64,000 nt of DNA. Origin: Isurus oxyrinchus. Taxonomy: Eukaryota. Made by a program: the position numbers and the translations under genes. Position 1 is the stretch's first letter, and the number at the start of each line of letters is the position of its first letter. The DNA lies in contig JANJGN010000031.1 of assembly GCA_026770705.1 (NCBI GenBank), positions 10,540,001-10,604,000 of the forward strand. Reading direction: 5' to 3'. The notes under the pieces were generated by a model. The model made no database searches and was not told where the DNA came from. It worked only from the letters and a program-made list of their open reading frames with translations. Below, piece by piece: positions 1-64,000 of this stretch.

Positions 1-469
1 AAAGGGGAGGGGGGGGGGGAGGTAGGGAAGGGTGGGGGGGGGTGGGTGGGGGGGAAAGGGGGTTGGGGAAGGGAGGAGAGGAAAGAAAAAAAGGGGAGAT
101 GGGATGGGGATGGGATGGGGTAGGGAGGGGTGGGAAAACACAAAATTTCCGGCTGCTGAGGTGAAAATGAAGGGAAAAAGAGGCGATCGCAGTTTCAATG
201 GAACGTGTAGTTTCAATGGAACGTTGTGTTTCAGGCCCTTTGATACAAAGTATCCAAATTGTAACCAACGTCTCGATTCACAATTTCACCCGTCCGCTTC
301 CGCACTGCTGCTCTCCCCTCGCTTCATATTTAAAGCATTGCGTCCTCTTGGGGTATTTTTTTCTCTTCCTCCCTTTTAAATTGAAAATATATATTTTTAT
401 ATATATGTATATATCTGTGAAACTGAACTCCGAGCCCCGGAGAGGAAAGGGCGCGGATGTAGATTACAG

Positions 470-620
470 CAAGCAACCGAGCATGCGCACACGCACTCAC
501 TTCTCCTCCACTTACCTCCCCTCCCTCCCTCCCTGCAACTTTTAAAATGGCTCTACCCGCCCTCTCTTAAGGTGGCCTTGCATTGCCAGCGCCTCCGCCT
601 CTTTTGTGTATTTCCTGTGG
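470..620 (-). promoter_or_regulatory. GC-rich promoter and probable first exon of an unidentified minus-strand gene that continues off the left edge
   Basis: NRF1-like GCATGCGCA at 481-489; YY1-like GCCATTTT (minus) at 544-551; GC box near 557; consensus donor GAG|GTAAGT on minus with exon end at 516; CpG-rich context. Confidence 0.55.
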
Positions 621-1861
621 TGCATTTGTAGCCTGGACGTCAGAAAATATTCGGTTAAATGAATGCATTACAAGGCGCAATCAGAAAAGAGAAATTCAGC
701 CTGGTGTAAATTTTGGAATATGGGTACACAGGCTAACCATTTAAAAAAATATTCTGCACTCCCTCTCCTGGAAGAGCTTTGTTGGGGCGTGGTTTCACCC
801 CCCTAATGCCTCAACCAACTTGCCATTCCCTTTTTCTCAGGGAGCACATATAAAGTTTAAACCTTGTGCTTCTATTAATTTGCGGGCATCTCAGGTTCGC
901 TGGTGCCAGCGGATTCTGTTTTGATTTAGGATTTATCCACCCATGAGACAACAGCATTGAGAACGGGCCTGCCCAAAGCCCACGCAAGGACTGGGATACC
1001 TGGGCGTCAAGAGTCGTAATGCTGGAGCTCAGGGACCACAATTTGGACACCTCCCTCCCCCCTCGCCTCCGCCCCCGTCTTCAACTGCAAGCCCTGGCTG
1101 TTCAACCACAGGAGCTTCACAGCTGGAGCATTCACCTGATGGCCAAACAGGTACACTTTCCAGCAGGGGTCGCTGAAATTCAGTGGTGGGAATCCGGGTC
1201 AATTTTTTCCCCTGCCAATCAAGTGGAGTATTGGCCGTTTTGGAATTTGCACTCTGGAAATGTCTAATCCGATTTCAATTTGACCTTTTCCTTGGCAAGA
1301 TCTTGAAAGTGTGACTTAACTTCACCCCACCCCACCCTCGGTGCACTTCCTCCACTATATTTTATTTACATTGCCATTACCACAAATTTAATAAAGGAAC
1401 TTAGACCTTCGGAGACCCAGCTTGAGATACGTTGCAGCACTTTAAAACTCAGTTGAATTACAGGTTTGAAATCACTCCCAATGCAAATTTTTGAATACTG
1501 ACAGTTTTTCAGATGTGATTAGAAGCTGATTTACAATAACCGATGTTGGGGGTTAGTATTGATTAATATTGCAGCTGCACCGTAAATCTGTGATCAATGG
1601 TTTATATATTTTGTTTCAAGGTGACTTGTGAAACCTGCTCCCCGATAAAGGACCGTTGTCTGAACTGGGCGTGGTTCGACCAGACTGCAACAGCTCATTA
1701 TCCGCCCAGCTGCACATCGCACCCCGAGGGAGGGCATCCATGGCACTTCGGGGCCAATGGCAGAGATGGGCACACTTGGTGTGGGTCAACTTGCTGATGA
1801 GGGGAAGTGGGGTGGGGGGCGGTGGAGGTAAACAGTCAGTTTAGTAATGACCTCTGTAAAC

Positions 1862-1881
1862 CAGCACCCTCTAGGGGCACT
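1862..1881 (-). promoter_or_regulatory. Possible CTCF site (imperfect)
   Basis: Minus strand GCCCCTAGAGGGTGCTG has 2 mismatches to CCASYAGRKGGCRS. Confidence 0.3.
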
Positions 1882-2071
1882 AGGGAATATTTCATGGTCA
1901 TGAGAGAATAAGGAATTTGGAAACCTAAGGACAGAGTAAGTAAATGCACAATTTACTGTGTGGTATTGTGCTCTACATTTTGGTATGTGCCTTACTACGA
2001 ACATGCGAATTAGGAGCAGGAGATGGCCACTCGGCCCCTTGACCCTGCTCCGCCAATAAGATCATGACTGA

Positions 2072-4657
2072 TAAAAGCAAAAAACTGTGGATGCTGGAAA
2101 TCCAAAACAAAAATAAAAATACTTGGAAAAACTCAGCAGGTCTGAAAGCATCTGCAGAGAGGAACACAGTTAACGTTTCGAGTCCATATGACTCTTCAAC
2201 AGAACTAAGGAAAAATAGAAAAGAGGTAAAATATAACTGGTTTAAGGGGAGTGGGACAAGTAGAGCTGGATAGAGGGCCAGTGATAGGTGGAGATTGCCA
2301 AAATATGTCATAGTCAAAAGGACAAAGAGGTGTTGAAGGTGGTGATATTATCTAAGGAATGTGCTAATAGGTGACATTAAGGGTAGAAAGCAGGATGAGC
2401 AAGGTACAGATAGCCCTAGCTGGGATGGGGGGAAGGGATCAAAATAGGGTAAAAGGTAGAGATAAAATGATGAATGGAAATACATTTAAAAATAATGGAA
2501 ATAGGTGGGAAAAGAAAAATCTATATAAATTATTGGAAGAAAGGGGGGATCGGAAAGGCGATGGGGATAGAAGAGAGAGTTCATGATCTAAAATTGTTGA
2601 ACTCAATATTCAGTCTGGAAGGCTGTAAAGTGCCTAGTCGGAAGATGAGGTGCTGTTCCTCCAGTTTGCGTTGAGCTTCACTGGAACATTGCAGCGGGCC
2701 AAGGACGGACATGTGAGCATGAGAGCAGGGTGGGGTGTTGAAATGGCAAGCGACAGGGAGGTCTGGGTCATGCTGGTGGACAGACCGAAGGTGTTCTGCA
2801 AAGCAGTCACCCAGTCTGCGTTTGGTCTCTCCAGTGTAGAGGAAACCGCATTGAGAGCAGCGAATGCAGTAGACTAAGTTGAAGGAAATGCAAGTGAAAT
2901 GCTGCTTGAAAGGAGTGATTGGGCCCTTGGACGGTGAGGAGAGGGGAAGTAAAGGGTCAGGTGTTGCACCTTCTGCGGTTGCATGGGAAGGTGCTGTGGG
3001 AGGGGGTTGAGATGTAGGGAGTGATGGAGGAGTAGACCAGGGTGTCACGGAGGGAATGATCCCTGTGGAATGCTACCAGTAGGGGAGGGGGGTGATTGGA
3101 AGATGTGGTTGGTGGTGGCATCATGCTGGAGTTGGCGGAAATGGCGGAGGATGATCCTTTGAATGCGGAGGCTGGTGGGGTGATAAGTGAGGACAAGGGG
3201 GACCCTATCATGGTTCTGGGAGGGAGAGGAAGGTGTGAGGGTGGATGCGCAGGAGATGGGCCAGACACGGTTGAGGGCCCTGTCAACCACCGTAGGTGGA
3301 AAACCTCGGTTAAGGAAGAAGGAGGACATGTCAGAGGAACTGTTTTTGAAAATGGCATCATCAGAACAGATGCGACGGAGGTGAAGGAACTGAGAGAATG
3401 GGATGGAGTCCTTACAGGAAGCGGGGTGTGAGGAGCTGTAGTCAAGGTAGCTGTGGGAGTTGATAGGGTTGTAATGAATATTGGTGGACAGTCTATCACC
3501 AGAAATTGAGACAGAGAGGTCAAGGAAGGGAAGAGAAATGTCAGAGATGGACCATGTGAAAATGATGGAGGGGTGGAAATTGGAAGCAAAATTAATAAAT
3601 TTTTCCAGGTCTAGATGAGAGCATGAAGCAGCACCGAAGTAATCATCAATGTACCGGAGAAAGAGTTGTGGGAGGGGGCCGGAGTAGGAATGGAACAAGG
3701 GATGTTCCACATACCCCATAAAGAGACAGGCATAGCTGGGGCCCATGCGGGTACCCATAGCCACACCTTTTATTTGGAGGAAGTGAGAGGAGTTTAAGGA
3801 GAAATGAAATTGTTCAGTGAGAGAACAAGTTCAGCCAGATGGAGGAGAGTAGTGGTGGATGGGGATTGTTCAGGCCTCAGGCCTCTGTTCGAGGAAGAAG
3901 CGGAGAGCCCTTAGACCATCCCGGTGGGGGATGGAGGTGTAGAGGGATTGGATGTCATGGTGAAGAGGAGGCGGTTGGGGCCGGGGAACTGGAAATTGTT
4001 GATTTGATGTAGGGTGTCAGAGGAATCATGGATGTAGGTGGGAAGGGACTGGACAAGGGGAGAGAGAATGGAGTCAAGATAGCGAGAAATGAGTTCCGTG
4101 GGGCAGGAACAGGCTGTCACTATCGGTCTGCCAGGACAGTCCTGTTTGGGTAGGAGGTAGAAGCGGGCCGTCCGAGGTTGGGAGACTATGAGGTTGGAAG
4201 CTGTGGGAGGAAGATCCCCAGAGGAGATGAGGTCAGTAACTGTCCTAGAAACAATGGCTTGATGTTCAGTGGTGGGGTCATGGTCCAGGGAGAGGTAGGA
4301 GAAAGTGTCTGCGAGTTGACGCTCAGCCTCTGCGAGGTAGAGGTCAGTGCACCAGACAACAACAGCTCCACCCTTGTCAGCGGGTTTGATGACAATGTCA
4401 GGGTTGGACCTGAGAGAACAGAGTGCAGCAAGTTCAGAGAGAGACAGGTTAGATTGGGTGAGAGGAGCAGAGAAATTGAGACGACTAATGTCACGCCGAC
4501 AGTTCTCAATGAAAAGATCAAGAGAAGGTAAGAATCCAGAGGGAGGGGTCCAGGTAGAGGGAGAATATGAAGGCAGGTAAAAGGATCTGTTGAACGGGGA
4601 GAGGACTCCTGCCCAAAGAAGTGAGCACGGAGATGAAGGCGGCGGAAGAAGAGCCAA
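2072..4657 (-). mobile_element. Penelope-like retroelement (RT + GIY-YIG), 5'-truncated and frameshifted
   Basis: ORF pieces IKPADKGGAVVVW, GTRMGPSYACLFMG, LRYIDD, and YCIRCSQCGFLYTGETKRRLGDCFAEH (GIY-YIG); homologous to 44371-47748. Confidence 0.93.
2167..2207 (-). ncRNA. Minimal type I hammerhead-ribozyme-like motif at the Penelope 3' end (variant core CUGUUGA)
   Basis: Minus reads TAGTT-CTGTTGA-A-GAGTC-ATATG-GACTC-GAAACGTT-AACTG: stem I TAGTT/AACTG, stem II GAGTC/GACTC, palindromic AACGTT in place of stem III. Confidence 0.65.
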
Positions 4658-4659
4658 AG

Positions 4660-6136
4660 TGAATCATGGCAAGAAGGAAGCCATGTTCTTTGGGAACTGG
4701 GCTGACCGATCCTTTGTCCCCTTCACCGTCAGATCAGACAAGCTGAAGGTGCAGCTGGTGTGGTGTGGAGGGGCAGGGGGTGTGGTTTGTAGGGGCAGGG
4801 GCGTGTACCAAAAACTGGAAGGAGCGTATAGGCAAGGTGAAACAGAAAGTAGGCATGTGGGAGCGACTCTCCCTCTCCGTTGCAGGGAAGAACCTGGTCA
4901 TCAGGTGTGAGGTGCTCTCAATATTGCAGGTTGGACTCATATATTGCTCCTGCACTACGGTGGTCACCGGATGGTGATGAAGATGACTCCATCTTCCACT
5001 TTATCTGGAGATCAAAAATAGGCCATGTCCATAGGGGCACATGTGCGTTCCTCTAGGTAACGGGATTGAGAACGTAACCAACACCACCCTCAGCCTGATG
5101 GCCGCCATTGCATGTGGCTGCATCAAGCTGTGTGTAGACCTTCAGTACACGAACACCAAGCATCACTATGTGTTGAGGTTCCACCTGTCCCTGGTATTGT
5201 CTAGGGTGGGTCTGGCCACATTGCCACAGGACATTCCATTCAGTTGGACATGCTGTACTACCTGTCCCTTATGGAAAAGTTTATGCAAAAAACATCTTTG
5301 ACCACAAGTCCATCAGGCAGTGGTCGACACATAAAATCCTCAAGGCCCTGCAGGAAAAGGAGAGGGTGGATCCTTTCGTTCCTTGAGCAGACTGTCAAAG
5401 TCATTTGGCAGAATGCTTCATCACCAGAACTTTCAAACAAGCACCAAGATGCATCTTGGCTGGTGGTGAGAAGGTCCCACCCCATCAGATCTTTCTTGCA
5501 TGCCCAGAGTCTCACTCCCTCTGCATGCTGCCCTCAGGGTGGCTGAGATGGGGAAGAGTCTCTTCTGAAATGTACCTTTGTAAAGCAGGTCTGGAAAGAG
5601 AACGATTTCTTTCAAGGTTCATCCCGAGCAGCTCGGTGTGTGTCCCTGAGAACAGCCCATTGAGACAACGAGATAAACAACAACTGCAGCCGGAGGACCA
5701 TAAACTCAGTGAAAGACGCTCTTTGGTATGCCTGAAATGTATTGATCTTTCAGTGCAAAGAACTGTCAGTGACTGAGTGTTGCAGACTGGCATATTCCAA
5801 GGTCCAGGGCTATGTGCTGAGGGATACACTATACCCTGGTACAGCCACTGCAAAGGCTCAATGGGAAAAGGCCACTGTCTAAGGACTTCCTGCCATAGTA
5901 TACTGAGGGGCTGGAAATAGTTTAAAACCCTTCAGGCTGTATGCACTGGAGAATGTTTGACATGAAATGTAAATGTATATTGTAAATATAATTTGTAATG
6001 GCAAGTGTAATGAGGCACCTTATAATAATATAATGAAAGAAATTGATCGGTGTTGCACTTTATGTAATGTCAAATTTGAACTATTTTGTAATGCGCTATT
6101 ACAAATTTTATGAATAAAGTATTTTTTGGAAAAAAA
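4660..6136 (+). mobile_element. Tx1/L1-clade LINE 3' fragment (degraded ORF2 C-terminus, 3'UTR, poly(A))
   Basis: NWKERIGKVKQKVGMWERLSLSVAGKNLVIRCEVLS and WQNASSPELSNKHQD motifs; AATAAA at 6113-6118 followed by an A run at 6130-6136. Confidence 0.8.
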
Positions 6137-6318
6137 TTAACTATTATAGAATCATATCCCTAATTGGATGAATCTTGACTGCGGTACTTAGGTACAGTAG
6201 GGTTGTGGTTAAGCTACTGCACTAATAATACGGAGAATGTAAGATCAATTTCAATCAGGATAGTTTGTGAATGTGAATTTAAAAGTTTATAAGAAATTTA
6301 CTAGAAGTAAAAGATTGG

Positions 6319-7436
6319 TATCAGTAAAAGTGACCATGAAGCAATTGGATGTTATAAAAACTCAACTGGTGTGCTAATTGTAGTATAAGGGTCTAGCACA
6401 TATCGGATTAATGTGGGACTGAATACAGTACCAGCCACACAGTACTGTAAGAGAACACGTGACCCACACCTAGGGATCAGTCTAGTGTTGGACAGAGCCG
6501 TGTGCACAAGCGAGCATGGAGACAGCTCCTAACTTGAACCCTTTACTGTACCTATGTATATGTAGTAAATAAATAAATACATACAGTTAACCTACTTAAA
6601 ACAACGAAGATTTCCTTAAGATCTACCAAACTCTCTCAACCCTACAACCTTCCTTCTTTTGGGAAGGAAACCTGCCATCCTTACTTTAAATGGTTCACTT
6701 ACAGTGCAATGGATAAAAGTTGGGATCACCCCTTTGACTGGAGTGGGCCACAGTCATGTTATCATCCACTTTGTATTTGAGTTGAATCATTCAGGGGGGA
6801 TCAGCAAGGTTGCATTCCTTTGTTCTAAAAAGCTGCTGAACAATTTTTTATTTGTAATCTGTTGACCTGCTGTATATTTAAATAGTGGAAAAAAAACACG
6901 TCTTTATTAGCAGAAGTAAATAATTCCATTTGGGCCTTTATATAACTCCATTACCAAACCAAATGTGACCCAGCAAGGTACTCAGAGGGCACTTCAGTGT
7001 TAACCATGTATGGCCCTGAGGAGTGGCTCAGCTCAATTTAAGGTGGGTAATAATTTCTGGCTGTACCACTTGCCGAGAATGAATTTGAAAATAAGTCAAA
7101 ACGGTGTTTCCCTACCAAAATAGCATTTGGTTGGTCTTAATGAAGTCTCCTTAGTCTTAAGTAGGTTAACTGTATGTATTTATTTACTACATATACATAG
7201 GTACGGTAAAGGGTTCAAGTTAGGAGGTGTCTCCATGCTTGCTTGTGCACACGGCTCTGTCTAACACTAGACTGACCCCTAGGTGTGGGTCACGTGTTCT
7301 CTTACAGTACTGTGTGGCTGGTACTGTACTCAGTCCCACGTTAATCCTATATGTGCCAGACCCTTATACTGCAATTAGCAAACCAGTTGGGTTTTTATGA
7401 CACCCAACTGCTTCATGGTCACTTTTATGCCTGATA
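6319..7436. repeat. Inverted duplication, arms ~6319-6630 and ~7126-7436, spacer ~500 bp
   Basis: The reverse complement of 7126-7436 aligns by eye with high identity to 6319-6630, including the SINE/LTR junction. Confidence 0.9.
6379..6646. mobile_element. Putative solo LTR inserted in a SINE
   Basis: Starts TGTAG and ends CTACA; internal AATAAA; interrupts a SINE-like sequence that resumes at ~6655; no clear TSD. Confidence 0.5.
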
Positions 7437-8329
7437 TTTTTAGAACTAATAGAAAGAGTTAAAAGAAAAAGAAACTTAAGCACACTGTTCTTAAAACGGT
7501 TCTGGTTTCTCTATGGGGTTATTTATAGTATTGTGTTTTAATCCCCCGTGACCCAATGGGTGCTTTATCAATGCAAGTTCTGGTTTCACAACACTAAAAA
7601 ATTAACGAGATTTAGGAACTGCAGAACTGTTTCCAGTGATTGAACTCAGTGATGGGGAAAAAGCAGATGGATTTATGAATCCAGACTTTAGCCAGCGCTG
7701 GTTTATGTTCCACTCGCTGCTGAATGTGCTGGGCATCTTTTAAGGTCCATCAACTTAAACTACTCATTGCATTGTACTAGATTAATCAACAGGATTGGGA
7801 GTTGCCCAAGGGAGTTTGGTGACAGGTGGAGCAGGAAAATGGAATTGGGCTCTGAGATGGGTCAGACATGGATTGATAGGGATAATCCCACTGAAGAGTA
7901 GGAAAAGGAGAGAAGGGATAGTAACGCTGAAGTGTGGGGAACTGGATATTAACAGTGGAAGGTTGGAGATGGAGGGAAAAATACACAAGTTACTGAGAAG
8001 CCTGTATAATTGCTCTTAAGCTGTCAGAGCCTTGGGAGAGGATCTCTCACAGAGATCACTAGCAAACGCTATGTTCCAGGTAGGTTCTGACTAACTCTAG
8101 GTGCTGTCCTAGCAGAGATCAAGTAACTCGAACATGACCTGGGGGAATGGAATCTGGGACTTTCTGGCCTCCATTCCTTAACAGTACACAGCTTAGTACA
8201 TTTACAGAAGTTGCTCACAGTGCTGTCGACCCTGCAGCCTTAGTTACTTCTGCAGATATGAAAGAGTAACAGAAGGTTATAAAGAGCATTCATTTTTAGT
8301 ATCAGTGACGTTCATTTTCATCACCTGAC

Positions 8330-8575
8330 TTTTAATGGCTGTGCCTTTAGTCACTTAGGCCCTAAGCTCTGAAACACTTCCCTAAACCTGTCCATCTCTC
8401 CCTCTCTCTCTTCCTTTTAAGATGCTGCTTTAAACCTACCTCATAGTCCAAGCTTTTCTATTTCCTTGACCTAATATCTCCCCTATGTGGCTTGGTGTCA
8501 GGTTTTGTTTGATGATGCTCCTGTGAAGAGCCTTTGTATGTTAAAAGTGCTATATAAATGCAAGTTGTTGTTTTG
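8330..8575 (+). mobile_element. L2-type LINE/SINE 3' end
   Basis: Ends in GCTATATAAATGCAAGTTGTTGTT; reverse-orientation copies of the same tail at ~14090, ~20450 and ~25700. Confidence 0.6.
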
Positions 8576-8861
8576 CTTTTTTTCCTCCTCTGAGGTAGTT
8601 GGGGATGGGGCTGGGAGGGAAGAGGGTACATAAATACTTGAAGAGTAAAATTTTTCAGGGAATTGGGCAAAGTGTAATGGAGTGGAACTAATTGGATAAC
8701 TCTTGCAAAGAACCTGCACAGGCCCAATGGGCTGAATGGCTTTCTTCAGTGCTGTAAGATTCTAAGATTCCAATTTCTATTCCTGGTTGGCTGCCTATGT
8801 CCCACAGGCCTCTCTCACCCTCTTCTGGAATCATTGAATTTTTGCAGAATTCGTAGAATTT

Positions 8862-10845
8862 TTAAGTAAGGTCCCAGAATTGCACACAATACTCCAGGTG
8901 TGGTCTCACCAATGCCCTGTACAGTTGTAGCAAGACTTCCCTACTTTTATACTCCATTCCCCTTGCAATAAAGGCCAACATTCCATTTGCCTTCCTAAAT
9001 ACTTGCTGTACCTGAATGCTAACTTATTGTGACTCATGTACAAGGACACCCAGATCCCACTGTCCTGCAGCATTCTGTGGTCTCTATTTAAATAATATTC
9101 TGCTTTTCTATTCTTCCTGCCAAAATGGACAACCTCACATTATACTCCATCTGCCAAATTTTTGTTCACTCATTTAACCTATCAAATATCTTTGCAGACT
9201 CTGTGTCACCCTCACACCTTGCTTTCCTACCTATCTTTGCATTGTCAGCAAATTTAGCCACCAACTTGGTCCCTTCATCCAAGTTATTAACAGAGGTTGC
9301 AAATAGCTGAGGCCCCAGCACTGAGCCCTGTGTCACTTTGTGTCACAGCTTTCCAACTTGAAAGATGATCCACTTATGCTGACTCTTCGTTTCCTGTTAG
9401 TTAGCCAATCCTCTATCCATGCGAATATATTACCCCAAACACCTTATGCGGCATCTTATCGAATCCCTTTTGGAAATCCAAATACACAACATCTGCTGAT
9501 TCCCCTTTCTCCACCCGGCTTCTTACATCCTCAAAGAACTCTGGAAAATTTGTCAAACATGAGTTCCCTTACATAAAATCATGTTGACTATACCTGCAGA
9601 AGGTTCCCTTTGCTGTTTCCTGGGATGATGGGTTTGCCTTATGAGGAAAGGTTGAGCGTGTTGACCCATGAACATTGGAGTTTAGAAGAATGAGAGGTGG
9701 GGTTACATTTTACCTGCCCCTGTTGGGCATGCTTTCAGTAGGAGGGCATGTAAAATTGGGTGGGTGCCCTCCCCCACCACCTTGCCACCCACCCCTGAGC
9801 TCACCCCCATAATATGGAGGGAAGCGCGGGTGCCAAACCAAGCAGCCCGCCTGCCATATTTAAATAAATAATCAGGGTCAATTGAGCTTGTAATGAGCCA
9901 ATTGATCCCGTGATACACTGTCCAAGCCATAAAAAGGTTAACATGGACAGTTGGGTGGGAGTGGACAGGCTGCATTTAAAAAATTTTTTGCAAAGGGCAA
10001 GAAGGAAGGGTGATACTATCTTTGGGGGTGCCCTTTGCGCTTCGGGGAGCAGCCACCAGAAGACAGTACCCCTGCCTTTCTTCCTACCCTTCTGCTCTTT
10101 AAATTAAATGACCGCCAACCCCCTCCCTAAACTGTCCAAACCCTCCCCATCCAGGGTCCCGGACTTAGCTGGCTCCAGGATCCATGGGCCTTCTTCTTGG
10201 GCCTGCTTGCAGTCCTGGTAGTGCCCACTAATGTGCTCTTGGCACTGCCAAGACTAGTGAGTCAACTGGATTAGCCAGCAGCTCCCGAGGGCAGGACTTC
10301 CTCCCCAGTGAGGGGCGGAAGTCCCACAATACCCCAGTTTCGCCCACCCGCGGCACATTATGGCTGCGTGGTGGGCTGGCGTGGAGCGGGTCAGCGCTAT
10401 GTTGACTTTGTTTCTAGGAGTGAGGGGGGTGGGGAGGTGCATGAGCTGTCCACCCCACGTAATATGCTGTCCATGATCTTACTGAAGCATGTAAGATTCT
10501 GGGGGGGCTTGAGCGGGTAGATGCTAAAATGTTTTCCCCTGTGGGGGAATATAGAACCTGGGGGACACAGTTTCAAAGTAAGGGTCTTTCAATTAAGACT
10601 AAGATGAGGAGGTATTTCTTGTCTTAGATGACCTTTGGAATTCTCTTCCCCTGTGAGCAGTGGGGACTGGGTCATTGAATTTATTCAAGGCTGAGTTTTT
10701 TGATCTAGATGGTAGTTAAGAGCTATGGGGCATTGGCAGGAAAGTGGATTTAAGGCCACAGCTATATCAGCCATGATCTTATTGAATGCCGGCGCATGCT
10801 CAAAGGGCAGAATGGCCTATTTCTGCTCCTATTTATGTGATATGT
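8862..10845 (+). mobile_element. CR1 LINE with an inverted 5' part (8862-~9595 minus; ~9595-10845 plus), interrupted by a MITE
   Basis: Both parts are homologous to the CR1 at 53855-55095; CR1 tail AATGGCCTATTTCTGCTCCTAT at ~10811. Confidence 0.8.
9700..10473. mobile_element. Non-autonomous DNA transposon (Harbinger-like MITE) nested in the CR1
   Basis: CR1 stops at GAATGAGAGGTG (9699) and resumes at TGATCTTACTGAA (~10475); degenerate TIRs GGGTTACATTTTAC and revcomp GGACAGCATATTAC; GCCATATTTAAA motif shared with the 48220 element. Confidence 0.6.
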
Positions 10846-10934
10846 TACTTAGACCATGGAGAGATAAGAAAGGGAAAGAGCGGAAAATACCTGAAGATGT
10901 AGGTCTGAGCATCAAAGAGAAAGAGAAAAATAGA

Positions 10935-11340
10935 AAGCGTTTGCATTTCTATGGCGCCTCTAAGTTCCAAAGGGCTTTACAGCCGATGAAGTACTTTTTG
11001 AAGTGTAGTCACTGCTCTCATGTAGAAAATGCAGCAGTCAATTTGCGCACAGAGAGATTCCACACTTAGATAATAATCATTTTATCTTTCTTAGGTGTTA
11101 GTTGAGAGATACATATTGGGCAGGACACTCAAGAGAATTTCCCTGCCCTTCTTCAAAGGGCACTGTGAGGCCTTTAAAAACCATCAAAAGCTGGTTCCTT
11201 TAACAGTACAACTCTCTCTCTCAGTGCTGCACCAGCCAAGGTTTTGTGCTTGTTTCTGGAGTGGAACTGGAACAGGAATGCATAGCCTTCTGACACACAG
11301 ACGAGAGTGCTATCACAGAGCCAAGGAAACACCTGCAACA
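10935..11340 (-). mobile_element. DeuSINE-type SINE
   Basis: Core TGAAGTGTAGTCACTG...AATTTGCGCACAG; related copies at ~11840-12140, ~13570-13840, ~58765-59150 (minus) and ~18480-18760, ~40580-40970 (plus). Confidence 0.7.
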
Positions 11341-11839
11341 CTGTAAATGTGACATTCACAGACACACACTGTAGCTCTGTGATGAAATGCTCTTTGTTAA
11401 CAACAAACAGCTATTTTAATTTTATTTTATAGAAGTAATTATTATATTTAGTTTGTTGGTTATTAGTATTAGTTATTAAATGAGGTTTGAGCATTCTTTT
11501 AATATTTCACCCATAGGATTATTTCACCATCTGGTCATGACTGAAGGTGCAATCAGGTTCAATTTGGGCAAGACACACAGTGACTAGTGGCTCAAGTGCA
11601 GGGGTTCTCTTCCTGGGGTATCACTGGACCACACAGAGCTGGAAAGTTATAAGTCTCTTTCCCTAGCCTATGATTAACTGATCTGAGCTATCAGAAAGGC
11701 AGTGGTCATGGTGCCAGAATCCCTGCTGGATAGGTCATTGCTTGAGGCTTGGCTGTGATGTTCCTGACAACACCCACTAGGCTGAAACATAGAGAACAGC
11801 CAGTTGGCCAAGATATCAATGAGAGAGAATAAAAGAAAA

Positions 11840-12142
11840 GACTTGCATTTATATAGTGCCTGCCACGCTCTCACTCCATCCCAAACTGATTGCCAGCCAA
11901 TACAGTACTTAGTATTGTCACTGTTGAAATGTAGGAAATATGGCAGCCAATTTACAGGCTGCATGATCCCACTAAAAGCAATATGGTAATGACCAGATTG
12001 TCTGTTTGTTTTAGGGATGTATTCCTTCAGCACTGCTCTGACAGTGTCAGCCTGAATTATATGCTCAAGTCTCCGGACTGGATCTTGAACATACGACGTT
12101 CTGATTCAGAGGCAAGAGTACCACCCACTGACGCATAAATCC
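11840..12142 (-). mobile_element. DeuSINE-type SINE with a tRNA-derived head
   Basis: Minus head GCGTCAGTGGGTGG...CTCTGAATCAGAAC...GTTCAAGATCC followed by the Deu core. Confidence 0.65.
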
Positions 12143-12391
12143 CAAATTGCGGCCCAGCCTAATATGGCAACGTCTCAGTCTCTGTGACACCAGGTATTCA
12201 GTGTTGTAGACTTGGAGGCCCTGACTTGAGGGAGGGTGGATGGGGAAACACACCTGGGCAGTTCACCAGGTATTGGTGTGGGCTGTAAGGAGGCCCACGG
12301 TTTACTCCCTTGGGAGCAGATACACTTAACCCAGCCTGACTAGGGAATTTTTAATGCCTTTGCCACATTATGTAATATAAAGGTCAAGCTG

Positions 12392-12450
12392 CAGAGGTCA
12401 CACACTACAGAGGTCACACACTACAGAGGTCACGCACCACAGATGTCATA
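12392..12450 (+). repeat. 16-bp tandem repeat CAGAGGTCACACACTA, ~3.5 copies
   Basis: Units start at 12392, 12408, 12424 and (degenerate) 12440. Confidence 0.85.
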
Positions 12451-12689
12451 TTACAGGGCCATGTTTCAATGTCTTAGAGGTGTATATCAGTAAGTAATTC
12501 AGTCATTTCACAGGTTGATTTTGGCCAGTAAACAAGCTGGCAGTTTGAACTGGAATTACAAACACCTGTACATCTGCACACTTCCCCCACTAACAATAAT
12601 TAACCTGTACTTGTCCTTGGAACTTAAGTTAGATCAATTTTTTTACAAGCAAAGCCTGAGCAAAGAGTTTTAAAGGCACAGGCAACATG

Positions 12690-13180
12690 GACTAATTACA
12701 GCACAGGAGGCCATTGTGTCCAGTGAGTCCATGCCAGCTCTCTGTAGAGCAATCCAGACAGCCCCATTCCTATCCCTGTAGTCTTGCAAGTTTAATTCCC
12801 TTAAGTGACCATCCAATTTTCTTTTGAAATCATTCATTGTCTCCAATTCCACCAACCTTGTAGGCAGCGAGTTCCAGGTCATTACCACTCACTGAGTAAA
12901 AAATGTCTTTATCACATCCTCCTGTAGCTCTTGCCCAAACCCTTAAATCATTGTCCCCAAGTCCCTGAACTACCAGCTAATGGGAAACAGTTTATCTTTA
13001 TCCGCCTGATCTAAACATTACATAATCTTGTACACCTCTATCAAATCTCCCCTCAAACTCCATTGCTCCAAGGAGAACAACTCTAACTTATTCAACCTAC
13101 CCTAATAGCTAAATTCCCTCTTCCCCAGAACCATTCTGATAAATCTCCTATGCACCCCCTCAAATACTCTCACATCCTGA
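12690..13180 (-). mobile_element. CR1 LINE 3' fragment
   Basis: Translates to CR1 ORF2 end (WNSLPTRLVELETMNDFKRKLD). Confidence 0.8.
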
Positions 13181-14030
13181 AGTATTCAGATCCCAGGAAC
13201 AACATCATGATTGATCAGCTAGTTAACTTACGTTAGTCCTAGTGTGCATTTTCTCAGAGGCACACTGTTCTCTTTAGGAGTGAAGTCCAATTAGATGGAG
13301 CCCTGTAACTCTCTGACCAGTGCCACTTGGCAGCGATTCAAGCCAGGTTTCACTGCAGCTCAGGCAATTAAATGGGGACATTGCCAAGAAATATGTGAGT
13401 GCTTGTAACACTGACAGGTTTCTCACAGTCACGGGAGAATTTGAAGTCTGCCAAAAAGCTTAAAACCAGTCTAGAAAATCTTCTCCAGTGGTATGTCAGT
13501 AAATGCACTGCCCTCTGGGTTAATGGTCCCTGTTCAGACCTGGGCCTGGGATTTTCGTAAGAAAGAACATGCATTTATAAAGTACCTTTCACAATTTCAG
13601 TTCGTCCCAAAGTGCTTACAGCTAATGGGGTACTTTGAAGCGTGGTCACTGTTGTGATGTGGGAATCATGGCAGCCAATTCGTGCACAGCAAGATCCCAC
13701 ACAAAGTGTCATCCAAAGCCGGCACCTCTGAATGTGCATCACTTCCTCCCTGATGCACTGGAATGTCAGCCTAGATTCTGTGCCCAAGTCTTTGTCTGAG
13801 GGCTTGAGACTGCAACCTTCTGACTAAGAGGTGGAAGGGCCAAGGCAAACATTAATAGCGCTATTCTCAGGCATTAAAGGAAGGGGAAAGTACTTAGGTG
13901 AAGCTAGTTGAAAACATTGTTGGTTTTATTGGTGAAAATATCTTTAAACTGACTGAGCAGGGAAGACAATTCTGAAAAAATTCTGAGATTTGATTTCAAG
14001 GTGACCTATTGGTGGAGCATAAATCTAGAA

Positions 14031-14050
14031 CAGTGCCACCTGGTGGATAC
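14031..14050 (-). promoter_or_regulatory. CTCF core motif
   Basis: Minus CCACCAGGTGGCAC is a full match to CCASYAGRKGGCRS. Confidence 0.5.
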
Positions 14051-14089
14051 ATCAGCAAGCAACAACCATTACAGTTATAATGCATTTGC

Positions 14090-14410
14090 AACAACTTGCA
14101 TTTATATAGCACCTTTAACAAAGTAAAACGTCCCAAGGTACTTTACAGGGGTTTTATAAAATAAAGTTTGACACCAAGCCACATAAGAAGATATCAGACA
14201 AGATGATGAAAAGCCTGATCAAAGAGGTAGCTTTTAAGGAGCATCTTAAAGGAGGAAAGAGAGATGGAAAGATACAGGGAGGGAATTCCAGAACTTAGGA
14301 CATAGGCAGCTGAATGCTGCCAATGATGGAGTGATTAAAATCAGGATTTCTCAAGAAGCCACTATTGGCGGAGCGCAGAAATCTAGCAGAGTTGTAGGGC
14401 TGATGAAGTT
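14090..14410 (-). mobile_element. L2-type element 3' end
   Basis: AACAACTTGCATTTATATAGCACCTTTAAC tail in reverse orientation. Confidence 0.65.
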
Positions 14411-14539
14411 GTAGGGCATTGGCATAAGAATACATTGCAGCAATGGTACAAGTCAGGGTGAAAATATAATCCATTTATGACTTGGGAGTTTCAGAAATCG
14501 TATAAACAGCATTGTAAGCAGTGTAGCTGGAAATATAAA

Positions 14540-15330
14540 ATTACAGGAGATATCAGATTAACTAAATGGGCAAGACTGTGGCAGATGGATTTCAACGTAG
14601 ACAAATGTGAGGTCATCCACTTTGGACCTAAAAAGGATCAAACAGGGGACTTTCTACATGATGAAAAGCTAGAAGCAATGGAAGACCAAAGAGACTTAAG
14701 GGTCCAGGTACATAGATTATTTAAATGTCATGAACACATAAAAAAATAATCAAAAAGGCTAACAGATTGCTAGTCTTTGTATCTAGAGGACTGGAATATA
14801 AGGGGTAGGGGTTATATTTCAGCTGTACAAAGCCCTGGAAGTTGGAGTACTGTGAGCAGTTCTAGAAAGGATATATTAGCCTTGGATAGAGAGCAGCATG
14901 AATTTATTAATCTTACCTGGACTCCAAAGCTTAAGCTCCAAGGAGGGACAAACAGGTTTGTATTCCCTTGAACTTAGAATGTTAAGCGGTGATTTAACCA
15001 AAGTTTTCAAGATATTAAGAGGAATAGATAAGGTGAATAGAGAGAGACTATTTCTGGCTAGGTGGGGAGTCTAGGCCTAGCGAGCTTAGTCAAAAAATCT
15101 AGAGCCAGACCCTGCAAGAGTGAGATTAGGAAACACTTCTTTCCACAAAAGGTGAATCAAGTTTGGAACTCTCTTCTGTAAGGGACAATTGGTGCCAGAT
15201 CACTTGTTAATTTTAAAACTGAGGTTGATAGATTTTTGTTATCCATATGTATTAAGGAATACAGGGCAAAGGCAGGTGGATGGAATTCCGCCACAGTTTC
15301 AAAGAGCCAAATGGCCTCTACCTGCAATGC
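14540..15330 (+). mobile_element. CR1 LINE fragment
   Basis: WQMDFNVDKCEVIHFG motif, continuing to the CR1 tail. Confidence 0.8.
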
Positions 15331-15949
15331 TTCTCGATCTGGTACCCACAGTGGAAGGTAATTCTCAGTTTTATTTCCTTCCCTTTCTAAAGTTTATTCC
15401 TTACAGGCTCACACACTGTCCACATTGAGAGACTGGCATGTCCTGAACTCTGTAATGATGAGGCTGGAAGACAACAGGTACAGTATGTATGACAGCAATG
15501 CAATCACTCTCTGTCTTGGGTAAATGCCTGCCCACCGGATGACTTGCTCAAGACTGGGAACCCAACAGGATGGGGGAAGAGCTCATTTCAAATTGACATC
15601 CGTTATGGATCAGATCTTTTCCCCCAACATTTGCTTTCAATATTTGTCATTACTTTAGTTTTCACAGCCAAGTTATGATCTTTATGACTCTGTTGTATAT
15701 GTATTAGCGTGTGTAAGCTTACAAAGAAAGATCTTGCACTTACATTGAACATTCAATTTATCTCCAATTGCTGTAACTCACTTACCGGAGAGCATGTAGG
15801 ACACCTGCCACATTCTTTCAGACCAATGTGTACAGGGTAAATTACTGGGATCACATCTATTTACAGATGAAATAATATACAGAAGCAAAAAGGAACAGCA
15901 AGATACGAAGTTGCACAACACATGATGGATGCAAAAATGCTTAACGGGT

Positions 15950-16785
15950 ATTTCGAGAGGCTAAGTGAGTGGGTAAAATCTTGGCAGATGGAATACAATT
16001 TGGAGAAATGTGAGGTTATCCACTTTGGTAGGAAAACAGAAAAACAATGTAATACTTAACTGGAGAGGGGCTGGAAAGTGTTGAACTTCAAAGGGACTTG
16101 TGTGTCCTTGTTCATGAATCACTGAAAGCTAACATGCTGGTATAGCAAGCAATTAAGAAGGCAAATGGTGTGTTGGCCTTTATTACAGGAGGATTATAGA
16201 GGGGTAAAGTTATCTTACTGCAATTATATAGTCCTGGTGAGACAACACCTGGAGTATTGCAAGTCTCCTTACCTAAGAAAAGATATACTTGCCATAGAGG
16301 GAGTGCAACAAAGATTCACCAAACTAATTAGCGAGATGAAGAGATTGTCCTATGAAGAAAGGTTAAATAGACTGGCCTTTATTCTCTGGAGTTTAGAAGA
16401 GTGAAAGGTGATCTCATTTAAACATACAAAATTCTCACAGGGCTCAACAGGCTAGATGCAGGATGTTTCCCCTGTTTAGGGGGTTGGGGGAACCTAGAAT
16501 AAGGGGCAGGTCATTTAGGGCTGAGATGAAGAGGAATTTCTTCACCCAGAGGGTGGTGAATCTTTGGAATTCTTTGCCCCAGAGGGCTGTGGAGGCTCAA
16601 TCGTTGAGTATATTCAAGATTGAGATTGGTCGATTTTCACATATTAAAAACATCAAGGGATAGAGGTATAGTGAAGGAAAATGGTGTTGAAGTAGATCAT
16701 CAGCCACAATCTCATTGAATGGCGGAGTGGGCTCGAAGGGCTGAATGGCCTCTACTCCTGCTCTTATTTCTTATGTTGTTATACA
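15950..16785 (+). mobile_element. CR1 LINE 3' fragment
   Basis: RNFFTQRVVNLWNSLPQRAVEA; tail GGGCTGAATGGCC...TTCTTATGTT. Confidence 0.85.
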
Positions 16786-16838
16786 AAACTAAATATGAAT
16801 CTATCCACAAGGGGTTATACTCTGCCTACTGAAGTACT

Positions 16839-16931
16839 GTTGAAGGGTCATGAGGACTCGAAACGTCAACTCTTTTCTTCTCCGCCGATGCTGCCAGACC
16901 TGCTGAGTTTTTCCAGGTAATTCTGTTTTTG
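16839..16931 (+). mobile_element. 93-bp Penelope 3'-end insertion with a 12-bp TSD
   Basis: Matches the Penelope ends at 20173 and 47596; flanked by TACTGAAGTACT at 16827-16838 and 16932-16943. Confidence 0.85.
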
Positions 16932-17184
16932 TACTGAAGTACTAACTGGCCTGCTGTAAATCAACATTTCCTTTAGATACAACAACTATATTTCCTCTTT
17001 TGGAGATCTTCAGGATGAGATTCACATGGGAGACATAAGATCCAGTTCACCCATGGCGCCTGCTGTTCTTACACATTCAAAATATTCTTTGTATGTTCCC
17101 CAAGGTTCCATTTCACATCTTATAGAGGAGATTTTGGTCGCTTGATACTCAATGAAACAGTTTCATAAAATAACATGTTTCTGA

Positions 17185-17790
17185 TTAGGCCTCCGTTGGA
17201 GTCGCATTCTGGACACCACACTTTAAGAAGTCAAAAATGTGCTGAAAAGATTTGCTAGAATAGTACCAAGGACGTAGAATAGTATAATAGAAGGATTTGA
17301 TGTACTGAAGAAAGTGAAGGCGCTGTGTCTTTATTAAAACCTTATCAAGACCTTTGAGAAACTTGAGCATCTAATAAAACTCCGAGAGTTAGATCTGTAT
17401 GACAACCAGATCAATCAATTAAAAAATTCTAGTATATCCAGTTATATGGAGAGTCCAGAGGAGGTTAAGGAACTTTTAATAGGGATGTTCAACATCATTA
17501 AGGGTTTTGATAGAGCAAATAAGGAGAACTGTCTCAGCAGGCAGGAGACAGTTAGTAAATGGGTAGATGCAGAGAGTTACTGTGATCTGAAATTCACTGT
17601 CAGAAAGGACAGCAGAATCAGATTCAATAGTAAATTTCAAAAGATAATTAGATATATACCTGAAAAGGGGAAAAATGCAGGGCTATGGGGAAAGAGCAGG
17701 GATGGTGGAGGAATTAATTGGGTAGGTGTTTCAAAGAACTGGCACGGGGATGATGGGCTGAATGACCTCCAGCTGCACTGTGTGATTTTC
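17185..17790 (+). mobile_element. Degenerate CR1 LINE 3' fragment hosting the PPP1R7 piece
   Basis: CR1 motifs TTCTGGACACCACACTTTAAG and CTAGAATAGTACCAAGG before the insert; CAGTTATATGGAGAG and AAGGGTTTTGATAGAG after it. Confidence 0.65.
17276..17432 (+). pseudogene. PPP1R7: Processed PPP1R7 (SDS22) fragment embedded in a CR1 remnant
   Basis: Frame from 17290 reads EGFDVLKKVKALCLY*NLIKTFEKLEHLIKLRELDLYDNQI; recalled human PPP1R7 is EGFEVLKKVKTLCLRQNLIKCIENLEELQSLRELDLYDNQI; in-frame TAA at 17335. Confidence 0.85.
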
Positions 17791-19074
17791 TAAGTTTGAA
17801 TGCAGGGTGTTACAAGGTTGATCTGTTATAGAAATTGTTAGTTACTTTAAGACAAGAGCATTATGTTGGGACTTAAGTTCACAGCATAACGTTACATTGA
17901 GTCTGACATAAGCTTATGCAAACCAGATTAATCTCTCTAGCAGACATGACTGGCTATGCTCAGCAATTGAGTAATCTGTGCTCAGTCAGAATAAAAATAA
18001 TTCTGATGGAGGAAGGGGGGTCCATCATAAACTTACATTTATTTCGCACCTCATCATACCCTCAGGACAACCCAAGCGTCACTGTTATGTTGGAAAAATC
18101 AGCACTGGGCAAGATCCCACCAATGGCAAATAAGATAAAAGACAAGGTAATCTGTTCTTCGTTGTTTTAGTTGAGGAAAGGATGGTGGTTAAGGCCATTG
18201 AGAGAACTTCTTTCTATCCATGGGCAACGAAGGGCTTGCAATCTGGTTCTTCATGTCATAGAGTTGGCCGCAGCCCTTTAAGGCATTGCCTTTCCGAACT
18301 GACTGAATTTCAGGTGTGCAGATGGGCCCACCAAGGTTAGGCAGTGGATTTGACAAGTCAAGCAGGCCAGTTGTCAAAGCAGGAATTAATTTGCCTGGCC
18401 CAGTAGCACACTTCAGTGCATTAGCTCTGAACCTTTAGAGGGACACTGAATTCAATAAAACTGCCATTACACTGATCAGAATTGTGGCTGGCTTTCAGAT
18501 AAAAAAGTTAAGCAGTTTGCCCTCTCAGGTAGAGATTAAAGAATCCACTGGAATATTAGAAGTGCAGGGGATATATATATATACCCCAACCTTCACTAAA
18601 ATAGATGAGCTGGTCATTCATTTCAGCACGATCTGTGGGAGCTTGTTGTGCACAAATTGGCTGCTGTTTCCTACATTACAACAGTGACTATACAGTAAAA
18701 ATACTTCATTGGCTGTAAAGCACTTTGGGATGTTCTGAGATTATGAAAGGTATTATAAAAATGCAATTGATAAAAATTAACTTCTAATGCAATACTAATG
18801 TGGTAATTTCAGACCAAGTAAAATCAATGTCCCTCACCCACACCCTCCTCCCAACAAACCACAAATTTTCATCAGGCCAAAGTTACAAATACCTGAACTG
18901 CATCCTTGGACAATTGGAAGGTAAATACTAACCCATTACAGTGCAGTACGGAACTGCTAATATTGCCAAGGTCAAACCATTGAAAGAGATTGCTAAATAG
19001 GTTGCAGAAACTTCAATTCCATGTGTTGGGGGGGTGGGGGCTTAAAAAACACAAGCTATGGTGGGACTGGAAAT

Positions 19075-19600
19075 GCGTTCCATCCTCTCACTCATAGGCA
19101 GTCCCTCAGGATCGAGGATGTCTTGCTTCCACTTTGTTCAATGGGTTCTGAGATGACTGACAAGTTCAATGCACAATCTGCAGACTCTGCCATATGCAGG
19201 GCAGACGATGCTTGGATGGTGGGGTAGATGAACTGTTTGGAGACTTGCGCACTCTCTACGACACCTGGACTTCACTCCTGCCTGTTCCTGACAAAGTCTC
19301 TCGAGGTGTTTGGTGCCTTCCCGAATGAACCTTTGGCCAGTCACAAGCTAGGGACTCCCATGAATCAGTGAGGATGTTTGTTCTCTTCAGGGATGCATTG
19401 AGGACATTCCTAAAGCTGTCTGCCTGGAAGTCTCCTGCTGCGAGTGAGTTCTGAGCAGAGCAGTTGTTGCAGGAGTCTGGTGTAAGGCAAATGAACAACA
19501 TATTCTGCCCAGCAGGGTTGGCTTTGAGTGATTAGCACCTTATTGCTGGGCTTGTTGGCTTGGGAGAGGGCACGGTGTTGGACCCCCTTTCTTGCCACTG
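19075..19600 (-). mobile_element. RTE-clade LINE 3' fragment
   Basis: C-terminal zinc-finger-like CPAYGRVCRLCIELVSHLRTH. Confidence 0.6.
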
Positions 19601-19604
19601 GTTT

Positions 19605-20280
19605 TGCAGGACCTTGCAAGAAAGACCCAAACCTCCCTGTCGCTTGCCATTTTAACACTCCACCCTGCTCTCTTGCCCACATGTCTGTCCTTGGCTTGCT
19701 GCATTGTTCCAGTGAAGCCCAATGCAAACTGGAAGAACAGCACCTCATCTTCTGACTAGGCTCTTTACAGCCTTCCGGACTGAATATTGAATTCAACAAT
19801 TTTAGATCTTGAACTCCCTCCTCCATCCCCACACCCTTTCCATTTCTTCCCACTCTTGTTTTTTCCAATAATTTATATAGATTTTTCTTTTCCAATTTCC
19901 ATTATTTTAAATCTATACCTTTTATGCCCGGTTAGTCTTATTCCACCCCACCCCCACTAGAGCTGTACCTTGTGTGCCCTGACATCCATTCTTAATCAGC
20001 ACATTCGTTTAGATATCACCACCTTCAACACCTTTGTTCTTTTGTCTGTGACATCCTTTGATTAACTGCTCCTATCACTGCTTGTTTGTCCCTAAAACCA
20101 CACCCCCCCCTTCGCTCCCCCCAACCCCCCACCTTAAAACAGCTTATATTTCACCCCTCTCCTAATTTCACTCAGTTCTGTTGAAGGGTCATGAGGACTC
20201 GAAACACCAACTTTTTTCTTCTCTGCCGATGCTGCCAGACCTGCTGAGTTTTTCCAGGTAATTCTGTTTTTGTTTTTGTT
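19605..20280 (+). mobile_element. Penelope-like element 3' fragment (hammerhead-like motif at 20173-20213)
   Basis: KKDPNLPVACHFNTPPCSLAHMSVLG; homologous to 46990-47700. Confidence 0.9.
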
Positions 20281-21369
20281 CTAATATAAAATAGTGCCAG
20301 ATCATCAGGACAGAGACTCTCATTCTAGGATTTCCTGGGCACTTGTTGATGCAAGTCAGCCACTGAGGACATAGCCAGCAAATGTCCACAAATCTACAGT
20401 TAAGTAAAGCTGTGAAATATGCGAAAAATTATCAGTGTGAACTATTACTACAACATCTATTTATAAAGCACTTTTAACATAATAAAACATCCCAAGACAC
20501 TTCACAGGAACATTATAAAACAAACTGAGAGCTAAACACATATGGATATATTGGGTCCGATGACAAAAATCTTTTATCAAACAGAAGTTTCTTCCAGGAA
20601 AGTGAGGTAGAGGCGGAGAGGTGTAGGGAGGGAATTCCTGGGCTTAAGGCCCAGGCAAATAAAGGCACAGCTACCAATAATGGGGCAATTATAGTTACTT
20701 AGGATTGAAGCATTAAACTCTTGCTTATCCAGCCTCAAGTAAAAACACAATAAGAAAATGGGCGAAACCTTCCATCAACGATTCTGTTGCAGGATCCCAT
20801 CCCAAATGCCACCGTTCCTAGTTCCTGGCTGCATTTTCCCAGCCTTTTAATTTTTGAATTAACTACCCACAAATTTTCTTTCACTTCCAGTCCACTAGCT
20901 CATCCGTTAAAAGCCAAGAGAAAATCCTACATTTTAAAAAAACACATTAACTGGACTGCAGTAAGTGTGCAAAGGGAGCCATTGCTAAATAAATTCATGC
21001 TTTTGTTGTTTTTAATAACGAAAACTGTTCCCTAGGCAAGCAGGCTACGAATCTACCTCAGACTGTACCAAAAAAACTGGATTCCTTTGAAATAAGCTTG
21101 GAAGCGAACCAATTATGTTAGTGAGCAATTTACCAATATAATTGTGAAATGGAATTACTAAGTCTATAGTACAGGCCCTTCTAGCCCACGACTGTTTAAG
21201 CTCCACATGAGCCTCCATTTGTTAGGGTAATTCAAAGAAATTCAGTGTGTGAGAGAGAAGTACCGAGACATTTGAGATGCAATCAGCACAAGATATTTTT
21301 TCCTTTTGATAATGACAATCCTCAGAATACATATTCGATCGGATTTTTCCTTTACTCAACTCATCTCCA

Positions 21370-22160
21370 ATGTACCCTGAGGATCCACCCCTATAATACT
21401 CCTACTCACCTACACCTTGGTGACATGATCCAGATGATACTGGAGGATTTCTGCCTCCAAAGTCCTTGTTACATTCTCCAATGGCCTGCTCAATATTAAG
21501 ACCCGATGAACCAAATGTTCCTTCTGTTGGCAAAACTGAAGTCATCCTCTTGGGGCTATTATTATCAGCCTTTGCTTCTGGCTTCATTCTGCAGTTCGCC
21601 ATCATCTCTTATTCAGTTAAGAGATGGTTATAGTTAACATGGGATGATTCTCCATCACAAACACACTGCCATGCATACAGGGGTTACCAAGACAATGTAC
21701 CTGCCTCTGCAACACTTCACTCCTATATGTTACTTTGTTGTTAACACGCAACCCACAGCTGAAACAGCCCAAATTCTCAAATGCCCCTCTTGTCTAAAAT
21801 ACTGCAGCCCACATGCACCAGGTCCTATACTCACGCCATCTTTCCCACTTAAAGCCCACTGGATTCCTGTACCTAAGCTAACTTAAGTCCTACCCGATAA
21901 CTCAATGGATTGCCCCTGGCCACTCAAGCCCATTTACCTTCTGCTCTTACCCTGATCCACTGATGGCCCCCTGTTGTATGAAACTCCACGGCCCACTCCC
22001 TGTACCTACCTCCTTACTTTCAAAGGTCTCAAAGCTGTTCTCTTCTGCTATTCTTTTGCTTCCTCCCCAATTCTAACTCTCTCCACTTTTCCCTTTGTAT
22101 TCAACATCTTGATACGGACCTTAATAAAAAATGTTTTGAGACATCTATTGCATACGAGCG
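21370..22160 (+). mobile_element. Old L2 LINE remnant
   Basis: Degenerate GATGATAC (DDT) and AAAACTGAAGTCATC (KTEVI) RT motifs, followed by an L2-like 3' region. Confidence 0.45.
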
Positions 22161-22401
22161 TAATAGACATTGAAGCAGTTGTTGGTTTAGAGTAACCTCT
22201 CCATTGTTCTCTGACCAAGACTAGTTTAGTCTTAAATGCAACACAACTCTGGTGACCAGAAATGTAGCATTGACACCAAGGTGATACAAATGAAGCCATT
22301 CTAGGGGCTTCACTACATATCTCACACTTGCCAGCCTTGCATTATCTCAATCATACCATTATAATACAGAACACATGCTTAAGTTACATTTTAAGCCTTT
22401 T

Positions 22402-22407
22402 TTTATT
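22402..22407 (-). terminator. Probable poly(A) signal of the SRSF7-like gene
   Basis: AATAAA on minus, ~400 nt downstream of the stop codon. Confidence 0.5.
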
Positions 22408-22810
22408 ATTGGGAACTGGGAGGAAAAACTGTAGAGACACAAAATATTTAACCGGTTTGGAAGCTTTAGAAATTCTCAATTGTATAATCTTCGTGACATT
22501 ACCTGGCACACTCTGCAACAAATTCAATGAAGCAGAATCTCTGTACTTTGATAAACGTGTAAAATTTAATACAAAGAAATGCAAGTATTTTTACTGAACC
22601 CTGCCAGTTAATGAGGAAGCTCCATAGAACAGGCTGTACAGTTTGTTTCACAACATTCAATTAATAACATTTACTCGTGCTAAGTGAACAGTAGTAACAC
22701 TTTTCTGTGGAATGCATGCATGTAAAAAGGCACTAAAACATCTAGGTTAGTTAAAAGGTGGTCAGGCGACGAGGGCCCCATTGCCCAGCTATTCACAAAG
22801 TCTTTCCATT

Positions 22811-22865
22811 TCAATCATCTCCTCGAGGACTTGGGCTCTTCCGAGAGCTTTCTGAAGGGGAGCGA
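22811..22865 (-). CDS. SRSF7: SRSF7-like last coding exon: (S)RSPSESSRKSPSPRGDD*
   Basis: Acceptor TTTCTCTCTTTCAG; phase 2; resembles the recalled SRSF7 end SRSPSGSPRRSASPERMD. Confidence 0.9.
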
Positions 22866-24572
22866 CTGAAAGAGAGAAAGAAAAGGAAAACTGCTGTCAA
22901 AGGGGAGCAACAGAACCCACACCCTTTTTGTGTTTGAAAGCCACTGGCCCATCAAGGTAAAATCACAAAGTGAAGCAAATAAAACACTCATCCACAAAGA
23001 AACCAGAAGCTAATTTAAAACAGAATATAGGCAACAGTGATAAGCCAGTATCTATTGCACATCCCTGGCTGCCCTATATTAAGATTGAACGGTGTATCGT
23101 GGAGCAGCAGTCACATGTTCGTATGATGTTAGTGAACAAGTTGGGGTGTTTATGACAATCTGGCAGCATTCTCCGGCATTTTCTGGTGTCAGCCCTTATT
23201 TATCAGTTTTTGAATTCATTTTCACAGCTTGCCAAGGTAGGATTTGAACTTGTGTTGCTTGTCCAGTACAATACCTCCAGCTTACGGTAACCATAACTCA
23301 GGATAAGCTCTAGGGAATTCCTAGTTAACTTCCCAAGACCACCATAAGTGTGCCAGAAGAGCGTGGCTACCTGTGATCCAGTGATTGCAGCTAAATCATG
23401 AACTCGTGAAGGTGGCTGCAGTGATTTTTCACACTCATCTCAGCAGGTTTTTCAGCTCCAGGAACAAAGGCAGGCAAAATAAATGCTTCCTGGCATCTAA
23501 CTTAACTCCAAAGATTTTATAGACATGATCTCTACTTCTGTCAACTCCATCCATCTCAAATAGCCATTAACCAGGTTGCCCAGTGCCTTAATTTTAAAAG
23601 CTTCAAGCCAGGTCCTAACTAACCTTGTGTTTTGTACATAAGTAAATAACCCTAACTCCTGGAATCTTATAATTGAGTTAAGATGCCCATCCAGTAGTTT
23701 ATGACTGCAGTAATTTCACAAAATGTCCAGGGAGCACAACTCCAAATGCAATCCTGTCAATTCAGCTACAAATTGTTACTGCTCTCCAGACAATTGCAGC
23801 TAAGTTCTCACTCTCTCAACTGCAGCTGCTTAATCTTGATTTTCGCATTCATATAAAAAGGACAGGTGTAATGCCAGATTGGGCCCACCAGCCTTTAACA
23901 AAGACAAAGGGCAAATACATTAGTTTCCATCTCATCTCACTGTTAACTATTGACAATATGAGACTCTTGACAGCTCAGACCCAAAATGTTAACTTCTTTT
24001 TTCAAGTTGTCTTTTCACTACAAGAGTAATGAACTAAGTTAGGGAAGGTACATTTGTGCTAACTGAGCTAGAGGTTGGTGTACAGGTAGAGGATAACACG
24101 GAGAAGATAGAACCAACAGCATTCAACTGCAAATTAACTGAAATAGCAGAAAGTTCTGTTTTCCATTCCCTATCTGCTACATAAAGTTACGCTCATCAAA
24201 TGCTGATGCTCGTATCCTATTGAACCCTGCTCAACCATCATCCCTCTCCTTATTGGCTTTCATTGGCTCTCAGCTCCTCCTCCACACACCCAATTTAAAT
24301 ACAAAGCTAATTGCTTAATTCCCTTCATGACCCTGCCCCTCCCTATCTCTACAATCCATTGGTCCCCTGACCACTTGTGCTGTACCTGCCCCCTTGCATC
24401 TACAGCTTGCCGGGTGATTGTAGAGTGGAGGCACATGGGGCACAGTCCAGAATGGCACAATTGGCTAGGCACTCTTTTTTGATTACATCTCACATCATTT
24501 TGCGTCTTTTCTAACGCAAAGGTATTATACAAAATACAAGCTGTGGCTATTTCCCAAGCTGATGGGGCTTAC

Positions 24573-24623
24573 CTTTCTTGCTTAATGGAAAAAGACCTTG
24601 ATCGAGACCTTGATCTTGAAGGG
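24573..24623 (-). CDS. SRSF7: SRSF7-like RS exon (51 nt): (S)PSRSRSRSRSFSIKQE
   Basis: Acceptor TTCTCTTTGTGTCCAG; donor AAG|GTAAGC; symmetric phase 2. Confidence 0.88.
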
Positions 24624-25699
24624 CTGGACACAAAGAGAAATATTAGAGCAACCAGCATCCAGCTCCCACCATATCCCAATTAGAGTGCTCATTTTTCTGG
24701 TCACTCCGCAATCAGGCCCCTCATTGCTCCAGCCACACTAACTACGAACCTTACAGCTACAGGTCACACCGCAACTGGGCCCCTGATAAGCTAAGTCTAA
24801 TCAGATTTTTTTCCATGCCATGGACTCTTCATCTCTTCAGTTGTCAAGAGACCTTGCACTGTCTGAACCAGGAACATATGTTGTGTACACAGCAATTTGC
24901 TGCAGCCCTGACCCACAAGTTATCTATCCTTGTTTTTTCCACTTTCTAATGCCGCAGTTGAACTGTAGTTTAGAAGTCAGGTGAACAGCCTGCAGTGTAT
25001 CCATTACTCATTAATAGCTGATTGTTGTATGATGTGGCTTATTTAGACAGGGAGAGCAGACAAGGGGAATCCCTCCCACTTTACCCAAAGTCCACGGTGG
25101 CAAATGGTAGAAGAGTGACTCATGGTACAGACTGGCTTCAATGCCTCCAGTTTAGAGAGGGATTACACACTCTTGATCACTATCCAGTGAACCCTGCAAG
25201 TGGAAAGGCTCTGCTATTCTACCCTAGCCACACAGTTCACAGGCACATGGTCACCCCTCAGCCCCTTCAGGCGAAGTACCAAGTACAGGTCATGATTTTT
25301 AAGAAAGGGAGCAAAGAGAACGTATAATTCAGCATACTATGCATGCAAGCACCAATTATTTCAATGTCATGTATTACACAAAAGCACTTTACCATTTTAC
25401 CGCTTAAGATGCTCACCAAGAGCTCAATCAAGACATTTCCTGTCAAAAATAATTTCAAGACAGTATATGAAGGAACACTGCATTACAATGGATGCCTCTG
25501 ATATTTTAAAGGAAACTCTTAGATTTTAATGAGGCACCACCCTTCTGCTCCTGGCTGCTTGTGTCACCAGAGGTCCAGTTACGAGGGAACACATTTGTGC
25601 AGCAAGCCACTGACTGATACACATCACTAAGGCACCTAATTCAATCCTAGGTCAGTGCTAGGCTAGCCCCAGTGGCCTTGGATTACTGGGAGGATTTAA

Positions 25700-26330
25700 C
25701 AGCTTGTATAGCTCCTTTAATGCAGCAAAATGCCCCAAGGCACTTCACAAGAGTGATTATCAAACAAAATTTAACATCGAACTACAAAAGTAATAATAGG
25801 ATAGATGACCAAAGAAGTAGGCTATGAGAAGCATGTTAAAAGGAGGAGAGGTAGTAGAGAGGCAGAATGCATAGGAAGGCTATTTCAGAGCTCAGCGCGT
25901 AGACAAATGAAGGCGCAGGAGCCAATGGTGGAGTAATTAAAATAGAGAATGTACAAGAGGTCAGAATTGGAGGAGAGCAAAGACCTTGAAGACTTGTGAG
26001 GCTGGAGGAGGTTACAGAGCTATGGAAGGGTGAGGCCTTGAAAACAATAACAAGTATTTTAAAATTGACAGCTTGTTGGACTGGGAGCCAGTGTAGGTCA
26101 GCAAGTACAGGGCTGATTGGCAAACATAACTTGATGAGTTAGGATAAGGGCAGCTGAGCTTTGGATGATTGAAGGAGGCTGGCCAGGAGAGCACTGGAAT
26201 AGTCAACTTCAGAGACAGCAAGGCATGAAGGAGGGTTTCAGTAGCATGAGCTAAGGCGGGGCTGGAGTTTGGTGATGTTACAGAGATATAAATGGGAAGT
26301 CTTGGTGCTGATGGAGCACGTAGGTAGTGG
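25700..26330 (-). mobile_element. L2 LINE 3' fragment
   Basis: ISPVLADLHWLPVQQAVNFKILVIVFKA, the typical L2 ORF2 end. Confidence 0.8.
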
Positions 26331-26482
26331 CAGCTCATCTCAGCCCACCCACGATTTTCTTCTTGCACACTTTCACATAACCCCCGCTGGAAGTGACAGG
26401 ATCAGGCTCAGGTGTAATGCATCCTGCAGTCAAATAGTCTATCAACACAAAGTCAAGACTCTCAAAAATAAAGTGTACTTAC

Positions 26483-26511
26483 ACGTTCATCAGGCATCAA
26501 GCGGTAATAGC
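26483..26511 (-). other. Candidate 29-nt PTC-containing cassette micro-exon
   Basis: Pyrimidine-rich tract ending CTCTCCAAAG; donor CGT|GTAAGT; in phase 2 reads RLLPLDA*. Confidence 0.45.
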
Positions 26512-27268
26512 CTTTGGAGAGATGGGGATAAGGTTGGTGTGGGAAAAAAAATTCTAATCATTTGTGCCCTTAAAAATCTACTTTTGACCAAACTTTTAGT
26601 CACCCCTGTACCCTTCTTTGGATCGGTGGTGATTTTTGTCTGATTGCACTGCTCTGGAGTGCCTTGAAATGGTTTTATGTTAAAGGTGCTATTTTGTTGT
26701 TGCTGTCAAATGACTATGCAGATCAGAAAAATTACATCTACCTGGCAAATCTGGATGGGATCTGAATTAAAAAAAAAACTTGGCCAACTGTTTCTCCTCT
26801 TTCTGATGTTGATTGCACCACTCCACTATCATGCCCAATTGACCACTGATGATCTGGGCCTTAAATGTTTACAGACCAGAGGGATTCAGAACTGAGCTGA
26901 CTCTGGTCTCTAACATGCAGATGGGTGGACTTCCATCAGTAGAGACTGGATAATGATCAGGAGACAAAAATCTTCCTCCCAAACCGGGAACACAGAAGTT
27001 AATTGAAACATCCACATCACAGTGATCTTGGCTAAGGTCGCCTAACTCAGCACAGGCCAGGAAATGAAGCTTGAACTTTCCTGTGCTGACGTGCATGGCT
27101 CATTTACTCACTGAGCCAGTAGTCTTTGAGAAAGAAGTTTACTCTCCTCCAAACCAGCCCTCTCCTTTAAGAAAATGGCCATTCTCACCTCTCCCTCTAC
27201 AGTAATTTGCATAGAACTTTCTAACATTTCTGACAGGTGTGCTCCAAACAGAACAAAATTCCACCTAC

Positions 27269-27316
27269 CTTCTTCTAATTGGAGATCTGGACTTGGACCT
27301 CATTGGAGTGAGGGAC
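27269..27316 (-). CDS. SRSF7: SRSF7-like RS exon (48 nt): (R)SLTPMRSKSRSPIRR
   Basis: Acceptor CTCTCTCTGCAG; donor AAG|GTAGGT; phase 2-2. Confidence 0.88.
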
Positions 27317-27742
27317 CTGCAGAGAGAGATAAGGTTTGCTATTTAAACCCCATTATACACTAACCATTTTAAGCTGCATCATATGAGTGCTATTTTAAAA
27401 GGGCATTCAGGCAGGTTGCTGCCATTTCATTTTATACTCCTGTAATCTTAATACTCTGAACTGCTTCTGTATGTGTGATCTAACAACCCCCAATGTGCCA
27501 CACCATTCCACTGTATCAAAATCCCAATCTAAACAAAAGCTTATATGGGAACAGCTACCATCAAGATGCAACATAATATAATGCAAGGCCACCATTAACT
27601 TTTTAAATCTCGATTTACATGGATTCAAACCAACAACATGACTCAATGTGAAGCAACTGGGCTAACAAGCCATCTAGCCCAACCGGTTACTGCAGGTGAT
27701 TATGCTCCAAACAAACATCCTTCCTTTGTACTTCATCTAACC

Positions 27743-28047
27743 CAGGGGTTGGGAACCTATGGCTCATGGGCCGGATCCAGCGCAGCAAGATTTCTAAAAA
27801 TATAGACCTACGACCGTAGCACCTTCAAAATAGTATTTATCTTCGTTACGAATTTGCTTTGGATAAAAGCGCCAGCTAAATTACTACAATAATATTTAAC
27901 AACATAAATATTTGAATTCAGCTGATGCATTAAAACAGCGGGTGAGTTGAAAAAAACTAAATTAAGTTAATGTGTGTGTGTGGGGCCCACAACTGATTTT
28001 GCCTGTGTGTGAATGGCCCGTGACAAGAAAAAGGCTCCTCAGCTGCG
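27743..28047. mobile_element. hAT/Charlie-type MITE
   Basis: Left TIR CAGGGGTTGGGAACCT; degenerate right TIR; 8-bp TSD ATCTAACC at 27735-27742 and 28048-28055. Confidence 0.8.
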
Positions 28048-28932
28048 ATCTAACCCTTTCTGCATATCCTTACATTCCTTTCTTCTTCAGGGAGTTACCT
28101 AGTTTCGCCTTAAAAGTATCTATGCTCTTTGCCTGAGCTATTCCATGTGGTAGCACTAACTACAGTGTTCGGGTTCTATATGTACAGTTAAGAACATAAG
28201 AATTTTAGGGATCACAAAGGGGCATTTAGCCTTTAAAAGCCCACAACCCTCTTATCATGGATCAACCCCAACTACCTACTATATCCCTTAATTTTTCTTT
28301 TTACAGGTGTATCGAACTGCCTCGCCCTCATTTATACTGACTGCTACAATGCTCTTCCTTAGTAAATTTATTCTATTACCTTTCCAGCTGACTTTCCTGC
28401 TCATGCCCAAGCTTTGTTTTTTAATTATAAAACTTGCAACCCCTGGTATTTTCACACTCACTGAAGTCATAGCCCAATTCATTCAGTTTCCTGTTCCCAA
28501 AGCAGCAACAAGTGTTGTTACAGGCAGGCGTGAATATCACATTGGATGAGCACCATCACACTTGTTCAAAGTTTAGTAGAGTGCTAGAGAGAAAATTAGA
28601 GAGCGCAAACACCAGAGAGGCAAGCTTCCCTTTGCCCCAAATCTCATGGCTGCTAAGTAAGCCATTCAGCCCCTCAAGCCTGCTCCGCTATTTAATTAGA
28701 TCATGATGATCTTTATATTAACTCTACCTACCTGCTTTTGTTTCCCTTAATACCCCTATCTAACAAAAAATCTAGCAATGTCAGTTTTGAAATTTTCAAT
28801 TGACCTCCAGACTCAAAAACTTTTTGGGAGGAGAGAGTTCCAGATTTTCACTACCTTTGTGTGAAGGAGTGCTTCCTGACATCAACCCTGAACAGTCTAA
28901 CTCTAATTTTAAGGTTGTTGATTGCCACTCAC

Positions 28933-28977
28933 CGACTTCTCTTCTTAGAATACGAAGGAGAACGGGAACGAGATCGG
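28933..28977 (-). CDS. SRSF7: SRSF7-like RS exon (45 nt): (R)RSRSRSPSYSKKRS
   Basis: Acceptor TTTTCCATTGCAG; donor TCG|GTGAGT; phase 2-2. Confidence 0.9.
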
Positions 28978-29083
28978 CTGCAATGGAAAAAAATTATTTA
29001 CTGAACGCCAGTCTCTGAAGGCAAAAGGAAAAGCCTTCTGGCCCAACAAACCCCAGACACCAAAGCCAAGTTCAGTAACTTAC

Positions 29084-29170
29084 CGATCACGGCTGCGGCT
29101 TCGGGATCTGGTGTAACGACGCCCCCTTGATCTGGATCTCGAACGGGAACGAGACCTAGACCGAGATCGA
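29084..29170 (-). CDS. SRSF7: SRSF7-like first RS exon (87 nt): (S)RSRSRSRSRSRSRSRGRRYTRSRSRSRD
   Basis: Acceptor TTCTGTTTTAG; donor TCG|GTAAGT; phase 2-2. Confidence 0.93.
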
Positions 29171-29395
29171 CTAAAACAGAAGAGAGTATAATGAGCTCAG
29201 GCGGTGCAAGGGCACCTGTGACAGCTAGCCACGCTGCACAAAGTGTCAAAAAAATTATCAAAATGGTTACTTTAAAAAAGTTAAACGTGGATTCATACAG
29301 CCAATTTATTGAAGCTTTAAAAAGTCACATTAAAATTAAATACTTTTATAAAAAAGGCTTGTAAAATTAAAAACTACTCCTGATAAGAAATTAAC

Positions 29396-29852
29396 CTTTA
29401 CAGAACAGATTAGCCGTCTCTGCCCCCAGAGAGATCTAGAAGATCTAGAAGACGCAGGTTGGTCTAATTATGTTCATTTCTCGTTGTGTCTAGCAGATCT
29501 TCCAAACACAGAAAGCCCAAATCAGGATACATGTGGTGCTTGATTGTGGAATATTTGAGGGGAGTTTGGACTAGGACGGACTAAGTTGGACGCTCCTCTA
29601 GCAAACCGGAGAGCCTGATTAGTTGGCTTGATGGGCGTACTTTAGCGTTACATCTTTTAAACAGGCCAATTTTCTGTATCACAAAGACCGTAGACTGATT
29701 TTTTTTTAAGGCAGGACGAAGCAGAACCTCAGGTAGAGGTATATGCGCACAACAGAAGATCTGAACCCGCAGTGGCCAAAGTTTGCTAGAAGGCCCGGTG
29801 CCATGAGGGTCAGAAGATCATTAATCATGGCGACAGACTCAAATGCAGCAAC
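29396..29852 (-). other. SRSF7: Poison cassette exon (457 nt) of the SRSF7-like gene
   Basis: Branch point GGCTAAC; acceptor CCTTTCAG; reads RLLHLSLSP* (TGA at 29825-29827), like recalled human RFLRLSQSP*; CTTCTAGATCTTCTAGATCT near the 3' end; donor AAG|GTTAAT. Confidence 0.82.
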
Positions 29853-31518
29853 CTGAAAGGTTGGATCAGGTGAATCGTTAGCCAAAGAATTATTACACCA
29901 GAAACATTGTTAATAGCCCTTGAAAAATACAGTAAACCTGGTGGTTAGGGATGAACAATAACAGGGCTAGAATTGTGTGACTGAAAACAAATCACATCAA
30001 CTTTTTAGTTCTACAAATCTAAACCCACCCCCACCCTCCAGCCCGCCCACTCCTGAAGGCCAACTAGACAAGTGCACCACACAGTTAAGTACTAAAGGTC
30101 AGAGGCCAGAAGGTCCCATATTAAATTTCCAGTTGCAATGAGTTATCCAAACTCAGCTGAGGCAGGCATTCAAGTAGTCCCAATGCCACTTGAACAATGG
30201 ATTGGAGGGAGGGGAGAGAAGAGGAGAGCTATGGAGGACTTCTGCTGAAAAGTGCAGGAGGCAAAGCCAAGTATATCCTTGACTGTGATGTCCTCCGTGC
30301 TGTAATGACCAGCTAAACTCTCGCATTAAGAATAGCCAATTGTGCAAGCAACGAGAGCTCAGCGCCAGGGGAGCCATACTCTTTGGGCAGGCGGAGGCGG
30401 GGGGGACGAAGGAGCAAACAAACCAAGTATGGCTTCTTCTGGCAATTTGCCACATGGGAAGCAGAGGGTTAAAGGCTATAGTCAATGTGGTCATAGGGCA
30501 ATTATTAAAAATTATTGTTTCATCCCTGCCACCAAAACAATCAACATAGTCCTCAAAACTAAAAATCTCAGGAAACTGTCTGGACCTGTCTGTACTACCA
30601 TATTGGCTCTAACCTGCACCTCACTAATTCATAACTTTCAATTCATTTCACAAACAGGTGAAATCTGTTAATTTGGACAGGTAAAGCATGACTTTCTCTG
30701 GTCCCATCTGGGAGTCCCAATTAACAGGGTTCAACTGCATACTACAGGTACAATGCATAGTAAACGCTTACTTTACATATACACAAGCAAATTTTAAAAA
30801 AGATCAAAACATTTAAACATGTACATATTATAGTGTTTAAACAAAAGACAAGTCAGACATTTTAATGTACACTTACATATCAAAACATTAAATATGGAGA
30901 TCAGAAAAAACTTCTAAGTCTTCTAAAAGTTTTATCAGTCACCTCAAGATATAACATTTTGAAATCCCTCCATTACCAAGTTCAGTTACCTACAGCCTAG
31001 AAAAATTCAACGCAACCCAAATGTTGCGCTGGGTTTTTTTTGGTGGGAGAGGGGAGAAGGAAGCAGGATGCAGGGGAAAACAATGTTATCTTCTAAAACT
31101 GTAGGTAACAGGACTGCCTCAATGCTGCTCTGTGCTAGAACATAACCAAGCTGAGCTTTACCAGTCACAGTGAGGCTGTTAGACCAGGAGTTTCAGTGCA
31201 TTAGATTTGAGAACAAGAAAGTGCCACATTTGATCAAATGTATTGTGGAAATTGAACCAGAGAGGGGAACAGTCAAGAAAAAGCTTGCATTGCCACCTCC
31301 GAATGAAACACTTGTGCCAGAGCAACACCGAGCTGGTAAAGTTTATATCTCTCTTACTGCTCCCTCTTGACTTTTATACAGTGTTTTCCCCATTTTGCTC
31401 AGATTTTTCAAGGGCCAGTTACATAAATAGCAGTTTGTTTCTAAGACTCATGCTTATCCCGCTGATCGGACGACACTGATATTCCCACTTTTCAATCAGC
31501 GTGCCCGTGGCAGCTTAC

Positions 31519-31698
31519 CTGATGCCGCGCCTTCTCTTGCTGTAACGGTAGCAGTCATAGGCGTAGTGGCCTCGCTCGCCGCACTGATAGCAACGGTCAT
31601 TGGGGTCAAATTGGCGGCGAGCAGGAGGGCGGCCATAGCGCGATTTGCGTGACATCCCATTTGACAGCTCAACTCTCACCCTCGATCCACAAAGGACT
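31519..31698 (-). CDS. SRSF7: SRSF7-like exon 3 (end of RRM + CCHC zinc knuckle)
   Basis: [59 protein letters not shown]; acceptor TTTCTTTCAG; donor CAG|GTAAGC. Confidence 0.96.
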
Positions 31699-32364
31699 CT
31701 GAAAGAAAAAGAGAGAGAACACTGTTTCTAAAGAGCTAGGAGGCAACAGTGCCTTACAATATAGGAAGCTTCACATCCATTTCAGGGTCTTAACCCCATG
31801 TTGAGTTCTCTACATAAATTAGAGAAAACATTTGTAACCAGCTAGCTCCGTGGAGTACTAAAACCCCATATATCTTGATCTCCAACAAAATACATTTTAA
31901 GCAAGAAACACAAAATGCTGGAAATGCACAATAGCTCCAATGATCTTTGAAAAAGGAAAGGTGGGTTCAAATTTCTGACAAGTGCCTCCAACTCTAACAC
32001 CATCCACCTTTGAAGATGACACCCTCTGCCCATTGCCAGCATAGGTTTTATTTTAATCTGAATAGTTTTTTGAAAACAGTGCATTTAATAAAAAAATATT
32101 TAATGAACGAATATGACTTCAGCAGGAGTTGAAAGCCTACTGGAATCATAAGGCCACCAATCACCCTTGCCCACGCAAACCAACTTATTCAATGAGCATC
32201 ACAGCCAAGCCCAACACAAAAGCTCCACAGATATTTCCAGGTGATGTGAACAATAGTGGAAAGAATGGCTGATTTTACCCTCCATAACACAGGATAGTGA
32301 AGACACCCGTCCTAACTGAATTCAGCTAAAACAGCACAGGCTCATAGGAAGAGCTCCAGTCCAT

Positions 32365-33460
32365 TCATAGAAACAGAAAATTTATGGCACAGAAGGTTGC
32401 CATTTGGCCCATCATGGATGTGCCAGCCAAAAAGGAGCAATCCAGCTAAATCCAATTTTCCAGCTCTTGGTCCATACACCTGCAGGTTACAGCACTTCAA
32501 TTGCATATCCTATCAGGCAGTGAGTTCTGGATCTCCAAGACTTTCCGGGTGAAATAATTTCTCAATTACTTTCTAGTCCTTCTGTCAATTACTTTAAACT
32601 GATGCCCCTGGTTACTGGCTTCTGTCCCTATCCAGTCTCTCTAGGAGTCTTACAATTTTATACACTTCAATTAAATGTCCCCTCAGCCCCCTGTTCCAAA
32701 TAAAACAACCCAAGCCTACCCAATCATTCCTCATAGCTAAAATTCTCCTGTCCTGGCAATATCTTCGTAAATTCCCCCTGTACCCTCTCTAGTGCAATCA
32801 CATCCTGCTCTGAAATGCAAAACTGTACACAATACTCTAACTGTGGCTTAATTCATGCTTTATGCAGTTCTAGCATAGCCTCTTTGCTCTTATATTCCAT
32901 GTCTCAGGCAATAAAATAAAGCATCCATGTGCCTTAGCTACCTGGCCTGCTCCCTTCAGGGATTTGTGGACATGCACTCCAAGGTCCTTCTATTGTTCTA
33001 CACTTCTCAGTAAGCTGCCATTTATTGTGTATTCCCTTGCCTTGTTTGCCCTCGCCAAATGCATTACACTTCTCCACACTGAATTCCAATTGCTATTTTT
33101 CTGCTCACCTGGCCAGTTCACTGATACCTTCTTATTCACTAGAAAGGAAAAGGCTGAGGGTTAACCTAATAAAGGTCGAGATCATTGAAGGGATGATAGA
33201 GATGATGTTTCCATTTCTGGACAAGACCAAAACTAGGGACCATAAATAACATTCATCAATAAATGCAATAGTGAATTTAGGCCAAACTTCTTCACCCAGA
33301 GTGGTTAGAGTGGAACGCATATAAGTAGTTGAGGCGTACAGCATATATGTATTTAAAAGGAAGCTAGATAAACACAAGGGCAAACGGAAAACACAGAGGG
33401 CTTGGGAAGAAGCTTGAATGGACCAGTTAGACCAAACAGCCTGTTTGTATGTTGTACATT
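32365..33460. mobile_element. Two CR1 fragments back to back (minus ~32365-33130, plus ~33135-33460)
   Basis: CR1 3' motifs on both strands (AAACTTCTTCACCCAGAGTGG on plus; TCCCCTCAGCCCC on the minus copy). Confidence 0.7.
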
Positions 33461-33630
33461 CTAAGCAAGACTAGTGATGGAAGCTGGGATCTTTGTGATC
33501 GTTTATGACAGAGGTCATTTACCATCCAAACCAACTCAGAAAACAAGGGAGCCCTGACTCAGGGTTTCCAATGAAATTGGGTGTGCTATATTATCCATGC
33601 ACATTTTGAGGGCTTTTCCAAGATACTCAC

Positions 33631-33845
33631 TTGCCGTCCATCCCACGCACAGCATCCTCTGCATCTCTGGGGTCTTCAAACTCCACAAAAGCGAAACCTG
33701 GAGGGTTCCGTGCTACCCACACGTTCCTCAAAGGACCATAATAGCTGAAAGCTCGTTCCAGCTCTCCTTTGGCAGCTCCTGTTCCCAAATCACCAACGTA
33801 GACTTTGCAGTCTGAAGCTCTGGAGCTTCTGGAGTAATACGACAT
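33631..33845 (-). CDS. SRSF7: SRSF7-like first coding exon (RRM); exon starts at 33855
   Basis: [72 protein letters not shown]; acceptor TTTTGCAG; donor CAA|GTGAGT. Confidence 0.96.
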
Positions 33846-36589
33846 TCTTCAGCTCCTGCAAAAGGCAAAAAATAAAATCAATCTCAACTGAAGCCATCGT
33901 TTTCTTCCCTTACATATCCATTGACCACTTTATGTTTTGAAATAAAACTGGCCCAGAGTCTAACCACTTATAATTCTATACAATTGAAATATTTTAGTAC
34001 CAGGTTCCTATAATGGCTATAGCTTTTATGTGCACTTGAAAGCCACCATTTTCAAATACTTAGCTGTTGAGCATGAGCAGATTTCAGGTAGTTCCTGGCT
34101 CCCCTCGAGAAAACGCTTATTGAGAGACCTTGCACAACAATGCAGCATAAAATATCTCAAGTGACAACAAATATTCACACAACTTTGAGAGCTTCATGTC
34201 CTCGCACAGTTACACTGGAGCATGCATAATTTTAAAAAATTCTTTCGCAAGAAGTAGGCGCCATTGACTAGGTCAGCTTTTGTTGCCCATCCCTAACTGC
34301 CCTTGGGAAAGTGGCGGTGAACCACTTTCTTGAGCCACTGCAGTCCATATGTTTGCGTCTAGTGTTCAGACACAGGGGTCCCAACACCTGCTGGCACTGG
34401 AGCAGATTGTACAGCAGAAACACAGGCAAGTGCAACAATAAAATGTATCTGCCTGGTCAGGACTTTACAATGAGACACACAGCTGCTTCTTCTCTCCCAA
34501 CACAGGTTTAAAATCTTTTATTTTAAAAAAAGGACATGAAATTCTTTTGTTTAAACATCTATGTAATTAAGGAGTAAGAAAACTCCAGCAACAATGTCTC
34601 CTTTCTCTCTTCGTCATTACAGTAGCCTCCCATTTTATAGTTACATAATCACAGTGGAATTTCAGATTCTCTCTGAAGTAATGCAAAGCACCGATAAGGC
34701 AATGCACAGTAATACAACATGTTGCTGCAGTATGGTATCTTGACATAGTTGAACTTGCAAAAAAAGAGCAGCAACTCAAAATTAATACAAGAAAATTTTT
34801 TGAAACATGACTAACTCCATTAAATACAAATGTCTTTTAGCTATGTAACGATTTGGTTCTCTGCAATCTCTTTTAGAAAGCAGGTTGGTATTTTTAAAAA
34901 AAAAATCATTTCAATGTTGCTGTGGCAAGTATGTTCTCTTAAATTTTAAGCACAATTTCTAATGCTTCCCATGTCACAAGGCCAATCACCATCAAGGGCA
35001 GTTCAAGGCCACAGTACACAGCTGGTCACAGGGCTGGCACACCTAACCTGTATAAGTGCAGCTGGGACAATGAGAATAAGAAATTTTAAAGCAAAGGTAG
35101 CTTTTGAGTATAATTTTGTTGTGGTTGACTAACTCGCGAACAGCCAGTCCATATTTTAATGCCTTTTGTGGATTGAAACAAAATAAGCAATTCAGTGACT
35201 CTCCACAGATATGGAGTGAGGAAGGAACCTGCAGCACTGAACTTCTCACCTGGCGTTCTGGAAAAGCACTCTTCCTTCAGTCACCAGGTATTTTGGCAAT
35301 ACCAGCTCCATGCAAATGGAGTTAATTCAGCAAACAAACAAGACCTTGCTTCAAGATTGTGTGCTTTCACCTGCGAACACACCTACATTTAATTTCTAGG
35401 TCAACTGCAGGTTCTCAAATTCGAGCTTCCCCTACTACCCCCATCCACACAGGCGCTTCATAAATTGTATTAGTTGCTTTGAAAGTTAAAATACATGCAC
35501 CAAAATCAACCAGCTATTTGGACTAAATACAAGCCCTCTGAAAAATCTCCGTAGGGCCAAGAGGCAGCCATTTAAGTCTGTTCCATCAATCAATTAGATC
35601 ATGACTAAACTGTATCTTAACTCCATTTACCAGCTGTCACTCAATGCCCAAACAATTAATCGATCTCAATTCTGAAATTTTCAATCAACCTCCAACCTCT
35701 ACAGCTTCATGGCCGAGTTTTCCAGATTTGCACTACTCGTGTGTGAAGTGCTTCTAGACATCATCCTGGAATGGCCTAGCTTGAATTTTCAGATTCCTGC
35801 TCCCATGTTCTACATCCCTGCCTCCCCAACCAAACTGGGGGAAAAATTATACTTCTATTTTCCTCAGAAGCTCCTTTAATCAGCTTAAATATCAAAGATA
35901 CATTAGAGACGACAGTCCCGCAGGAATTGCAAGGGGGCAAAGATAGAGTCCACCGCAGAGGGGAACACGGTTAAGTGAGTGAAGAGGACAGACATAAAAG
36001 GAGCTCCATGCCTTACGAGGGCAAAACATCACCACCTGACCATAAAAAGACCTGCGTCAACTAACAACCCCAATACACTGAGTGATCACACAACCAGCTT
36101 AATAACCGGCAACAAAAGCTGCACCTGAAGTATACCATTTCCATTCCTCAGGGCTTCAGAGAATAAAACAGGTGGGAGTGTTGGAAGCCCTCAAGGCTTA
36201 TGGGAATTGCATGAAAAGTCTGCATGTCAAAATTACAGTAAGACAGAAAATAGCACAGGATAGTATGAGAATGTTACACATGAACTTATGAAAAATCCTG
36301 CTCTCTCATCACACAGAGCCATAATGCCTTATACATCACAATACAGACACTCCGTAATCAAGTTGGGTTGGGGAGCAAGAGAATTTGGAAAATTACATTC
36401 CAACCCCTCATGGAATCTAGTCCAGGGAATCTCACTGACCCTGAATTATATTACAAAGCATCTACCTCTTGTACAAGGTGATATCTTCCCTATGCAGAAG
36501 CAGGTCCATCTTTTGCTAAAGGGCAATATAACCTTTATAGCACTGCACAAACTAGCAGCCTGTTCCACGGGTTTGTTAATCTCTGACAA

Positions 36590-36830
36590 AAAGAATAGCC
36601 CAACATCAGCATATCCTTCTACTACTTTTGTTATTTGCGCCTTCTCCAATTCCTTTATTAAGATAGAGATCAAAGCGTGCGTAGTGTGACCTAACCGAGG
36701 TCTATATAAGTTCAACATAATCTCTCTACTTTTCAATTGTATTCCTCTAAAACTGGGCCCTGGTGTTACTGTGAGTTTCTTTCTAAGTGGCTTTGCTGAC
36801 CTGCCTTGCTACTTAATTAATGATTTATGA
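36590..36830 (-). mobile_element. CR1 fragment
   Basis: KSREIMLNLYR...ELEKAQ on minus. Confidence 0.55.
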
Positions 36831-37755
36831 ATCTGTAGTTCAGCCCTTGCAAAACTTGTAAACATGACCGTTGGTCCTCCCTAACCTTTTCAATTTGTCC
36901 ACATGAACAGAAAAGGGGCCTCAGTCAAATCACCCCATTGCCCCACCCTTTAAGTACACACACCCAGTTCTTCTCACGCAATGACAAAATACAATGAATG
37001 CCTGAAATCTGATATGTATTTTCAGACAGGTCAGGCAACATCTATGAAGAGAGAAGCAAAGTTAATGTTTGAGGTCATTGACCTTCCATTTGAGTTTAAC
37101 TCTGCTACCCTCTCCACAGATGCTGGGTGATCTGTTGAGTATTTTCAGCATTTTCTGTTTATACCTCAGCTCTTCTAAGCCCTCATTGGTAGCTTTAAAG
37201 TAGCAATTAATCTTGTGGTCCTCCTCTGCAAAGCCTCAATGCCCCATCACATCACGGCGCCAACACTGGACACAGATGCTGCAGCTCTGCACTTAACATT
37301 TGCATTTTTACTCTTCAATCCTATTCCATCCCAGGCATTTATAAAGAGACAGGGAAGGTCTCAAACTTGTTTCAGCCAGATCGAGACATGGAAATATAAA
37401 GGTGAAAACTTAGCCTTCAAAACCACACACAATTTGTATATCTACATATAAATATATATAAACCCATAGAACTTTCCTTCTGACAGTGTTGTGTACACAA
37501 GTAGCCAAATGAAAATATATATGCAAATAACAGGTAAATCTGCTGGGTTACGTTGATATTCTTTAATTTCAACCTCTCAATTACACTCTGGCTCTTTGTT
37601 TGCAATGATACTTCTGCAGCTGTCAATCTGTTCAAGCACTTCCTAACCTCCATCTTGGATACTCTTGTTCTCAACATCCCTTAATCTCATTCTGGTCACC
37701 ACCCCTAGTACAGCCCATTTTCACTCCCTTAAGTCCAAGAGAAGCAGATCTCAAC

Positions 37756-38855
37756 ATTATGATCCTGGACCAGACCCCCAAATTGTTGGTACGATTTGGT
37801 TAGGGATCAGTAACTTTTGTTTAAAGTAGACAAAGTTTGAGATCCAAGGCACTTACGAAGAGAATAAATCCATGAGATTGCACACAGTTTCTGAACATAA
37901 ACTTTACTATACAAAATCAGAAAAGTAAAACAATTTACAATTTCTGTCTTATACTCCAACATTCAGAATTAATGAGATACATGTGAATTATCAGGCAAAC
38001 TGTGGCCAAACATACTATACTGCACAATAAATGGCAAATCCAACCAAGACAGGAGCCATGGATTTCTCAGTAACCCACTCAGGCATTAGCATTCGCTGAG
38101 TTACACAGTCTTGTTAGAACTTGTCTCTCTTATGAGAAATTGCAAACCCTTGGTCTTCCCTTTTGAAGATCTAGCCTTGGAATTCTCTCCAAAAGACTCA
38201 GGCTGCCTCAATGACGGCTTACCTCGCAGGGTTTCAATCTTGTTTCCAGAGATTCTGTTCTTTTGGATTCCCGAGTCAGCAGTCCAGCACCAACTCACGG
38301 ACATAACTTCAGCTCTTCAGCCATGCTGAGCAGAACACCACTGCTCCAAAGGGGTACCTTTGCCCCAAAAGCCTGCAACAAGTAAGCACCAACTTTCTGC
38401 TGCCTTTTCACTCTCCAGGGCTTCTCCCAAGCTCTCACTATTTGAAGCCCGCTGAAAGCAGCATTTTTACTGCTTTGAGCCTTTTTGCTCCTCTTCCCAG
38501 GAGTTTCTATCAGTGGTCTCCTCCTCCCAATGGCTCCTTGCCAGTTCTCTCTCCTCCACTGGGACCTCTCCCTGGGCTCCCTCTTTGGGACCTGTGTCCC
38601 CTGACCTGTGCCTCCTCTCTGGTATAGCGCCCCAACTCCTGGGTTGCCTGATAGGGTTTTTGCACCTTTTTTTTCTTCACACTGGTATACTAGCACATGC
38701 CCCCAGTCCAAAGAACTCTTAATACAATGGACTGTGCATGAGCAGCCCACTCCAAATCTGAGCATGTTGCAGGAGAATGCTGGGATTTGTGGTTCCTGGC
38801 TTGCTCTTCAGAATCACTTAAATCAGGTTCCTAAACACCTACAGAGCACATAACA
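37756..38855. mobile_element. Putative solo LTR (~1.1 kb)
   Basis: Ends ATTATG...CATAACA resemble TGTTATG...CATAACA inverted termini; LTR-like composition; no TSD found. Confidence 0.35.
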
Positions 38856-39634
38856 AATTTAATTATTCAGCACCGGATCTGGCTGGATCAGATCAGTCTC
38901 TCAGCACTCAGTGTGCAAAACTACTCACCACTCCACAATAACACAAGAATTAGGAGCAGGACTAGGCCATTCAGCACCCCAACAAGCTTGCTCTGCCGTT
39001 CGATAAGATCAATAGCTGATCTGATTGTGGCCTCAAATCCACTTTCCTGCCTGCCACCCATAACCTTTGACTCCTTTATCAATCAAAAAACCATTGAACT
39101 CAGCCTTGCATAAATTCAATGACCCAGCCTTGTGTTCTCCATTACTCCAGAATGCAAAAAAATTCTTTGGCTTATTTCTCTATTTTCTCTCCAATTTCTC
39201 ATTCCCACTCAAACTTGTTCATGAAACCTACCTTGGTCTCTGCTGACCACCCAACATCCCTTCCTGGCCCCCAGGCTAGTTCATTTTGTAAACGGTCCAT
39301 TCTCCTCAGATACTATCCCACTATCTTTCAAATGTCCAGTGATCGATCACTCCTTTAAAAACTCACCATTTTAACATTGTCCTTGCAAATTACACTCCCC
39401 ATCTTCATTTCCTTTCCAAAGTCCCTGAACAATTTATCACCTCCCAAATCTGTGCCCCCTTTCAGGAGCCAGAGAATCACCTGCAATGGTTAATCTTCCC
39501 ATAGCTCCAAAGTCCTCTTTAGGGTTTATCCTCAAACCCATCTATTTCTTACCCACATGCTACCCCTATGCAAGAACGTCTGATGATGTGATGTCAGATT
39601 GAGAGGTTCCTTTATAAACTATCCCTTGTTACGT

Positions 39635-39685
39635 CGAGTCAGGAAGAAATGCCACACCACGAGTCAGGAAGAAATGCCACACCAC
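39635..39685 (+). repeat. Perfect 25-bp tandem duplication CGAGTCAGGAAGAAATGCCACACCA
   Basis: Two adjacent identical units. Confidence 0.9.
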
Positions 39686-42345
39686 ACGACAAAACAGAAA
39701 AACAGTAAAGGAAGGCAAGCAGATAGCTACGAGAAAGAGAGAAATGATTTGAGGACTGTGCCATGGATCTTAGATCTAGAATCTTAACTGGGACAGGAGC
39801 CAAACGGAGGACAGGTCCTTCACCATCAGTAAGGAGGTGCATTTTAAACTTGGATCCTCGAGAATTTATACTTTTGCTCTATAATTTTGACAAAACAGTC
39901 TCTCACCAGTCATAGAAAACAAGTACAGAAGTAGCCACACGTCATCCATTTATTTGCTCTGGCTGAATCCAGTGTTTTATACAGTAAATAGGGAGTGCAA
40001 TATGTTAGCTGTCACATCCTACAGGAATTACTGGAACTTTAGTGATGTATGGTGTCACATAGCAACAGAGTGAAACAGACAGCAAAGCCATGTCAAAGCG
40101 ATTAGAACCCGAGCTCACATACTCAGCACTCCATATTCTAAACTGGAAGTGTGGCCAGAAACAACAGAACATGAAACACAAAGCAACTTGTGCCAAACCC
40201 ATACATACAATTCAGTCATGGCAGGATCACAGTCAATCCACTATAATCAATATAGCCACAGATAAATCACAATGTATCGTGGCACTGCAGCTGGCTACTG
40301 CAGTACTTGAGACTCTCAAAAGGTGCTCAATAAGAGCAATACAATAAGATTAATGGATCCAATTTATACAGAGCAGGAACAAGCAGGTTTATGCCAATAA
40401 CACTGACCCATACCAGCCAGAAGCGGGTCACAATAGATGAGTAGTTTGTTGTAACAAGCTGCCAAGCTTGACAGCTTAAAGGGATTTATTTTATCCCTCT
40501 CACTTCTCCGTTCCTGGAAAAACAGATGTTAACCAGGGTACGAAAGGTCTGGAATCCCTCTAGTATTCTTTAGGGGTAATATTCTTGCATTGGAGTCAGC
40601 ATGTTGTGGGTTCATGTCCCACTTCAGAAACTTAAGCACAAAATCATGACCGACACTCCAGTTCCATACTCAGGGAGTGCTGCAGTGTTGGAATTGCGAT
40701 TTATTGTACGAGATATTAAACCAAAACCCCATGTACTATCCCTTCTGAATGCTAAAGATCCCATGGCACTATTCAAAATAGCAGGGAGTTCTCATGGCCA
40801 ATATTTCTCCTTCAATCAATATCGCTAAGGCATATTATGTGGTCATCATTAAATCGCTGTTTGTGGGAACTTGCTATGTACAAATTGACTGCCACATTTT
40901 CTAATTACAACAGTGGTTATACTTCATTAGTACTCATTGGCTGTAAAAGGCTTCTGGATATCCTGAGATAATGTTATTCAGAATCTAAACAGAAGTTTTT
41001 CTTTTCCGTATCACATAAAAGCCTCTTACTCATGCATAAACTTCTGCACTGTATCAGGATGTTATTTGAACATGGGGCACTTAGGCCAAATGCAGCTCTA
41101 ACATCTACATATCCATGTTCCAGCAGCAGTCACTGACTTAGTGGTCAGGAATAAAGATTGATTCCTCTCCTTCGCCAGGGACAGGCCTCTGTCATGCTTT
41201 AACTGGTATCCTGGGTTGAGGTCTCGCTGTTGAGCTTTGACTAGGTATTAAACTGGAGACTTTCCTGCTTTGTATGGCTCAGCTAATCAACTTACAGAGT
41301 CATCAGAGGGTTTCATTTCATCTTGAACACCGTTTTAGTACTAGGATGCAAAGCAGCATCACAGTGCAGCCAATTCCAAAAATAAAAGCTAACAAAACCT
41401 TGTTTGAGAAAAAAAGGACAGTGAAATTGGCATAGTCAAACAATGAGTTGGATAAAATCATCCTTGTATAAAAGTCACAACAACTCTCACACCCCCGCCC
41501 CCAAGCTGATTAAGACAATGAACAGACCAAGTAGGTAGGTACTAGACTCAATCCATATTGATGCCAACATCCTTTAGCCAAAGCAGTGGTAGAGTTCTTA
41601 CAAAAGGCCTCTCAATATTCCCAGAAAAAGGAAGAGTCAGTAAATATAGAGAGCACACTCCGGTCACTCATTCTGCACGGGCAGCAGGGAACTAGAGGAT
41701 CAGATTACACCCAACAGCGGCCAAAAAGGTACAAGTGCAAGAGGGCGACTGGAATACCCCTGCACGATAAAACGGAGGGGGAGAAAGAAAAATGCTGATA
41801 CTACTTGAGAGTAGTCGCTTTCTTGTGCATTTCAAAAATGAAAAGCATCGTCGGACTAACTCAAAACATAAATTAATGTAGACTATCCCCTACAAGATCA
41901 GGGGCTGCCCCAGTACAAGTCAGGGAGCTAGAGCCGCAGCGCCCTTTCTCTGCCCATCGATCGATGGAATCCCTCGTCTCAGCAGCAGCCCCGAGGAAGG
42001 CTCTGTCCCAAATCTGTTTTCCCCGGGGCACGTGGTTAATTCGACCGGCCACAGGTCCATGAACACCCCTTCCCCCTTCCTTCCCCCAGCTAGGTCAGCG
42101 GGGCCCGCCCGACAGCCGATTACGAGCCTGGGCCTGGAAGTCAATCTTCACCCTTACCCCTTGCTCGGCCGGCCCATTACCCGACCCCGCAGCAACAAAG
42201 GCCTGCGGCCTACTCCACGCGGGGGGAGGAGGGGGGGAGGGAGGGGGGAAGCCTCGGCCAGGACACATACAAAGGGACTGGGGGTTCGCTCAGGGCCAAG
42301 GCAGGAGGCCGCGCTTTACCATTTAAAAACCCCGCTCCCCCTCAC

Positions 42346-42440
42346 CGGACTTCACCCCGTTCATTTTTGTTTTACCGTTTTCTTTCCCTCCGTCCCGCTC
42401 TCAAGCACCCGCGGAACTCCGCGCCTGCGCAGCTCCCAAA
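42346..42440 (-). other. SRSF7: Probable non-coding exon 1 of the SRSF7-like gene (donor ambiguous)
   Basis: Lies just downstream of the promoter motifs; candidate donors CCG|GTGAGG (exon end 42346) and ACG|GTAAAA (exon end 42376). Confidence 0.6.
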
Positions 42441-42720
42441 GGCCGGGCGGCTCAGTGCATGCGCGGTTGGTCATCCAAAAAAGTGGGGGGAGGGGCGGGG
42501 GGAGGAGGAGGAGGAGGACGCGGTCAGGAGCATGCGCAGTGCGGGTGGCTCCGTCACGGAGTCGGCGAAGCCGCTGATTGGCGCGCAAAAAATCAGGCGG
42601 GAAGCGAGCGCCCGAATTTGGGTTCGAGGCCCAAAGTGGGCTCAGTGCTGTGCCGTTGTCCAACTTTAATGAATGTCCCAAGGCAATTGGCTGGAAAGTG
42701 ATCGCCCAGTCTGGTAAGCG
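42420..42720 (-). promoter_or_regulatory. CpG-island promoter of the SRSF7-like gene
   Basis: NRF1-like GCGCCTGCGCA (42421), GTGCATGCGC (~42455), GCATGCGCA (42530); GC box GGGGCGGGG (~42492); CCAAT boxes ATTGG (~42577, ~42686). Confidence 0.75.
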
Positions 42721-43139
42721 GTTAAATTGGGAACAGGGGCGGCCTAAACAACTTCTTCTTTAGGCTTCTCCCAATTTTACTTGGGGGGGGGTCGATGGCC
42801 ACAATGTCGGTTGATCCATCCATCCATCCATCCATCCATCTCCATCTCCTCCTGTCAGCCACCCATTCCCTTTCCAACTCCGCTGCGCTTAGGCCTTCGT
42901 CTCCTCCTCCTTCCGAGCAGCCCCATCTCCATCACTTACCTCACCGCATTTGCCCTCTCTCTCTCTCTCTGCGCAACAGAGGACCATATCCATTTTGATC
43001 TCTTCTCAGCTATTTTCTTCCGTCGTGCTTCCACAGTCTTCACTGACTGTTCTCCCCCCCCCCCCCCACCCCTTCACCCCTTGCTGGCTCCTGATCTTGT
43101 CCTTTCTGGTCACTCCACACATCCATCTCAGCAGCCGCA

Positions 43140-43420
43140 ACTCATAAGTATCCAGTTGTTGTTCCTCTCTTCTTGATGTTGCCTAAGTTTCTGCACTGTA
43201 TAGCAAGGCCAGTCTCACAACTGTCCTGTAGGATCCTTCTGTTCAGTTGCAACAATATTTTTCTGTCACATAAAACTCCACTGCACTTCTTCCAATTACT
43301 CCAACCAGAGCTAACCTGTTGCTGAATTTCCACTTTCATATTGTGCCACAACTGACCCCTGGTACTTGAAACTACTCACTTTACCCAGGTTCAAACCGAC
43401 AGTCGATATCTTGGGGCCAT
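43140..43420 (-). mobile_element. RTE-clade LINE fragment
   Basis: EIQQQVSSGWSNWKKCSGVLCDRKI motif. Confidence 0.65.
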
Positions 43421-44370
43421 GAGGAGGCTGCCTCCACATTTAAGTAAATACTTTTTAAACATTCATCTTTTTTTTGGTGGCAGCCTGCAGGGGGTAGCGG
43501 ATTCATCACATTCACCCTGAGGCTAACTTTTGGATTTCAGGTTCACTGCAAATAAAGGGTTCAAAATACATGTGGGCAGAGGGCAAATTTGCCCTTGGAA
43601 AGCCCCCCCCCCAAAAAACCCTGTAAAATTCAATCACGAGAGCAACCGCTGAAAGAAAAGTCGCCCCCATAACATGGGAGAGACAGAAATCTGTGAGGAG
43701 CTGCTCCTCCAGTCATAGATTTCTGTCTCTCCTGCTCTTCCTCCGGGGACAGAATCTGTGATTGGAAGAGCAGCAAGGGTAGGAGACATTGGTGGGGGGG
43801 GGGACTTTTTTCTCAAACGTTGGAAAAGCTGTCCCATTGAGTAACCGTTAGGGGGATTGCTGTTACTCTTTTCCATCAGCCTCTCTCTATTTCAAATTCA
43901 GCGGCAATGGTAGCCCATCAAACTCAGCCAATTTATCGACAGGCAGCGTACCATTATCAGGTAGGAATTTGTGTTATCCAAATGGTATTCTGTCTGTTTT
44001 GCGAAACAGTGAAGGAAGTTCTGTTGTTTTCAAGAGGTTTGGATTTTATAAATGCACGCTCCTGGCATGGGGCTTGGTGAGCCCATTAGTTGTGGAGTTA
44101 GCACAATCTTTGGGACTTTTTATTTCAATGGATGAAACATCCTGTTGATTCTAAATTCCTAAAATATACCTTTTTTTCCCTTTTCAATATCTTATTAAAA
44201 TGACAGAAAATGGTGAATATATAGTAATCTAATACACAGAGAAATGTAACTTCCATGATTATTGTTGTTTTTTAATTTCATGAAAGAAGAGGGTTTTGTG
44301 TGTATATGTTCTAATTTGCTTATGAATGGGACTCCTATCTTTAGGGTATTGAGAGTGGCAACCAAGGCTG

Positions 44371-47300
44371 TTTGTTTTTTATCTTTGTGTTTAATTGACT
44401 GCCACTCCTCTTCAAGAAATGCTTACCTTGAAGAAGTTTTGTTTGTCTCTGCGACAAGATTTCTGTATCTCTCCTTTGGCTTGTTCACCTTCATTGCTTT
44501 CCATTTCTCTCCTGGTGTTTGACAAGGTGTTTACTAAAACCCGCTTTCACAGCCATATCTCCTTTCTCAGTGACTGTCTCCGTCTCCGACTTACCCCACG
44601 TGGATTTCAACTGAAATTCCATCCCTCTTGTTTCGAACCCACCCAAGATTACAGGTATCTCCGGGACATAAAACGTTTCTCGGACTGCTGTTCCCATCAC
44701 ATTCTGACATCCACACTCAGTGCCATGTGCCGCCATATTAACACACTCGACCTCTCCCTCCAGCAGCACTGCCGCACCCTTTTTCAAAGCTGCGCGTGCC
44801 CCCAGTTTCACTTTATTCTTCGTCTCATCCGACGCCTCAACAAGAAACTTTTTCTCTTTCAAGTGCTAAGGAATGCAAGCTCCAACAACTCATCGACACC
44901 AACATCCATCTAGGACCCTCCACCCCTGCCTGTCCCTCCGTCCCCACTCCATCTTCCAATCCCAGCCCCGGCTGTGTATTCACTATACCCCCTGACCTTC
45001 CCCTCTCCGACGCTGAATGTTCAGTGCTCAGCAAAGGACTTAGTTTCATACCCTTACGCCCTCATCTCAATGAATATCTGGCTCGGCACGATGCTGAACT
45101 CTCCTTCCACCATCTTTGTCTCCGTGCTCACTTCTTTGGGCAGGAGTCCTCTCCCTGTTCAACGGATCCTTTTACCCACCTCCAATATTCTCCCTCCACC
45201 TGGACCCCTCCCTCTGGATTCTTACCTTCTCTTGATCTTTTCATTGAGAACTGTCGGTGTGACATTAGTCGTCTCAATTTCTCTGCTCCTCTCACCCATT
45301 CTAATCTGTCTCTCTCTGAATTTACTGCACTCCGTTCTCTCAGGTCCAACCCCAACATTGTCATCAAACCCGCTGACAAGGGTGGTGCTGTTGTTGTTTG
45401 GCGCACTGACCTCTACCTCGCGGAGGCTGAGCGTCAACTCGCAGACACTTCTTCCTACCTCTCCCTGGACCATGACCCCACCACTGAACATCAAGCCATT
45501 GTTTCTAGGACTGTCACTGACCTCATCTCCTCTGGAGATCTTCCTCCCACAGCTTCCAACCTGATAGTCGCCCAAACTCGGATGGCCCGCTTCTACCTCC
45601 TACCCAAAATTCACAAACAGAACTGTCCCGGTAGACTGATCGTGTCAGCCTGTTCCTGCCCCAGGGAACTCATTTCTCGCTATCTTGACTCCCTTCTCTC
45701 TCCCCTTGTCCAGTCCTTTCCCACCTACATTCGTGATTCCTCTGACACTTACGTCACATCAACAATTTCCAGTTCTCTGGCCCCAACCGCTTCCTCTTCA
45801 CCATGGATGTCCAATCCCTCTACACCTCCATACCCCACCAGGATGGTCTGAGGGCCCTTAGCTTCTTCCTCGAACAGAGGCCCGAACAATCCCCATCCAC
45901 CACTACTCTCTCCGTCTGGCTGAACTTGTTCTCACACTGAACAATTTCTCCTTCAACTCCTCTCACTTCCTCCAAATAAAAGGTGTGGCTATGGGTACCC
46001 GCATGGGCCCCAGCTATGCCTGTCTCTTTATGGGGTATGTGGAACTTTCCTCGTTCCAGTCCTACTCTGGCCCCCTCCCACAACTCTTTCTCCGGTCCAT
46101 CGATGATTACTTCGGTGCTGCCTCATGGTCTTGTTGGGACTTGGAAAAATTTATTAATTTTGCTTCCAATCTCCACCCCTCCATCATTTTCACATGGTGC
46201 ATCTCTGACACTTCCCTTCCCTTCCTTGACCTCTCTGTCTCAATTTCTGGTGATAGACTGTCCACCAATATCCATTACAAGCCTACCGACTCCCACAGCT
46301 ACCTCGACTACAGCTCCTCACACCCCGCTTCCTGTAAGGACTCTAACCCATTCTCTCAGTTCCTTCGCTTCCGTCGCATCTGTTCTGATGATGCTACCTT
46401 CAAAAACAGTTCCTCTGACATGTCCTCCTTCTTCCTTAACCGAGGTTTTCCACCCACGGTCGTTGACAGGGCCCTCAACTGTGTCCGGCCCATCTCCCGT
46501 GCATCCGCCCTCACGCCTTCTCCTCCCTCCCAGAAACATGATAGGGTCCCCCTTGTCCTCACTTATCACCCCACCAGCCTCCGCATTCAAAGGATCATCC
46601 TCCGCCATTTCCACCAACTCCAGCATGATGCCACCACCAAACACATCTTCCCTTCACCCCCCCCAACCCCCCCCCCCCACCCCCCCGGCGGTATTCCGTA
46701 GGGATCGTTTCCTCCGTGACACCCTGGTCCACTCCTCCATCACCCCCTACTCCTCAACTCCTATCTATGGCACCTCCCCATGCCCACGCAAAAGATGCGA
46801 CACCTGCCCCTTCACTTCCTCTCTCCTCACCATCCAAGGGCCCAAACACTCCTTTCAAGTGAAGCAGCATTTCACTTGCATTTCCCCCAACTTAATCTAC
46901 TGTATTCGTTGTTCCCAATGCGGTCTTCTCTACATTGGAGAGACCAAACGTAAACTGGGCAACCGCTTTGCAGAACACCTGAGGTCTGTCCACAAGAAAG
47001 ACCCAAACCTCCCTGTAGTTTGCCATTTTAACACTCCACCATGCTCTCTTGCCCACATGTCTGTTCTTGGCATTGTTCCAGTGAAGCCCAACGCAAACTG
47101 GAGGAACAGCACCTCATCTTCTGACTAGGCACTTTACAGCCTTCCAGACTGAATATTGAATTCAACAACTTTAGATCTTGAACTCCCTCCTCCATCCCCA
47201 CCTCTTTTCCGTTTCTTCCCCCTTCCTTTTGTTTTTTCCAATAATTTATATAGATTTTTCTTTTCCCACCTATTTCCATTATTTTTAAATCTTTTATGCC

Positions 47301-47513
47301 CTGCTAGTCTTTCCACCCCACCCCCACTAGAGCTGTACCTTGAGTGCCCTGCCATCCATTCTTAATTAGCACATTCGTTTAGATAATATCACCACCTTCA
47401 ACACTTCTTTGTTCCTTTGTCTGTGACATCTTTTAATTATCTGCTCCTATCACTGCTTGCTTGTCCCTACAACCACAATAACCCCCCCACCTCTTCTCTC
47501 TCTCCCCCACCGA

Positions 47514-47544
<31 letters not shown>

Positions 47545-47748
47545 CCACCCCCACCTTAAACCAGCTTATATTTTACCCCTCTTCTAATATTCAATCAGTT
47601 CTGTTGAAGGGTCATGAAGACTCGAAAAGTCAACTCTTTTCTTCTCCGCCAATGCTGCCAGACCTGCTGAGTTTATCCAGCTAATTCTGTATTTGTTTTG
47701 GATTTCCAGCGTCTGCAGTTTTTTGTTTTTGTTTTTATCTCTGTTTTT
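44371..47748 (+). mobile_element. Near full-length Penelope-like element (ORF ~44419-47181, disrupted)
   Basis: N-terminal FLSDCLRLRLTPRGF; RT with YIDD changed to SIDD; GIY-YIG YCIRCSQCGLLYIGETKR; frameshifts; hammerhead-like motif at 47596-47636; short terminal direct repeat TTTGTTTTT(T)ATCT. Confidence 0.93.
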
Positions 47749-48519
47749 TCCCTGTCTTGTGATAGGGAGATTGACTGTGATCTTCCTGATTGATTTGGAC
47801 TAACTTGGTGTCATAATTAGTGCTGTGATCTTCATAGGATCTTCTTGAGTGAGTTTTGGAGACATGGAAAAGAGAATGATGTGGGCTTCTTCACTTAGTT
47901 TGAAAGTGTCAATCTATTTTGAAAAAGGAAATGATTACCATTAAATGCATAATAAATAGCACACATTTTCCTTGCGATCTTAAATTGTACCTGTTGGGAG
48001 ATGCATCAGGTTTGTGCATGTTGCATGAGGAAAAGTACAGAGTTTATCATGTCATTTTGAAGCAGTAGAAATAGCACAAGAAGGGGTGTCAAGGAAGAAT
48101 TTTTGCTAAATATTCTACTTTTGTGCTCCTGACGTATTAATTGCACTTGGTACACGACTTCCTTAGGCAGGGTTTTAAAAGTTACAGGGATAAGTAAGAT
48201 AGCAATATGGCCTCTTAAAGGGCAGAATTTTCCATTTATGAGACTAAGTGCGGTGGCGGACGGTTTCGGTGGTACCTGCCCCGCTGGCCGGAATGGCAGG
48301 AACACGCGCCCAATTCCGTGCTTGGAGGGTCATTAATTATGCACAGGTAAGTATCGGGCCAAATCACCTGGCGGGTCAGGAGCTGATTTGTCCGTCCAGC
48401 ATCATCTGGTGGGGTCGAAGGTCCAGGCGCCATATTTAAAAGCCAGTCCAACACATAATCTCACTCTCTCCAGCCCACCTATCTTGTGGACAGTTGTAGA
48501 GGTGTCTTGCAGCCAGAAG

Positions 48520-50182
48520 AGGAAGGCTGAGAGCCTCAAGAAGAAGGCAGCACTCCGCTTCACCCACCAGGCCCTCCAGGCCTTGATCAGAGGAGTGCAG
48601 GCACGCAGGCAAGTGCTCTATCCCAGGGACAGCTGCAGGAAGCACAGCAGTCTCACCTTTTTGGCCTGAGAGGCCATCGCAGAGCGGGTCAGCACAGCTG
48701 GTGACTGTGCCCAAAATGCTATCCAGTGCAGGAAGAGGATGAATGATCTCATCCACTCTGCCCGGGTAAGTCATCCTTCAACTCCCTCCAATATCAAACT
48801 CTCATCATGCACTCAAATGGCTACTCTCTTCAGAGATCTCACACACTATTAGTGGGGGACATATATCGACACTCATTCTCTCACCGAGACTTTCACATCA
48901 TCACCGTCCCATCTATCATGTTGTTTACACTCCATCCTCTGGCTTGTCTGGGGAGGGCTCACCACACACGGGGTCATGCATCTCACCCTGCCTCTGCTCT
49001 GTCCTTTCTCGTCACAGGCCTTTCTTTCTTTTTCATACAGGCCAAGCTGGCACACAACAGGCTTGAGAGATCGCAGACTGGGGGACGGAAGGCCGACATC
49101 ATTGCCCTCACTGTGCAGTTGAGCTGGCTGGATGGACAGGGAAGTCTCCTGTGGGGAATGGGAGATCGGCCTCTCCCAGCAATCTTGTACAGATTACAGT
49201 TTCATCACCTCATCAAATCCTGACAATCACAGTGAGTCACATGCAGTCTTATATGGTTCATGCTCATTAACTGAAACTCTATTTTCTAGGCACCAGCAGA
49301 TTGAGGCCCCCAAGCCAGTCGAGCACCAGCGCCCCCAGCCACATCCGAACAGAAAGCTCTGGAAGAACTTTCACGCTGCTCATATGCACCCTCCACCAGC
49401 TCAAAGACATACATGTCAGTGGAACACAGCTATAAATTAGGCTTGGCCTCACTTTCTGGAGAACATCTCACTGACGCGTCCCCGCAGCAGTCGGAGGGAG
49501 GGACAGCTCAGGTCTCTGGAGGGCTGCTGGAGACCAGCCACCCGCTCAGTCCGAATCAGATGATGAGCCTCTGGAAGCAGCCGCCAACTCAATGCTGGAG
49601 ATGCAACGACAGGCGGCAGAACATCAGGCAGAGATTCAACAGTTACTCAGCAGACTAGAGCATATGATGGAGGAGTCCACCTGTGTACTGTCTGATGTCG
49701 CGGCTCCGACATGCAATCGTCTCGAGGTCACCTTGGGGAGGCTGGTGACCACCATGGAGACATTGGTGCAGCAATCCATGGCCACGCACCCTGGTGGGCA
49801 AAATCAAGACGTAGGCGACATGAGGACAAGGCATCTTGACCTCCCTCCAAGTGCACCATCTCCTGCAGTAGTCAGGGCAGGGCCCTCGGGCACCCACAGG
49901 GCGGATGAGCGTCAGCTGGACACCCTGGGGCTCTCCTCTCAGGACAAGGGTTTGCAGCTGCTCACAGCCCCCTCTGCTTATGACCCCTTCCACTGCAGCT
50001 TCTCAGACCACCAAGGGGCTTTTACCTCTGGGCAGGTGACCCTTTTCAGGCCGGGGCCCTCCAGGCCTCAGGCTACCAGAGGACATCTGCCCAGATTATC
50101 ACAGACATCAGGATATAGCAGTCAGCAGGCCACTTCCACCTCTACTGCGGAGGTCGGGACTGCACCCAGATGTTGCATTTGA
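48520..50182 (+). pseudogene. Harbinger Myb/SANT-like DNA-binding gene (spliced, disrupted)
   Basis: RFTHQALQALIRGVQARRQVLYP...A*EAIAERVS...QCRKRMNDLIHSAR, then a GT-AG intron at 48766-49040, then AKLAHNRLERSQTGG. Confidence 0.75.
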
Positions 50183-50949
50183 GTTAGGAAAGTTAATAAA
50201 AATCAATGTCACTTTTGGGTCACGGGTGTGTTATACATGGAAAGAATACATTTTGTGAATACATTTGACGGTTATGTGAATGTTTTGGGCAACTGAAGGC
50301 GTTGTGATTTTGGAACCCTCTCATTTTGAGGTTTAGCTCTCCTCCCACTCAGTGATAGTGTCCCACTGTGAGATTCACATTCCTGTGATGTTAACCTATG
50401 TTGAACCAGTATCTGCATCCTTGTGTGATGTCAGGGAGATGTGTTTAAATTTTGATTGGCAGTGTGTGATGTAAGCATTTTTAACCCTTCTTCCTCAAGG
50501 AACATCATTGAGTGAGGGCAGCTTATCAGCATTGATATTCTAGAAATATTTGCGTCTCCTCAGTGGTAGTGGCAGAAGCAAAGACATGCACGGGTTGAGG
50601 AGATCCCTAGGCCTGTTCACGTCTCAGTCACAGCAGTGTTTGCAACATTAGATGGTGGCGAAGGCTTCAAGTCTTCTCTCACAACGCTCTTGTTCTTAAA
50701 TGGACTCTCAGTTCCCAGAGTGAGCTCACTCACAGGGCCCACGGGCCAAAGCAAAGATCATGATCTGCTGGTTCATGAGGCCAGAACGCGCAATTGTAAA
50801 TGCAGGACTTGTTCTCCCTGCAAGTGGCTGGACAACCCCTGAGTTGAAAGTAAATGGCATTGAGGGCTAGGAGAAATGCGGCCATATTCCCTCACTTAAT
50901 TTTACTCTTCCTGGAACCTGTCAGCAATTAATGTATCATAGGCATGTCT

Positions 50950-51970
50950 CCCACATCTTCCTTCCTCTATGGCGTGATCACACTCATACTGACCCTCAGC
51001 AGCCTCCTGAGGTCGCTAGGCCTCTGGATCTTCATCCCCCAATGAGTTCTCAAGCTCCTCCACTTCATTCTCTGGCAGGGGGTCACCTCTTTACATTGCC
51101 AGATTGTGAAGGGTGCAACACACTGTGATGATGTGGGAAACCCTGTCAGGAGTGTATTGTACCTGAGCAGTGCAAGCATCAGAATTGCAACTTCAGAAGC
51201 CCTATGGTCTGCTCTACAAGGGAGCATGTGGAGCTGTGAGCAGTGTTGCACCTCTCCTGGGAACGACTCTGAGGGCGATGCACCGGTGTCATTGGCCAGC
51301 GTTTCAGTGGGTACCCCTTATTCCTAAGCAGCCATCCCTGCAGAGGTTATGGCCCCTCGAAAATCTCAGGCACCTGGGAGTGACTCAGGATGTAGGAGTC
51401 ATGGCAGCTCCCAGGGTACCGTGCACAAATGTGCAGTATGTACTTCCTGTGATCACACGCCAATTGTACATTGATGGAATGATAGCCCTTGCGGTTTATA
51501 AACTTTAGGGGCTGCTGCCATGGAGCCCGTATAGCCACATCGGTGCAGCCTATTGCACCCTGTACTTTTGGGAAGCCTGAGATTGCAGCGAAGCAGTGAA
51601 TCTTGCAACCTGGCTATCTTCATCCAGGACAAACCTGACGTCATGCTGGGCCTTCCTGTAAAGGGCATCTGTGACCTCCTTTATGCATCAATGTGTTATG
51701 GACTGAGAGATGCCACACAGGTCCCCTGTTGATCCTTGGAAAGAACCAGAGGCAAAGAAATTTAGCACTGCAGTCATCTTCAAAGCCATTGGCAGGGGAT
51801 ACCCCCCAATTGCACATGGCGTCAGGTCTTCATGAAGAATGTGGCATATGTGATGTACCAGAGCTCAGGACAAGCGCAGACATGCACGGCACTGCCTCTC
51901 ACTCATTTGTAAATAGGAGACTTCTACGATAAACTTTAGATCTAGCGAGTTGCCCCCGTTGTCTGGGTCT
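50950..51970 (-). pseudogene. Harbinger (HARBI1-like) DDE transposase, disrupted
   Basis: GFPKVQGAIGCTDVAIRAP...FINRKGYHSINVQLACD...RYPGSCHDSYIL...GYPL...EQTIGLLK, with internal stops. Confidence 0.85.
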
Positions 51971-52419
51971 CTCCTCCTCAACCTCCTGTTCATGCTCTGG
52001 CTCCGCTTGACCACGTCCCTCCTGCTGGAGCTGCGTGCGGAGTCACCTTGCTCTCCTTCACCTCCTGCATTGCATTAGAACCTTGACAAAGGTAGCACTA
52101 GCCCTGGATCTTTTTGTGCTTTTTCCTTCTCTCTGAAAGAAAACATTTGGAGACATTACTGATTCAAAGGGCAAGAGGTGTAGCTTAGAAGGTGAAATGT
52201 ATGGAAACTGTAGGAGTCCATAGTTTTTCCTGCCCTACTTACATGGTGGCTGCCTCATCCCTGAGACACTAGTACATACATCGAGGTGACCAAGATGGCA
52301 TTGCAGATATGGAACATCTGGAGCCTGTGTGGGATGCTAAAGTTTAATTGAGATGAGTGGCCCAACCTAGCTCTGTGCTCCAATCTCTGATGTGGAGTAT
52401 CAATAACCAATCAGTTTTA

Positions 52420-52680
52420 AAAAATTCATTTATGGGATGTGGGCATCGCTGGCTAGGCCAGCATTTATTGACCATCCCTGTGAAGGTGGTGGTGAGCTGC
52501 CTTCTTGAACTGTTGTAGTCCATGTGGTGTAGGTACACCCTCCATGCTGTTAGGGAGGGAGTTCCAGGATTTTGACCCAGCGACAGTGAAGGGACAGCGA
52601 TGTATTTCCAAGTCAGGATGGTGAGTGGCTTAGAGGGGAGCTTGCAGGTATTGGTGCCCCCATGTGTCTGCTATGAGTGG
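52420..52680 (-). mobile_element. LINE/SINE 3' fragment nested in the Harbinger
   Basis: TTCATTTATGGGATGTGGGCATCGCTGGCTAGGCCAGCATTTATTG, also seen at ~34240 and ~57050. Confidence 0.65.
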
Positions 52681-53854
52681 ATGCCCTTTGGCTGATTAGG
52701 AGTGTCCAGTCTGGTGAACAGGTGATAGGCCTCCATTGATGGAATGCCATACATGATACAGCTGTGCCTCCTTCCCTATTGTCTGAATTCCCAAATTCTA
52801 AATTCCTACGTGTTACTCTTGAGATGTGGCGACTGTGATGTGAAAAAGCCACTGAGATCTGAGTAGCCCTTTAACAGTGCTAATGAAGTCATTGGCTTTC
52901 AGTGGCTTTCATCGCAAAGAGGTCTTCCTCCTTTGTTTCTAAGTAGATTCCTGTTCACGCCTGCAGCCACAAGAAGTTAGAGGGCGACCCCAGAAAGGGC
53001 CCCTCATGTTCTCCCTTCCCCCTCACTGCCATTTCACAGCCTTCCCTCCCCATTGTCCCCTCGTGTTTGCCCTTTCTCCTCACTGCCATTCCACAGTCCT
53101 CCTCTCCCCCCCCACCCCCATTGCCACCTTGTGTTCAAAATTTCCACCCATGCCTCATAGCCCCCCCCTTTGGTTGAAGTGCTATTTTCTGAAAGTGGAT
53201 GCCTGCTTGAGTGCCACAGCACAGTGGTGTTCTTTAGGACAATGTAGGCAGGCAAAGAGCAGGAGTAGACCAACAAGACCCCCGCAGCGCTATGGCAGGT
53301 AGGAGATGTATGTTACACTCATCTCAAAGTTAACAGTGAACTGAGGTCCTCCTTGTGCACTCCACCCCTTTTCAAACGGGTTTGAGGCCGATGTAATTTC
53401 CCGCTGGCAAGATTGGAAGACGTGACAAGGTTCCGGTGAGCAGCTGTTTTAATGAGCATTCATGAGATGTTAATGAATGCAAGTGGCGTTCATGACACTA
53501 GTCGGTGGGACAACTGAACCGCCACAAACCCACCACCGGAAGAATTGCAAACTGTTTTTACATTGGTGGATTTCTGACTTTCTGCCTGCTGCTGGATTCT
53601 CTATTCCTGCCCACCACGAAACCTGCCACAGGCGGGATGGGAATATTCCGCCCAAATGATGTGGCAAACCCTTTGACATAGAGGAGCAGTGAAGCATGGA
53701 GAATAACATGTCTGATTGCCTTACAATTCCCAGATAACAATCTTGGCTTTTTAAATTTGATTCAGTGTCATTGTGATGGGCCCAGAGGCACAGAAAACAT
53801 TTCCTTTTCCCAATACATATTGAGTCCCTTGTTACCATAATCATGCTTGACAAA

Positions 53855-55095
53855 TCTACTGGAATTTTTCAAGGATGTAACTAGTAGAGTTGATGAGGGG
53901 GAGCCAGTGGATGTGGTTTATTTGGACTTTTAGAAGGCTTTCGACAAAGTCCCACATAAGAGATTGGGAATGTGCAACGAGATCTTGGTGTAAAATTAAA
54001 GTGCATGGGATTGAGGGTAGTGTATTGAGATGGAAACAACCAGAAAACTGGTTGGCATACAGGAAACAAAGAGTTGGAATAAACGGGTCTTTTTCCAAAT
54101 GGCAGGCAGTGACTAGTGGGGTACCACAGGGATCAGTGCTGGGACCCTAGCTATTTACAATATATATTAATGATTTAGATGAGGGAACTAAATGTAATAT
54201 CTCCAAATTTGCAGATGACACAAAGCTGGGTGGGAGGGTGAGCTGTGAGGAGGATGCAGAGATGCTTCAGTGTGATTGGACAAGCTGAGTGAGTGGGCAA
54301 ATGCATGGCAGATGCAGTATAATGTGAGGTTATCCATTTTGGTAGCAAAAACAGGAAGGCAGATTATTTTCTGAATGGCTATAAATTGAGAGAGGGGAAT
54401 GTGCAACGAGATCTGGGTGTCCTTGTACACCAGTCGCTGAAGGTAAGCATGCAGGTGCAGGTGGTAAAGATGGCAAATGGTATGTTGGCCTTCATAGCCA
54501 GAGGCTTCGAGTACAGGAAAAGGGATGTCTTGCCGCAATTGTACAGGGCCTTGGTGAGACTACACCTGGAATATTGTGTGCAGTTTTGGTCTCCTTATCT
54601 GAGGAAGGATGTACTTGCTATAGAGGAAGTGCAGCGAAGGTTTACCCAACTGACATATGAGGGGAGATTGAGTTGATTAGGATTATATTCGCTGGAATTC
54701 AGAAGAATGAGGGGGGATCTCATAGAAACCTATAAAATTCTAACAAGACTAGACAGGGTTGATGCAGGAAGGATGTGGGGGATGGTGGGGGAGTCCAGAA
54801 CCAGCGCCCACAGTCTGAGGATAAGGGGTCGACCATTTAGGACTGAGATGAGGAGAAATTTCTTCACCCAGAGAGTGGTGAGCCTTTGGAATTCGTTACC
54901 ACAGAAAGTAGTTCAGACCAAAACATTGTATGCTTTCAAGAAGGAGTTAGATGTAGCTCTTGGGGTGAAAGGGATCAAAGGGTATGGGTAGAAAGCGGGA
55001 GCAGGCTAATGAGTTGGATGCTCATCCATGATCATAATGAAGGGCGGAGCAGGCTCGAAGGACTCAATGGCCTACTCCTGCTCCTAGTTTCTATA
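53855..55095 (+). mobile_element. CR1 LINE, RT domain through the 3' tail
   Basis: SGVPQGSVLGP, FADDTKLG, LYRALVRLHLEYCVQFWSP, RNFFTQRVVSLWNSLP. Confidence 0.92.
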
Positions 55096-55349
55096 ATTTC
55101 TGCTGCTTAAAGGAAAGGCTTCTTGTGTTGATCTAAACAGGAGGATAGATGATGGGATAATTCAGTAGAAACAGTTTACATGTAAATTTCAACACTGAAA
55201 AATAACAGCTCAAATTTATAACTGTTGACTGGAATTCACAGGGCTCGATTCAGCCTTTGACTAATATTGTCCAATCTTTAAAGCTAAACTCCTGTAATGA
55301 TGCTGTATTAATGAGATATTACAAACACAGACTACCAATACTTCTGAGA

Positions 55350-55700
55350 AGTTGTTTCCCTTAGCTGGAGAATCTAGAAATGTTTCCCTTTGCTGGAGAG
55401 TCTAGAAATTGGGGGCATAGTGTTAGGAAAAGGGGGCCAACCATTTGGAACTGAGATGAGCAGAGATTTATTCACCACAGGGTTGTGAATCTTTGGAATT
55501 CTCTACCCAGAGGGCTGTGGCTGCTCAGCTGATGAGTGTATTCAAGACTGAGATTTTTGTGCATGACAGGGATTGTGGGATTATGGGGATTGGGCAGGAA
55601 AGGGGAGTTGATGTCAAAGATCAGCCATGATCTAATTAAATACTGAAGCAGGCTTGAGAGTCCGTATACTCTCACTCCTGTTCCTATTTCTTATGCTCTT
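55350..55700 (+). mobile_element. CR1 3' fragment starting with a 28-bp tandem duplication
   Basis: TGTTTCCCTT(A/T)GCTGGAGA(A/G)TCTAGAAA twice; CR1 tail. Confidence 0.8.
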
Positions 55701-56157
55701 ATCATATGTCTTTATGCTCTGAGTTTCACCCATTGGGAGTTCAAAACAGAAATCTGAGACAGGGTTATGTGCAGCCTGTGGGATTTGCTATCAGGAACAC
55801 ATATTTGTAAAATCTACCTTAAGTCTGCATAATTTATCTTGGCTTTCCAAAAACTAATTTTAAAAGCTGTTCAAAAATAAAATCAAACCACAAATGTATG
55901 TCTCAATCAGTTAGAAGGTCACCTTCATCCGTGAAGTCATAATTGGCAGCCGTGTGACAGCTCAAACTACAAGATGTCAAAGTGAAATTCGTGACTTCAC
56001 TAAAGCAGGAAGCAAAGTTTGCAAAGAAACGACAGCCCCGCAGTAAGAAGTTTTGTTCGGGAGGAACCAAATAAGTTACTGTCAAAACAACAAATTGACA
56101 ATATAACGCTAATGATTTTTCTGTGATTGACAAGAAGTCCAAACCCAAGGATCTAGA

Positions 56158-56552
56158 GTCATAGAGGCCTACAGCACAGAAAAAGTCCCCTTGGCCCATC
56201 TAGTCTGTGCCGGTTAAACAAGCACCTAACTATTCTAATCCGATTTTCCAGCGCTAGGCCCATAGCCTTGTATGCCATGTGGCATCGCAAGTGCACATCC
56301 AAGTACTTCTTAAATGTTACGAGGGTTTCTGCCCCTACCACCCTTTCAGGCAGTGACCTCCAGATTCCCACCACCCTCTGGGTGAAAAAATTCCTCACAT
56401 ACTCTCTGAACCTCCTGTCCCTTACCTTAAATCTATGCCCTCTGGTTATTGATCCCTCCACCAAGGGGAAAAGTTCCTTCCTGTCTACCCTATCTATGCC
56501 ACTCATAATTTTATACACCTCAATCATGTCTCTCCTCAGTCTTCTCCGCTCT
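56158..56552 (-). mobile_element. CR1 3' fragment
   Basis: LERRRLRRDMIEVYKIMSGIDRVD...FFTQRVVGIW. Confidence 0.88.
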
Positions 56553-59500
56553 AATTGCCAGTGTGACAATGTCAAGCATCAAACAGAATAATACAAATCC
56601 ATTTCTTGTCAATGTAACACTGGCAATTCAGTCGTTTTTTTGAAATTTAATGTGAGAAAGTGATTGGGAACTATGGAAATGAACCCTCCACTTACACATG
56701 CAAGTCTTTCTTTTATCAGCTTGATGAGAGCAGTGAGGCCGTAAAAGTTTTTCAGGAGGTAAGTTGGGAAACAATTCTGCATGCAAAATGTAGAAGTTTG
56801 AACCCTCTGCTGCATCTGGCAGTTGATGCTGAGTCAGTTATTAATTTTAAATCTGAGGTTGACAGACTTTGGAAAATCAAAGCCATATGGTGCAAAAGTG
56901 GGTACATGGGGTTAGGTCACAGAACAGCCATAATTGCATTGAATGGCAGAAGAAGCTTAAAGGGCTGAATGATCTGCTCCAGTTCCCATATCCGCAATTC
57001 AGTACTGAATTTCTTTGGTCCAATAATGGAGTCACAAAACACTTCTTGAATTCATTCATGGGATGTGGGTGTTGCTGGCAAGGCCAGTTTTTATTGCCCA
57101 TCTTTCCAGAAGTGATGGTGAGCCACCTTCGCGAAAAAATCCATGTGGTAATGGTTATATTGTGTTGTTGTTAGGCAGGAAGTTCTGTGACTTTGACCCA
57201 GTGACGACCAAGGATTGGCGATATATTTCCAAGTCAGGATAGTTTGTGTCCACAGTCATATGCCAAATGGTTCATAATTTTACATTGGAGGGGACCACCC
57301 TGAATTATGAGAAATATTTAAGAAACATCTCCAGGTACATTCTTTCTTCAGGAGACTAAACAAGAAATTATATGTTGGCTCGTTTGGACAAATCAGAAAG
57401 CATCGCTTACCCGTTGAGTTGGAAAATTCCTAAATCTCTCTGTGAAGCAGGAGTTATGATGACACAAAATCAAAAAGGCAGTCTCTATTATTTTGGAAAC
57501 AAGTGCTAGGCAGGCAGTTGGACAGCAAAAGAGATAAAACTTAAAAGAGGCTTGGTTGGTGGCTGTAGAACAGAATGCTGGATGTTTATTCTGTTTCAGA
57601 TGAAGTGGAGTGGTGCTACATTATGTTATAAAAATAATGAATATACAAAGAGAATTTTACCAATTAACCATATCTATTGCTTTGTACATTAACCTTACTG
57701 TTGAATAAAGCAGTTTAATGCTTCAAACAAAATGTTGTCTTCTCTCATGTTAAGTCTTTGGAGGGTGTAAAATTTACATGTAAAAGAGACAGTGACCCAG
57801 TCAAATTTGCAAATTTTCATACCACTAGTTTCTGTTATCATACAAGCAGTAATAGGGCAATGGGAACCAGCTACTATGCTCAGGCCACTTGCAGGGAATG
57901 ACTGATACCACCAAACTCAAAGAGGTATCTACATCGGACCCGTATCCAGAGCGGACCTGAATTTGTGGCAGTTAACTGGTAGACTGGTTACACTGGTGAT
58001 GAAGACTTTATAAGGATATTTAAGATTTCAAAATGATGGAACAGAAACAACACTTTCTAAAATAGAAACCAGCGCAGAAGAGGGAGAAATTAAGAGAGTA
58101 TTTCAGTCAGAGAAATAAGTCTAAATTAAGAGCATGGGTGCAAGAAAAAGTATTTGGAATGTGCCCAAACCATTATGGTGATCAGAGGGAAGTCAACCAT
58201 ATTCACTCAACCACAGTGTCTCAATCACTAACAGTGCTGTAAGTTCAACCTAACTGAAAGCAGAAATGCATTGTAGAGTTATTTTCATGAAACAAGTGGC
58301 TGGAGGGGCTGATTGGCCTACTCCAAAATTCCTATAAATAGGCTGCAAGCGCACTCTGGGCTGCTGATCTGAGTGCAGCACGTTGTGAGCTTGACAATAG
58401 GCACTACCCTGCTTTCAGCACAGTGATAGGTTTGTAGGGAAGAACAATTAGTCAAATTGGAGTTGATTAATAGGGAGCATTCCTTGTAAGAGGAGTGTCA
58501 TTGGCATGAACTTGCTCTGAAGGACAACTCACCTCACAACTATTAGCATCAGATCGAACTGTTGCTCTGTGCATGTGAAGCTATAGGATGACTCACTTCT
58601 AAAAGAAGTTCCTCATCCAGGACATATGTTATAAGCATATATTTTTGGATTAAGCTGTTGTAGTTCTCTGTACGATCTTTTGAGTTTGGCCATTCATGAG
58701 AATTTTTGCTGTGCTCACAGCTAAAACTTTGGGTTTTAATGACAGAGCAACCATTTAGAAAGACTTGCATTTACACAGATGTTTCACATCCCAAAGTACT
58801 TTATATGAAGTACTATTGAAGTATACTTACTGTTGTAATGTAGAAAGTGGCAGTCAATTTGTACACAGTAAGCTCACACAAACAACAATGTAATAATGAA
58901 CAGAATCTTGCAAGTGATGGTTGAGGGCTAAACAGCATCTAGGACACAGGGGAGAACACCCTTGTTCTTTATTGATATTGCAGCATGGAATTTCTCTGGC
59001 ATCTAACTGAGAAGGCAGATGGGACTTTGGTTTAGCTTCTCATCTGAAGGATGGCACCTCTGACCATGCAACATTCCTCCAGAGTGGATAATGTGTTCAA
59101 GTTTCTAGAGTGGGACTTGGAACCCACGATGTTCTGACTCAAAGTGTTTCCCATGGAGCTACACCTTGCACGTTTTCAACTGTAAATCCAACGGAGGAGA
59201 AAGGGAGGGATTGGGAAGTGCCAACATGTATTCTTCTTTCCCTGAATAAAAATGGTGGTGCTCCTTTTCATGCATTACAGCTTCTGTTGAAATAGTAAGG
59301 TACAGTTCTTGGGCTGGCCATCAGAGGGAGCAATGAGCACACCCTCTGATTTCAAGCCAAGTGCCCACTCTCCACATTTACAGGCCACTTGGGATGTTAA
59401 CCTGCTGCTTGTCTCTTGGATTCTCTGTTTTCATTTCAGATTTCCAGCATCAATAGTATTTTGTTCTTTTGCTCAATATTTACACATATTGACTATTCAA

Positions 59501-62360
59501 TCCTCCATCTTCTGTTGGGAGGGTGCAGTTACAATAATATCCAACAACCTCATGGTGTCATTGGTAAGCTTACAATGCCTTTGCTGCTCAGCAGCGTCAC
59601 CAAAAGGCAGCATGGCATTACTGCAGCCTTACAATGGCCAATGGAATAAGACTGGTGGAATAGTGAGGCTGTTCGATCTGCTTTTAGTTCTTGCTATGGT
59701 GATGCTTTAACAGTCCCTTTTTTATTTGTTAGAAAGGGTTAATCATACCTAGCACTAAACTGGAGGTAAAATGAGTGATTCAGGATGTGTTATGCTGAAG
59801 GCTGAATGATCCCATTGTCCGTAGTTGAAACAATCTCAAAGAAAAACACCATCGTTCACTTAAGTTTAAAAGAAACAGGTTTATTATACAAAATCATCCT
59901 GTGCCTACTTGGGCTGGGCCTTTGGTGTAAATAAACTTACACGAATTGGCTCCAAGAGGGGCAGGAGTGAGGATGAACTGGGAGAGGCTCTGGCTGATTT
60001 GAGAGACAGAACAGCCGAGATTGGACCAGGCAAGTTGCAGGACCGACTGTCTATTCATGTGCTAATACAGTAGGCTGAACCCAGGTCCTCAAAGCCACCA
60101 GTCTTCTGTAACCCGTTTGGTCGATACACACAATTCATCTACAATCCAAGCAGCCTATAAATGCTATCATACTATCAGTGGAGAGAGGGCACTGGTCAAA
60201 GAAAATAGAGGCTTTGCTTCTTGTTTCAATAGAAAAAAGTGGTACTCTTCCATTTTTATCTGGGAAAAGAGCACATTAATAACTCATCAGGATCTCTCTC
60301 CCCTCGGCTTTACCATTGGAAATATATCAGCCATGGCTCAGGGGTAATATGCTTCTTGTAATTTTAATGGGTTCCATCTCCACTCCAGCCACCCTGTATC
60401 ATCCCATTTAATCGGCCACTTGGATTGTTGATCAGTACCAAGCTGTGCAACTTGCCTCACATAGCTATAACTTTCAAAAGGGAATTAGGTGTGTACTGCA
60501 AAAGAAAAAAACATACAAGGCTATGGGGAGTAGGTCTAATTGGATAGGTCTCCCAAAAAAAGCCATTACAGACTTATGATGTCTTGTCTGCCTCAGACTA
60601 GAGACCCTTGGCCCCAAATTAATATGGCACACTGGTCCCTCAGTGTTGGAAACGACCCAAAGACCTGCTCTCTACACACACAGAATTCACAAGCTTTCCC
60701 AGAGACTCTTATGCAAGAGATGTTGGGATTTAATGTCTTTGTCTTGAGTCAAAGGAAGTGCTACATACTGTATGATGAGCCTCCAGGACTATACAACAAG
60801 GGTTAGGGCTCCAACTCAGGTTGGATGTATTCCTGGCAGTTTCATCATGTGACATCCCATCTCCAATCACCCACCAGTCAAACAGCCATTGTCCTGTCTC
60901 AAATCAATTAAAGTGTCCAAAGTAAGTTGTTATAAACCTTTTTAAAAAGATTTTTCTCTCAGGTTGCTCATAGCGATATCCAGGAAATTAACCTTTAATT
61001 TTAAAGTGTAGTTACTGTTACAATGCAGGAAATGTGTCAGCCAATTTATGCACAGCAAGATCTCCAATGGTTATATATTTATGGCTGGGAAATAAAGTCA
61101 AACGTGTACCAACAAGAATGAAGGGTGGGACTATCCACTAGGCAGAGGCCAATCCATACTACACACAAATGTTTCTTTTATACATATGTTGTATTAAATA
61201 AACCAGGAACCATGATAAAGGTCAGACTCTGGCCCAACCCTTAGGATCATGTTGAACACATAACCTAATCCAACTAGAACCCATGACATTTACAAAGAGT
61301 CTATTCCGTCTCACGTAGTTTACATTGTCCTTGTTCGGACGATGGCCCAGGAGTCATAATAGTTAGATGCTGGTGGGGGATGGGGTTAGATTCTTCCTCG
61401 ATGGGGCAGCTAAGGTGAGCTGAAGGGCCTAGCCCAACTCACTGTTTTGTGACTGTATAGTTCTAGCTGCCTCTATGGCTGTTTTATTGTTCTATTGCTA
61501 GGCAGCTGTCCTGGGGAATTGTGCCAGTTGCTGGTGAAGCTATGCTCTGCTTCCATATAAACAGTGTCATTCTTTCAAGCATGGTGTAGGAAAGCCATTG
61601 TTAGTACGGGTGTCCTACTGGCTCCATCCACCATGTGGACAGGAAGTGCAAGAGAAACAAGGTGCCTGTTGGCTTGGCCAAAGATCAATGACCTCTCCAC
61701 CACCAGTCTCACACTCCAATATTGCCTCCCCAGCTGCAGTAGATTCTTAACTCATTCCCAACCATTTATGGTTCCCACTTAGACACAGGGCTAGTTTCAC
61801 TTCAGTGATCCCTCCATTGCTGAATTAGACACAATGTTTAGTGTTTGTCAGAAATGGTGCATATGAAAAAAAACTGAACTCATAACTGCTGTATATTTCA
61901 AATAATTACAGCTGTCACTTTCAGAAAATAGCCATGTAATCAGAGACTGTTCCAGCTCTAAATTCTAGCTGGATTAATGGGCTTCAGTTCAAAGCCTGCA
62001 ATGGGAAAAGGCTGAAGCTATGTCTGTCATCCATCCAGACCTAGGAGAGAGTGAACCTAGGGTATTTGGAAGGTTGGTTAGATATTCAGGATTCAGACAA
62101 GAGGGAAGAGTCACCCCTCTGATGATATGCACACATAGGTATGTACATACATTAATAAACACCCTACAACACTACAGTTCAGGAGACAGAATCGGATTGT
62201 TTTGGTTCTCTAAAAATCATACATAGGATGTAAGGCACTTGCCGTCCATAAAAGCTTACTTCCTCCTATCATTATTTTTGGTCCCACTTTTCAGATAACT
62301 TCTCTCAATGTAAATTGTTGTGTCAACATTTCCTATTAAATTTCATTATGTCAACAGTCA

Positions 62361-62395
62361 CTGCAATTGTAGGCTCTGGCCAGTAGGTGGCGCTA
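62361..62395 (+). promoter_or_regulatory. Strong CTCF site (core plus upstream motif)
   Basis: TGGCCAGTAGGTGGCGCTA at 62377-62395 is a full core match; CTGCAATTG upstream motif at the usual spacing. Confidence 0.7.
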
Positions 62396-62527
62396 CAATA
62401 CATTTCTGAAGTGACAACTCCATTGTCTTGTACTTAAAAACAAGTCTATTCTCAGTCGACTAGGAAGACTGCCACTTGTGGATTTACTGGCCTATAAAAA
62501 GAATTTGCAAACCAGAAAAGGTACAAA

Positions 62528-62533
62528 TTTATT
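62528..62533 (-). terminator. Probable poly(A) signal of the CDKL gene
   Basis: AATAAA on minus, ~385 nt after the stop codon. Confidence 0.5.
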
Positions 62534-62917
62534 GTAAGTTGGTCACCACTTCAGCTGTACGTTTCAGGTATCTTCATATATTTAAACAGGGGCCTGGCCA
62601 TCAGGAGAATTACTATTTGCCAACCACACATTGCAATATTAGCACAGGCCTGTCACACAACTCGATGGAGTTGACATTCACTTGGGGGTTGGATTTCCTG
62701 CACAAAAATTGTGCCAAATCAAGAGCGCAATTTCTTACCAAAGACAAATTCCTCTCCAGTGCCTAACCCCTTCCTTAAATGCCCACAACTGAATGACCAA
62801 GTCTCTTGAAATGCAGAGTGGTTTTGGAAGCAGTTGTCAGGAGTTCCACTTGGTGGGGAAGTTGTGGAAGTGCAGGTGGGTGTTTGGCTGGGCTCGCTGG
62901 CTTTTGCTACCATATAG

Positions 62918-63019
62918 TCAGATGTTGGGCAAGTGATGGTCGTACTTGTGCCGGTGGTACTTCTTGGTCTCAGGTGCTGGCGAGATGTTGCTGCTCGTTA
63001 GTTGAGGCAGGTACTGGAG
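62918..63019 (-). CDS. CDKL1: Last coding exon of a cyclin-dependent kinase-like (CDKL1/CDKL4 family) gene; exact orthology uncertain
   Basis: Acceptor TTTTCTCCTCTGCTCTCCTAG; phase 0; LQYLPQLTSSNISPAPETKKYHRHKYDHHLPNI* versus recalled human CDKL1 LQYLPQLTGSSILPALDNKKYYCDTKKLNYRFPNI; too short for the ORF track. Confidence 0.85.
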   Translation of the reverse strand, partial: LQYLPQLTSSNISPAPETKKYHRHKYDHHLPNI

Positions 63020-63459
63020 CTAGGAGAGCAGAGGAGAAAAAAAACAAATGAGAAGGTACAATCACAATCTCTTCTCATAGTGCAGGCTATTTGGTCTCAA
63101 GGTTTATTGCAGTCCAGCCTCCTCACATTTACGATGCATTTTCCAAAGGGACAACTGGATAGTAACGAAGAGCATGAACACTAACTCATTCCTGATCCCT
63201 ACAGCAACAATATCCATCTTCCACCTATTGTTCCAGCTAAGATAGACTAACTCAGCACAGGGCAGGAATGATCCCTGGTCTGTTGTAACTCAGCAACCAT
63301 ACTGGGTTGTGTGTTTACCCAGGACTTTAGCACACCGAGGCAGACACTTCAGTACAGTCCTGAGGGAGTTCTGCACTGTCAGAGGCGCTGTTAGCCAAAT
63401 GTGACATTAAACCAAGGCTCCTTGCCCAGGCAATCTGGATATAGGACTGGAGACTGCAA

Positions 63460-64000
63460 TGTCAAAATTTGCAGAACCATCTTACTATGATCATCTTTTG
63501 GTAACTGGACAGTTTGAGAGCGGGGATCAGGTGATGAACAAGCGCTTTGTGTTTTAAGAAACTGTTTTCCAGGCTGGTCAGTGAGAGACCAGAAAGACCA
63601 AATGGGCACCCTCTCTCCCCAGCCTTTCTGCAAGCTTGTGCCTTGCCTCTTTTTTGACCAGCCACAGCAGGCAGCATCTTAAATTTCAACCCAGCTGCTG
63701 ACTCCAGAAGACAAGACTGAAATCGTCTGTCAACATCTTTAAATCATCTTGCGCAGAATCCAGGAAGACCATCGAGCCCAATCTAAAACCATCCAAGCCA
63801 TCAACTGACCTTTTTTTGGACTCTTAGCAATTTAACCTACCGTCCCACTTTGTAACTTGTGTATGTGTGTTGTGTGTATTCTTGAATGCATGTGAGTGTG
63901 TGAGTTGCAGAGTTTTTATTATTTTATTTAGATCAAGTGTTAAGTACAATAAATACTATTCTCTTTACTTTTAAAACTTACAAGAAAACCTGTCTGTGTC
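63460..64000. mobile_element. Probable LTR-like repeat, cut by the window edge
   Basis: LTR-like composition with a GT-rich tract and AATAAA near the end; no coding signal. Confidence 0.3.

What the first reader, a model, noticed from the sequence alone, without database searches (positions are those of the whole stretch)
2167..2207. Penelope-borne hammerhead motif with a non-canonical CUGUUGA core in all four copies
Seen: copies at 2167-2207 (-), 16837-16872, 20173-20213 and 47596-47636 all read CTGTTGA-A-G(A/G)GTC-loop-GACTC-GAAA. Stem II keeps pairing across variants (GAGTC or GGGTC with GACTC). Stem I (AGTT/AACT) is present except in the truncated 16839 copy. The palindromic ACGT is intact in two copies. 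Established: Penelope-like elements carry minimal type I hammerheads, whose core is CUGANGA...GAAA and which are thought to act as dimers. Here the conserved A6 is U in every copy, so the change is family-wide rather than random decay. Inference: this is either a variant ribozyme or a family that mobilises without efficient self-cleavage.
Basis: partly seen in the sequence, partly recalled or inferred. Interest (0 to 1): 0.7.

Follow-up and report, generated by a model that had tools for sequence, protein, structure and literature searches.

The report
Shark retroelement ribozyme with altered core
A very abundant jumping-gene family in what is likely a shark genome kept multiplying after its small self-cutting RNA motif swapped a normally fixed core letter (A to U), so the cutting is probably much slowed and not needed for jumping, although the rest of the core has been kept.

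Summary
Confirmed. All four motifs lie at the 3' end of one Penelope-like element (reverse transcriptase plus C-terminal GIY-YIG), and all read U at hammerhead position 6. The change is family-wide: the motif pattern has 105,671 exact genomic matches, of which 4,943 have A6. Intact 926-codon elements carry U6 at both ends. A6 marks the oldest subfamilies; U6 arose later, and the youngest, largest burst reads CUGUCGA rather than CUGUUGA. Since U6 appeared, subfamily consensuses changed 4 of 7 positions that a hammerhead leaves free and 0 of 13 unpaired core positions (p about 0.007; few events, biased sampling), which hints at continued selection on the core. There is no clear genomic trace of cutting: 0 of 30 copies holding the ORF start begin at the predicted cut, and 23 of 30 span it. 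No two-sided stem covariation was found. Best reading: a weakened ribozyme in an element that spreads from uncut RNA. Cleavage is untested. I found no published natural U6 hammerhead, but could not read the key paper (Lünse 2017). The scan noted this before in the same genome (e1-9904347) and an A6C case in another genome (e1-9834341).

The parts
2167..2207 (-). Minimal type I hammerhead motif, U6/U7 core, A-U form of stem II, predicted cut between 2172 and 2171; letters match the early U6 subfamily S2
   Evidence: subfamily assigned by eye from diagnostic letters
2070..4668 (-). 5'-truncated, broken Penelope-like element that carries the motif above (RT and endonuclease pieces, 3' region, tail)
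   Evidence: blastn and tblastn with an intact element
16837..16931 (+). Solo 3' end that starts at the hammerhead core (no 5' arm of stem I), predicted cut 16867/16868; 12-bp target-site duplication 16827-16838 and 16932-16943
19552..20276 (+). 5'-truncated copy: end of the endonuclease, 3' region, motif
20173..20213 (+). Hammerhead motif, U6/U7, subfamily S5; decayed at 16.2 and U16.1
44371..47740 (+). Near-full-length element, 90% identical to an intact copy, ORF broken by stops and frameshifts, no upstream hammerhead, long tail
47596..47636 (+). Hammerhead motif, U6/U7, subfamily S5; position 15.2 decayed; predicted cut 47631/47632

Best explanation
The motif is the minimal hammerhead at the end repeat of an autonomous Penelope-like retroelement whose source copies changed core A6 to U, which likely slows self-cutting strongly without abolishing it, while new copies are likely made from uncut RNA. 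Shown: the element, its intact ORFs flanked by two U6 motifs, the order A6 (old) to U6U7 to U6C7 (young), and two 3' ends about 40 nt apart downstream of the motif. Inferred: the protein binds its RNA, nicks DNA and starts reverse transcription at those two sites, reading through the motif. Inferred: residual slow cutting, probably as a dimer through the ACGU palindrome or with help from the element protein, is still useful at some step (for example trimming read-through tandem transcripts), so the other core letters are kept.
For: U6 is in the source lineage. In samples not chosen by core, 20 of 24 readable cores (30 copies) and 63 of 77 readable cores (100 copies) have U6. Age order: median non-CpG divergence 0.075 for A6 S1, about 0.055 for S2 and S3, 0.045-0.061 for S4-S6, 0.020 for S7; ladder tree, S7 support 100. 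After U6, consensus changes fall at N7, H17 (U to C, both allowed), two loop II letters and one pair-keeping stem letter: 4 of 7 free positions against 0 of 13 unpaired core positions (Fisher p=0.007) and 1 of 31 constrained positions (p=0.002), while 46 of 262 UTR sites vary. Slowing: a natural A6C hammerhead is slow but active (PMC3088659 passages; PMC7151607); single CUGA mutants had low activity (PMC9901934 passages). Cutting dispensable: hammerhead mutants did not affect insertion by the anole element in vitro, and its ribozyme cut only with protein (PMC11167929); 23 of 30 ORF-start copies span the upstream cut and 0 of 30 start at it.
Against: No cleavage data. No rate for A6U itself was found. 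Junction starts show no clear peak at the cut: in 30 loci, 7 at +1 against 5, 10, 4 and 4 at -4 to -1. The selection signal rests on about five substitutions; against the four-fold-site rate (18 of 149) it is not significant (p 0.10-0.16), and the downstream 60 nt are about as conserved (9 of 60 vary, p=0.16 against the motif). Most copies were fetched by patterns that fix the core, so subfamilies with other core changes could be missed. In 135-nt context the hammerhead stems are predicted not to form in S4-S7 (stem II probability 0.00-0.02). Minimal PLE hammerheads with a normal core are already slow (PMC4209133), so U6 could take activity to zero.
Confidence: 0.5

Rival explanations
1. The ribozyme is catalytically dead since A6U; the sequence is kept for another job (binding of the element protein, positioning of reverse transcription, or promoter DNA in the end repeat).
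For: No cut footprint. The downstream stretch is similarly conserved. U6 allows a new U6-A15.1 pairing that closes the core into a plain hairpin in U6U7 copies. Naiad elements lack canonical hammerheads and still reach high copy numbers (PMC8557442 passages).
Against: The changes that did occur fall on the positions that hammerhead catalysis leaves free. The later U7C change breaks the alternative hairpin. A6 copies also fold into a non-catalytic hairpin as monomers.
Confidence: 0.3
2. A neutral relic: the ribozyme was lost and the rest of the core has simply not had time to change.
For: S2 and S7 consensuses differ by only 9.3%; 14 unchanged sites have probability 0.07-0.16 at background rates. 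A minor C6 form also exists (about 90 of 100 listed among 2,057 non-U6 matches with the young loop).
Against: 4 of 7 free sites changed against 0 of 13 core sites; stems I and II were never broken at consensus level.
Confidence: 0.12
3. U6 is a fully active variant, compensated by the dimer context or by the element protein.
For: The change was fixed before the largest bursts and kept. Starts at +1 exceed those at +2 to +4 (19 against 2, 3 and 6 of 30 loci).
Against: No double mutant rescued the CUGA turn except the C3-G8 swap (PMC9901934). The +1 excess is mostly inverted junctions with a 4-nt stem I microhomology and vanishes against upstream positions.
Confidence: 0.08

Closest known systems
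Minimal type I hammerheads of metazoan Penelope-like elements (Cervera and De la Pena 2014, PMC4209133; main text parts 1-2 of 4 and supplement parts 1-2 of 3 read)
   Same: Place in the end repeat; short stem I; extra nucleotide between A9 and G10.1; G10.1-C11.1; no stem III loop, palindromic 15.2-16.2; U-rich 5' flank; very many solo and inverted copies.
   Different: U at position 6. All 56 representatives in their Fig. S3 have A6 (their search required it, so this is biased). Their reported core variant is U3-A8. No shark is in that figure.
EN+ Penelope-like elements of Neptune/Nematis type (Craig et al. 2021, PMC8557442, passages)
   Same: One ORF with RT, a CX2-5CxxC linker (CPRKRCNTC, residue 783) and C-terminal GIY-YIG; partial tandems, inverted copies, optional tail.
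   Different: Clade not placed by a tree here; hammerhead core is non-canonical.
Natural A6C hammerhead of phage Bcep176 (PMC3088659 passages; PMC7151607 part 1 of 4)
   Same: A natural change at the same core position; slow but active; prefers Mn2+.
   Different: C rather than U; a single phage locus with a full three-stem ribozyme, not a minimal motif amplified about 100,000 times.
Poseidon element of Anolis carolinensis, PAc (Frangieh et al. 2024, PMC11167929, parts 1-2 of 4 read)
   Same: Two reverse-transcription start sites downstream of the hammerhead that give the tail; insertion from uncut RNA.
   Different: No position-6 change is described for its hammerhead in the parts read; it overlaps the ORF start, whereas here the ORF begins about 170 nt after C3.

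Membership tests
EN+ Penelope-like element | Single ORF with RT and C-terminal GIY-YIG endonuclease | tested here: met
   926-codon open frames in L062 and L064; Pfam RVT_1 E 7e-08 and 3.4e-06, GIY-YIG E 0.0009 and 0.0023, GIY-YIG below its curated cut-off
EN+ Penelope-like element | Pseudo-LTR tandem or inverted layout and optional 30-40 bp tail | tested here: met
   Tandem units of 3,340-3,353 bp; of 151 3' ends, 64 at +90 to +109 and 49 at +130 to +149 from C3; inverted junctions
Neptune/Nematis clade | CX2-5CxxC linker between RT and endonuclease | tested here: met
   criterion from PMC8557442
Neptune/Nematis clade | Placement in an RT tree with named references | not tested
   No named reference set was fetched
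Minimal type I hammerhead (min-HHR) | Stems I and II, extra base after A9, G10.1-C11.1, palindromic 15-16, NUH site | tested here: met
   93% of cells paired against 21-47% for slid controls
Minimal type I hammerhead (min-HHR) | Core CUGANGA with A6 | tested here: not met
   U6 in all four window copies and in most of the family; met only in the older subfamilies
Minimal type I hammerhead (min-HHR) | Two-sided covariation in the stems | tested here: not met
   0 of 10 pairs in 15 closely related copies; little power
Minimal type I hammerhead (min-HHR) | Self-cleavage after position 17 | not testable with these tools
   Only contigs, no raw reads, were offered; genomic junction proxy inconclusive
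Non-LTR retrozyme | Short non-coding tandem unit with a hammerhead | tested here: not met
   Source units are 3.3-kb coding elements; window copies are truncated forms

The most novel reading that the evidence does not exclude
A natural U6 hammerhead that still cuts, slowly or only with its element's protein: the retroelement turned its ribozyme down at position 6, kept every other catalytic letter, and then underwent its largest expansions, so position 6 acts as a rate dial and lowered cutting favoured spread.
Probability: 0.3. Interest if true: 0.7.

Novelty: new variant of a known kind. Interest (0 to 1): 0.45.

Why it matters
What hammerheads do in Penelope-like elements is open: the founding paper proposes RNA processing (PMC4209133), an in vitro study found cutting unnecessary for insertion (PMC11167929), and another suggests they may simply parasitise the elements (PMC8557442). 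This family is a natural experiment. Old A6 and young U6 subfamilies lie in one genome, differ by few letters, and intact U6 elements exist, so rate and need for cutting can be compared directly. An active U6 core would also widen the hammerhead consensus; searches that require CUGANGA miss about 100,000 motifs in this genome alone.

Tried and rejected
Random decay as the source of U6: rejected. With the young loop, A6 (6 of 100 listed) is about as rare as G6 (4 of 100), counted by eye. CpG decay as the source of CTGTTGA: true for a few S7 copies only; S2-S6 consensuses have U7. Cut footprint: by eye, about 4 of 39 true truncations at +1 over 18 positions, flat. One search suggested an excess at +1 (65 of 100 listed by eye, 29 of them one inverted-junction class with stem I microhomology). 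The upstream control removed it (by eye 27 at +1 against 11, 12, 24 and 26 at -1 to -4). The scripted check used 30 of 143 and 30 of 219 matches. A6 controls were dominated by length variants, one tandem array and microhomology junctions, and gave no usable comparison. Idea that young subfamilies evolved a long rod that hides the ribozyme: seen in per-copy medians but not on consensuses (z +0.7 to -0.7 against shuffled upstream); not supported. Rfam: no hammerhead hit. Sequencing runs: contigs only; they show the motif in runs of several coded organisms but no RNA ends, strand or level. The first tree was noisy and not used; three U6 copies group among A6 copies, so a single origin is likely but not resolved. 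Lünse et al. 2017 was not held. PMC11014351, PMC6155905 and PMC12192606 (passages) added nothing on U6.

Full report
Observation. The 16837 copy is a solo end with a 12-bp target-site duplication and lacks the 5' arm of stem I. The 20178 and 47601 copies have private damage at 15.2-16.1. Rfam does not recognise the motif (9 hits at E<=10, none a hammerhead).

What carries it. Each motif lies near the 3' end of one retroelement. The window holds a near-full-length broken copy (44371-47740), two truncated copies and the solo end. Elsewhere in the genome, L062 and L064 hold open frames of 926 codons flanked by a U6 motif on each side, 3.3 kb apart. Pfam gives RVT_1 and a weak C-terminal GIY-YIG, and a CX2-5CxxC linker lies between them, as defined for Neptune and Nematis (PMC8557442, passages). 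Of 151 sampled 3' ends, 64 fall at +90 to +109 and 49 at +130 to +149 from C3, and 22 run on into the ORF: the optional tail of Penelope-like elements. The closest named proteins are from Chiloscyllium punctatum (64-68% identity), so the host is likely a shark; this is inference.

How common U6 is. A 30-letter pattern with positions 6 and 7 free has 105,671 matches (reversed control 0); with A6 it has 4,943. U6U7 has 16,965 matches with the young loop and 6,887 with old loops. In the first 100 listed, by eye, 76 read CTGTCGA, 19 CTGTTGA, 1 CTGTGGA, 2 A6 and 2 C6. Exact patterns favour young copies. Samples not chosen by core: 30 copies anchored downstream gave 20 U, 2 A, 2 C and 6 unreadable (one C call, L242, is a mis-parse at a junction and looks like A6); 100 incidental copies gave 63 U, 7 A, 6 C, 1 G and 23 unreadable. 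With the young loop, non-U6 matches number 2,057; of 100 listed about 90 are C6, 6 A6 and 4 G6, so A6 there is at mutation background and a minor C6 form exists.

Order of events. From 199 distinct copies, 121 with an intact upstream motif were sorted by diagnostic letters. Median non-CpG divergence: S1 (A6) 0.075, S1b (A6) 0.077, S2 0.055, S3 0.054, S4 0.061, S5 0.047, S6 0.045, S7 (U6C7) 0.020; S0 (3 copies) and one unclassed copy gave no value. A tree of 66 copies with positions 6 and 7 masked, rooted on S1b, is a ladder with A6 at the base and S7 at the tip (support 100). Three U6 copies sit among A6 copies, so the S1/S2 boundary is unresolved. A6 is therefore probably ancestral. All 56 published representatives have A6 (PMC4209133 Fig. 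S3), though their search demanded it.

Is the core still under selection? Across S2-S7 consensuses (S2 to S7 9.3% apart; four-fold sites 18 of 149) the motif changed at N7, H17, two loop II letters and stem position 10.2 (A-U to G-U), and nowhere else. That is 4 of 7 free against 0 of 13 unpaired core positions (p=0.007). Against this: few events; p 0.10-0.16 at the four-fold rate; the downstream 60 nt are about as conserved (9 of 60); most copies were fetched by patterns that fix the core. There is no two-sided covariation in 15 copies. Folding: the bare motif forms stems I and II; U6U7 adds a pairing with A14-G16.2 that closes the core, but A6 copies misfold similarly. In 135-nt context stem II is predicted not to form in S4-S7.

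Is there a trace of cutting? Of 30 copies that hold the ORF start (first 30 of 3,798), 0 begin at the upstream cut, 23 span it and 7 begin at +92 to +137. No A6 control of this kind was available. Junction starts near the cut: an apparent excess over downstream positions came largely from inverted junctions that use the stem I microhomology and disappeared against upstream positions (scripted on 30 loci each). Inconclusive, at most weak. Only contigs were offered for RNA runs, so RNA ends could not be examined.

What position 6 does, from papers. Natural A6C is slow (below 0.1 per min) but active (PMC3088659, passages); in another hammerhead A6C gave 3.55e-6 per min in 300 uM Mg2+ against 0.3 for A6, and 0.18 in Mn2+ (PMC7151607, part 1 of 4). 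Single mutants of the CUGA turn had low activity (PMC9901934, passages). Minimal PLE hammerheads are slow even as dimers (PMC4209133). In the anole element, ribozyme mutants did not affect insertion and cutting needed protein (PMC11167929, parts 1-2 of 4). I saw no measured rate for A6U.

Mechanism. Shown: element, U6 in source copies, age order, two 3' ends. Inferred: reverse transcription starts downstream and reads through an uncut motif; A6U slows cutting strongly; residual cutting or another use keeps the remaining core. Odds: weakened but still cutting 0.5; dead but structural 0.3; neutral relic 0.12; fully active 0.08.

Novelty. Searches showed no natural U6 hammerhead and no description of shark PLE hammerhead cores in the listings and passages I read. 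The retrozyme preprint (10.64898/2026.07.22.740005; abstract and Results part 1 of 2) sampled one cartilaginous fish without core detail; its supplements are closed. Lünse et al. 2017 on small PLE hammerhead variants was seen only as a title in a reference list; it and its supplements could hold position-6 variants. It works like a minimal PLE hammerhead but fails the A6 membership feature: a new variant of a known kind. The scan reported the same change earlier in this genome and an A6C case in another genome; these are unchecked notes, not support. The cut-footprint test was prompted by one of them.

Noticed in passing
L062:3529-3563 and other S7 copies (35 nt upstream of C3): The youngest subfamily has built, step by step, a second copy of the 3' strand of stem II plus GAA just upstream of the motif; it could pair with stem II or with the downstream region.
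   Followed up: partly
G000, listing; L137 (both arms C6): A minor C6 form (roughly 1,700-1,850 matches by extrapolation from 100 listed) exists within the U6 lineage, matching the known natural A6C variant; some may be single-copy transitions.
   Followed up: partly
L198-L227: 5' ends of ORF-start copies avoid +6 to +91 (0 of 30) and cluster at -24 to +5 (6 of 30) and +92 to +137 (7 of 30) from C3; possible transcription start or reverse-transcriptase pausing at the structured region.
   Followed up: no
L288-L347; listing: Inverted insertions are often joined in register with stem I or stem II of the motif through 3-4 nt microhomology, in both A6 and U6 subfamilies.
   Followed up: partly
G000:C2:106880000-107016000: A tandem array of about 2.3-kb units, over 40 matching units, each holding a decayed end of an old subfamily.
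   Followed up: no
window 27842-27889: Weak Rfam match to the UnaL2 LINE 3' element (24.1 bits, below the gathering score of 55).
   Followed up: no
L064:4660-4700: A splice-donor-like CAG/GTAAT and an acceptor-like TTTCCAG lie between the motif and the ORF start, only about 30 nt apart; no spliced joint was seen in contigs.
   Followed up: partly
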